From contig CAZHQU010000001.1 of NCBI GenBank assembly GCA_964534245.1, forward strand, positions 1-37,364: a stretch of DNA of 37,364 nt, read 5' to 3'. Numbering within the stretch: the first letter of the stretch is position 1; each line of letters starts with the position of its first letter. The DNA is from an uncultured Coprobacillus sp. GTDB lineage: Bacteria; Bacillota_I; Bacilli_A; ML615J-28; CAG-698. Below, piece by piece: positions 1-37,364 of the stretch. Below the pieces are notes generated by a model, which worked only from the letters and a program-made list of their open reading frames with translations, was not told the DNA's origin and made no database searches. Position numbers and translations under genes: made by a program.

Positions 1-13
1 GATTTAATATTTT

Positions 14-42
14 TTGACATATAAATTGTAATAATATATAAT
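14..42 (+). promoter_or_regulatory. sigma-A-type promoter (TTGACA-17-TATAAT) of the antitoxin-toxin operon with AT-rich inverted repeat around the -10
   Basis: TTGACA 14-19, TATAAT 37-42, 17-nt spacer. ATAATAT 31-37 / ATATTAT 44-50 inverted repeat brackets the -10 (possible autorepression operator; weak evidence because the region is AT-rich). Confidence 0.6.
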
Positions 43-67
43 AATATTATATATGGAGGTTTATATT

Positions 68-343
68 ATGAATACTACTAATATTAATGTACGAGTTAGT
101 ATCGAATTAAAGAAACAAGCTGAAGAACTATTTGAAGATTTAGGTCTTACTATGACTTCTGCTATAACAATGTTTTTAAAAAGTGCTGTAAATAACGATG
201 GTATTCCATTTGAAATAAAACGAACTCCAAATGCCGAAACTCGTGCCGCATTAGATGAATATGAACTAATGCTTAAACATCCTGAAAAATATAAGAGATA
301 TAATTCTTTCGAAGAACTTTTAAACGAGGTAAAAGATGCTTAA
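68..343 (+). CDS. dinJ: type II antitoxin, RelB/DinJ family
   Basis: MNTTNINVRVSIELKKQAEELFEDLGLTMTSAITMFLK matches the RelB/DinJ ribbon-helix-helix pattern. ATG 68 is preferred over track ATG 53 because GGAGG 55-59 lies 8 nt upstream. 8-nt overlap with the toxin gene. Confidence 0.9.
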   Translation: MNTTNINVRVSIELKKQAEELFEDLGLTMTSAITMFLKSAVNNDGIPFEIKRTPNAETRAALDEYELMLKHPEKYKRYNSFEELLNEVKDA

Positions 344-608
344 AATAGTTGCTTCAAATAATTTTAAGAAAGATTTAAAACTAGCAATTAAAAGAGGATT
401 AGATTTAAATCTATTAAACACAGTAGTTTATGCATTAGCTACTGTTCAAAAACTTGAAGCTAAATATAGAGATCATAGTCTAACTGGTAAATATAAAGAT
501 TTCAGAGAATGTCATATTGAACCAGATTGGCTTCTTATTTATAGAATCAATAATTCTGAACTTGAGTTATTCCTTTTTAGAACTGATACTCATGCTGACT
601 TATTTTAA
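336..608 (+). CDS. yafQ: type II toxin, YafQ/RelE-family mRNA interferase
   Basis: KRGLDL, RDHSLTGKYKDFRECHIEPDWLLIY and C-terminal RTDTHADLF are YafQ hallmarks. GAGGT SD; start overlaps the antitoxin stop. Confidence 0.9.
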   Translation: MLKIVASNNFKKDLKLAIKRGLDLNLLNTVVYALATVQKLEAKYRDHSLTGKYKDFRECHIEPDWLLIYRINNSELELFLFRTDTHADLF

Positions 609-622
609 AACAACTTATTTAG

Positions 623-650
623 ACTATACCAATTGGTATAGTTTTTTATT
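623..650 (+). terminator. rho-independent terminator of dinJ-yafQ
   Basis: Perfect palindrome ACTATACC-AATT-GGTATAGT (623-642) followed by a T run (643-647). Confidence 0.75.
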
Positions 651-705
651 TACAACTTTTTCAAGGGAGTTTCAATATAATTTTACAACTTTTTCAAGGG
701 AGTTT
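649..705. repeat. two perfect 24-bp direct repeats TTTACAACTTTTTCAAGGGAGTTT separated by 9 bp
   Basis: Copies at 649-672 and 682-705, read directly from the sequence. Intergenic, between convergent genes. Confidence 0.9.
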
Positions 706-713
706 TTGGTTTA

Positions 714-743
714 GAAAAAAGTAACCCTTGTTCAGAGTTACTT
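714..743 (-). terminator. probable terminator of the DUF2974 gene (hairpin overlaps its stop codon)
   Basis: AAGTAAC (719-725) / GTTACTT (737-743) 7-bp stem with an 11-nt loop. The minus-strand T run is the complement of A715-720. AT-rich stem, so moderate confidence. Confidence 0.45.
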
Positions 744-1866
744 AGTTTGAGTCTTTTTTGTTCTTTGGTTGAGTTCTTTTCTTTATTGCTCGGTATTCTC
801 CAAGTGCACCTAGCAATAGCTTTTGGAACTCTTTTTCTTTCATTAATCCCATTACTGGTTTGTATAGATATTTCTTATATTCTTTTGGAAGTTTAAAATA
901 ACTTGTTAGAATGTTTACTGATTTTCCTTCTAGTTCTTTTAGATATAATGAATTGGATGTGGATAGTAATTTATAACATGTTTCGCAGAATCCTACTTTT
1001 TCATCATATTCCATTTGATCTATTATATCTGTTATCTTATTATCTATTTTTATTGCTCCTTCTGTAAGCCTATCTAGATATATAAAGTCTTTTCCTTCAA
1101 TATGCCATATCATTGGGTCATGTTGTGCTAAACCTTTTGCATCACAACTTATTACTTTGTAATGTTCTTTATGATTAAGTAGTCTTCCGATGATTGAAAA
1201 GTTTGGAATGTATGTGTATATTTTATATAGCACTTTATTATATTCTAATGAGTTTGCTATGTAATCACTTACTCCAGGAGAATCATATGTAACAATTCTT
1301 GTTATTCTTTCATCTCCCCCAAACGCTGACCCAACAATTGCTTTGTTTCCGCCTTTTGAGTGTCCCCCACACATAAATGTTCCACTATATTTTGATAAAG
1401 CATTTTTTACATATTTTATTGCTTCTTCTTGTGCAGGTACAAAGTCCATATAAAGTAGGTTTAGGTTTTCTTTCCAACCTATTATGCTATCATCTGTTCC
1501 ACTAAATCCAAGGAAGTACAAATCTTCTTTTAGTTTAAATGTACATGCTGAAAACTGCATTTGTCTGTCTAGATCTTTTATTTCTACATAGTCAAACAGA
1601 TTTATGTTTTTAAAGCGATTGGATTTGCTCATTATATCTAATAAGTCTTTTATATCGTCTGGTATTATTAGACCTAATGATTTATCTGAATTTTTCTCTA
1701 AGTATTTTTCAGATAAATCTCCTATTGTCATTTCTTCTTTTGTTATTGAATCTTCAAAATCTAATATACAGATTATTGATAATGCAAATAAATCTATATC
1801 ATTTACATCAGATTCATCAAAAGTTAAATCTCCACGCCACTTGACGTAATCAATTATTGTTCCCAT
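742..1866 (-). CDS. DUF2974 (Mbeg1-like) alpha/beta-hydrolase/lipase-like protein
   Basis: FMCGGHSKGGNKA nucleophile-elbow motif (GHSxGG) and overall layout typical of DUF2974 proteins. The track start at 1875 is GTG; ATG 1866 is preferred because AGGTG (1873-1877) lies 6 nt upstream. Confidence 0.8.
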   Translation of the reverse strand: MGTIIDYVKWRGDLTFDESDVNDIDLFALSIICILDFEDSITKEEMTIGDLSEKYLEKNSDKSLGLIIPDDIKDLLDIMSKSNRFKNINLFDYVEIKDLDRQMQFSACTFKLKEDLYFLGFSGTDDSIIGWKENLNLLYMDFVPAQEEAIKYVKNALSKYSGTFMCGGHSKGGNKAIVGSAFGGDERITRIVTYDSPGVSDYIANSLEYNKVLYKIYTYIPNFSIIGRLLNHKEHYKVISCDAKGLAQHDPMIWHIEGKDFIYLDRLTEGAIKIDNKITDIIDQMEYDEKVGFCETCYKLLSTSNSLYLKELEGKSVNILTSYFKLPKEYKKYLYKPVMGLMKEKEFQKLLLGALGEYRAIKKRTQPKNKKDSN

Positions 1867-1972
1867 ATATATCACCTATATATTATAATATAACTTTTTA
1901 AATTAAAAGGGAAGTATTTACATCTAACATTTTTTTATTATTTGTAATACTTCCTATTTTATCTTATGTTTA

Positions 1973-4351
1973 TTATGCTCTTAAAACACCATTATGATTC
2001 TTTTCAATTAGTTTTAAGATTTTATTAACTTTACTATTGATAACTTCATCAGTTAATGTTTCATTTGATGTGAATACAATCTTGAATGCTAAAGATTTTT
2101 CATCTTCATTAATCTTGTCCCCTACATACAAGTCAAAGATCTTAACATCACTAATTAACTTTTTATCTACACTATAAATAGTATTAACGATATCACCACT
2201 GAATACATCTTTCTTAACTACGATTGCTAAGTCACGTTCTACAGATGGTACTTTAGATACTGGTACATAGTGTTTGATTGCTTTTTCTTCTCTAATTAAT
2301 TCATGAATGTTTACTTCAGCAACATATACGTTTTGTAAGCTATTAGCTTGTGCATATTTTGGGTGTAACATTCCAATGAAACCTACAACTTTATTGTTGT
2401 ATGAAATCTTTGCTGTTCTTAATGGATGCATTTCTTCCATTGTAACATCAATTTTTTCGTATTTAGCTTCAACACCAATTGCTTGTAATGCTGTATTTAA
2501 TACACCTTTTAATGTGAAGAAGTCAACTGCTTCAACTTTGCCTTGCCATAGAGTTGATGATAGAAGACCTGACATTGCGATTGCTAAGTGTTCTTCTTCA
2601 ACATATTCTTCATTTACTTGATAGTATACTTTACCTACTTCGAAGAATGCAACGTTCTTTTGCTTTCTATTGAATACATAAGATACGTTTTCTAATAAGC
2701 TTGGTACTAAGTTTCTTCTTAAGACATTTCTTTCATTACTAATTGGCATTAATAATTTAATGTCTTCTGCATCTTTATCAAATAGATATGTAAATTCATT
2801 ATTGTTTTCTCTTAGTGATAAGTTAACTGATTCAGTTAAGCCTAATGTGATTAATGATTTACGCAATGCTTTTCTATTCTTTTGTGCTTTAGTAAGTTCT
2901 CCTGCTAAAGAGCTCTTTGGTAATGTTAATGGTAATTTTTCATAACCATAGATTCTACCAATTTCTTCAACCATATCGGCTTTAATAGAGATATCAGTTC
3001 TTCTTGTTGGAACTGTTATTACTAAGTCATCACTTATTTCAAATTTTAATCTTTTTACGATATTAATGATTTCTTCTTTTGAGATTTCTACACCTAAGTA
3101 TTTAGAAATATATTCTGGTGTAATTTGAATTTGTTTTTCAGCTGATTCACTATTTTTACAAACAGTTACGCCTTTAGAGATTTTAGCTTCGCATAATGTT
3201 TGATATAAATAACAAGTATAGTCTAAAGCAAGTTTTGTTCTTAATGGATCGATTCCTTTTTCGTATCTAATAGCTGCTTCACTTCTTAAGTCTAATCTCT
3301 TATAAGTGTCTCTAATTGATTGAGGATCAAAGATTGCGGCTTCGATTAAGATGTCTTTAGTGTTTTCATCAACTGATGTTCCTAAGCCACCCATTACCCC
3401 AGCAACAGCTACTGGTTTTACACCATCTGTAATAACGATATCAGTAGTTTCTAATACTCGTTTGTTGTTATCTAGTGTTATCATTTCTTCTTTATCGTAT
3501 GCATTTCTTACAACAATTGTATTTCCTAACTTATTGTAGTCAAATGCGTGTAATGGCTGCCCAAATAAAGCTAGAATGTAGTTTGTGATGTCAACTGCGT
3601 TATTAATCGGTCTGATTCCAAAAGCGATTAGACGCGAAATTAGCCAGTCTGGAGATTTCTTAATCTTAATGTCTTTGATAACTTTAGCATAGTATAAAGA
3701 ACATTTTTCAGTATCAAGTCTTAAATTGACATTATTGTCTTCTCCATCTTCTGTATAGCTATATTCTAAAGCTTTCATTTCACGTTCAAATACTGCACTT
3801 ACTTCATATGCTACACCTAACATACTTAAAAGGTCAGCTCTATTAGGAGTAAGTCCTAGTTCTAATACATCATCATTGAAGTATAACTTTTCTAAAGGAT
3901 TGTCTCCAGGTTTTACATCTTTCACAAAGTAGTAAATACCTTCAGCATATTCTTCTGGAACATACTTCTTTTCTAAACCTAATTCTTGTAATGAACAAAT
4001 CATGCCAAATGATTCAATACCACGAATCTTAGATTTCTTAATTTTAAAGTCACCAGGAAGTTCAGCACCAACTTTAGCAACAATAACATACATACCAGCT
4101 TTAATGTTAGGAGCACCACATACGATTTGTAATACTTCTTCTCCAACATCTACAGTACATACATGTAAGTGATCACTATCTGGATGATCTACACATGTTA
4201 ATACATGACCTATTACTAAGTTAGTTCCAAATAATACTTTTTCAACACCTTCAATTTCAGTTGAGTATAAACTTAATTTATTTACTATTTCTTCAGTAGT
4301 TAAACCACTAATATCTACTAATTCATTTAACCAATCTAATTTTACTTTCAT
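1973..4351 (-). CDS. pheT: phenylalanine--tRNA ligase beta subunit
   Basis: 792 aa. N-terminal MKVKLDWLNELVDI, tRNA-binding domain, B3/4 and B5 regions, C-terminal FDX-ACB-like domain. Directly follows pheS. Confidence 0.97.
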   Translation of the reverse strand: MKVKLDWLNELVDISGLTTEEIVNKLSLYSTEIEGVEKVLFGTNLVIGHVLTCVDHPDSDHLHVCTVDVGEEVLQIVCGAPNIKAGMYVIVAKVGAELPGDFKIKKSKIRGIESFGMICSLQELGLEKKYVPEEYAEGIYYFVKDVKPGDNPLEKLYFNDDVLELGLTPNRADLLSMLGVAYEVSAVFEREMKALEYSYTEDGEDNNVNLRLDTEKCSLYYAKVIKDIKIKKSPDWLISRLIAFGIRPINNAVDITNYILALFGQPLHAFDYNKLGNTIVVRNAYDKEEMITLDNNKRVLETTDIVITDGVKPVAVAGVMGGLGTSVDENTKDILIEAAIFDPQSIRDTYKRLDLRSEAAIRYEKGIDPLRTKLALDYTCYLYQTLCEAKISKGVTVCKNSESAEKQIQITPEYISKYLGVEISKEEIINIVKRLKFEISDDLVITVPTRRTDISIKADMVEEIGRIYGYEKLPLTLPKSSLAGELTKAQKNRKALRKSLITLGLTESVNLSLRENNNEFTYLFDKDAEDIKLLMPISNERNVLRRNLVPSLLENVSYVFNRKQKNVAFFEVGKVYYQVNEEYVEEEHLAIAMSGLLSSTLWQGKVEAVDFFTLKGVLNTALQAIGVEAKYEKIDVTMEEMHPLRTAKISYNNKVVGFIGMLHPKYAQANSLQNVYVAEVNIHELIREEKAIKHYVPVSKVPSVERDLAIVVKKDVFSGDIVNTIYSVDKKLISDVKIFDLYVGDKINEDEKSLAFKIVFTSNETLTDEVINSKVNKILKLIEKNHNGVLRA

Positions 4352-4360
4352 AATAGCCTC

Positions 4361-5383
4361 CTAGAATTGCTTTAAGAAACGTGGATCATTGATATAGAAG
4401 TTTCTAATATCATCGATACCATGTCTAAGCATAGTAATTCTTTCAATACCAACACCAAATGCAAAGCCTTGGTATTCTTCAGGATCATATCCACCCATAC
4501 GTAATACATTAGGATGAACCATACCAGCACCTAATACTTCAATCCAACCATTACCTTTACATAATGGACATCCTTTACCTCCACACTTGAAGCAAGTAAC
4601 ATCTACTTCTACACTTGGTTCAGTGAATGGGAAGTAAGAAGGTCTAAATCTTACCTTTGTATTAGGACCTAATATCTTTTCAAACATTGTTGTTAATGTA
4701 CCTTTTAAATCAGACATTGTAATGCCTTTATCTACTACTAAACATTCTGCTTGCATGAATTGATGAGAATGTGTTGCATCATCATTATCACGACGATATA
4801 CTTTACCAGGGCAAACAATCTTTAAAGGTTTACCATTAGCTTTTAACATCTCACGAGCTTGCATTGGAGAAGTATGTGTACGTAATAATTTATTTTGTGT
4901 GATATAGAATGTATCTTGCATATCACGTGCAGGATGACCTTTAGGTAAGTTCATCATTTCAAAGTTGAAATGATCATCTTCAACTTCTGGTCCTTCAGCA
5001 ATCTTATAACCCATTGCTAAGAAGATATCTTCAAATTCTTCAATTGTTTTGTTTAATACATGTTCATAACCTATTAATGTTTCTTTACCAGGTAATGTAA
5101 CATCAATTTCTTCACTTTGAAGTTTCTTCATTACTTCTTCATCTTTAATTTGCGCAAGACGTTTTTGAACTTCTTCTTCAACTAAAACTTTAAATTCATT
5201 AACTCGTTTACCAATTTCTTTCTTTTCTTCAACAGAAAATTCTCTCATCTTGCTCATAATTTCTTGAACAGGACTTTTCTTTCCTAGAAACTCAGCTTTA
5301 GTTTCATTAAGTTCATTAACATTTTTACATTCTTTGATCTTCACAAGAGCTACTTCTTGTAATTCGTTAATCTTTTGTAACAT
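4361..5383 (-). CDS. pheS: phenylalanine--tRNA ligase alpha subunit
   Basis: 340 aa with class II aaRS motifs ([31 protein letters not shown]). GGAGG SD at 5391-5395. Confidence 0.97.
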
Positions 5384-5404
5384 AATTTCTCCTCCATAAA
5401 ATAT

Positions 5405-5690
5405 AAAAAATCCTTAAGACATAAAATCTTAAGGACGAAAAATCTAACTTTGCATCTCTAAAATATAGAGATTACATAAAGCGTACTTCCGCGGTACCAC
5501 CTTAATTCACATCATACTAAAATATAATTATAGTACATATGTGCACTTCATTCCTATTAACGCTAGGTAACGGACTCTATTAAAGCCACTCCACTAGTGA
5601 ATTCAATATATCTCTAATATCTATTTGCACCAAACATAGACTCTCTATAAATAGAAAATATATTTACTACTCCAATATCAACGTATTACA
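5405..5690 (-). promoter_or_regulatory. T-box riboswitch leader, Phe-specific (UUC specifier), controlling pheST
   Basis: All on the minus strand. T-box sequence AATTAAGGTGGTACCGCGG (core 5489-5501). AGAGA (5611-5615), then specifier loop GAA-UUC-A with UUC at 5599-5601. Terminator CCTTAAGA/TCTTAAGG (5411-5436) plus T6 (5405-5410). Confidence 0.9.
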
Positions 5691-5694
5691 ATAT

Positions 5695-5723
5695 ATTATA
5701 CTACTTTTTTATAAATCTTTCAA
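5695..5723 (-). promoter_or_regulatory. sigma-A-type promoter of the pheST T-box leader
   Basis: Minus strand TTGAAA (5718-5723), 17 nt, TATAAT (5695-5700). Confidence 0.75.
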
Positions 5724-5752
5724 GTCTAATTTAATAAAGACTAATTTAATAA

Positions 5753-6709
5753 TTATTCTTCATGTTTATTAATTATTACTTTTTTAATTTTTAAATAGTT
5801 TTTTTCTGTTAAATATGCATCATTTAATTTTTCTTTCTTATACGTTAGAACAGTATTCTTAGTTAAGTTTATTAACAAATCTGTAAAATATCTTTCACAA
5901 CTAAAGTATTTTTGACTATCAATATAGTTATATGGGTGTTTAATTTTATCACTATTTCCAAATGTATTTACAACTCCACTATTTAAAATTATCCATTCAA
6001 ATGACTCTGGAGCATAGATAATTGTTTCGCCTGTTTCCCCAATATATGAATATAACGGATTAATAAATGAACCAAACGCTGCCCCATCAACAACTATAAT
6101 ATTTTTTTGATCTTTATTGATTGCTTTTATAATATTAGAATTGCCACTAGATGAATAACAATTAATTTTGTATTCATTGGCTAGTTTATTAAAATATTCA
6201 AACCCAGAAGATGAATCTTCAGTAATTATATTATTATAATTATTTAAATGAATTTCATTTATTAAACCAGTTTTGTATTTATTAACAGCAATATTTTTTG
6301 TTTTAGTTTTTGTAAATGAACTTTGAAATTCAAGTATAGAATTTATACTATATGGTAGATTAATTAGATTGTCTCTAGTTATTAATACAAAATAATTATT
6401 TGCATTTTTAACAGCATTTGCAAAATCCACACTATTCAAAAATGAATTCCCTTCATCACAAAAAACTATACTATTATCAATATTGATTAACTCTTTCATC
6501 CAGTTTTTTCCTTCTATTACTTCACAAGGAACTTTACATTTTATTTCAACTCCACTACTTTTACCTTCACGATTATAATCATTTATCATATTGATAAGAG
6601 TCGATTTTCCTGTGCCACTATTTCCACGAATAATAGTTATATTTCTTTCAACAATCAACTCAAAAGATATACGTTTATTAGATACTTTTATACTATACTT
6701 CCCTTTCAT
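5753..6709 (-). CDS. compact P-loop NTPase with Toprim/DUF4435-like C-terminal region (function unknown)
   Basis: Walker A GNSGTGKST (nt 6599-6625) and Walker B IVFCDEG about 45 aa later. C-terminal IITEDSSSG...IIVVDGAAFG...YAPESFEWIIL. AGGAG SD 6716-6720 overlaps the stop of the upstream gene. Confidence 0.85.
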   Translation of the reverse strand: MKGKYSIKVSNKRISFELIVERNITIIRGNSGTGKSTLINMINDYNREGKSSGVEIKCKVPCEVIEGKNWMKELINIDNSIVFCDEGNSFLNSVDFANAVKNANNYFVLITRDNLINLPYSINSILEFQSSFTKTKTKNIAVNKYKTGLINEIHLNNYNNIITEDSSSGFEYFNKLANEYKINCYSSSGNSNIIKAINKDQKNIIVVDGAAFGSFINPLYSYIGETGETIIYAPESFEWIILNSGVVNTFGNSDKIKHPYNYIDSQKYFSCERYFTDLLINLTKNTVLTYKKEKLNDAYLTEKNYLKIKKVIINKHEE

Positions 6710-6718
6710 AGTTTACTC

Positions 6719-7156
6719 CTAAACAAATTCATGGGCTTCTAATATAAGTTCATCCATATTATTCACTAACTTATTAGTATTTAAAATTAATATAGGATTT
6801 TTAAAATCACCAAAATTCATAATATATCGTAAATTAATTGTTAAATCTTTTTTTTCAGCAATTTCCAAGATAAATTTTGCACAGTTGTCTCCACACGTTG
6901 TAGCATTAAATATTTTATTTTTATCATTTTTCATTAATAATAAAGTCTTTACGCCACCAGATAATTTTTCAGGAGAAATCGGTCCTAAAAATGGACTATC
7001 AATTAAATTTTCACTTATTACATCTGATTTATCTATTTCTTTAATAATCTTTTTACCAAAGCTACTTACTATCCATTTTTGATTATATGTATTATTAAAA
7101 TAAATGCTTGTATTAAACACTACATCATCCATATTTCCAAAAAATATTTTAAGCAT
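6719..7156 (-). CDS. small protein with ABC-signature-like LSGG motif but no P-loop. I recall this type being annotated as a DUF4869-type family; unverified.
   Basis: 145 aa. SPEKLSGGVKTLLLM then IFNATTCGDNCAKFILEIAEKKDLTINL. AGAGGTG SD 7164-7170. 9-nt gap to the downstream NTPase gene. Confidence 0.8.
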   Translation of the reverse strand: MLKIFFGNMDDVVFNTSIYFNNTYNQKWIVSSFGKKIIKEIDKSDVISENLIDSPFLGPISPEKLSGGVKTLLLMKNDKNKIFNATTCGDNCAKFILEIAEKKDLTINLRYIMNFGDFKNPILILNTNKLVNNMDELILEAHEFV

Positions 7157-7177
7157 ATAGATTCACCTCTAATTACT

Positions 7178-7206
7178 ATTATACTATATATTTTACTTAT
7201 TTTCAA
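7178..7206 (-). promoter_or_regulatory. sigma-A-type promoter of the two-gene NTPase module
   Basis: Minus strand TTGAAA (7201-7206), 17 nt, TATAAT (7178-7183). Confidence 0.7.
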
Positions 7207-7256
7207 TATTTTATTCTATGCTAGCCAATATTTAATTTCTTAGATTAGTTCAAAAT

Positions 7257-8588
7257 TTATATAAATAAAATCATATAATGAGGTATTGTTTGTTTTACTC
7301 CAACTTTTCCATTTCTCCCATTAATTAGTTTATATGCAATATCTGGGTTATAATCATCAATATAATTATTCAAAGATATTGTTGAGGAATTGCTAGCTTT
7401 TACTTCGACGGGAATTACTTTCCCATTCTTTTCTATTAAAAACTCTATTTCATGATCATTATCTGGCTTATAATAATATAAATTATACCCTCGTTTAATC
7501 AAACATTCAGAAATTACATTTTCATATATTCCGCCTTTAGCGTTGCCCTTAATACTATCATTTAATACTGCTAATTTTGTTTCAAACCCATACATAGCGC
7601 ATAATAACCCAGTATCATTTATGTATAATTTGAATTGATCATCATAAGCATTTGCCATTAATGGCAAATATGGTTGATGAACATTATAACATGCATTTAC
7701 AATTTCAGAATCTTTCAACCATTGTATACTGCCACCAAACTTTCTTCGAGTTTGTCCTTTTTCAACTGTTGAATACTGAAATTTCTTTAACTCCTTTACA
7801 AGTTGTTTAGGTATAGCATCATAACACATTCTTACTAATTGTTTTTCTTTACCCTTTGCATGTTTTGAAATATCATCTTTGTATTCAGCTAATATATCAT
7901 TTTGAATTTTATCGACCCTTGAAAAATTTTTGTGTAATATGAAATCATTAACAACTTCAGGCATTCCCCCAACAACAATAAATTCCCTAAATAATTCAAT
8001 ATATTTTTTATGTATTACTTCAGGGATTTGCTCTCCTCTTTCAAAATAATCTTTTAATATGTTTATGGCATTACAATCATATCCATTTGCCCAAAGAAAT
8101 TCCTCAAAATCTAATGAATACATCTTAATTTGAGTTTCATACCCTACTGGTACTAACTCAGGAATCTCCACAGATTCATCATCATCTTCACCATAAGTAA
8201 GGCCCATTAAAGATCCTGATGTGATTACATCAAACCTCATATCTTCAGCTAAGAATTTAATTGATGTTCTTGCGTTACCACATCTTTGTATTTCATCTAA
8301 AAATATCAAAGTATTCCCTTCAATTAATTTAAAATCTTTTATATAAGCAGATATTCTTTTTAAAATCTCTACAGAACTTAAATCACCATCAAATATAGCT
8401 TTTAACTCTGGTTGTTTAAAGAAATCTATATATATAAATGATTCATATTCATTCATTCCAAATTCTTTTATAATATATGATTTACCAACTTGACGAGCTC
8501 CTTTTATTAAAAGACATTTTTTAAACTGTTCTTCTCTTCTTTGTTTTTTCCATTCTAACAATTTATCATACATCTTTCTTTTTAGCAT
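7257..8588 (-). CDS. AAA-type ATPase with DUF4143-type C-terminal PD-(D/E)xK-like domain (COG1373-type)
   Basis: 443 aa. Walker A GARQVGKS, Walker B LIFLDEIQ, C-terminal DHEIEFLIE...IPVEVKAS nuclease-fold-like motif. AGAGGTGA SD. Confidence 0.9.
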   Translation of the reverse strand: MLKRKMYDKLLEWKKQRREEQFKKCLLIKGARQVGKSYIIKEFGMNEYESFIYIDFFKQPELKAIFDGDLSSVEILKRISAYIKDFKLIEGNTLIFLDEIQRCGNARTSIKFLAEDMRFDVITSGSLMGLTYGEDDDESVEIPELVPVGYETQIKMYSLDFEEFLWANGYDCNAINILKDYFERGEQIPEVIHKKYIELFREFIVVGGMPEVVNDFILHKNFSRVDKIQNDILAEYKDDISKHAKGKEKQLVRMCYDAIPKQLVKELKKFQYSTVEKGQTRRKFGGSIQWLKDSEIVNACYNVHQPYLPLMANAYDDQFKLYINDTGLLCAMYGFETKLAVLNDSIKGNAKGGIYENVISECLIKRGYNLYYYKPDNDHEIEFLIEKNGKVIPVEVKASNSSTISLNNYIDDYNPDIAYKLINGRNGKVGVKQTIPHYMILFI

Positions 8589-8611
8589 AAGTTAATCACC
8601 TCTTTTATTTT

Positions 8612-8640
8612 ATTATACATAAAATTAGTGTCGTTGTCAA
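8612..8640 (-). promoter_or_regulatory. sigma-A-type promoter of the DUF4143 ATPase gene
   Basis: Minus strand TTGACA (8635-8640), 17 nt, TATAAT (8612-8617). A 16-mer AATTTTATG(C/T)ATAATA occurs twice (second copy about 33 bp upstream). Confidence 0.7.
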
Positions 8641-8729
8641 TAATATTATGCATAAAATTGGAGTGTGTTTGTGTTCATTTTTGCATATTTTTAGAACTCT
8701 TAATTATTTAAATTTTTATTTATTATAAT

Positions 8730-9689
8730 TTATTTAATTGTTCCTGTTAAATTTTTCAGATAGTTTTTTATTTCTTTACTAATTATATTATACTCGTAAT
8801 CGTGGACATAGTGTGGACAGTCTAGTCGAACGACTTTTACTTGATCTAAAGCATTTGCATACATCAAAGTAGCATCTGTAAGTTTTATTGTTGAGGTATC
8901 GCTTGAAATAAATAATAGCATTGGAACACTTGGAATTTCTCCTGCTTCAACAATCTTTGCGTTCTCACTAACATACTTTAGTTCATTCATAATTGTTCTA
9001 TTACTAAAATTTTTATATAGTAATGCATGAACAATTTCTTTTTCTTTCTCTGTAAGAGTTCCGTATTTTACACAATCTAGTTCATTTAGCAAAGGTAATA
9101 ACCTAATTATACCTACCTTCGCATTAAATTGACTAACTACATTCATAAACACATTATTTTTGAAGTTTTCATATGCTGCTGGTACAGCCATATCTAATCC
9201 AATTATAGCTTCAACTTCATTTGGATACTTTTGTGCCCAGTATAATGCTTCAAGTCCTGACATAGAATGAGGACATAAAACATATGGTCCCTCTATATCT
9301 ACTAAAGCTAAAGCTGCTCTAGTTTCGCTTAATACTGTATCTATATCTCTTGGATTATCCACAACATCACTGAAACCATAACCGAATCTTTCAACAACTA
9401 CAATTCTATATTCATCAGTGAGCAAAGAGAATAATGATTTAAAGTCAAGTATAGGAGATGGAGTATCAGAACCAGACAAAAATACAATAGTTTTATCTCC
9501 AGTTCCTTCTATATAAACGCTCATATTATTTCCATTCACTTCCACAAGCTCTCCCAATGGAGTTCTTAGTGGTTCTTCGGTTATTAATTTAATATGATGA
9601 AATAATACTAATGTTAGCAATATGGTAAAAGTAATAATTAATTCTATTATAGTTTTCTTGGTCTTATTTTTGTTCTTATTATTTTTCAT
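8730..9689 (-). CDS. membrane-anchored alpha/beta hydrolase
   Basis: N-terminal Lys-rich segment plus TM helix (IIELIITFTILLTLVLF). HSMSG nucleophile elbow and C-terminal CPHYVH. The track start 9707 is GTG; ATG 9689 with AAGGA upstream is preferred, but either is possible. Confidence 0.85.
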   Translation of the reverse strand: MKNNKNKNKTKKTIIELIITFTILLTLVLFHHIKLITEEPLRTPLGELVEVNGNNMSVYIEGTGDKTIVFLSGSDTPSPILDFKSLFSLLTDEYRIVVVERFGYGFSDVVDNPRDIDTVLSETRAALALVDIEGPYVLCPHSMSGLEALYWAQKYPNEVEAIIGLDMAVPAAYENFKNNVFMNVVSQFNAKVGIIRLLPLLNELDCVKYGTLTEKEKEIVHALLYKNFSNRTIMNELKYVSENAKIVEAGEIPSVPMLLFISSDTSTIKLTDATLMYANALDQVKVVRLDCPHYVHDYEYNIISKEIKNYLKNLTGTIK

Positions 9690-9711
9690 ATTTTTATGTC
9701 CTTTCACGTCG

Positions 9712-10533
9712 TTACTCTTTATTAGAATTTTTTCTTACATAAATATATTGAATATATAGTATAACTATATTTATTATAGCGCTAACTAAATATCCAAGTT
9801 TATATAAATTAAACACAGTACTATCTTTAATTGCAATGGTTTGAATTAACCCGCAAGTCACATTAATTACAATAGATACAATAAGTGCTATTATCTGCAT
9901 TAGTTCAAGTTTACTTAGTTTTTTTATGCCTTGTTTTTTTCTAATGTTTGTTTGATATAAAAACATACAGAAGTTACATATTGATATTATAAAGAATTCA
10001 ATAAGTAATGTTAATGTATCTACCGCAGCAGTTAGCATTAACAGTGAATTTATAAATATACTTAACCCAAATACTAATATGAATAATGAAACATACTTTA
10101 ATTCTACTTGATAATAAATTAAATTATAGAACTTAGTTTCATAGAAATTTTTAAAAGTAATAAAACTATATATAAATAAACATATACTAATTACAAACAA
10201 AACTACTGATAACCATATTGGTAATAAATGTATTGTTAAACCTAAAAGTGAACATATTACTAAAGATATAACTATTTTTGCTTTGTATCTTCCAATAAGA
10301 TTCCAATCTATTTGATTATTATTTAGTAGTTTGGCATTTGTTTCTCCATATAACTCTTCTATTGTTACTTCTAACGCTTTAGCAAGTTCTGGAATTATAC
10401 TTGTATCAGGAAGCTGCGTGCCCACTTCCCATCTTGAAACAGTTTTGTCTGAAACATTTAACTTTTCAGCAAGGTCTCTTTGTGTTAGTTTTAAATCTTT
10501 TCTTCTTTGAATAATAATTTTTGAAAAATCCAT
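9712..10533 (-). CDS. XRE-family HTH regulator fused to a multi-pass membrane domain
   Basis: MDFSKIIIQRRKDLKLTQRDLAEKLNVSDKTVSRWE (HTH_3) followed by about 6 hydrophobic helices. Start moved to ATG 10533 because GGAGG (10542-10546) lies 8 nt upstream. Confidence 0.85.
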   Translation of the reverse strand: MDFSKIIIQRRKDLKLTQRDLAEKLNVSDKTVSRWEVGTQLPDTSIIPELAKALEVTIEELYGETNAKLLNNNQIDWNLIGRYKAKIVISLVICSLLGLTIHLLPIWLSVVLFVISICLFIYSFITFKNFYETKFYNLIYYQVELKYVSLFILVFGLSIFINSLLMLTAAVDTLTLLIEFFIISICNFCMFLYQTNIRKKQGIKKLSKLELMQIIALIVSIVINVTCGLIQTIAIKDSTVFNLYKLGYLVSAIINIVILYIQYIYVRKNSNKE

Positions 10534-10567
10534 AATATTAACCTCCATAATGGTCTCATTATACATT

Positions 10568-10595
10568 ATTATAACATTTAAATACACATCGTCAA
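10568..10595 (-). promoter_or_regulatory. sigma-A-type promoter of the XRE-hydrolase operon
   Basis: Minus strand TTGACG (10590-10595), 16 nt, TATAAT (10568-10573) preceded by TGT (extended -10). Confidence 0.6.
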
Positions 10596-10625
10596 TATTG
10601 AATTTTCTCCCAAGTTTTGAGATTT

Positions 10626-10657
10626 AAAAAATAGGTCCTTTTGAGACCTATTTTTTT
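10626..10657 (-). terminator. bidirectional-looking rho-independent terminator after the 809-aa lipoprotein gene
   Basis: ATAGGTC (10631-10637) / GACCTAT (10645-10651) stem with a 7-nt loop, flanked by A run 10626-10630 and T run 10652-10657. Confidence 0.75.
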
Positions 10658-10700
10658 ATTTTGTCTTTTATTTTGTCTTTTATTTTGTCTTTTATTTTGT
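10657..10700. repeat. 12-bp tandem repeat TATTTTGTCTTT x about 3.7, overlapping the lipoprotein stop codon
   Basis: Units at 10657-10668, 10669-10680, 10681-10692, and partial 10693-10700. On the coding strand each unit reads AAG ACA AAA TAA. Confidence 0.9.
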
Positions 10701-13121
10701 ATAGAAAGATTCAAACTCAGATTTTATTTCTTCATAAACTGATTTAAATTCTTCATCGTAATCATTTCCTTTATAGAAAGTATTAATAGCGGGATCCTTC
10801 AATAAAGATGCGCCAGATACTTCTCTTAATCTTCTTAATGGCTCATGTATAAGTGGTAAATCATAAAAGTATAATACTGCTTCTGTTGAATTATTATCAG
10901 CATATTTATTATTTAATTCTTCTTTTAAGGAATCTTTTACTTCATCTTCAGAAATATATTTTTTTGTTAAACTTAATGTTTCTTGCATTATGTACCATAT
11001 ATTTTTTTGAGCATCTTTTGCTATTTCTTCTGGATAATTTCGACCATTAGGATAAACATATATCATTTGTGAATCATTATAAATTCTAGTTTCTTCTTTA
11101 GTCAAATCATCTGGATAAGGGAATGGAACATAACCAAATTCAGTAATTCCTTCTCCCCACATATCATCTTGCCATCTACCATTATTATTAACAAACCATT
11201 GATAACCTGGTACCATTAATGTGCCACCTTCATCTGCCTTAAAAAATGAATTTGGAACATCATTCCATTCAGCCCATGTTACATTTGTATTAACCGCGCC
11301 TTTTTCAGTTAAGCCATAAATTAAAGATGCGGCTGCTTTTGATCTATCATTAATTATATTAACTTCTAAAGTCTTAATATTTGCAACACTTTCATCTGCA
11401 GCTGCAGTCATTCCCAAATAGTAGTAATATGGATGCCCACCTAATACATATTCATTTTCACCTAGTTTTTCTTGAACATCTAATACCCAATTAGTAAAAC
11501 CTGTGTAGTTCCATTTTCCTTCATTGAAAAGTTTTGCTGGAGATTCTACTCCTAGTTCTTTAAGCCATCCATAATTATAGAACAATCCATTAGTATTATC
11601 TAATTCATATAAATATTTGTATGGCTCTGCATTTGACGCATATATTTTATTATTATATGTTACAAGATCTTTATCATATACTGACATTAAATCAAGATGA
11701 TAATTATCATAATACTCAGTTAAATCTTTTATTACTCCCTCATCAGCCAAATCAGAAATCACAAAGTTACTAAAGTATGCAATATCACAGGCTACTCTTC
11801 CATTTTCATATTCATATTTTAATGTTACTGAGTATGGATCAAAAGTTGCTGAAGCACTAGATTCTTTAACTACAATATCGCAGTTATATTTTGATTCTAC
11901 TTCTGTCCATGCTTTTTGTTTTGCTAAGCGATCAGGATTTGAATAATTATCTAAAAATGGATCGACATTATCAAAAGAATTATATGGTACCATTATTACT
12001 ATTTGATATCCATTTAAGGAAGAAATACTTAATGGTTCAGGTTCATTTAGTATTTCAACAGTATAATATTCTGATTTTACATCAGGATAATGTTTGCTTA
12101 CTGCTCTTACTTTTATATTTCCTTTCTCTAAAGCCTTAATTTTACCATTTTCTGTTATTATTGCTTTAGAGTTAGATGATGAATGTAATTCCCATATAAC
12201 TTCATTTATAGCATCTGTAGGGTATATAATAACTCCTAATTCTTTTTCATATCCAACATACATTGTTTCATTCTTAACTGATGGATTAACTACGATTTTA
12301 TTAGGTTTTATTAACTCAAACTTAGCATATAAAGTTATATTATCTTTTACATTTTCTTTAAAATCATATAAGTTTATATATTTATCATCCTTATACCAAC
12401 CTACAAAAGTATATCCTTCTCTCACTGGAGTATTAGGTTCTGTTAATACTTGATTATATTCATAATCTACTTCAACTTTTGAATCATCATTTCCTAAATC
12501 ATCAATGATAAATGTAACTTTATATTTATTAATTTCCCATTTAGGTTCTAATAATAGATCTTCATAAATAGGTGCATCAAAATTGAAAAGTTCATTATTT
12601 AAGTACCATCCAGTAAATGTATACCCTTCTTTATCTAGGTCATTTGGTTTTAATGCTTTTTCACCATACTTTAACTCTATATTACTATCACCAAACGTAA
12701 TAACTAAAGTTTTAATATCACTACACTTACATACACCTTCAACATATTCATGAATATGTTCTTTATATAATGCTTTAATAGTTAAGTCACATGTAACATT
12801 ACTAAAGTCTTCACTCCATCCAGTAAAATCATATCCCTCTCTTATTGGATTTTCTGGAGCATTAGCGCTTTTGTTCTCCAAAACTTTTTCTTCTTTTATG
12901 ACTGATTCATCATAATCAACAAACTTTACAGTGTACTCAACTTCAATTGTTTTACCGCACTCACATCTTCCTTCATCAAACGTACAGTCATGAACTTCAT
13001 TACATAGTAAACATTTACCATCTCTAAACTCATGTTCACATTCATTACATCCAGTTAATATAAACATAGTTAATATTAACATAGAAATTATGATTAATGT
13101 AAAGTATCCAAATCTTTTCAT
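10692..13121 (-). CDS. surface lipoprotein: Flg_new (Listeria-Bacteroides) repeats, His/Cys knuckles, Big_2 domain, C-terminal solute-binding-protein-like domain
   Basis: Lipobox ILTGC (Cys25). Three GY(T/D)F(T/V)GW repeat units. The Big_2-like segment KELGVIIYPTDAINEVIW...KALEKGNIKVRAVS. The C-terminal ~440 aa resembles sugar-type SBPs (tentative). AGGAG SD. Confidence 0.9.
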   Translation of the reverse strand: MKRFGYFTLIIISMLILTMFILTGCNECEHEFRDGKCLLCNEVHDCTFDEGRCECGKTIEVEYTVKFVDYDESVIKEEKVLENKSANAPENPIREGYDFTGWSEDFSNVTCDLTIKALYKEHIHEYVEGVCKCSDIKTLVITFGDSNIELKYGEKALKPNDLDKEGYTFTGWYLNNELFNFDAPIYEDLLLEPKWEINKYKVTFIIDDLGNDDSKVEVDYEYNQVLTEPNTPVREGYTFVGWYKDDKYINLYDFKENVKDNITLYAKFELIKPNKIVVNPSVKNETMYVGYEKELGVIIYPTDAINEVIWELHSSSNSKAIITENGKIKALEKGNIKVRAVSKHYPDVKSEYYTVEILNEPEPLSISSLNGYQIVIMVPYNSFDNVDPFLDNYSNPDRLAKQKAWTEVESKYNCDIVVKESSASATFDPYSVTLKYEYENGRVACDIAYFSNFVISDLADEGVIKDLTEYYDNYHLDLMSVYDKDLVTYNNKIYASNAEPYKYLYELDNTNGLFYNYGWLKELGVESPAKLFNEGKWNYTGFTNWVLDVQEKLGENEYVLGGHPYYYYLGMTAAADESVANIKTLEVNIINDRSKAAASLIYGLTEKGAVNTNVTWAEWNDVPNSFFKADEGGTLMVPGYQWFVNNNGRWQDDMWGEGITEFGYVPFPYPDDLTKEETRIYNDSQMIYVYPNGRNYPEEIAKDAQKNIWYIMQETLSLTKKYISEDEVKDSLKEELNNKYADNNSTEAVLYFYDLPLIHEPLRRLREVSGASLLKDPAINTFYKGNDYDEEFKSVYEEIKSEFESFYTK

Positions 13122-13165
13122 ACAATATAACTCCTTTCTTAAAAATTAAATATATATTTACTTTG

Positions 13166-13194
13166 ATTATATTATATTATATTTTTATTGTCAA
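13166..13194 (-). promoter_or_regulatory. sigma-A-type promoter of the 809-aa lipoprotein gene
   Basis: Minus strand TTGACA (13189-13194), 17 nt, TATAAT (13166-13171). Confidence 0.7.
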
Positions 13195-13200
13195 GTTTTT

Positions 13201-13330
13201 TCATTTGTAGCGGAAATCACACATTTATGGCTAAAGCATAGGAAAACGCCACAGATTTTGTGGCGGTTTTAATAGTTTTCTAGTTTTTTACTCAATTCCG
13301 CTACAAGAAAATTTTTTTAAAATTTTCTCT
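13201..13330. repeat. copy A of a repeated structured upstream module (partner at 33091-33222)
   Basis: 11-bp perfect inverted repeat TTGTAGCGGAA (13205-13215) / TTCCGCTACAA (13296-13306) enclosing GC-rich hairpin CGCCACA-GATTT-TGTGGCG (13247-13265). Aligns by eye with 33091-33222. Confidence 0.8.
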
Positions 13331-13392
13331 AAAACTTTAGTATATGAGTATATATGAATGTTAAAATCGTTTATTTATTTTTTAAAATAATT

Positions 13393-13414
13393 AAAAAGAC
13401 CTCTTTCGAGGTCT
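13393..13414 (-). terminator. rho-independent terminator of the ribosomal supercluster (after rplQ)
   Basis: AGACCTC (13397-13403) / GAGGTCT (13408-13414) stem with TTTC loop. The minus-strand T run is the complement of A13393-13397. Confidence 0.8.
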
Positions 13415-13450
13415 ATTAATTCTAATATACAAAGTACTTATACTTTTATA

Positions 13451-13816
13451 TTATTCAACGAAACTGATGATAGCCATAGGAGCGTTATCTCCACGTCTAG
13501 GCATAGTTTTTAACACTCTTGTATATCCACCGTTACGATCTTTGTATTTAGGAGCGATTTCCTTAAATAACTTTTGAATTGCATATGTGTTTTCTTCGTC
13601 TTTTTCAAATCTGATCATTTTTGCAGCTTGACGAATTGCAGCTAAGTCACCTTTCTTGCCTAATGTAACCATTTTATCAGCAAGTTTTTGTAATTCTTTA
13701 GCTTTACACAATGTTGTTTCGATTTGTTCATTTATAATAAGGTCTGTAATTAAATCTCTTAAAAGAGCTTTTCTTTGAGCAGAGTTACGACCTAATTTAC
13801 GATAACCTAATGACAT
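13451..13816 (-). CDS. rplQ: 50S ribosomal protein L17
   Basis: [22 protein letters not shown]...GGYTRVLK...[20 protein letters not shown]. Follows rpoA. Confidence 0.97.
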
Positions 13817-13842
13817 TTTTTTCCTCCTGTGTAATAGTCGAT

Positions 13843-14922
13843 TTATTCATCGAATGAATCGTCGTCATCATCTTCTAAAAGATCATCTGTATTTTCTTCA
13901 CTGAAATAACTATCGCTATCATAACCATGTTTGAAGCTTAATCCTCTTTCATGAAGTTTCATGCAAACTTCTTTTAGTGACTTACGACCTAGATTACGAA
14001 TTCTCATCATTTCTTCTTCAGTCTTTTGGATTAATTCACCAATTGTATTAATGCCAGCTCTCTTTAAGCAATTTTGAGAACGAACTGATAGGTCAAGTTC
14101 TTCGATTCTAGTTTCATGTTTTTTGTTTTGTGTTTTTTCTTCACGTTCATACATATATTCTTCATTAACAACTATTTCATTAAATGAAGTAAGAATTTGG
14201 AAATGTTCAATTAAGAATTTTGATGCGAGAGAAACAGCATCACTTGGCTTAATAGAATCATTTGTCCATACATCAAGTGTAAGTTTATCAAATGATACAT
14301 CTTCATCTACACGTGTTTTTTCAACTTCATAATTTACTTTTGTAATTGGAGTATAAATAGAATCAATTGCAATTCTATCAACATATAAATTACCAGATTC
14401 ATCGCGACAATATACTTTGTTTTCATCAGCGCTTACATAACCGATTCCACGTTTAGCATAGAATACAGCTTTGAATTTTGCACCTTTTGATAAAGTAGCG
14501 ATTACTTGGTCAGGGTTAACAACTGTTAATAAATTTGAATGGTCAACTAAATCACCAGCTGTAACAACTCCTTCACCTTCTTTGTAAACACTTAATTCAA
14601 AAATTTCTTCTTGTGCTTTAGGCATTGGTTTGTATAATAATTCTTCGTCGATTTTGAAAATTACCTTCTTTAAGTTTAATACTATTCCAGTTACATCTTC
14701 TCTTACTTTGTCTAGAGCCATAAATTCATGAGCAACACCTTCAATGTTCATAGCAACGATTGCTACACCAGGCATTGATGATAATAAAACACGGCGAAGT
14801 GCATTTCCAAGAGTCAACCCGTATCCTCTTTCTAGCGGTGAGATTACAAATTTTGCATAAGTATTCCCCTCATTGCCATTATCTACTGTAACTTGAGGTT
14901 TAATAAATTCGAATTTTCTCAT
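13843..14922 (-). CDS. rpoA: DNA-directed RNA polymerase alpha subunit, with acidic C-terminal tail
   Basis: [50 protein letters not shown]. The second ATG (14922) is preferred because AGGAGG abuts the first ATG (14928). Confidence 0.96.
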
Positions 14923-14957
14923 TCGCATCCTCCTTTTATTATATATAAATTAATTGA

Positions 14958-15341
14958 TTATCCTCTAGGTTTCTTAGGTGGACGACATCCATTGTGAGGA
15001 ATTGGTGTAACATCCTTAATAGATGTGATTTCTAATCCAGCTACTTGTAATGATCTAATTGCTGCTTCTCTACCAGGACCAGGTCCTTTAACAGAAACTT
15101 CTACTTTTACTACACCTGCATCAGCAGCTGCTTTAGCACATGCTTCAGAAGCTTGGCTTGCTGCGAATGGTGTAGATTTCTTACTACCTTTGAATCCTAA
15201 CGCACCAGCACTGCTCCAAGCGATTGCATTTCCTTCTGGATCAGTAATAGTAACGATAGTGTTATTAAATGTTGAATGAATATGAGCTAATCCCACAGGA
15301 ACGCTCTTTTTAATTTTACGTTTACGAATTTTACGAGCCAT
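14958..15341 (-). CDS. rpsK: 30S ribosomal protein S11
   Basis: [18 protein letters not shown]...[10 protein letters not shown]. Conserved order. Confidence 0.97.
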
Positions 15342-15353
15342 TATTGCTGCCTC

Positions 15354-15719
15354 CTATTTCTTCTTGTTAGCTACTGTCTTAGCTTTACCCTTACGAGTAC
15401 GAGCATTACATCTAGTATTTTGTCCTCTTACAGGTAATCCTTTACGATGACGAATACCTCTGTAGCATCCAATTTCCATTAATCTTTTTATATTCATAGC
15501 AACTTCACGACGTAAATCACCTTCTACTTTATATTCAGCAACTTCACGTCTGATTGTAGCTAATTCTTCTTCAGTTAAATCTTTAACGCGCTTGTTTCCA
15601 TCAACGTTTGCTTTCTTTAAAATTTCAATTGCTGTTGGTCTACCAATTCCATAGATGTAAGTAAGAGAAATACAAACTCTCTTATCACGAGGAATATCAA
15701 CACCAGAAATACGTGCCAT
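15354..15719 (-). CDS. rpsM: 30S ribosomal protein S13
   Basis: [15 protein letters not shown]...[15 protein letters not shown]. Confidence 0.97.
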
Positions 15720-15735
15720 AAATTTAGCCTCCTAA

Positions 15736-15849
15736 TTATCCTTGTTTTTGTTTATGTTTTGGATTGTTACAGATAACCATAACTTTTCCATGTCTTTTTA
15801 TTACTTTGCATTTATCGCATATTGGTTTTACAGATGGTCTAACCTTCAT
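15736..15849 (-). CDS. rpmJ: 50S ribosomal protein L36 (not in the supplied ORF track)
   Basis: My translation of the minus strand gives [37 protein letters not shown], 37 aa. GGAGG SD 15856-15860. Canonical position between infA and rpsM. Confidence 0.95.
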
Positions 15850-15957
15850 TTTTGTCCTCCTTATTAAACCTTTGTAGTCTTTATTAACCTTAGGTAAAAT
15901 GAGTATTTATCTTATCTTTTATATTTAATATTCTAAATTATGTTTAACTTGAATATA

Positions 15958-16176
15958 TTATTTATCACGATAAGTAATACGTCCACGTGTTAAATCATAT
16001 GGTGACATTTCTACAGTTACTTTATCACCTGGTAAAATGAATATGAAGTTCATACGGATTTTACCAGAAACGTGGGCGATTATTTGATGCCCGTTTTCCA
16101 ATGTTACTTTGAAAATCGAATTTGGTAAAGCATCAGTAACTGTTCCTTTCATAACAATGACATCACTTTTAGACAT
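15958..16176 (-). CDS. infA: translation initiation factor IF-1
   Basis: 72 aa S1-like fold: [35 protein letters not shown]. Start overlaps the map stop. Confidence 0.96.
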
Positions 16177-16934
16177 TAACTATCCTCCTCAATTGTGAGT
16201 ATCCTGTACCCATTTTCAGTAATTACAATTGTATGCTCAAAATGAGCGCTATCACTACGATCAACCGTAACAGTTGTCCAATCATCAGATAATATTCTAA
16301 CATTATGTTTTCCAGCATTAACCATAGGTTCTATTGCTAGTGTCATTCCAGGTTTTAGTATTGGTCCATGTCCTGCTTCTCCATAATTTGGAATCGCTGG
16401 ATCTTCATGTAAGTTTCTTCCAACACCATGTCCTGTAAAGTCTTTAACGACAGTATAGCCATGCTCTTTCACATATGATTCAATAGCATGAGATATATCT
16501 GATAATCTATTACCGGGTTTAGCTTGTTCTAATCCTTTGTAAAGTGATTCTTTTGTAACTTTCATAAGTTTCTTTCTTGATTCACTTACTTCGCCAACCC
16601 CATGTGTCATTGCACTATCTCCATGATATCCTTTGTAACAAGCACCGATATCAACAGAGATAATATCACCACTTTTTAAAATTGTTGATTTCTTGGGAAT
16701 TCCATGAATAACAACATTATTTATAGAGGCACATATTGAGCCTGGGAACCCTCCATAGCCTTTGAATGAAGGCACAGCTCCGCAAGCTCTTATTGTCTCT
16801 TCAGCAATCTTATCTAATTCATAGGTAGAAATTCCTGGACGAATCGCCTCTTTAACTTTTCTGTGTGCTAAAGCTGTAATTCGACCAGCTTCTATCATAA
16901 GTTCGATTTCACGATTACTTTTTATTGTTATCAT
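16176..16934 (-). CDS. map: type I methionine aminopeptidase
   Basis: [47 protein letters not shown] metal-ligand motifs. Confidence 0.96.
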
Positions 16935-17581
16935 TAAATTTCTCCTAATACTTCTTTAACATTAGCAAATATCTCATCAATACTGCCCATGCCATAAACA
17001 TTCTTAACAAGACCTTGTTTTTCATAATATGATAATACTGGTTCAGTTTTACCATAGTAAACATTTAATCTTGATTTGATTGTTTCTTCTGTGTCATCGG
17101 CTCTTTGAATAAGTTCGCTTCCACATACATCACAGATACCTTCTTGTTTAGGTTTATTTGCAACTACATGATAACTAGCTCCACATTTAGTACAAGTACG
17201 ACGACCAGTGATTCTTTCGATTAGGAAATTATCATCAACAGAAATATTTATTACAGCATCTAATTTAATATTTAATTCTTTAAGAATTTTATCTAATTCT
17301 ACAGCTTGATCTAGATTTCTTGGATATCCATCTAATAGGAATCCTTTTGCACAATCCGCTTGGGCAAGTCTTTCTTTCACTAAGTTGTTAGTAACATAAT
17401 CAGGAACTAATTGTCCTTGATCGATAAACTTCTTAGCTTCGATGCCTGTAGGTGTTTGTTCAGCTATAGCTTTTCTGAACATATCACCAGTAGATATATG
17501 AGAGATATTATATGCATCTTTAATTAATGCAGCTTGAGTTCCTTTTCCAGCACCAGGTGCACCCATTATAAGTAAACGCAT
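16934..17581 (-). CDS. adk: adenylate kinase (Zn-lid type)
   Basis: [12 protein letters not shown]-loop. Lid CTKCGASYH...CDVCG. Confidence 0.97.
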
Positions 17582-17592
17582 ATTTTTATCTC

Positions 17593-18879
17593 CTATTCCA
17601 TAAATCCACGATATTGTTTTTCTTCAGATGCACTCTTGATTTGTTTAGCAGTTTCGATTGCAACACCAACTACAATAATTAAACCAGTTCCGCCTAATTG
17701 AACAGATTCTGGAAGATCAAAAATCTTAGTCATAATAATTGGAAGTGCAGCTAATACAGCTAAATATGTAGCACCTAAAACATTAACTTTAAACAATACA
17801 CGTGAGATATAAGATCTTGTTTCTTCACCTGCACGAACACCAGGAATGTTAGCTTGTTGTTTACGTAAATTTTCCGCCATTTGTTCTGGATTCATTTGTA
17901 AGAATGAATAGAAGAATGTGAATAATACGATTAACACAATGTATACAACAAATCCGATTGGTTCAGATGAATTGAAAATTGAATTTAATACATTTGCTAC
18001 AGTTGTATTTTGTACAAAGTTTGAAATTGTTAATGGTAAACTCATTAATGTTGAAGCAAAGATTACTGGAATAACAGATGCAGAGTTTAATTTAATTGGA
18101 ATATTTGAATCATTCTTTCCTCTGAATGTTGCTGCATTAGAACGATTTGAATATTGAATAGGAATCTTTCTTTGAGCAGCTTCCATGAATACTACGCCAA
18201 TAATAATTAATAACATTAATACGATTACACCGATGAAGATGAATATTTCACCAATACCAGTTTCATCAGCTAATAGATAAGTTTGAATTAAATCATCAAT
18301 CATATCTGGATATGCAGAGATGATACCAGCAACGATCATTAAAGATGTACCATTACCAATACCTTTTGCAGTAATTAAATCTGCAAGCCATAATACGAAT
18401 GCTGTACCAGCAGTCATAACAATCGCTAAATAAATGTATGTCATTGGACCTGTTGGAGTTCCAACACCAAAGAAAATATCATTATAAGAAACAGAAACAC
18501 CTAATACAACTGTTAATGCTTGTACAAATCCAAGACCAATTGCAAGATATTTTGTTAATGTATTGATTTTTTGTTTTCCCTCTTCGCCTTCTTCAGACCA
18601 TTCCTTAATTGCAGGAACGATATCCATTTGTAGCAATTGTACAACGATAGAAGCAGTGATATATGGTGAAACACCTAGTGCAACTATTGAGAAGTTTGAT
18701 AATGCACCACCACTAAATATATCTAAGAAACCAAACATAGACTCGCCAGAGCTATATAAGGCTTGTACATTTTCAAATCTAACATATGGAAGTTGAACAA
18801 AATATCCTAATCTATAAATAAATAGAACTAGAATCGTGAAGGCAAATCCAAGCCATAATTTTTTGTTCTTTAAAACCAT
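17593..18879 (-). CDS. secY: preprotein translocase subunit SecY
   Basis: 428 aa, about 10 TM helices. ALGVSPYITASIVVQLL and GTSLMI motifs. Canonical position. Confidence 0.97.
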   Translation of the reverse strand: MVLKNKKLWLGFAFTILVLFIYRLGYFVQLPYVRFENVQALYSSGESMFGFLDIFSGGALSNFSIVALGVSPYITASIVVQLLQMDIVPAIKEWSEEGEEGKQKINTLTKYLAIGLGFVQALTVVLGVSVSYNDIFFGVGTPTGPMTYIYLAIVMTAGTAFVLWLADLITAKGIGNGTSLMIVAGIISAYPDMIDDLIQTYLLADETGIGEIFIFIGVIVLMLLIIIGVVFMEAAQRKIPIQYSNRSNAATFRGKNDSNIPIKLNSASVIPVIFASTLMSLPLTISNFVQNTTVANVLNSIFNSSEPIGFVVYIVLIVLFTFFYSFLQMNPEQMAENLRKQQANIPGVRAGEETRSYISRVLFKVNVLGATYLAVLAALPIIMTKIFDLPESVQLGGTGLIIVVGVAIETAKQIKSASEEKQYRGFME

Positions 18880-18880
18880 A

Positions 18881-19351
18881 TTAGATTACCTCGATACTTC
18901 CGCCAGCTTCAACTATAGCTTTTTCAGCAGCTTTAGAGAATTTATTAGCTTTAACTGTTAATGCTTTCTCTAATTTACCATTTCCTAAAATCTTAACTAA
19001 TTTAGCATCTTTCTTAATTAAACCTTTTTGAACTAATACTTCAGGTGTAACTACAGAACCAGCTTCGAAGCATTCACATGCGAATGCGCTAATATTAACT
19101 ACAGCATATTCAACTCTATTAACATTAGTGAATCCACGTTTAGGAATACGTTTGAATAAAGGAGTTTGACCACCTTCGTAAGCAGGACGTACACCGCCAC
19201 CGCTACGTGCGTTTTGACCTTTATGACCTCTACCACTTGTTTTTCCATGACCGCTACCAGTACCACGACCAACACGTTTACGTGAATGTCTAGCACCTTC
19301 AACAGGTTTAATTGTATGCATTTCTAATAAAGTAACTTTATTTTCGTTCAT
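18881..19351 (-). CDS. rplO: 50S ribosomal protein L15
   Basis: [31 protein letters not shown] 5 nt upstream of ATG 19351. Confidence 0.96.
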
Positions 19352-19360
19352 TTTAGCCTC

Positions 19361-19549
19361 CTACTTCTCAAGTACTTCTACTAAATGAGCAACTGTAGCA
19401 ACCATACCTCTGATTGCATCGTTGTCAGGTTTAGTAACAACTTGGTTTATTTTTGATAATCCTAAAGCCTTAAGAGTACCAGCTTGATTTGGTTTACGAC
19501 CATAAGCACTTTTAACTAATTTGATTGTAATCATTTTTTCATTTGCCAT
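19361..19549 (-). CDS. rpmD: 50S ribosomal protein L30
   Basis: 62 aa, [25 protein letters not shown]. Lies between rpsE and rplO. Confidence 0.95.
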
Positions 19550-19555
19550 AATCTA

Positions 19556-20092
19556 TTACCCCAAAATATCCTTTGGATCAAGTCCTCTGATTGCTGCAAC
19601 TTGTTCAACAGTTCTTAATGAAGCTAAACCATTGATAGTAGCTCTAACAATATTGATAGGTGTACTTGAACCTAATGATTTTGATACGATGTTTTGAATA
19701 CCAGCTAATTCAACAACAGCACGAACAGGACCACCAGCGATAACTCCAGTTCCATCAGGAGCAGGTCTTAAGAATACTTGACCAGCACCAGCGATACCAG
19801 TGATTTCATGTGGAATTGTTGTGTTGATGATTGGAACATTAACTAAGTTTTTCTTTGCATCTTCAACAGCTTTGCTAATAGCATCTGGAACTTCGATAGC
19901 TTTACCAGTTCCAAGACCTACGCGACCTTTTTTATCGCCTACAACAACAACGGCGCTAAAACGATATCTACGACCACCTTTTACAACTTTTGTAACATGG
20001 TTGATACTTACTACACGTTCTTCAAATTCTTTTACAACAGCAACTTCTTCTCTTTTGTTTTGCTTTTTGTTATCTTTTTCTTGACGCATCAT
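19556..20092 (-). CDS. rpsE: 30S ribosomal protein S5
   Basis: [33 protein letters not shown]. The second ATG (20089) may be the real start (GGAGG spacing of 6 rather than 3 nt). Confidence 0.96.
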
Positions 20093-20099
20093 TAACCTC

Positions 20100-20462
20100 C
20101 TAGAACTTTAATCCGGCTTCACGAGCACCTTCAGCTAATGCTTTAACACGTCCGTGATATAAATATCCACCACGGTCGAATACTACAGCAGTAATTGATT
20201 GTTCTAATGCTCTCTTAGCAACTAAAGCACCAACTTGTTTAGCAGCTTCGATGTTTGAACCGATTTCTAATTTTAATTCTTTATCATTTGATGATGCACT
20301 AACTAAAGTTGCATGTTTCTCATCATCTATAATTTGAGCATAAATATGTTGATTTGATCTAAACACATTTAAACGAGGTAAAGTAGATGTTCCAACAATG
20401 TTCTTACGAACTCTTAAATGACGTTTTTGACGCGTAACATTACGCGATTTTTTTGTAACCAC
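20100..20462 (-). CDS. rplR: 50S ribosomal protein L18
   Basis: [18 protein letters not shown]...[29 protein letters not shown] start with GGGAG SD. Confidence 0.96.
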
Positions 20463-20479
20463 TACTCATACACTCCCTT

Positions 20480-21022
20480 CTATTTATTTTTCTTTCCTTC
20501 TTTACGACGGATGATTTCATCTTTGTAACGAATACCTTTACCTAAGTATGGTTCTGGTCCTCTAATAGCTCTGATTTCTGCAGCGAATTGACCAACAACT
20601 TGTTTGTTGCATCCTTCGATAACAGCTTCAGTAGCGTTTGTTAAAGTAACCTTAACACCTTCAGGAATTTCCATTGGTACTGGATGAGAGTAACCTGCAT
20701 GAACAACTAATTTCTTAGCGCCTTCAAGTACCATCTTATAACCAACACCATTCATAACTAATGTTTTCTTGAATCCTTCAGAAACACCAACAACCATATT
20801 GTTTAATAAAGCTCTAGTTGTTCCATGAAGAGTTTTAATTCTAATTGTATCATTAGGACGAACTAATTTAATTTGACCTTCAGAAATTTCGATAGAGATT
20901 TCAGAAGCAAGCTTTGCAGATAATTCGCCTTTAGGGCCTTTTACCACAACAAAATTTCCTTCTTGAACATCTACTGTTACGTTTTCATTTAGCTTGATTA
21001 ATTTATTACCAACTCTTGACAT
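20480..21022 (-). CDS. rplF: 50S ribosomal protein L6
   Basis: MSRVGNKLIKL...VKGPKGEL...GVGYK...PEPYLGKGIRY. Confidence 0.97.
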   Translation of the reverse strand: MSRVGNKLIKLNENVTVDVQEGNFVVVKGPKGELSAKLASEISIEISEGQIKLVRPNDTIRIKTLHGTTRALLNNMVVGVSEGFKKTLVMNGVGYKMVLEGAKKLVVHAGYSHPVPMEIPEGVKVTLTNATEAVIEGCNKQVVGQFAAEIRAIRGPEPYLGKGIRYKDEIIRRKEGKKNK

Positions 21023-21033
21023 AATTCATCCTC

Positions 21034-21447
21034 CTACCAAATATAAGCCATGACTTCGCCGCCAACTTTTTGTTTACGAGCTTCTCTATCAGTCATTACT
21101 CCATTTGATGTTGAAACAATTGCAGTTCCTAAACCATTGAATACTTTTGGCATTTCGCTAGCTTTAGCATAAATTCTTAAACCAGGTTTAGATATACGAG
21201 TTAGTCCTTTAATAACTCTTTCCTTCTTATCAGTGTATTTTAATGTAACTAAAATATATTTTTCAAATCTGTGGTTCTTTAATTCTCTTTCAAGAACTTC
21301 GTAATTTGCGATATATCCTTCTTTTTTAATTACTTCTAAAATTTCTAATTTTGCATTTGATACTGACATTTCTACTTTTTCGTGTTTTGCTTGGTTAGCA
21401 TTACGAATACGAGTAAGCATATCAGCAATTGGATCAGTCATTCCCAT
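21034..21447 (-). CDS. rpsH: 30S ribosomal protein S8
   Basis: [15 protein letters not shown]...GGEVMAYIW. Confidence 0.97.
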
Positions 21448-21461
21448 TATTAGACTCCTTC

Positions 21462-21647
21462 CTACCAGCTTGATTTAGTAACGCCAGGGATTTGTCCCTT
21501 GTACGCTAACTCTCTAAAGCATAAGCGGCATAATTTAAATTTACGATATACAGAGTGAGGACGTCCGCAGCGTTCGCATCTAGTATATTCTCTTACCTTA
21601 AATTTAGGTGTACGATGATTTTTAACTTTTAACGATGTTTTAGCCAT
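21462..21647 (-). CDS. rpsN: 30S ribosomal protein S14, zinc-binding type Z
   Basis: 61 aa. [38 protein letters not shown] (CxxC...CxxC). Confidence 0.96.
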
Positions 21648-21659
21648 AATAAGTCTCCT

Positions 21660-22199
21660 TTACTTTTTAAATGGCATTCCCATTAGTTTTAATAATTCAC
21701 GGCCTTCATTATCAGTTTTTGCTGTAGTAACAATAACGATATCCATACCACGAACTTTTAATACTTTATCAAAATTGATTTCTGGGAAAATCAATTGTTC
21801 CTTAATTCCTAGTGTGTAATTTCCACGTCCATCAAATGAATCTTTGCTTAAGCCACGGAAGTCACGTACACGTGGAAGTGCGATAGAAACAAGTTTATCA
21901 AAGAATTCATACATTCTTTCTCCACGAAGAGTTACTTTACAACCGATTGCTACACCTTCACGTAATTTGAAAGCAGCGATTGATTTTCTAGCTTTAGTAA
22001 TGATTGGTTTTTGACCAGTGATAGTCTTTAAATCTTCAACAGCAGCATCTAACACTTTAGAGTTTGTGATTGCATCACCAACACCCATGTTAACAACTAT
22101 TTTTTCAATCTTTGGAACTTGCATAACTGATGAATAACCAAATGTCTTCATTAATTCAGGTTTAACATTTTCATTATAATTAACTAATAATCTATTCAT
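21660..22199 (-). CDS. rplE: 50S ribosomal protein L5
   Basis: [16 protein letters not shown]...[11 protein letters not shown]. Confidence 0.97.
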
Positions 22200-22201
22200 A
22201 A

Positions 22202-22516
22202 TTATTTATCTAGTTCCTTTCCGCTGTTCTTTGAAAAACGAACTTTTTTACCTTTCGCATTCAATTTATAGCCAATTTTTGTAGCTTTACCTTCACTAAC
22301 TTCGAAATACATAACGTTTGAAATTGCGATAGGAGCTTCTTTTTGAATAATTCCACCATCAGGGTATTCATTGTTAGGTCTAGTATGACGACTAACTTTG
22401 TTTACGCCTTCAACAAGAACTTTTTGTTCTTTTACATATACTTTTAATACTTTACCAGTTGTACCTTTAGAGTCACCACTGATTACTTGTACTGTATCAC
22501 CTTTTTTAATAAACAT
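22202..22516 (-). CDS. rplX: 50S ribosomal protein L24
   Basis: [26 protein letters not shown] (KOW motif). Confidence 0.96.
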
Positions 22517-22527
22517 AATACCCCTCC

Positions 22528-22896
22528 TTATAGAACTTCAGGAGCTAAAGAAATGATCTTCATGTAATCTTTATCACGTAATTCACGTGCAACAGGGCCG
22601 AAGATACGAGTTCCTCTTGGGCTCTTGTCATCTTTAATGATTACAGCTGCGTTATCATCAAATTTGATGTAACTACCATCTTTTCTTCTTAATCCACTCT
22701 TAGTTCTAACAATTACAGCTTTAATAACGTCACCTTTTTTAACTACACCACCAGGAGTTGCTGATTTAACTGATGCTACAATAACATCACCAATGTTAGC
22801 ATATTTATGTCTAGTACCACCTAATACTTTAATGCAAAGTAATTCTTTAGCACCAGAGTTGTCAGCTACTTTAAGTCTTGATTCTTGTTGTATCAT
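22528..22896 (-). CDS. rplN: 50S ribosomal protein L14
   Basis: [27 protein letters not shown]...[10 protein letters not shown]. Confidence 0.98.
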
Positions 22897-22908
22897 AAAT
22901 TAGCCTCC

Positions 22909-23169
22909 TTATAGTTGTACAGCTCTTTCAACAATTTCAACTAAACGGAAGTTCTTAGTTTTTGATAATGGTCTAGTTTCCATAATTTTAACTTTATCCC
23001 CCATTTTAGCATCATTGTTTTCATCATGAGCAGTTAACTTCTTTGAATATTCTACGCGTTTTCCATATAAAGGATGTTTGCGATATGTTGTAACTAATAC
23101 TTTAATAGTTTTTTCTTCTTTAATTGAAACAACTGTTCCAACATAAACTTTACGACTATTTCTTTCCAT
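22909..23169 (-). CDS. rpsQ: 30S ribosomal protein S17
   Basis: [30 protein letters not shown]...[17 protein letters not shown]. Confidence 0.97.
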
Positions 23170-23183
23170 AATAGAGAGCCTCC

Positions 23184-23423
23184 TTACTTGTTAGCATTAG
23201 CACGTTGATTTAAAACAGTTTTCATACGTGCGATTGCTTTCTTTGCTTTTCTAATTCTGTCTGTGTTCTCTAATTTACCAACTGCAGATTGAAAGCGTAA
23301 ATTAAATAATTCTTTCTTAAGATTTTCAATATTATTTAAAATAGTGGCATCATCCATATTAGCGATTTTTTCCATCTCAGTTACCTTTTTAGATGTTTCT
23401 TTTTTAACTTCTTTTTTTGCCAT
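23184..23423 (-). CDS. rpmC: 50S ribosomal protein L29 (possible 16-aa N-terminal extension)
   Basis: [40 protein letters not shown] 23423 overlaps the rplP stop by 1 nt. The internal ATG at 23375 (MEKIANMDD...) would give a canonical-length L29. Confidence 0.93.
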
Positions 23424-23842
23424 TATTCTTCACCACTTTCTTTAGTAACTACTTTTGTTTGAACAGGTAATTTGTGTGAAGCAAGTCTTAAAGCTTCGCG
23501 AGCTACAGCTTCGCTAACTCCACCGATTTCAAACATAACTGTACCTTTTTTAACTACAGCAACATATCCGTCAGGAGAACCTTTACCGCCTCCCATACGT
23601 ACTTCTAATGGTTTACGTGTTTGAATGATATGTGGGAAAATTCTAATCCATACTTTCCCTTCACGTTTCATATAACGAGTCATAGCGATACGAGCAGCTT
23701 CGATTTGTGCAGCAGTAATCCATGAACCTTCTAATGCTTGTAAACCATATTCACCAAAATCTACTTTTTTAGCTCCTTTTGCTTTACCTTCATAACTAAC
23801 TCTATGAGGTCTACGGAACTTAGTTCTCTTAGGCATTAACAT
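23423..23842 (-). CDS. rplP: 50S ribosomal protein L16
   Basis: [14 protein letters not shown]...[11 protein letters not shown]...RMGGGKGSP. Confidence 0.98.
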
Positions 23843-23844
23843 AA

Positions 23845-24540
23845 TTATTTAGCCTCCTTATTTACTTTTTTAGTTGGTAAAACTTCTCCTTTACAGATCC
23901 ATACTTTAACACCTAATTTACCATATGTTGTACTAGCTTCAGCGATTGCGTAGTCAACATCTGCTCTTAAAGTGTGTAGTGGAACTGTACCTTCAGAATA
24001 ACCTTCACGACGAGCCATTTCAGCACCACCTAAACGACCAGAGATTGAAGTTTTGATACCTTTAGCACCAGCTCTCATAGCGTCTTGGATAGCTTTCTTT
24101 TGAACACGACGGAATGAAGCTCTGTTTTCAAGTTGTCTTGCAATGTTACGAGCAACTAATGTTGCATCTAAGTTAGGATTTGCAATTTCAACAACTGATA
24201 AATAGAAGATTTTTCCAGTCATCTTTTGTAATAATTGTACTAAACCATTTTTATTACTTCCTTCTTTACCAATGATAAAACCAGGTTTAACAGTGTAAAG
24301 AGTTAACATAACTTTAGTTTTTGTTCTTTCAATTTCAATCTTAGAAATACCATGATCGTTTACACCTTTTTGATCTTCACGATTGCTTGGTAATTCTTCA
24401 TAATATTTAACAACTGCTTTACGGATTCTAATATCTTCTTGTAATAAGTCTGCAACTTCTTTTTTGTTTGCATACCATTTAGATTCCCAGTCTTTAATAA
24501 TACCTATACGTAAGCCTATTGGATTAACTTTTTGACCCAT
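23845..24540 (-). CDS. rpsC: 30S ribosomal protein S3
   Basis: [14 protein letters not shown]..., KH domain, [20 protein letters not shown]. Confidence 0.98.
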
Positions 24541-24549
24541 ATTATCCTC

Positions 24550-24900
24550 CTAATTCTTCTCTGCAAGAACAATTGTTATATGACATGTTCTCTTTAATAA
24601 TCTGTCTGCGCTTCCTTTAGCTCTTGGTAAATATCTCTTCATTGTTGGGCCTTCATTAACGAATGCTTCTTTAACGAATAGATTTTCCTTGTTCATGTGG
24701 AAGTTGTTTACAGCGTTTGCAGCAGCAGATAATAATACTTTTCCAACTGCTTCGCTTGCAGCGTTTGGTGTTAATTTTAATATAGCAGCAGCTTCAGATG
24801 CTTTTTTGCCTCTTACTAAGTCAATTACTAATCTTGCTTTACGAGGAGTAATACGGACAGTTTTAGCAGTACATCTTGCTTCAGTTTTTAAGCCTTCCAT
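24550..24900 (-). CDS. rplV: 50S ribosomal protein L22
   Basis: [18 protein letters not shown]...[29 protein letters not shown]. Confidence 0.97.
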
Positions 24901-24912
24901 AATTCAATCCTC

Positions 24913-25176
24913 CTATTTCTTATCTTTACCGTGACCACGGTAAGTTCTTGTTGGAGCAAATTCTCCAAGTTTATGACCAACCATATCCTCAGTTACATAT
25001 ACTGGAATATGTACTTTTCCATTATAAACAGCGATTGTGCGTCCAATAAATTCAGGGAATATAGTTGAACGACGTGACCATGTTTGTATAACTTTTTTAT
25101 TAGCTTCTGTTTGAGATTCAACCTTTTTCATTAAATGTTCATCGATAAAAGGTCCTTTTTTAAGTGAACGTGCCAT
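24913..25176 (-). CDS. rpsS: 30S ribosomal protein S19
   Basis: [15 protein letters not shown]...[16 protein letters not shown]. Confidence 0.98.
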
Positions 25177-25191
25177 TATTTATTCCCCTTT

Positions 25192-26022
25192 CTATCCATT
25201 ACGACGACGTAAGATTAAGTCGTTAGATTTTTTCTTATTTTTACGAGTCTTCTTACCAAGAGCAATTTTACCCCAAGGAGTAAGTGGAGCTCTTCTACCA
25301 ACTGGTGTTCTACCTTCACCACCACCATGAGGATGGTCATTAGGATTCATAACAGAACCACGAACAGTAGGTAAGATACCCATATGGCGTTTTCTACCAG
25401 CTTTACCAATATTAACGTTCATGTGATCAGCATTTCCAACTTCACCGATTGTTGCATAACAATTTCCTAGTACTTTACGCATTTCATTACTTGGGAAACG
25501 AATGATAACATATTTACCTTCACGACCTAAGATTTGAGCGCTAGCACCTGCAGATCTTACTAATTGTCCACCATGACCTGCATATAATTCAATATTATGA
25601 ATAAATGTACCAACTGGAATTTTATCTAATGGTAATGCGTTACCAACGCGGATGTCAGCATTATCACCAGACATAACTTTATCACCAACTTTGATTCCTT
25701 TAGGTGCTAAGATATATCTCTTTTCACCATCAACATAGTTAACTAAGCAAATGTTAGCTGATCTGTTTGGATCGTATTCGATTGTTGCGATTGTTCCAGC
25801 AATATCTTTTTTATTTCTCTTAAAATCTATGATACGGTATTTTCTCTTTGCACCGCCACCTTGATGACGAACAGTGATTCTACCAGTGTTGTTACGACCA
25901 CCTTTTTTATTTAAAGGTGCTAATAAACTTTTCTCAGGAGTTGAAGTTGTAATATCTTCATTAACTAAAGTCGACATATTACGACGACCATTAGTCGTTG
26001 GATTATATTTTTTAATAGCCAT
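25192..26022 (-). CDS. rplB: 50S ribosomal protein L2
   Basis: [14 protein letters not shown]...[15 protein letters not shown]. Confidence 0.98.
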
Positions 26023-26032
26023 TGTTTACCTC

Positions 26033-26323
26033 CTAGATTTCAAATACGTCTAAAGTACCTTTTTCAAGAGTAACGATTGCTTTACGAACAGCTGCTTTAA
26101 AACCTTCGTAACGTCCCATCTTATGAGGTTTCTTTCTAACGTTGATAATTTTTACGCTTTTAACTTTTACATTTTTAGAAGCGAATATTGTTTCAATTGC
26201 ATTTTTAACTTCAATTTTGTTTGAACCTTGACTAACTTCAAAAGTATATTTATTTTCTTCAGCTAGTTTAGTTGTTTTTTCAGTAATAATTTGTTTAACG
26301 ATAATATCATAAGGATTTTTCAT
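26033..26323 (-). CDS. rplW: 50S ribosomal protein L23
   Basis: 96 aa, ITEKTTKLAEENKYTFEV...KKAIVTL. Lies between rplD and rplB. Confidence 0.96.
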   Translation of the reverse strand: MKNPYDIIVKQIITEKTTKLAEENKYTFEVSQGSNKIEVKNAIETIFASKNVKVKSVKIINVRKKPHKMGRYEGFKAAVRKAIVTLEKGTLDVFEI

Positions 26324-26946
26324 TATTTTAATACCTCCTCATATTTCTTAACAGCACTTTCTGTTAATACATAAGTTGTACCATTAATTAAATCATAAAC
26401 GCTTAAATGATCAATGTTTTGTGCATAAACGTTAGGAATGTTGTTTGAAGCGATTGATACATTTGTATTTTCTTCAGCTAAACAAACGATAACTTTTCCA
26501 TTAACATTTAAAGCTTCAAGAACTTTAACGAATTCTTTAGTTTTGAATGATTCTAATTTTAAATCCTCTACAACTACTAGGCTGTTATTTGCTAATCTGT
26601 TTGATAATAAAACTTTCTTTGCTAATTTAACAACTTTCTTGTTAACTTTAACTTCATAACTTCTTGGAGTTGGACCAAATACGATACCACCACCGCGCCA
26701 TTGTGGAGCTCTAATAGTTCCTTGACGAGCACGACCAGTTCCTTTTTGTCTCCAAGGTTTTTTGCCGCCGCCGCTTACTTCGCTACGACCTTTAACTTTA
26801 TGAGTACCTTGTCTCTTTGCTGCTCTTTCAGCATTAACAACATCATAAACTACTTGCATATTTAGTTCGGCACCAAATACTGTTTCATCAAGAGTAATTT
26901 CCTTAACTTCTGCACCTAATTGGTTTAATACTTTTATAGTAGGCAT
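26323..26946 (-). CDS. rplD: 50S ribosomal protein L4
   Basis: GGGKKPWRQKGTGRARQGTIRAPQWRGGG. Confidence 0.98.
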   Translation of the reverse strand: MPTIKVLNQLGAEVKEITLDETVFGAELNMQVVYDVVNAERAAKRQGTHKVKGRSEVSGGGKKPWRQKGTGRARQGTIRAPQWRGGGIVFGPTPRSYEVKVNKKVVKLAKKVLLSNRLANNSLVVVEDLKLESFKTKEFVKVLEALNVNGKVIVCLAEENTNVSIASNNIPNVYAQNIDHLSVYDLINGTTYVLTESAVKKYEEVLK

Positions 26947-26961
26947 TTTAATTTCTCCTTT

Positions 26962-27621
26962 CTACACTAAAGCAGCAGGGTTAATTGGTTGTGGTTTAGC
27001 TTTAACAGCATTTGAAATCATAACATATGATTTCTTAGCACCAGGAACATTACCCCTTACTAAAATGATATTTTTTTCTACATCAACCTTAACGATTTCT
27101 AAGTTTTGAACTGTAACTTGTTCTCCACCTAATCTACCAGGCATTTTCTTATTTTTGAAGATTCTTGCTGAATCGATTGAACCCATTGAACCAACACCTC
27201 TGTGATAACCAGAACCGTGTGCCATAGGGCCTCTATGGAAGTTGTGACGTTTGATTGTACCAGCATAACCTTTACCTTTACTTGTTCCAGTTACGTCTAC
27301 AATTTCACCTTCCGCGAATATATTAACTTTAACCTCTTGGCCTGCCTTGAAGACTAACATTTCTTCCCCAGCGATTTCTTTAATGAAGCGCTTAGGATTT
27401 GTGCCAGCTTTTTCAGCATGCTTAACTGCAGCTTTAGTCGAATTTTTGACTTTAGCATCTGCGAAACCTAATTGAACAGCGTTATAACCGTCGTTCATTT
27501 CTGTTTTAACTTGAAGCACAACGTTTGGTTCAGCCTGTATAACTGTTACAGGAATTAAATCACCTTGTGCTGAGAAAATTTGTGTCATACCAATTTTTCT
27601 ACCTAAGATTCCTTTAGCCAT
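26962..27621 (-). CDS. rplC: 50S ribosomal protein L3
   Basis: [16 protein letters not shown]...[17 protein letters not shown]. Confidence 0.98.
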
Positions 27622-27649
27622 GAGTTTTCACCTCCTATTAAATTACTCA

Positions 27650-27955
27650 TTATTTAAGAATGATATCAACACCAACAGGAATTTCTAAGTGAACTAGAGC
27701 ATCCATTGTTTTTGGTGTAGTTTCAACTATGTCGATTAAACGTTTGTGAGTTCTTCTTTCGAATTGTTCACGACTATCTTTATGTTTGTGTGGTGAACGA
27801 ATAATTGTGAAGACTTCTTTTTCAGTTGGTAGTGGAATAGGTCCAGATACCTTTGCGCCTGTCTTCTTTGCAGCGTCAACAAATTTCTTAGCTGCTTCAT
27901 CGATTAATCTGTGATCATAAGAAACTAATTTAATTCTTAATGCTTTCTTTGCCAT
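27650..27955 (-). CDS. rpsJ: 30S ribosomal protein S10
   Basis: [16 protein letters not shown]...GPIPLPT...[22 protein letters not shown]. Confidence 0.98.
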
Positions 27956-28087
27956 GTTTGTTCCTCCTTCGCATTCATTTTAAATGTTGCTCGACTCCAT
28001 GTAAATTACCTGAAACACTAGGTCTTGGCAACGTACCCGTGTGTATCAGCAACCTCACATATCTACGTCTCTCTATGAGCCTTTAGT

Positions 28088-28116
28088 ATTATATCATATT
28101 TCAATATGTATGTCAA
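28088..28116 (-). promoter_or_regulatory. sigma-A-type promoter of the S10-spc-alpha supercluster
   Basis: Minus strand TTGACA (28111-28116), 17 nt, TATAAT (28088-28093). Leaves an untranslated leader of about 125 nt before rpsJ. Confidence 0.75.
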
Positions 28117-28165
28117 ACACTTTTTTAACTTTTTTTCTTTTTTTATGATCAATTTACACAAAACC

Positions 28166-28196
28166 AAAAAAAGACTAGATTTTCAGGTCTAGTCTT
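28166..28196 (-). terminator. rho-independent terminator after the yebC-family / 2-TM gene pair
   Basis: AAGACTAGA (28171-28179) / TCTAGTCTT (28188-28196) stem with an 8-nt loop. The minus-strand T run is the complement of A28166-28172. Confidence 0.8.
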
Positions 28197-28279
28197 TACT
28201 ATTTATTTTAAGATATTACAACTTATAATTAGGAAATTTTTATATAAAAATATAAACTTTAAAATAGATAGATTTTTAA

Positions 28280-28717
28280 TTATTTAATTTTAAATAGGTT
28301 TGTAATGTCTCTTATAGCACTTTTATTAATTGGTATAAATAAGAATGCTTTTGTAACACAAATTAATTTCAATCCATTAGAAAACTCAAATACTATTTTA
28401 TTTATTCTTTTAGATATTTTTAAACATTCTTCTCTCTCTGATATATATACCCATCTATCAGTATAATATAGTACTTTATTGTCTTTAGTTTCTACTTTAT
28501 TAATTGTTTTAAATAATTTGTTAATTAAGTTTATTAAACAAAGTTCAATAATTAATAAACCAATAGTAGCCCATATCAGAACAGTGCTATTAGCGATAGT
28601 TTCTTTTCCAGCAACCACATAACAAAATAGTAGTAGTGTTACCAAAAAGAATATCCCTAAAAGTTTTACACCAGAAGATAATTTTCTTGAGCTTCTTGTA
28701 TTAATTTTTCGAGTCAT
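28280..28717 (-). CDS. hypothetical membrane protein (2 TM helices plus a soluble tail of about 80 aa)
   Basis: LLGIFFLVTLLLFCYVVAG and VLIWATIGLLIIELCLINLI hydrophobic helices. 8 nt after the yebC-family stop, with no clear SD. Function unknown. Confidence 0.6.
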   Translation of the reverse strand: MTRKINTRSSRKLSSGVKLLGIFFLVTLLLFCYVVAGKETIANSTVLIWATIGLLIIELCLINLINKLFKTINKVETKDNKVLYYTDRWVYISEREECLKISKRINKIVFEFSNGLKLICVTKAFLFIPINKSAIRDITNLFKIK

Positions 28718-28725
28718 GTTATAAA

Positions 28726-29445
28726 TTAATTATTTTTAATATTATGATATAATTCTTGAACATCATCGATGTCATCTAACATTTCTCTGAAACGATCAAA
28801 CTTTCTCATACCTTCTTCATCTACTTCTACGTAGTTTTGAGGAATCCATGTAGTATCATCTTCATCAAATTCAATTTCACCAAATGCTTCTATTAAAGCT
28901 TCACGAACTTTTGAATATGAAGATTGTGGAGCATATACAGTTACATATTCTTCATCTAATTCAACATCATTAACTTCTACATCTGCCATCATTAATGCTT
29001 CTAATACTTCTTCATCAGTATGACCTTTGAAAGTAAAGATTGCTAAATTGTCAAACATGTATGCTACACATCCACTAACACCTAATTTAAATCCACATTT
29101 ACCGAATGCAGTTTTAACAGATGTATATGTTCTATTAACATTGTCTGATAAACAGTCAACCATAACGATACAGTTGTTTGGACCATAACCTTCATAACGA
29201 ACAAAGTTATAAGCTTCACCAATTCCACCTTTTGCTTTTTCAATTGCTCTTTTGATTACGTCTGCAGGAATGTGTTCCTTCTTAGCTCTTTCGATTTCTT
29301 TCTTTAAAGCTTGGTTTACGTCAGGATCAGGAATCCCACTCTTTGCTGCTACATAAATAGCTCTTCCGTATTTTGCATTTTGTTTACTTTTTGCTGCTGC
29401 TGTCTTAGCCATTGAAGCAGCGCGTACCTCATGTGCTCTTCCCAT
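28726..29445 (-). CDS. YebC/PmpR-family DNA-binding transcriptional regulator
   Basis: MGRAHEVRAASMAKTAAAKSKQNAKYGRAIYVAAKSGIPDPDVNQALKKEIERAKKEHIPADVIKRAIEKA is the characteristic N-terminus of the family. 239 aa. Confidence 0.93.
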   Translation of the reverse strand: MGRAHEVRAASMAKTAAAKSKQNAKYGRAIYVAAKSGIPDPDVNQALKKEIERAKKEHIPADVIKRAIEKAKGGIGEAYNFVRYEGYGPNNCIVMVDCLSDNVNRTYTSVKTAFGKCGFKLGVSGCVAYMFDNLAIFTFKGHTDEEVLEALMMADVEVNDVELDEEYVTVYAPQSSYSKVREALIEAFGEIEFDEDDTTWIPQNYVEVDEEGMRKFDRFREMLDDIDDVQELYHNIKNN

Positions 29446-29541
29446 AATAATTCTCCTTTATTTTTTATTTACCCTTTATTATAACATAGTTTTAATAAAA
29501 AATAAACCCCATTAAATATTTTTTATTAACATCTATAAATA

Positions 29542-29584
29542 AAATGACTAATTCTATGATTTCACTCATGATTATTAGTCATTT
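29542..29584 (-). terminator. probable terminator of the peptidase/LRR-lipoprotein operon
   Basis: AAATGACTAAT (29542-29552) / ATTAGTCATTT (29574-29584) 11-bp stem with a large 21-nt loop, followed on the minus strand by TATTTAT. Confidence 0.45.
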
Positions 29585-29637
29585 TAATTTTGATTTTTTA
29601 AATTTTATTATTTTGAATATATAAACTTTTTAATCTT

Positions 29638-30156
29638 TTAATTAATCATTTCATTTATCACATTATAATTAACTATCGTCGTTTCATCTTTAAAACCATC
29701 GCTCCATAAGTCAGGCTTTGTTTCGTGAGCAGTGTTAATGATCAATAAAGGACAATTAGAAAACGCATTATTACCAATTACTTTAACAGTTATTGGCAAA
29801 TATATTGTTGTTAAACTCAAACAATTGTTAAATGCATATTCACCTATACTTTCAACTTCATCAAATCCAAAAGATTTTAAATTTGTACAATTTTCAAATG
29901 CTAGTTTAAAAACATTTGTTAATTTAGGAAACCCTACATTTTCAAGCTTTTCGCAATTTTTAAACGCACCTGTGTAAATAGTTCTAATCCACATTCCATT
30001 TTCTACTGACAGTAATTCTTTACAATTTTCAAACGCATAATATCCAATAAAACCTTCGATTCCGTTAAGTTTAACCGTTTTAAGTTTATCGCACCCATTA
30101 AACATATTGCTACTAATAGCAAAAGGTTTTGTGTTAGTAAAATCTATAACAGTCAA
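29638..30156 (-). CDS. BspA-type leucine-rich-repeat (LRR_5) segment. Probably the 3' part of the frameshifted lipoprotein gene 30153-31535.
   Basis: Repeats AFENC/AFKNC/AFNNC/AFSNC..L every ~23 aa. The track start is TTG with no SD. The same frame stays open upstream to 30180 and encodes RDFAQCKSL, completing an LRR unit. Confidence 0.6.
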   Translation of the reverse strand: MTVIDFTNTKPFAISSNMFNGCDKLKTVKLNGIEGFIGYYAFENCKELLSVENGMWIRTIYTGAFKNCEKLENVGFPKLTNVFKLAFENCTNLKSFGFDEVESIGEYAFNNCLSLTTIYLPITVKVIGNNAFSNCPLLIINTAHETKPDLWSDGFKDETTIVNYNVINEMIN

Positions 30157-31535
30157 ACTTTTACATTGAGCAAAATCGCGCTATCAAAACTAACTATTTC
30201 AATTTCTTCATTTATTTTTTCAAAATATATTTCTTTCAGACTAATACAATATTCAAAAGCATAAGCCTCAATTAAACTTATATTTTTTCCTAGAGTCACA
30301 AATTCTAATATATCATTATTGGAAAAAGCTCTCATGCCAATTTCAGCGATTTTATATGTCACATCATCAATTACATATCCATCAGGAATAACTAAATTAG
30401 CAACGTCTTGTTTCAAACCTAAAATTTTTATACTATTAGGCTCATAAGTAATTATTTCATATTCAAATACAGAGCTAAAATAATCAGTTGTCTTTATATC
30501 TTTTGTTATAGTCTTTTCAATAGTTTCTTCATTCAAAACATAGAAATACGATAATTCTAACGTATAATAACTATTTTCTTCCAATTCTTTTATTGTAATT
30601 CTATCTTTAATGTCTGTAATTTTTGTTACAACTTCTTCATTTTTATATACTACTAATTCTCCAATTAGAAATGAAATGTTTTCACCTAAATTGTTATCGT
30701 TAATATATTCAAAATTTTCTTCTATCTTTACCATTACATCAAACGAAATATAATTATAATTAATATCAACATTTAATATGTCAATTTCTGGAATTATAAT
30801 TTCTTTTTCAGTTGTAACATAAAGTTCTTTTGTTAAAGTCTCTTCTTTAAAACTATTATAATATTCCAAAACAATTAAATATTCTGTATTTTCTTTTAAA
30901 TTATCAAATGTCACTTCAACTTCCTTTGATTCATTAATTAATAAATCACCCATAAAAACTTGAATATTTTTAACTTCACCTATATTATCAATATCATCTT
31001 CATTTATTTTTAATGTAATGCTATCATTACTAACACTAACAATATCTATAGAATATTTTGGTTCAATAGGAAGTGTTTTAAATTTATATTCTAAACTCTG
31101 GCCTTCATACTTATATTTAATTAAATACTCTTTGTTTGATAATAAATCAGATATTATTAAATCTTCTTCATATAGTATTTCTTTTATAAAACTATCTCCA
31201 TCATAAAGTTTAATATCACTAATGGCATTTGCAATATTTAAAGAAATAGAATTTTGCGTAACATTAGTTTGCTTTATTTCTAACGGTTGAACATCTTCAA
31301 ACACTGCATAAACAGTCATATCACTTATTATTGAATCAAGTGGTTTATCCCACCCAACAAACCTTTTTCCTGCTGGGGAAGTAACACTAGGGAAAATTAT
31401 ATTAGTATCTGCTTCAACTTCTATTTTTTCTATTATTTCACCATTGTATCCGATAAATGTAATTATATATTTATTTTCTGTACAGCCTATACTTAGCAAT
31501 ACCAATAATAAAATCAGGTAAATTATTTTCTTCAT
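30153..31535 (-). CDS. surface lipoprotein: Flg_new repeat, three FN3-like modules, start of BspA-type LRR array
   Basis: Lipobox LSIGC. FVGWDKPLDSIISDMTVYAVF. Three ~85-aa modules end LSNKEYLIKYKY / LKENTEYLIVLEY / LEENSYYTLELSY. C-terminal AFSNNDILEF..AFEYCISLKEIYF. GGAGG SD; ATGA overlap with the upstream ORF. Confidence 0.85.
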   Translation of the reverse strand: MKKIIYLILLLVLLSIGCTENKYIITFIGYNGEIIEKIEVEADTNIIFPSVTSPAGKRFVGWDKPLDSIISDMTVYAVFEDVQPLEIKQTNVTQNSISLNIANAISDIKLYDGDSFIKEILYEEDLIISDLLSNKEYLIKYKYEGQSLEYKFKTLPIEPKYSIDIVSVSNDSITLKINEDDIDNIGEVKNIQVFMGDLLINESKEVEVTFDNLKENTEYLIVLEYYNSFKEETLTKELYVTTEKEIIIPEIDILNVDINYNYISFDVMVKIEENFEYINDNNLGENISFLIGELVVYKNEEVVTKITDIKDRITIKELEENSYYTLELSYFYVLNEETIEKTITKDIKTTDYFSSVFEYEIITYEPNSIKILGLKQDVANLVIPDGYVIDDVTYKIAEIGMRAFSNNDILEFVTLGKNISLIEAYAFEYCISLKEIYFEKINEEIEIVSFDSAILLNVKV

Positions 31536-31948
31536 ACAGTATATTCCTCCTCTCGTTTTTCAATCCATATTTCATTACTTAAAACAACATCAACATCTTG
31601 ATCATTTAATAAACAATATTCACTATAATTCACATCATTAATACATGGACAAAATGAGTTACCATAGATATAAACATTCGAGTGACTGTGAACATTATTT
31701 ATTAATTGTAGTGATATTCCTTGGAAATCATTTGATAGTAATTTCAAATATACACTAGTGATATTAGAAATTTGATTGCTCTTAAAGCCTGTATGGCATT
31801 TAAAGAATATTTCTCCATTAGCCATTTCTTCATAACCATATAAAACCGCAGCGTGTCCAGCATCATAATAACAATGTACTGTATCAATTAATGTGTCATC
31901 TACTTGTATTGTTTCATCAAATGCAAAATCATGCATTGTTATAATCAC
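31532..31948 (-). CDS. C-terminal (His-containing) part of a streptopain-like (C10/papain-fold) cysteine peptidase; probable gene fragment
   Basis: YYDAGHAAVLYGYEEMANGEIFFKCHTGF resembles the GHAFVIDG...HVNWGW catalytic-His region of C10 peptidases. The track start is GTG overlapping the upstream TGA. Confidence 0.55.
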   Translation of the reverse strand: MIITMHDFAFDETIQVDDTLIDTVHCYYDAGHAAVLYGYEEMANGEIFFKCHTGFKSNQISNITSVYLKLLSNDFQGISLQLINNVHSHSNVYIYGNSFCPCINDVNYSEYCLLNDQDVDVVLSNEIWIEKREEEYTV

Positions 31949-32958
31949 AGGTCTTCCATATCTAATTCTGCTAATATTTCGTTCATACTAGTTAATTCTA
32001 CTACTTGATAATTATAGCTATAATCTGAAAAAGATTGCATAAATTTATTAAGTATTGAAACCATTTGATTATAAGTTAACATTAGATTTGTTTCTGAATT
32101 TTGTATTCCTGCATAAGGAGCAACAGAATCTATCATCATTTGATTAAATGACTCAGATGGCCCTGGACTATTTAAACAATATCTTAAATCATAAGAGTTT
32201 ACATTAACTGAAGTTATCATATTTTGACCATATGCTTGTTCTGGACAAATATCTGAATTATTAAAAATATCATAATATGATAAAAGTATTTCCGTAGCTA
32301 TGTATCCGCAACTTCCTACTGTATTTGTTGGAAAACTCTCTTTTAAATTAGAAAAATAATATCCTGCAGGGACTGTAACATTATCTAAGACAACATTTGA
32401 AGTAGTTGAATTTAATTCATATTTATAATTTTTAACATCTGAAACATCTACGTAAGAATTAAAAGATTCTATATCACTAAGTTGTAATATATAATTTATT
32501 TGAGATTCAGACAATTCAATTACTTCTTCCCATAAAAGAGTCGGTTTAACATTAATATCTATATAATCTTCAGATTCATCTATAAACATTTCAACCCAGT
32601 ACATCTTGCCATCGTTTTCATCGAATAATCTAATATAAAACTCACAATCATTATTAGTTTTGGGATTATTATACCAATTTGAAATACCATTTGTATTTTT
32701 ATATAATATATCAGCAACACAATTAATTCCGTTTCTCTCAACAAAATCTCGAATTTGATAAGCTACATTTCTAGTAAACAATCCACTCGAATCGTGTTGA
32801 TACATTGTATACCCTTCTTCAACAAACCCTATTCTAATATCATTATTTGAAGAATTTACAATGACAACTCTCCCCTGCTTCATAACATACATGTTCAAAT
32901 CTCCATAATTAGATGCAACTCCTTCAGCTTTCAAAAAGTTAAAAGAAGAAGGAAACAT
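31945..32958 (-). CDS. N-terminal pro-region plus catalytic-Cys part of a streptopain-like cysteine peptidase; probable gene fragment
   Basis: NTVGSCGYIATEILLSYYD (Cys217, nt about 32308-32310) resembles the C10 active-site Cys segment. ATG 32958 has no SD or signal peptide. Confidence 0.6.
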   Translation of the reverse strand: MFPSSFNFLKAEGVASNYGDLNMYVMKQGRVVIVNSSNNDIRIGFVEEGYTMYQHDSSGLFTRNVAYQIRDFVERNGINCVADILYKNTNGISNWYNNPKTNNDCEFYIRLFDENDGKMYWVEMFIDESEDYIDINVKPTLLWEEVIELSESQINYILQLSDIESFNSYVDVSDVKNYKYELNSTTSNVVLDNVTVPAGYYFSNLKESFPTNTVGSCGYIATEILLSYYDIFNNSDICPEQAYGQNMITSVNVNSYDLRYCLNSPGPSESFNQMMIDSVAPYAGIQNSETNLMLTYNQMVSILNKFMQSFSDYSYNYQVVELTSMNEILAELDMEDL

Positions 32959-32990
32959 ACAACAAATAGTCTTTTAATCGTATTTTTCAT
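32931..32990 (-). other. orphaned signal-peptide-encoding start (19 codons) of the peptidase gene, out of frame with 31945-32958
   Basis: GAAGGT SD 8 nt upstream of ATG 32990. Encodes MKNTIKRLFVVCFLLLLTF then TGA. Adding one T in the T5 run (32932-32936) would fuse it to ...FLKAEGVASNYG of the main ORF. Confidence 0.6.
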
Positions 32991-33055
32991 TCACATGTAC
33001 CTTCTATTATTTTAAATTATTTATGAATACATAATTAAATATATTCATCATTCTT

Positions 33056-33084
33056 ATTATACTATATTCAAAAATATTTGTCAA
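33056..33084 (-). promoter_or_regulatory. sigma-A-type promoter of the peptidase/LRR-lipoprotein operon
   Basis: Minus strand TTGACA (33079-33084), 17 nt, TATAAT (33056-33061). Confidence 0.7.
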
Positions 33085-33090
33085 ATAACG

Positions 33091-33222
33091 CATTTGTGGC
33101 GCAAATGGCACTTTTTTTACTCAACCATATGAAAACGCTACAGATTTTATGGCGTTTTTATACTTTTTTTATTTTTTTGCTTGATTCCGCTACACGAAAT
33201 TTTTTTAAAAATTTTTTACTAT
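33091..33222. repeat. copy B of the repeated structured upstream module (partner at 13201-13330)
   Basis: CATTTGTGGCGCAAAT..., hairpin AAAACGCTACAGATTTTATGGCGTTTT (33132-33159), ATTCCGCTACA (33184-33194), then a T7-A5-T6 tract. Same order and orientation as copy A. Confidence 0.8.
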
Positions 33223-33270
33223 ATACAAATGATGGTGCATTTTTTATATAATTCGTTACTTTCTTAAGAT

Positions 33271-33305
33271 AAAAAACGAGCAAGATTTAGATCATCTTGC
33301 TCGTT
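33271..33305 (-). terminator. rho-independent terminator of the amidase lipoprotein gene
   Basis: AACGAGCAAGAT (33275-33286) / ATCTTGCTCGTT (33294-33305) 12-bp stem with a 7-nt loop. The minus-strand T run is the complement of A33271-33276. Confidence 0.85.
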
Positions 33306-33329
33306 TGTTTTTATGTATTTTTATTTATT

Positions 33330-35342
33330 TTATTCAATGCTACTTGCAGCTGGTAAAATTACAGTATAAGTAAATGTTTCATCAAAGTTTTCTCTTGTTG
33401 ATGATAATCTTACTTGATATGTTAATTCTGTTTCAACTTCTGGAGCTTCGATTAGAATACCATTTTCACCAACATATGGACTATCGCAAATTAATTCTAA
33501 TTCCCATCCACGTTTTAAGAATTTAGATGAAATTTCATATTCAAAGTTTACTATATCCATAAATGATTCCCAACGATTTGCATGTCTCATTGTTTGAGGA
33601 CAATCTTTTCCACTGAATGTGTTATGTTGTTTAATATCATATGTTGATAATCCAGTTGATGGTAAAATCACTGTAGCAATTAATTTTGCTGTATAATGCC
33701 ATGTTAAGTAGATATTAGATCCTTTATTAACACATGTTTCAATACCGATACTATTTAAGTTACCACCACGGTTTGAAAGTGTTGCATAAGTAGAGTTCCA
33801 ATATGTATTACTAATCATATAGTAACCATCTTCATTTACATAATTATTAATACCAGTATATGGCAAACTACTATTAGATGGAATTTTTCCATTGCCATTT
33901 TTAGGAGCCATAACTTGACTATCTACACCATTTACTTGGAAGTAACCTGTGCTTTGGTTAATTGTAATCTTACCAGGAGTTTTATCTCCTAAAGGCGCCT
34001 TAATTCCAGAGTTATAAAATTCTAATGGTGTACCTGTTCCATCACCTGCATGGAATCCTACTTCATTTAGTGGCAAATGTTGATATATTCCATCATTACC
34101 TGTAGTATAATGCCATGAAACAGTCGTATTTGTTCCAACAGCATAGTTTGCTGTTGATGCAGCATTTCCTGCTCCACCTACGCCATGAACTGTAACATAT
34201 CTAGCAGAGAATATGTTACCGTTACTTGATGTACCTGGACGGTTACCGTTTCCTTCTGGAATCATTTTTTCTTGAACTTCAATATCTTCAAATAAGTAAT
34301 TAGCAATACCACCTTTTAGAGTTGTGATATATCCTAATGTACTATCCCAAGCTCTTGTACTTTGATATACAACTTTTTCAACAGCTAATTTTTCCATCAT
34401 TGCATATGGATTAAATATACCTAAAATTTTAATTGTAACTGTAGCTTTTAATGTTCCATCAGCAACTGATGTAGCTCTAAATGTAGCTTCACCTTCAGCA
34501 ATAATTGTTACATTACCTTCTTCATCGATATCAGCTTTTGTTCTATTCATTGCTCTCCAAGTTACAGCTTGATCAGATGAACTTGGAGTAACGATTGCTG
34601 TAAGTTTTAATGCATCATCTAAATAATATTCAGTTTGACCATTTGGTAAAATAATTTCGATTCCAGGTTCTGCTTCTTCTTCATAAACAGCAAGTACTTC
34701 TAAGTCGCTAGTTACATTTGTAAATTCTTTATCCCAGCCTTTGAAAGCAAATCCATCAACAACTGGAGCAGTAGGAGCAGTAGCAGCCTTTCCTTCTTCA
34801 ACTTCAACAGTTTCGATAACATTTCCATCTTTATCTTTGAAAGTTACAGTGTATTTATTAACTATAACTTCTTCTTCACCACATTCACATTTACCATCAA
34901 CAAATACATGTTCATGTTTTTCTTCCTCTTTTCCACATTCACATTTGCCATCTGCAAATGTACAATCATGTAATTCTCCACAAACACATTCTCCATTCAC
35001 AAATTCATGTGTATGAGGTTCTTCTTCACCACATTCACATTTTCCATCAACAAATACGTGTTCATGTTTTATTTCTTCCCATTTAGCATAAAGTTTAATA
35101 CTTTCATTACCTAATGAAGAGAATTTCTTTGTTAATTCAGCATCCTCATACCATCCAACAAATTCAAATCCTTCTTTAACTGGCGCATCTGGTAGTTTAA
35201 AATCAGTAATATCTGTTACTTCAACTTTAACAACTTCGCTTCCGCCATTTGTTTCAAATTCAACAACAATTTTTTCTTCATTACATGCAATCATACTGAA
35301 GCACATGCAAACTACTAAAATCAATGCAAATATCTTTTTCAT
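33330..35342 (-). CDS. surface lipoprotein: Flg_new repeats, four His/Cys knuckles, Big_2 domain, C-terminal N-acetylmuramoyl-L-alanine amidase (Amidase_2/PGRP) domain
   Basis: Lipobox MIAC. GFEFVGWY and GFAFKGWD repeats. Amidase_2 hallmarks: VSWHYTTGNDGIYQHLPLNEVGFHAGDG, NSIGIETC, KQHNTFSGKDCPQ. Start moved to ATG 35342 (GGAGG 35351-35355, 8-nt spacer). Confidence 0.9.
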   Translation of the reverse strand: MKKIFALILVVCMCFSMIACNEEKIVVEFETNGGSEVVKVEVTDITDFKLPDAPVKEGFEFVGWYEDAELTKKFSSLGNESIKLYAKWEEIKHEHVFVDGKCECGEEEPHTHEFVNGECVCGELHDCTFADGKCECGKEEEKHEHVFVDGKCECGEEEVIVNKYTVTFKDKDGNVIETVEVEEGKAATAPTAPVVDGFAFKGWDKEFTNVTSDLEVLAVYEEEAEPGIEIILPNGQTEYYLDDALKLTAIVTPSSSDQAVTWRAMNRTKADIDEEGNVTIIAEGEATFRATSVADGTLKATVTIKILGIFNPYAMMEKLAVEKVVYQSTRAWDSTLGYITTLKGGIANYLFEDIEVQEKMIPEGNGNRPGTSSNGNIFSARYVTVHGVGGAGNAASTANYAVGTNTTVSWHYTTGNDGIYQHLPLNEVGFHAGDGTGTPLEFYNSGIKAPLGDKTPGKITINQSTGYFQVNGVDSQVMAPKNGNGKIPSNSSLPYTGINNYVNEDGYYMISNTYWNSTYATLSNRGGNLNSIGIETCVNKGSNIYLTWHYTAKLIATVILPSTGLSTYDIKQHNTFSGKDCPQTMRHANRWESFMDIVNFEYEISSKFLKRGWELELICDSPYVGENGILIEAPEVETELTYQVRLSSTRENFDETFTYTVILPAASSIE

Positions 35343-35442
35343 TTTTAAATCCTCCGATTCACATACATATTTTAACATTTTTTTTAAAATTAGTAAAGAT
35401 ATTATATTATTTATTATTTTTATTTAACATATTATTCCTAAT

Positions 35443-35471
35443 AAAAAAATAAAAGCCCTTATTTAGGCTTT
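35443..35471 (-). terminator. probable terminator after the micro-ORF pair
   Basis: AAAGCC (35452-35457) / GGCTTT (35466-35471) stem with an 8-nt loop. The minus-strand T7 is the complement of A35443-35449. Confidence 0.5.
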
Positions 35472-35662
35472 TACAATTTCTTCGATAAAAAGATTTTGAC
35501 TTTTTCAAAGCTATTTTTTCCCTTCTCACCTATTTTAGAATACCATGAAGGTTTCTTTATGGGGGACTTTAGGTAGTCGGGCAATTCTTTATATATCTTA
35601 TGTAATTTGTTTAAAAACTCTTCAATATCAAAACTATCAAAAATTGATTTCTTTTTGTTCAT
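35471..35662 (-). CDS. hypothetical Lys-rich 63-aa protein
   Basis: MNKKKSIFDSFDIEEFLNKLHKIYKELPDYLKSPIKKPSWY... ATG 35662 lies 13 nt after the YjcZ-like stop, and a terminator follows immediately. No clear SD, no recognisable family. Confidence 0.35.
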   Translation of the reverse strand: MNKKKSIFDSFDIEEFLNKLHKIYKELPDYLKSPIKKPSWYSKIGEKGKNSFEKVKIFLSKKL

Positions 35663-35675
35663 TTTTAAATTTAGC

Positions 35676-35795
35676 TTACCAAGCAAATGCTGCACCACAG
35701 ATAACTAATAGAATGAATAAAACTAAAATGAATGCGTATTTACCATTACCATTCCATCCACCACAGCAAGGATTTACATTGTTACAGTTTCCCAT
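35676..35795 (-). CDS. YjcZ-like tiny hydrophobic (sporulation-type) protein, 39 aa (not in the supplied ORF track)
   Basis: My translation gives MGNCNNVNPCCGGWNGNGKYAFILVLFILLVICGAAFAW. Strong SD AAAGGTGG 5 nt upstream of ATG 35795. The Gly/Cys/Asn-rich head plus FILVLFILLVI core is the YjcZ-family pattern as I recall it. Confidence 0.7.
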   Translation of the reverse strand: MGNCNNVNPCCGGWNGNGKYAFILVLFILLVICGAAFAW

Positions 35796-35893
35796 ATTCA
35801 CACCACCTTTCACTTTAGTTTATGTTAAAAAGTAAAATGTGTTAAAGGCAAATAACTATTTTCATAATATTTTTATTTTTCAAATAAATTATA

Positions 35894-36238
35894 ATGGGAG
35901 TGATGCTTATAAATAACTCAAACAATAACTTCTTTGATGATTTATCCAATTATGATTTCAAAGGCTTTTCTCAGTTTTTAGCATCCCTTTCTCCTTTAGA
36001 ATTTAGCACTATTGGTAGTGTATTAGGTATCTTATTATCTATACCATTAACATCCTCTGAATTAAATTCATTAGGAAACTTTTTAGAGCTTGTTGGTCAA
36101 GTTATGCTTACATATCAAGCACAACTCGAACTTATTACTCCATCATATCCAGAAAACGAAGAGTTTCAAAGACTTAAAGCTGACATAGATAAAAAGTATA
36201 ACGAACTTTTAGCAATCCTAAAAAAGTATAAAGTTTAG
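35894..36238 (+). CDS. hypothetical protein (114 aa), start uncertain
   Basis: Long ORF in a coding-like context, LSPLEFSTIGSVLGILLSIPLTSSELNSLGNFLELVGQVMLT. No SD before ATG 35894. TATAAT 35890-35895 would fit a leaderless start at ATG 35903. Confidence 0.5.
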   Translation: MGVMLINNSNNNFFDDLSNYDFKGFSQFLASLSPLEFSTIGSVLGILLSIPLTSSELNSLGNFLELVGQVMLTYQAQLELITPSYPENEEFQRLKADIDKKYNELLAILKKYKV

Positions 36239-36330
36239 ATTTATATAATATATATTTATAAAATATTTAATATTTTAGTCATATTTATTATTTCTCATGA
36301 ATATAATTATATTATATGAGGAGGTACATC

Positions 36331-37104
36331 ATGAACGTTAAAAGTATGGCTAGAGTTAAATACTCTTACAATTTAGATGGTATTAATCTTACCGGAGTCA
36401 CAACATCAAATGTTGTTAGTACTGAAGTTAGAAAAGTTGGATTGCTTGCAAGAAAGTTTGCTAGTAGCGATTTCTTTAAAGCTGGTGACATTATGTCATA
36501 TAATTTAGTAGTATCTAATACTGGCACTAATATTACTAACAATATTATTATTACTGATTCAATCACTAATCAAGATTTAATACCAAACACATTAAAATTC
36601 TGTTTACTCGATAACAATAGTAAACTTGATGTCACTTATGATTATAATGATGGCATTATTACTATTAGTATTCCATCACTAGATAGTCATAACATTTGTA
36701 TTATTTCATATAAAACTATTATGGGATCTAACGCAGAATCTGCTAAGTCTAAGCTTACTATCGAAAGTGATGATGTTGAAAAAATTAATACAAAAGATTT
36801 AGAACTAAAACAAGGATATGCTCGTATTGAGTGTTACAAGAAAGTTAATGATAATTATACTTATCTTAACTCTAATCTTACTTATGAACTTATTCTTAAA
36901 AACACTGGAAATGTTAGCGCATATAATGTTGAAGTTTTTGATGAACTTCCTCAAACATATGAACTAGATAGCGATAATCCTATTGTTTATGATGAATTAT
37001 CTTTACCATATACATATGAAAATAATATTCTTTCTTTCAATCTTCCTGAGGTTCCAGCAAACCAAGAAGTTACTGTTTTAATTAATGGTAAAATTATTAA
37101 ATAA
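36331..37104 (+). CDS. DUF11 (conserved repeat domain) protein without signal peptide
   Basis: Two repeats of the DUF11 pattern: MSYNLVVSNTGTNITNNIIITDSI and LTYELILKNTGNVSAYNVEVFDELP. Start moved to ATG 36331 (GAGGAGG, 6-nt spacer). Confidence 0.8.
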   Translation: MNVKSMARVKYSYNLDGINLTGVTTSNVVSTEVRKVGLLARKFASSDFFKAGDIMSYNLVVSNTGTNITNNIIITDSITNQDLIPNTLKFCLLDNNSKLDVTYDYNDGIITISIPSLDSHNICIISYKTIMGSNAESAKSKLTIESDDVEKINTKDLELKQGYARIECYKKVNDNYTYLNSNLTYELILKNTGNVSAYNVEVFDELPQTYELDSDNPIVYDELSLPYTYENNILSFNLPEVPANQEVTVLINGKIIK

Positions 37105-37114
37105 TAATATATTA

Positions 37115-37150
37115 AAAAGGGCTTATTAACCTATTCGGTTAAGCCCTTTT
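37115..37150. terminator. bidirectional rho-independent terminator between convergent genes
   Basis: AAAAGGGCTTA (37115-37125) / TAAGCCCTTTT (37140-37150) stem with a 14-nt loop. The A/T runs are part of the arms. Confidence 0.7.
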
Positions 37151-37175
37151 AACATTAAGAACATATTGTTTGAAT

Positions 37176-37364
37176 TTACAATTCTATATATCCTTGTGAA
37201 ATAATAAATATGGAAAAAGCCGTCATTAATAAGAATGATACTACCATTCCAATAAGTATTCTTTTAGCTCTTATTTTATTATTTCCACCTTTATTCCAAA
37301 GAACTGTAATTATTATAAATCCTATTAGATGACATAGTAATGGTCCTAGGAAGAACCAACCATA
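37176..37364 (-). CDS. 3' end of a membrane-protein gene truncated by the window edge
   Basis: Open frame from the window end to TAA (37176-37178): ...YGWFFLGPLLCHLIGFIIITVLWNKGGNNKIRAKRILIGMVVSFLLMTAFSIFIISQGYIEL. Two hydrophobic helices; no start codon in the window. Confidence 0.5.
   Translation of the reverse strand, partial: YGWFFLGPLLCHLIGFIIITVLWNKGGNNKIRAKRILIGMVVSFLLMTAFSIFIISQGYIEL

Follow-up and report, generated by a model that had tools for sequence, protein, structure and literature searches.

A co-inherited DUF4869-NTPase gene pair with complementary ABC motifs, probably an OLD-like two-gene system

Modules that couple an ABC ATPase to a nuclease (OLD, Gabija, PARIS, Septu, Lamassu and Wadjet) figure prominently in bacterial immunity, and the way in which ATP binding gates the nuclease in them is still being worked out. 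In the Toprim domain of OLD nucleases, the ligands of metal A are a Glu after β1 and a DxD motif after β3, and those of metal B an acidic residue at position E+4 and an (S/T/D)xE motif; class 2 members have a Lys in their helical domain (PMC7049728). The ABC dimer mechanism used below for comparison is established knowledge summarised in the same article (PMC7049728). The window analysed here (the whole stretch of 37,364 nucleotides) carries two adjacent genes that probably constitute an OLD-like two-gene system not described before, a variant of the ATPase-plus-nuclease anti-phage systems. One encodes a DUF4869 protein and the other an NTPase (Table 1).

Both open reading frames were present in the sequence as originally predicted. 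They are separated by nine nucleotides between the TAG stop of the first gene (6719-6721) and the ATG of the second (6707-6709), and the Shine-Dalgarno sequence of the NTPase gene does overlap the stop codon of its neighbor. Every peptide quoted in the original prediction was also recovered (LSGGVKTLLLM, IFNATTCGDN and DLTINL in the small protein; GNSGTGKST, IVFCDEG, IITEDSSSG, IIVVDGAAFG and YAPESFEWIIL in the larger one). The promoter had been called perfect; the sequence exists at the place given but matches the consensus at 11 of 12 positions. Promoter-like sites as a class are not enriched in this AT-rich region (30 found, 30.2 expected in shuffled sequence), and the four sites that score 11-12/12 are all intergenic and upstream of genes. 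This copy of the pair is located between the rplQ and pheST operons.

Table 1. Features of the DUF4869-NTPase gene pair in the window. Residue numbers refer to the protein concerned.
Feature	Positions (strand)	Remarks
Promoter-like TTGAAA-17 nt-TATAAT	7178..7206 (-)	-35 at 7201-7206, -10 at 7178-7183; 22 nt upstream of the ATG of the small gene; consensus match only
SD-like AGAGGTG	7164..7170 (-)	7 nt before the ATG of the DUF4869 gene; read from sequence
DUF4869 gene, 145 aa	6719..7156 (-)	P-loop-less pseudo-ABC nucleotide-binding domain
Signature motif L65-S-G-G68, small protein	6953..6964 (-)	Aligned to LSGGQ of ABC NBDs (hhalign)
Degenerate Walker B strand and D-loop I82-F-N-A-T-T-C-G-D-N-C-A93, small protein	6878..6913 (-)	Register by hhalign
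H-loop strand T106-I-N-L-R-Y111, small protein	6824..6841 (-)	Register by hhalign
SD AGGAG of NTPase gene	6716..6720 (-)	Overlaps the small-gene stop codon; translational coupling
NTPase gene, 318 aa	5753..6709 (-)	Minimal ABC-type ATPase core, α/β domain with acidic cluster, helical tail
ABC-type ATPase core, NTPase residues 1-145	6275..6709 (-)	β-hairpin, P-loop strand, Walker B strand, switch strand, terminal β-hairpin; predicted secondary structure
Walker A G29-N-S-G-T-G-K35-S36, NTPase	6602..6625 (-)	G29, S31, G34 and K35 invariant in 126/126
Walker B I81-V-F-C-D85-E86, NTPase	6452..6469 (-)	F83 and E86 in 126/126, D85 in 125/126
T111-R112 ending the H-loop-equivalent strand, NTPase	6374..6379 (-)	Arg for switch His; position inferred from secondary-structure order
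α/β domain, NTPase residues 155-250	5960..6247 (-)	Four β-α units; putative metal-dependent nuclease, Toprim-like topology
Helical tail, NTPase residues 251-318	5756..5959 (-)	Invariant S270-W-E272..F275 and Y290-x-K292

The small protein is a full-length member of DUF4869 (PF16163; E 2.4e-56, 189.5 bits for a curated gathering threshold of 28.9 bits, model positions 1-126 of 128), a Pfam family with no assigned function or fold. The wider DUF4869 superfamily amounts to 1,999 clusters at 50% identity. Our literature search found no paper that mentions DUF4869, nor its ABC-like nature, an obligate NTPase partner or the operon structure. The AF2 model (pLDDT 94.7) was compared with the PDB using Foldseek and its best 50 matches are all ABC nucleotide-binding domains (NBDs), PtuA or SMC heads, each of them weak individually (E 5e-3 to 7e-2, TM 0.25-0.41). 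Alignment to an ABC-NBD profile with hhalign (E 2.9e-4) brings four elements into register (signature, Walker B strand, D-loop, H-loop). Together these comparisons bear out the proposal that the protein corresponds to the part of an ABC head that bears these four elements, deprived of its acidic pair. Residues S66, G67, G68 and K70 are kept in 124-126 of the 126 homologues, and a helix (67-77) comes after LSGG in the model. The Walker B D-E pair is replaced by N84-A85 within a (near-)invariant F83-N84-A85-(S/T)86 stretch; F83, N84, C88, G89, N91 and C92 are invariant in the 126 homologues compared, and C-G-D90-N aligns to the SALD D-loop. Position 111 is His in 124 homologues and Tyr in the remaining two, the residue also carried by the window copy. 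No Walker A motif (GxxxxGK[ST]) occurs in the 145-aa sequence or in the DUF4869 consensus, the N-terminal strand ending in an invariant G7 without GK[ST]. The description as a "signature-only mini-protein" therefore holds for the missing P-loop but not for the rest, the protein being a full-length DUF4869 member with a complete P-loop-less ABC-like core.

The NTPase belongs to a group of 708 homologues, none of which has a Pfam family. Public records wrongly annotate some of them as "translation initiation factor 2". Its AF2 model (pLDDT 92) matches the ATPase domains of MutS and MutS2 (best local matches, probability 0.99-1.0), OLD proteins and PtuA-type ATPases. Two strands (5-10 and 14-20) precede the P-loop strand (24-28) and G29..K35, and this β-hairpin plus Walker A region aligns with transporter NBDs (hhalign E 4e-9) and with PtuA/RloA-type defence ABC ATPases (E 2.9e-6), which supports the predicted ABC-type N-terminus. 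Walker A and Walker B are indeed close together, with about 50 residues from Lys35 to Asp85 rather than the announced ~45. The latter motif aligns locally with the PtuA/RloA-type Walker B at a sub-significant E of 0.089. No SGG-like signature lies in the stretch of about 45 residues between the two motifs under either mapping of the domains. The H-loop His is absent and R112 is invariant (126/126 homologues). Sequence-profile searches of the PDB with the full NTPase, its C-domain and DUF4869 returned P-loop matches only, and single-sequence versus profile comparisons (DUF4869 with PtuA, NTPase with P2 Old, DUF4869 with NTPase) gave no informative match. Compared with the 126 homologues, the copy in the window carries rare substitutions, H111Y in the small protein and T36S, K190N and W271C (the last in the helical tail) in the NTPase; judged from these residues, this particular copy may have drifted functionally.

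The C-terminal part of the NTPase includes three invariant acidic motifs: E164-D165 after β1, D208-G-A-A after β3 and P234-E-S-F-E-W after β4. The order E164/D165, D208, E235-S236-x-E238 is that of the OLD Toprim ligands. The resemblance concerns motif order only: the canonical DxD is not matched, its second Asp missing in 126/126 sequences, D165 stands at E+1 and not E+4, and S236-F-E238 and S270-W-E272, both invariant, each fit SxE. By analogy with the helical-domain Lys of class 2 OLD proteins, K292 might play a similar role. Over the full length, the fold is matched best by OLD-family endonucleases, in co-linear but weak hits (TM about 0.17, probability 0.35-0.66): a Catovirus OLD (E 2.5e-4, 300 columns, TM 0.17), the 6p74 OLD nuclease (E 3.4e-3, 283 columns, TM 0.17) and the retron Eco8 effector (E 1.4e-2). 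The original prediction of a Toprim/DUF4435 tail found no support in sequence comparisons, whether with Pfam, PDB sequences, PHROGs or profile-profile alignment to RloB and P2 Old. Searches of Pfam, NCBIfam, PADLOC and PHROGs with the NTPase, its C-domain alone and, at E values up to 10, 14 family members retrieved P-loop-level matches and no Toprim, DUF4435 or RloB, and the NTPase profile aligned with P2 Old over 24 residues around Walker A only. The PESFEW motif resembles the NPCFExW of RloB. Kinship with RloB on this basis was rejected: against RloB proteins taken from loci and verified with Pfam (PF13707; CEGxxTE, DxD, SNxxFExW), the C-domain gave a non-significant hhalign E of 0.16-0.27 with only motif 1 in register, for a shallow reference profile whose family search yielded only homologues of at least 74% identity. 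Topology, motif order and the weak full-length OLD matches thus suggest a Toprim identity, below the level of statistical confirmation, and the C-domain would most likely be a metal-dependent nuclease.

The two genes are inherited together. They are adjacent in 79 of 80 species-level loci and, reciprocally, the NTPase gene is adjacent in 73 of 80 metagenome loci retrieved with DUF4869 as seed. The distance matrices of the two proteins are strongly correlated in a mirror-tree comparison (r = 0.82; maximum of 0.07 in 500 permutations). The pair is therefore co-conserved, as had been anticipated, and its members co-evolve. Among 139 homologous pairs the distance from stop to start is mostly -4 to +16 nt with a mode of 9 nt, and on 8 contigs DUF4869 is naturally fused to the ATPase domain. 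The complementary motifs are near-invariant in both proteins across 126 unique pairs. The cassette is found in Clostridia, Negativicutes, Coriobacteriia and Treponema, and the two families are represented in hundreds of gut and rumen species. It is mobile and is also carried by megaplasmids and, in a few cases, viral contigs. Divergent paralogues coexist inside one genome, some copies stand in tandem, and the GC content of the cassette is lower than that of its flanks. Flanking repeats that could mark a mobile element were searched for and only low-complexity AT-rich matches were obtained.

The neighborhoods are variable, with 144 Pfam families among 126 neighbors, and the search for a conserved third gene around the pair found none. 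In some syntenic strains the NTPase gene is replaced exactly by the PtuA and PtuB genes of Septu, and an intact DUF4869 gene is kept directly upstream. Other loci have RloA/RloB, PglZ, type I restriction-modification or GajB-like genes as neighbors, RloA/RloB being directly upstream of the pair in one lineage, and in the window the PADLOC candidate PDC-S01 lies immediately upstream. Most neighborhoods consist of ordinary housekeeping genes and the enrichment in defence islands therefore appears modest. The interval between rplQ and pheS was itself considered as a dedicated defence island and rejected, its three extra genes encoding an α/β-hydrolase, an HTH regulator and a surface repeat protein. 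In PADLOC-DB v2.0.0, no model matches either protein significantly: the small one hits 0 families and the NTPase has a best E of 0.0038 (mad8), followed by marginal matches in the P-loop region to PtuA (E 0.0052), AriA (E 0.034) and JetC. With no paper on DUF4869 either, the pair remains, as first stated, outside any named system. Its genomic context and the analogy with known modules suggest a role in defence.

We give evenly balanced credence to the following interpretation: the pair would be an autonomous, horizontally mobile cassette encoding a two-subunit ABC-type machine with one split composite ATP site, OLD-like in its architecture and defensive by analogy. The 318-aa subunit would contribute Walker A, Walker B and the switch Arg, which act on the ATP bound to the subunit itself, and would also bear the presumed effector, that is the Toprim-like α/β domain and the helical tail. 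The DUF4869 subunit would be a pseudo-ABC domain that, devoid of P-loop and Walker B acids, still keeps the elements that act across the interface, LSGG and the D-loop, as well as the H-loop His at the family level. The heads could pair head-to-tail and enclose a single ATP, with the P-loop supplied by the large subunit and the LSGG by the small one, and ATP binding or hydrolysis at this composite site may gate the effector domain. Judging from OLD, Gabija, PARIS and Septu, the pair would probably defend against phages or other mobile DNA, possibly by abortive infection. The conservation of the H-loop His in DUF4869, although no ATP binding of its own is expected, is not explained by the composite-site model. 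A bolder and rather doubtful extension is that the pair is an obligate one-site ABC engine of a kind not described before, with Walker A and B in one subunit, signature and D-loop in the other, and the single site controlling a fused nuclease. DUF4869 might then be a portable regulatory or sensor subunit for other ABC-ATPase/nuclease defence modules, since an intact DUF4869 gene still directly precedes PtuAB in the strains that have exchanged the NTPase for Septu.

The same gene arrangement could reflect a toxin-antitoxin-like control. DUF4869 would then be a decoy half-dimer that caps the NTPase head, blocks its self-association and holds the effector off until infection, or loss of a labile DUF4869, frees a toxic NTPase. 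As in many antitoxin-toxin operons, the DUF4869 gene precedes its translationally coupled partner; the DUF4869 protein lacks any catalytic residue, is more conserved than the NTPase (mean distance 0.41 versus 0.51) and its intact gene persists beside Septu without the NTPase. However, the invariant LSGG and D-loop are the exact motifs that contact ATP across an ABC dimer and a steric cap need not keep them. Moreover, an NTPase homodimer would lack a canonical closed ATP site since the protein has no signature of its own, and the gene order is reversed in 2 of the 80 loci. We regard such a control as unlikely.

Less probable still is a different delimitation of the domains, in which a single full-size ABC core extends over NTPase residues 1 to about 215 (IVFxDE as the Q-loop strand and IITED as Walker B), no nuclease is present, the helical C-terminus is a sensor or adaptor and the pair acts as an NTP-dependent switch for an effector located elsewhere. 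A greedy hhalign alignment to transporter NBDs does place IITEDS on Walker B and ViADGAAfG on the terminal 'vl..G.i..G' strands, and the Toprim assignment is without sequence support. Against this, the C-domain alone shows no similarity to the C-terminal half of ABC proteins, IVFxDE is a canonical hhhhDE motif that pairs locally with the true PtuA/RloA Walker B, residues 81-143 (strand, helix, strand, β-hairpin) are arranged as in the ABC core, residues 160-232 differ from the terminal hairpin of ABC domains in that a helix separates each strand from the next, and the neighborhoods offer no conserved third gene as possible effector. Domain-wise tests and the local alignment of Walker B led us to drop this delimitation as principal interpretation. 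Finally, a miniature MutS2/RecF/SbcCD-like ATP-dependent DNA-processing enzyme serving genome maintenance in gut anaerobes, as the best local fold matches to MutS/MutS2 and the many loci among ordinary chromosomal genes (here rplQ-pheST) might suggest, is the least probable, in view of the patchy distribution across phyla, variable neighbors without conserved synteny, divergent paralogues and tandem copies, plasmid and viral-contig carriage, strain-level replacement by Septu and GC content below that of the flanks.

If the composite-site interpretation is correct, the pair would represent a minimal natural dissection of the ABC switch, with heads of about 145 residues each and the cis motifs on one polypeptide and the trans motifs on the other. 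The role of the signature motif would consequently be directly testable by genetics. It would also provide a first functional hypothesis for DUF4869, whose partner family counts more than 700 homologues without family assignment. Should the pair prove protective, it would be a system missed by current defence-finding tools in gut Clostridia.

Among known systems, the OLD nucleases (class 1, P2 Old and Thermus scotoductus OLD; class 2, GajA of Gabija) share with the NTPase an N-terminal ABC-type ATPase followed by an α/β domain with acidic motifs and a helical extension. However, they are about 520-600 aa long for 318 aa in the NTPase, which has neither the dimerisation insert nor a signature motif, carries Arg in place of the H-loop His and a DxD cut to D-G-A, and matches no OLD, AAA_15/21, Toprim or DUF4435 model. 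In addition, the pair needs a separate DUF4869 partner that is found in no OLD class. PARIS (AriA/AriB), RloA/RloB and Septu (PtuA/PtuB) are, like the pair, two-gene cassettes combining an ABC ATPase and a nuclease (putative in the pair), and PtuA is among the fold matches of both proteins. There, a complete ABC domain serves as the ATPase and a separate second protein as the nuclease, whereas in the pair a single protein unites the ATPase with the putative nuclease and its partner is ABC-like and catalytically dead. Asymmetric ABC dimers (TM287/288, NBD1/NBD2 of CFTR, MutS heterodimers), also among the fold matches, resemble the proposed heterodimer in having unequal heads and one catalytic composite ATP site. 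Both of their protomers keep the P-loop and nucleotide binding, while in the pair one protomer lacks the P-loop and the other lacks the signature, so that the division of labour would be complete.

The cassette consists of a small gene, whose 145 aa product is a full-length member of the Pfam family DUF4869 (PF16163; E 2.4e-56 in a Pfam scan), and a gene for a 318 aa NTPase. Both lie on the minus strand exactly where the original prediction placed them, with all the peptide motifs that it quoted. The TAG stop codon of the small gene is followed after 9 nt by the ATG of the NTPase gene and is overlapped by the AGGAG SD sequence, again as described. Of 80 NTPase-seeded loci, each from a different species, 79 have a DUF4869 gene next to the NTPase gene, 77 on its upstream side and 2 on its downstream side; the remaining locus is cut off by a contig end. 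Among 80 metagenome loci seeded with DUF4869, the NTPase gene comes next in 73 and two more end at contig ends. The intergenic gap has a mode of 9 nt (139 complete pairs) and lies between -4 and +16 nt in about nine cases out of ten. The pairwise distance matrices of the small and large proteins are strongly correlated (r = 0.82; maximum of 500 permutations 0.07). The two genes are thus co-conserved and are one unit. Across 126 unique pairs, every catalytic-type motif is invariant or almost so. No conserved third gene is found: the 126 immediate neighbours span 144 Pfam families, each present at most three times.

Features of the cassette and of related loci (window positions unless a collected locus, L, is named)
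Feature	Position	Strand	Remark
DUF4869 gene	6719-7156	-	145 aa
NTPase gene	5753-6709	-	318 aa
AGGAG	6716-6720		SD sequence
AGAGGTG	7 nt before ATG of DUF4869 gene	-	read from sequence
TTGAAA-17-TATAAT	7206-7178		promoter-like
C-x-x-x-C	6881-6895		small protein, residues 88 and 92
H111Y	6824-6826	-	small protein
T36S	6602-6604	-	NTPase
K190N	6140-6142	-	NTPase
W271C	5897-5899	-	NTPase
15-nt tandem direct repeat	5722-5751		AAGTCTAATTTAATA / AAGACTAATTTAATA
T-box leader upstream of pheS	5474-5690	-	80 bits, E 7.5e-18; Rfam gathering score 93
Terminator of T-box leader	5410-5436
AAA_14 + DUF4143 ATPase, directly upstream of pair	7257-8588	-	PADLOC candidate PDC-S01, E 5e-144
α/β-hydrolase, XRE-type HTH protein, surface protein with Flg_new/Big_2 repeats	8730-13121	-	between rplQ and DUF4143 ATPase
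PtuA + PtuB directly after intact DUF4869 gene	L092 1163-3228; L101 4584-6606; L116 2160-4185
~64-nt segment after NTPase stop	L116 64-127 and 4188-4251; L104 5429-5492
Tandem cassettes	L095 and L096 3869-7054
RloA/RloB beside cassette	L107 1163-1915; L118-L124 ~2126-3900; L170/L171 6398-7150
DUF4869-NTPase fusion	L185-L188 (5001-5816 in L185)		proteins P0249/P0510

The promoter proposed for the pair matches the consensus at 11 of 12 positions and is therefore not perfect. Promoter-like sites as a class are no commoner here than after shuffling (30 against 30.2), which leaves this one plausible but of little weight by itself. Downstream, the pair is bounded by the pheST promoter and a T-box leader. 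An Rfam scan of the whole 37-kb window at gathering scores reports no RNA family, despite the presence of ribosomal-protein operons, because the T-box falls below its threshold. The tandem repeat comes straight after the stop codon of the NTPase gene and reaches into the -35 region of the promoter of the pheS leader.

DUF4869 is an existing family without attached function. No paper in the literature searched mentions DUF4869 or PF16163; the main ABC ATPase classification paper lies outside that search, so an earlier computational mention is possible. The AlphaFold2 model of the small protein (pLDDT 94.7; alignment of 32 homologues) has ABC-type nucleotide-binding domains as all of its best 50 Foldseek matches in the PDB, including ABC transporter NBDs, CFTR NBD1, Septu PtuA and an SMC head; these are unanimous in class but each is weak (E 5e-3 to 7e-2, TM 0.25-0.41). 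In a local hhalign comparison with a profile built from 30 NBDs of ABC transporters in the collected loci, residues 55-143 align over 88 columns (E 2.9e-4) with all motifs in register: LSGG with LSGGQ, k-I-F-N-A-S with the Walker B strand (illlDE), C-G-D-N with the D-loop (SALD) and T-I-N-L-R-H with the H-loop. Both terminal strands align too. A P-loop is absent across the family and the Walker B acids are replaced by N84-A85, invariant in 126 homologues. Foldseek, hhalign and conservation therefore agree with the original prediction of a signature/Walker B/D-loop/H-loop layout lacking the P-loop and the acidic pair. They also refine it: the small protein is an entire minimal pseudo-ABC core, not a piece of one. 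The motifs that it keeps are those acting across the ABC dimer interface (motif roles summarized in PMC7049728). Its D-loop region also carries an invariant C-x-x-x-C.

The NTPase has 708 detectable homologues of ~320 aa. No Pfam family covers any of them over the full length; precomputed P-loop-type matches (AAA_22, nSTAND3) exist for a few, and scans of the NTPase against Pfam, NCBIfam, PADLOC and PHROGs give P-loop-level matches only. The NCBI name "translation initiation factor 2" borne by some homologues (P0050, P0057) appears to be an annotation error spread from a P-loop match. In the structure model (pLDDT 92, pTM 0.89), residues 1-145 form a β-hairpin, a strand with the P-loop (G29..K35) and a helix, two short strands and a helix, a strand with I-V-F-C-D85-E86, helices, a strand ending in T111-R112 and a β-hairpin. 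This predicted order matches an ABC core that lacks the helical lobe and the signature motif. The ABC-specific hairpin and Walker A align with transporter NBDs (hhalign E 4e-9) and PtuA/RloA-type ATPases (E 2.9e-6). Among local fold matches, MutS/MutS2 ATPase domains rank first (probability 0.99-1.0), ahead of OLD, the retron Eco8 and Ec78 effectors, and PtuA. Cysteines C62 and C184 are near-invariant.

Residues 155-250 are modelled as four β-α units, a topology that fits Toprim. Invariant residues follow β1 (E164-D165), β3 (D208-G-A-A) and β4 (P-E235-S236-x-E238-W239), while the helical tail beyond residue 250 contains invariant S270-W-E272 and Y290-x-K292. The succession of motifs, Glu then Asp then SxE, mirrors that of the OLD ligands for metals A and B (E377/D431/D433 and D381/S478/E480 in the T. 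scotoductus protein, PMC7049728). The only long co-linear fold alignments are with OLD-family nucleases, namely 6p74 (283 columns, E 3.4e-3), the retron Eco8 effector and Catovirus OLD (300 columns, E 2.5e-4), with a TM of only ~0.17. However, the DxD of the OLD Toprim reads D-G-A in 126 of 126 homologues, the C-domain alone has no match among Pfam and PDB sequences, and its profile is not significant against Pfam-verified RloB proteins (E 0.16-0.27), the first motif alone being in register. A greedy hhalign alignment allows a parsing with IITED as Walker B of the large protein, but the C-domain alone is unlike the ABC C-terminal half, IVFxDE lines up, in a local sub-significant alignment (E 0.089), with the authentic Walker B motif of ABC ATPases of the defence type, and the secondary-structure order fits the mapping with IVFxDE as Walker B. 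Given these three results, and the topology, motif order and OLD alignments set against the negative comparisons, a putative Toprim-like nuclease is the most likely, yet unproven, identity of the tail.

The most informative context is that of five loci of the DUF4869-seeded survey, which carry other genes at the NTPase position. Three (L092, L101 and L116) have a complete Septu system (PtuA, E 4e-120 to 1.5e-127; PtuB, E 1e-34 to 4e-50), the others an AAA_5 ATPase or a REase-ARP nuclease. The Septu loci share 95-98% nucleotide homology with ordinary cassette loci; it breaks off precisely at the stop codon of DUF4869 and picks up again just past the replaced gene(s). In position, the NTPase is therefore exchangeable for a known defence module made of an ABC ATPase and a nuclease. 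DUF4869 may work with Septu at these loci or may simply have been left behind. The ~64-nt segment occurs twice in L116, after a truncated upstream cassette and after PtuB, and may be a repeated cassette boundary.

A natural fusion of 271 aa, present on eight contigs, joins DUF4869 through a 14-residue linker to residues 1-113 of the ATPase domain. Its Walker B reads D-N-Q, the C-domain is missing, and it is surrounded by numerous small ORFs and close to an AbiEii gene; it may thus represent cassette decay or a derived form, for instance a decoy. The window copy itself departs at four near-invariant positions, H111Y (2/126) in the small protein and K190N (6/126), W271C (1/126) and T36S (1/126) in the NTPase, which may reflect relaxed constraint or lineage-specific change.

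The cassette is found in Lachnospiraceae, Oscillospiraceae, Negativicutes, Coriobacteriia and Treponema, on three megaplasmids (in R. albus, the plasmid copy has IS66 elements nearby), on five faecal contigs that are labelled as phage and lack annotation, and on six contigs of IMG/VR. Some genomes have two cassettes and some loci tandem ones, such copies being just 42-60% identical. In L095 and L096 (42-59% identity) the first cassette is followed by another small gene and another NTPase gene, the latter broken into two ORFs. In the window, the GC content of the cassette is 22-26% against ~30-35% for pheST. The gene order in close relatives is rplQ, DUF4143 ATPase, pair, pheS. The three accessory genes at 8730-13121 are missing there, which marks the rplQ-pheS interval as a variable insertion site. 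In these relatives (L189-L193) the DUF4143 ATPase is the immediate neighbour of the pair, and in 3 of 80 other species loci (L069, L071, L080) it is no more than a few kb away. Defence genes (PglZ, type I RM specificity subunits, GajB-like, AriA-like and mad genes) occur beside the cassette but are not dominant. Such a loose link to defence islands is not strong evidence against a defence role, since class 1 OLD genes are likewise not near other defence genes (PMC10568477). In one human-gut lineage the genes immediately upstream of the cassette encode an RloA-like ABC ATPase and a Pfam-type RloB Toprim protein and form with it a small cluster of ATPase-nuclease modules.

The motifs are split in a complementary manner. 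The large subunit supplies Walker A, Walker B and a switch Arg without a signature motif, and the small subunit the signature and D-loop without a P-loop or Walker B acids. The simplest model is a head-to-tail heterodimer with one composite ATP site, whose nucleotide state would control the fused putative effector domain. Rival explanations are that the small protein is an inhibitory cap following toxin-antitoxin logic, that the large protein is parsed without a nuclease, or that the pair has a housekeeping repair role. We infer a defence role for the pair and nuclease activity for its tail. The pair falls in no named system, neither protein being significant with any PADLOC v2.0.0 model. Nuclease activity is under the control of ATP in OLD-family and Septu systems, and the same control is proposed for the cassette. 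The pair belongs to the known ABC ATPase-plus-nuclease theme but with an active-site arrangement that is unusual in being fully split.
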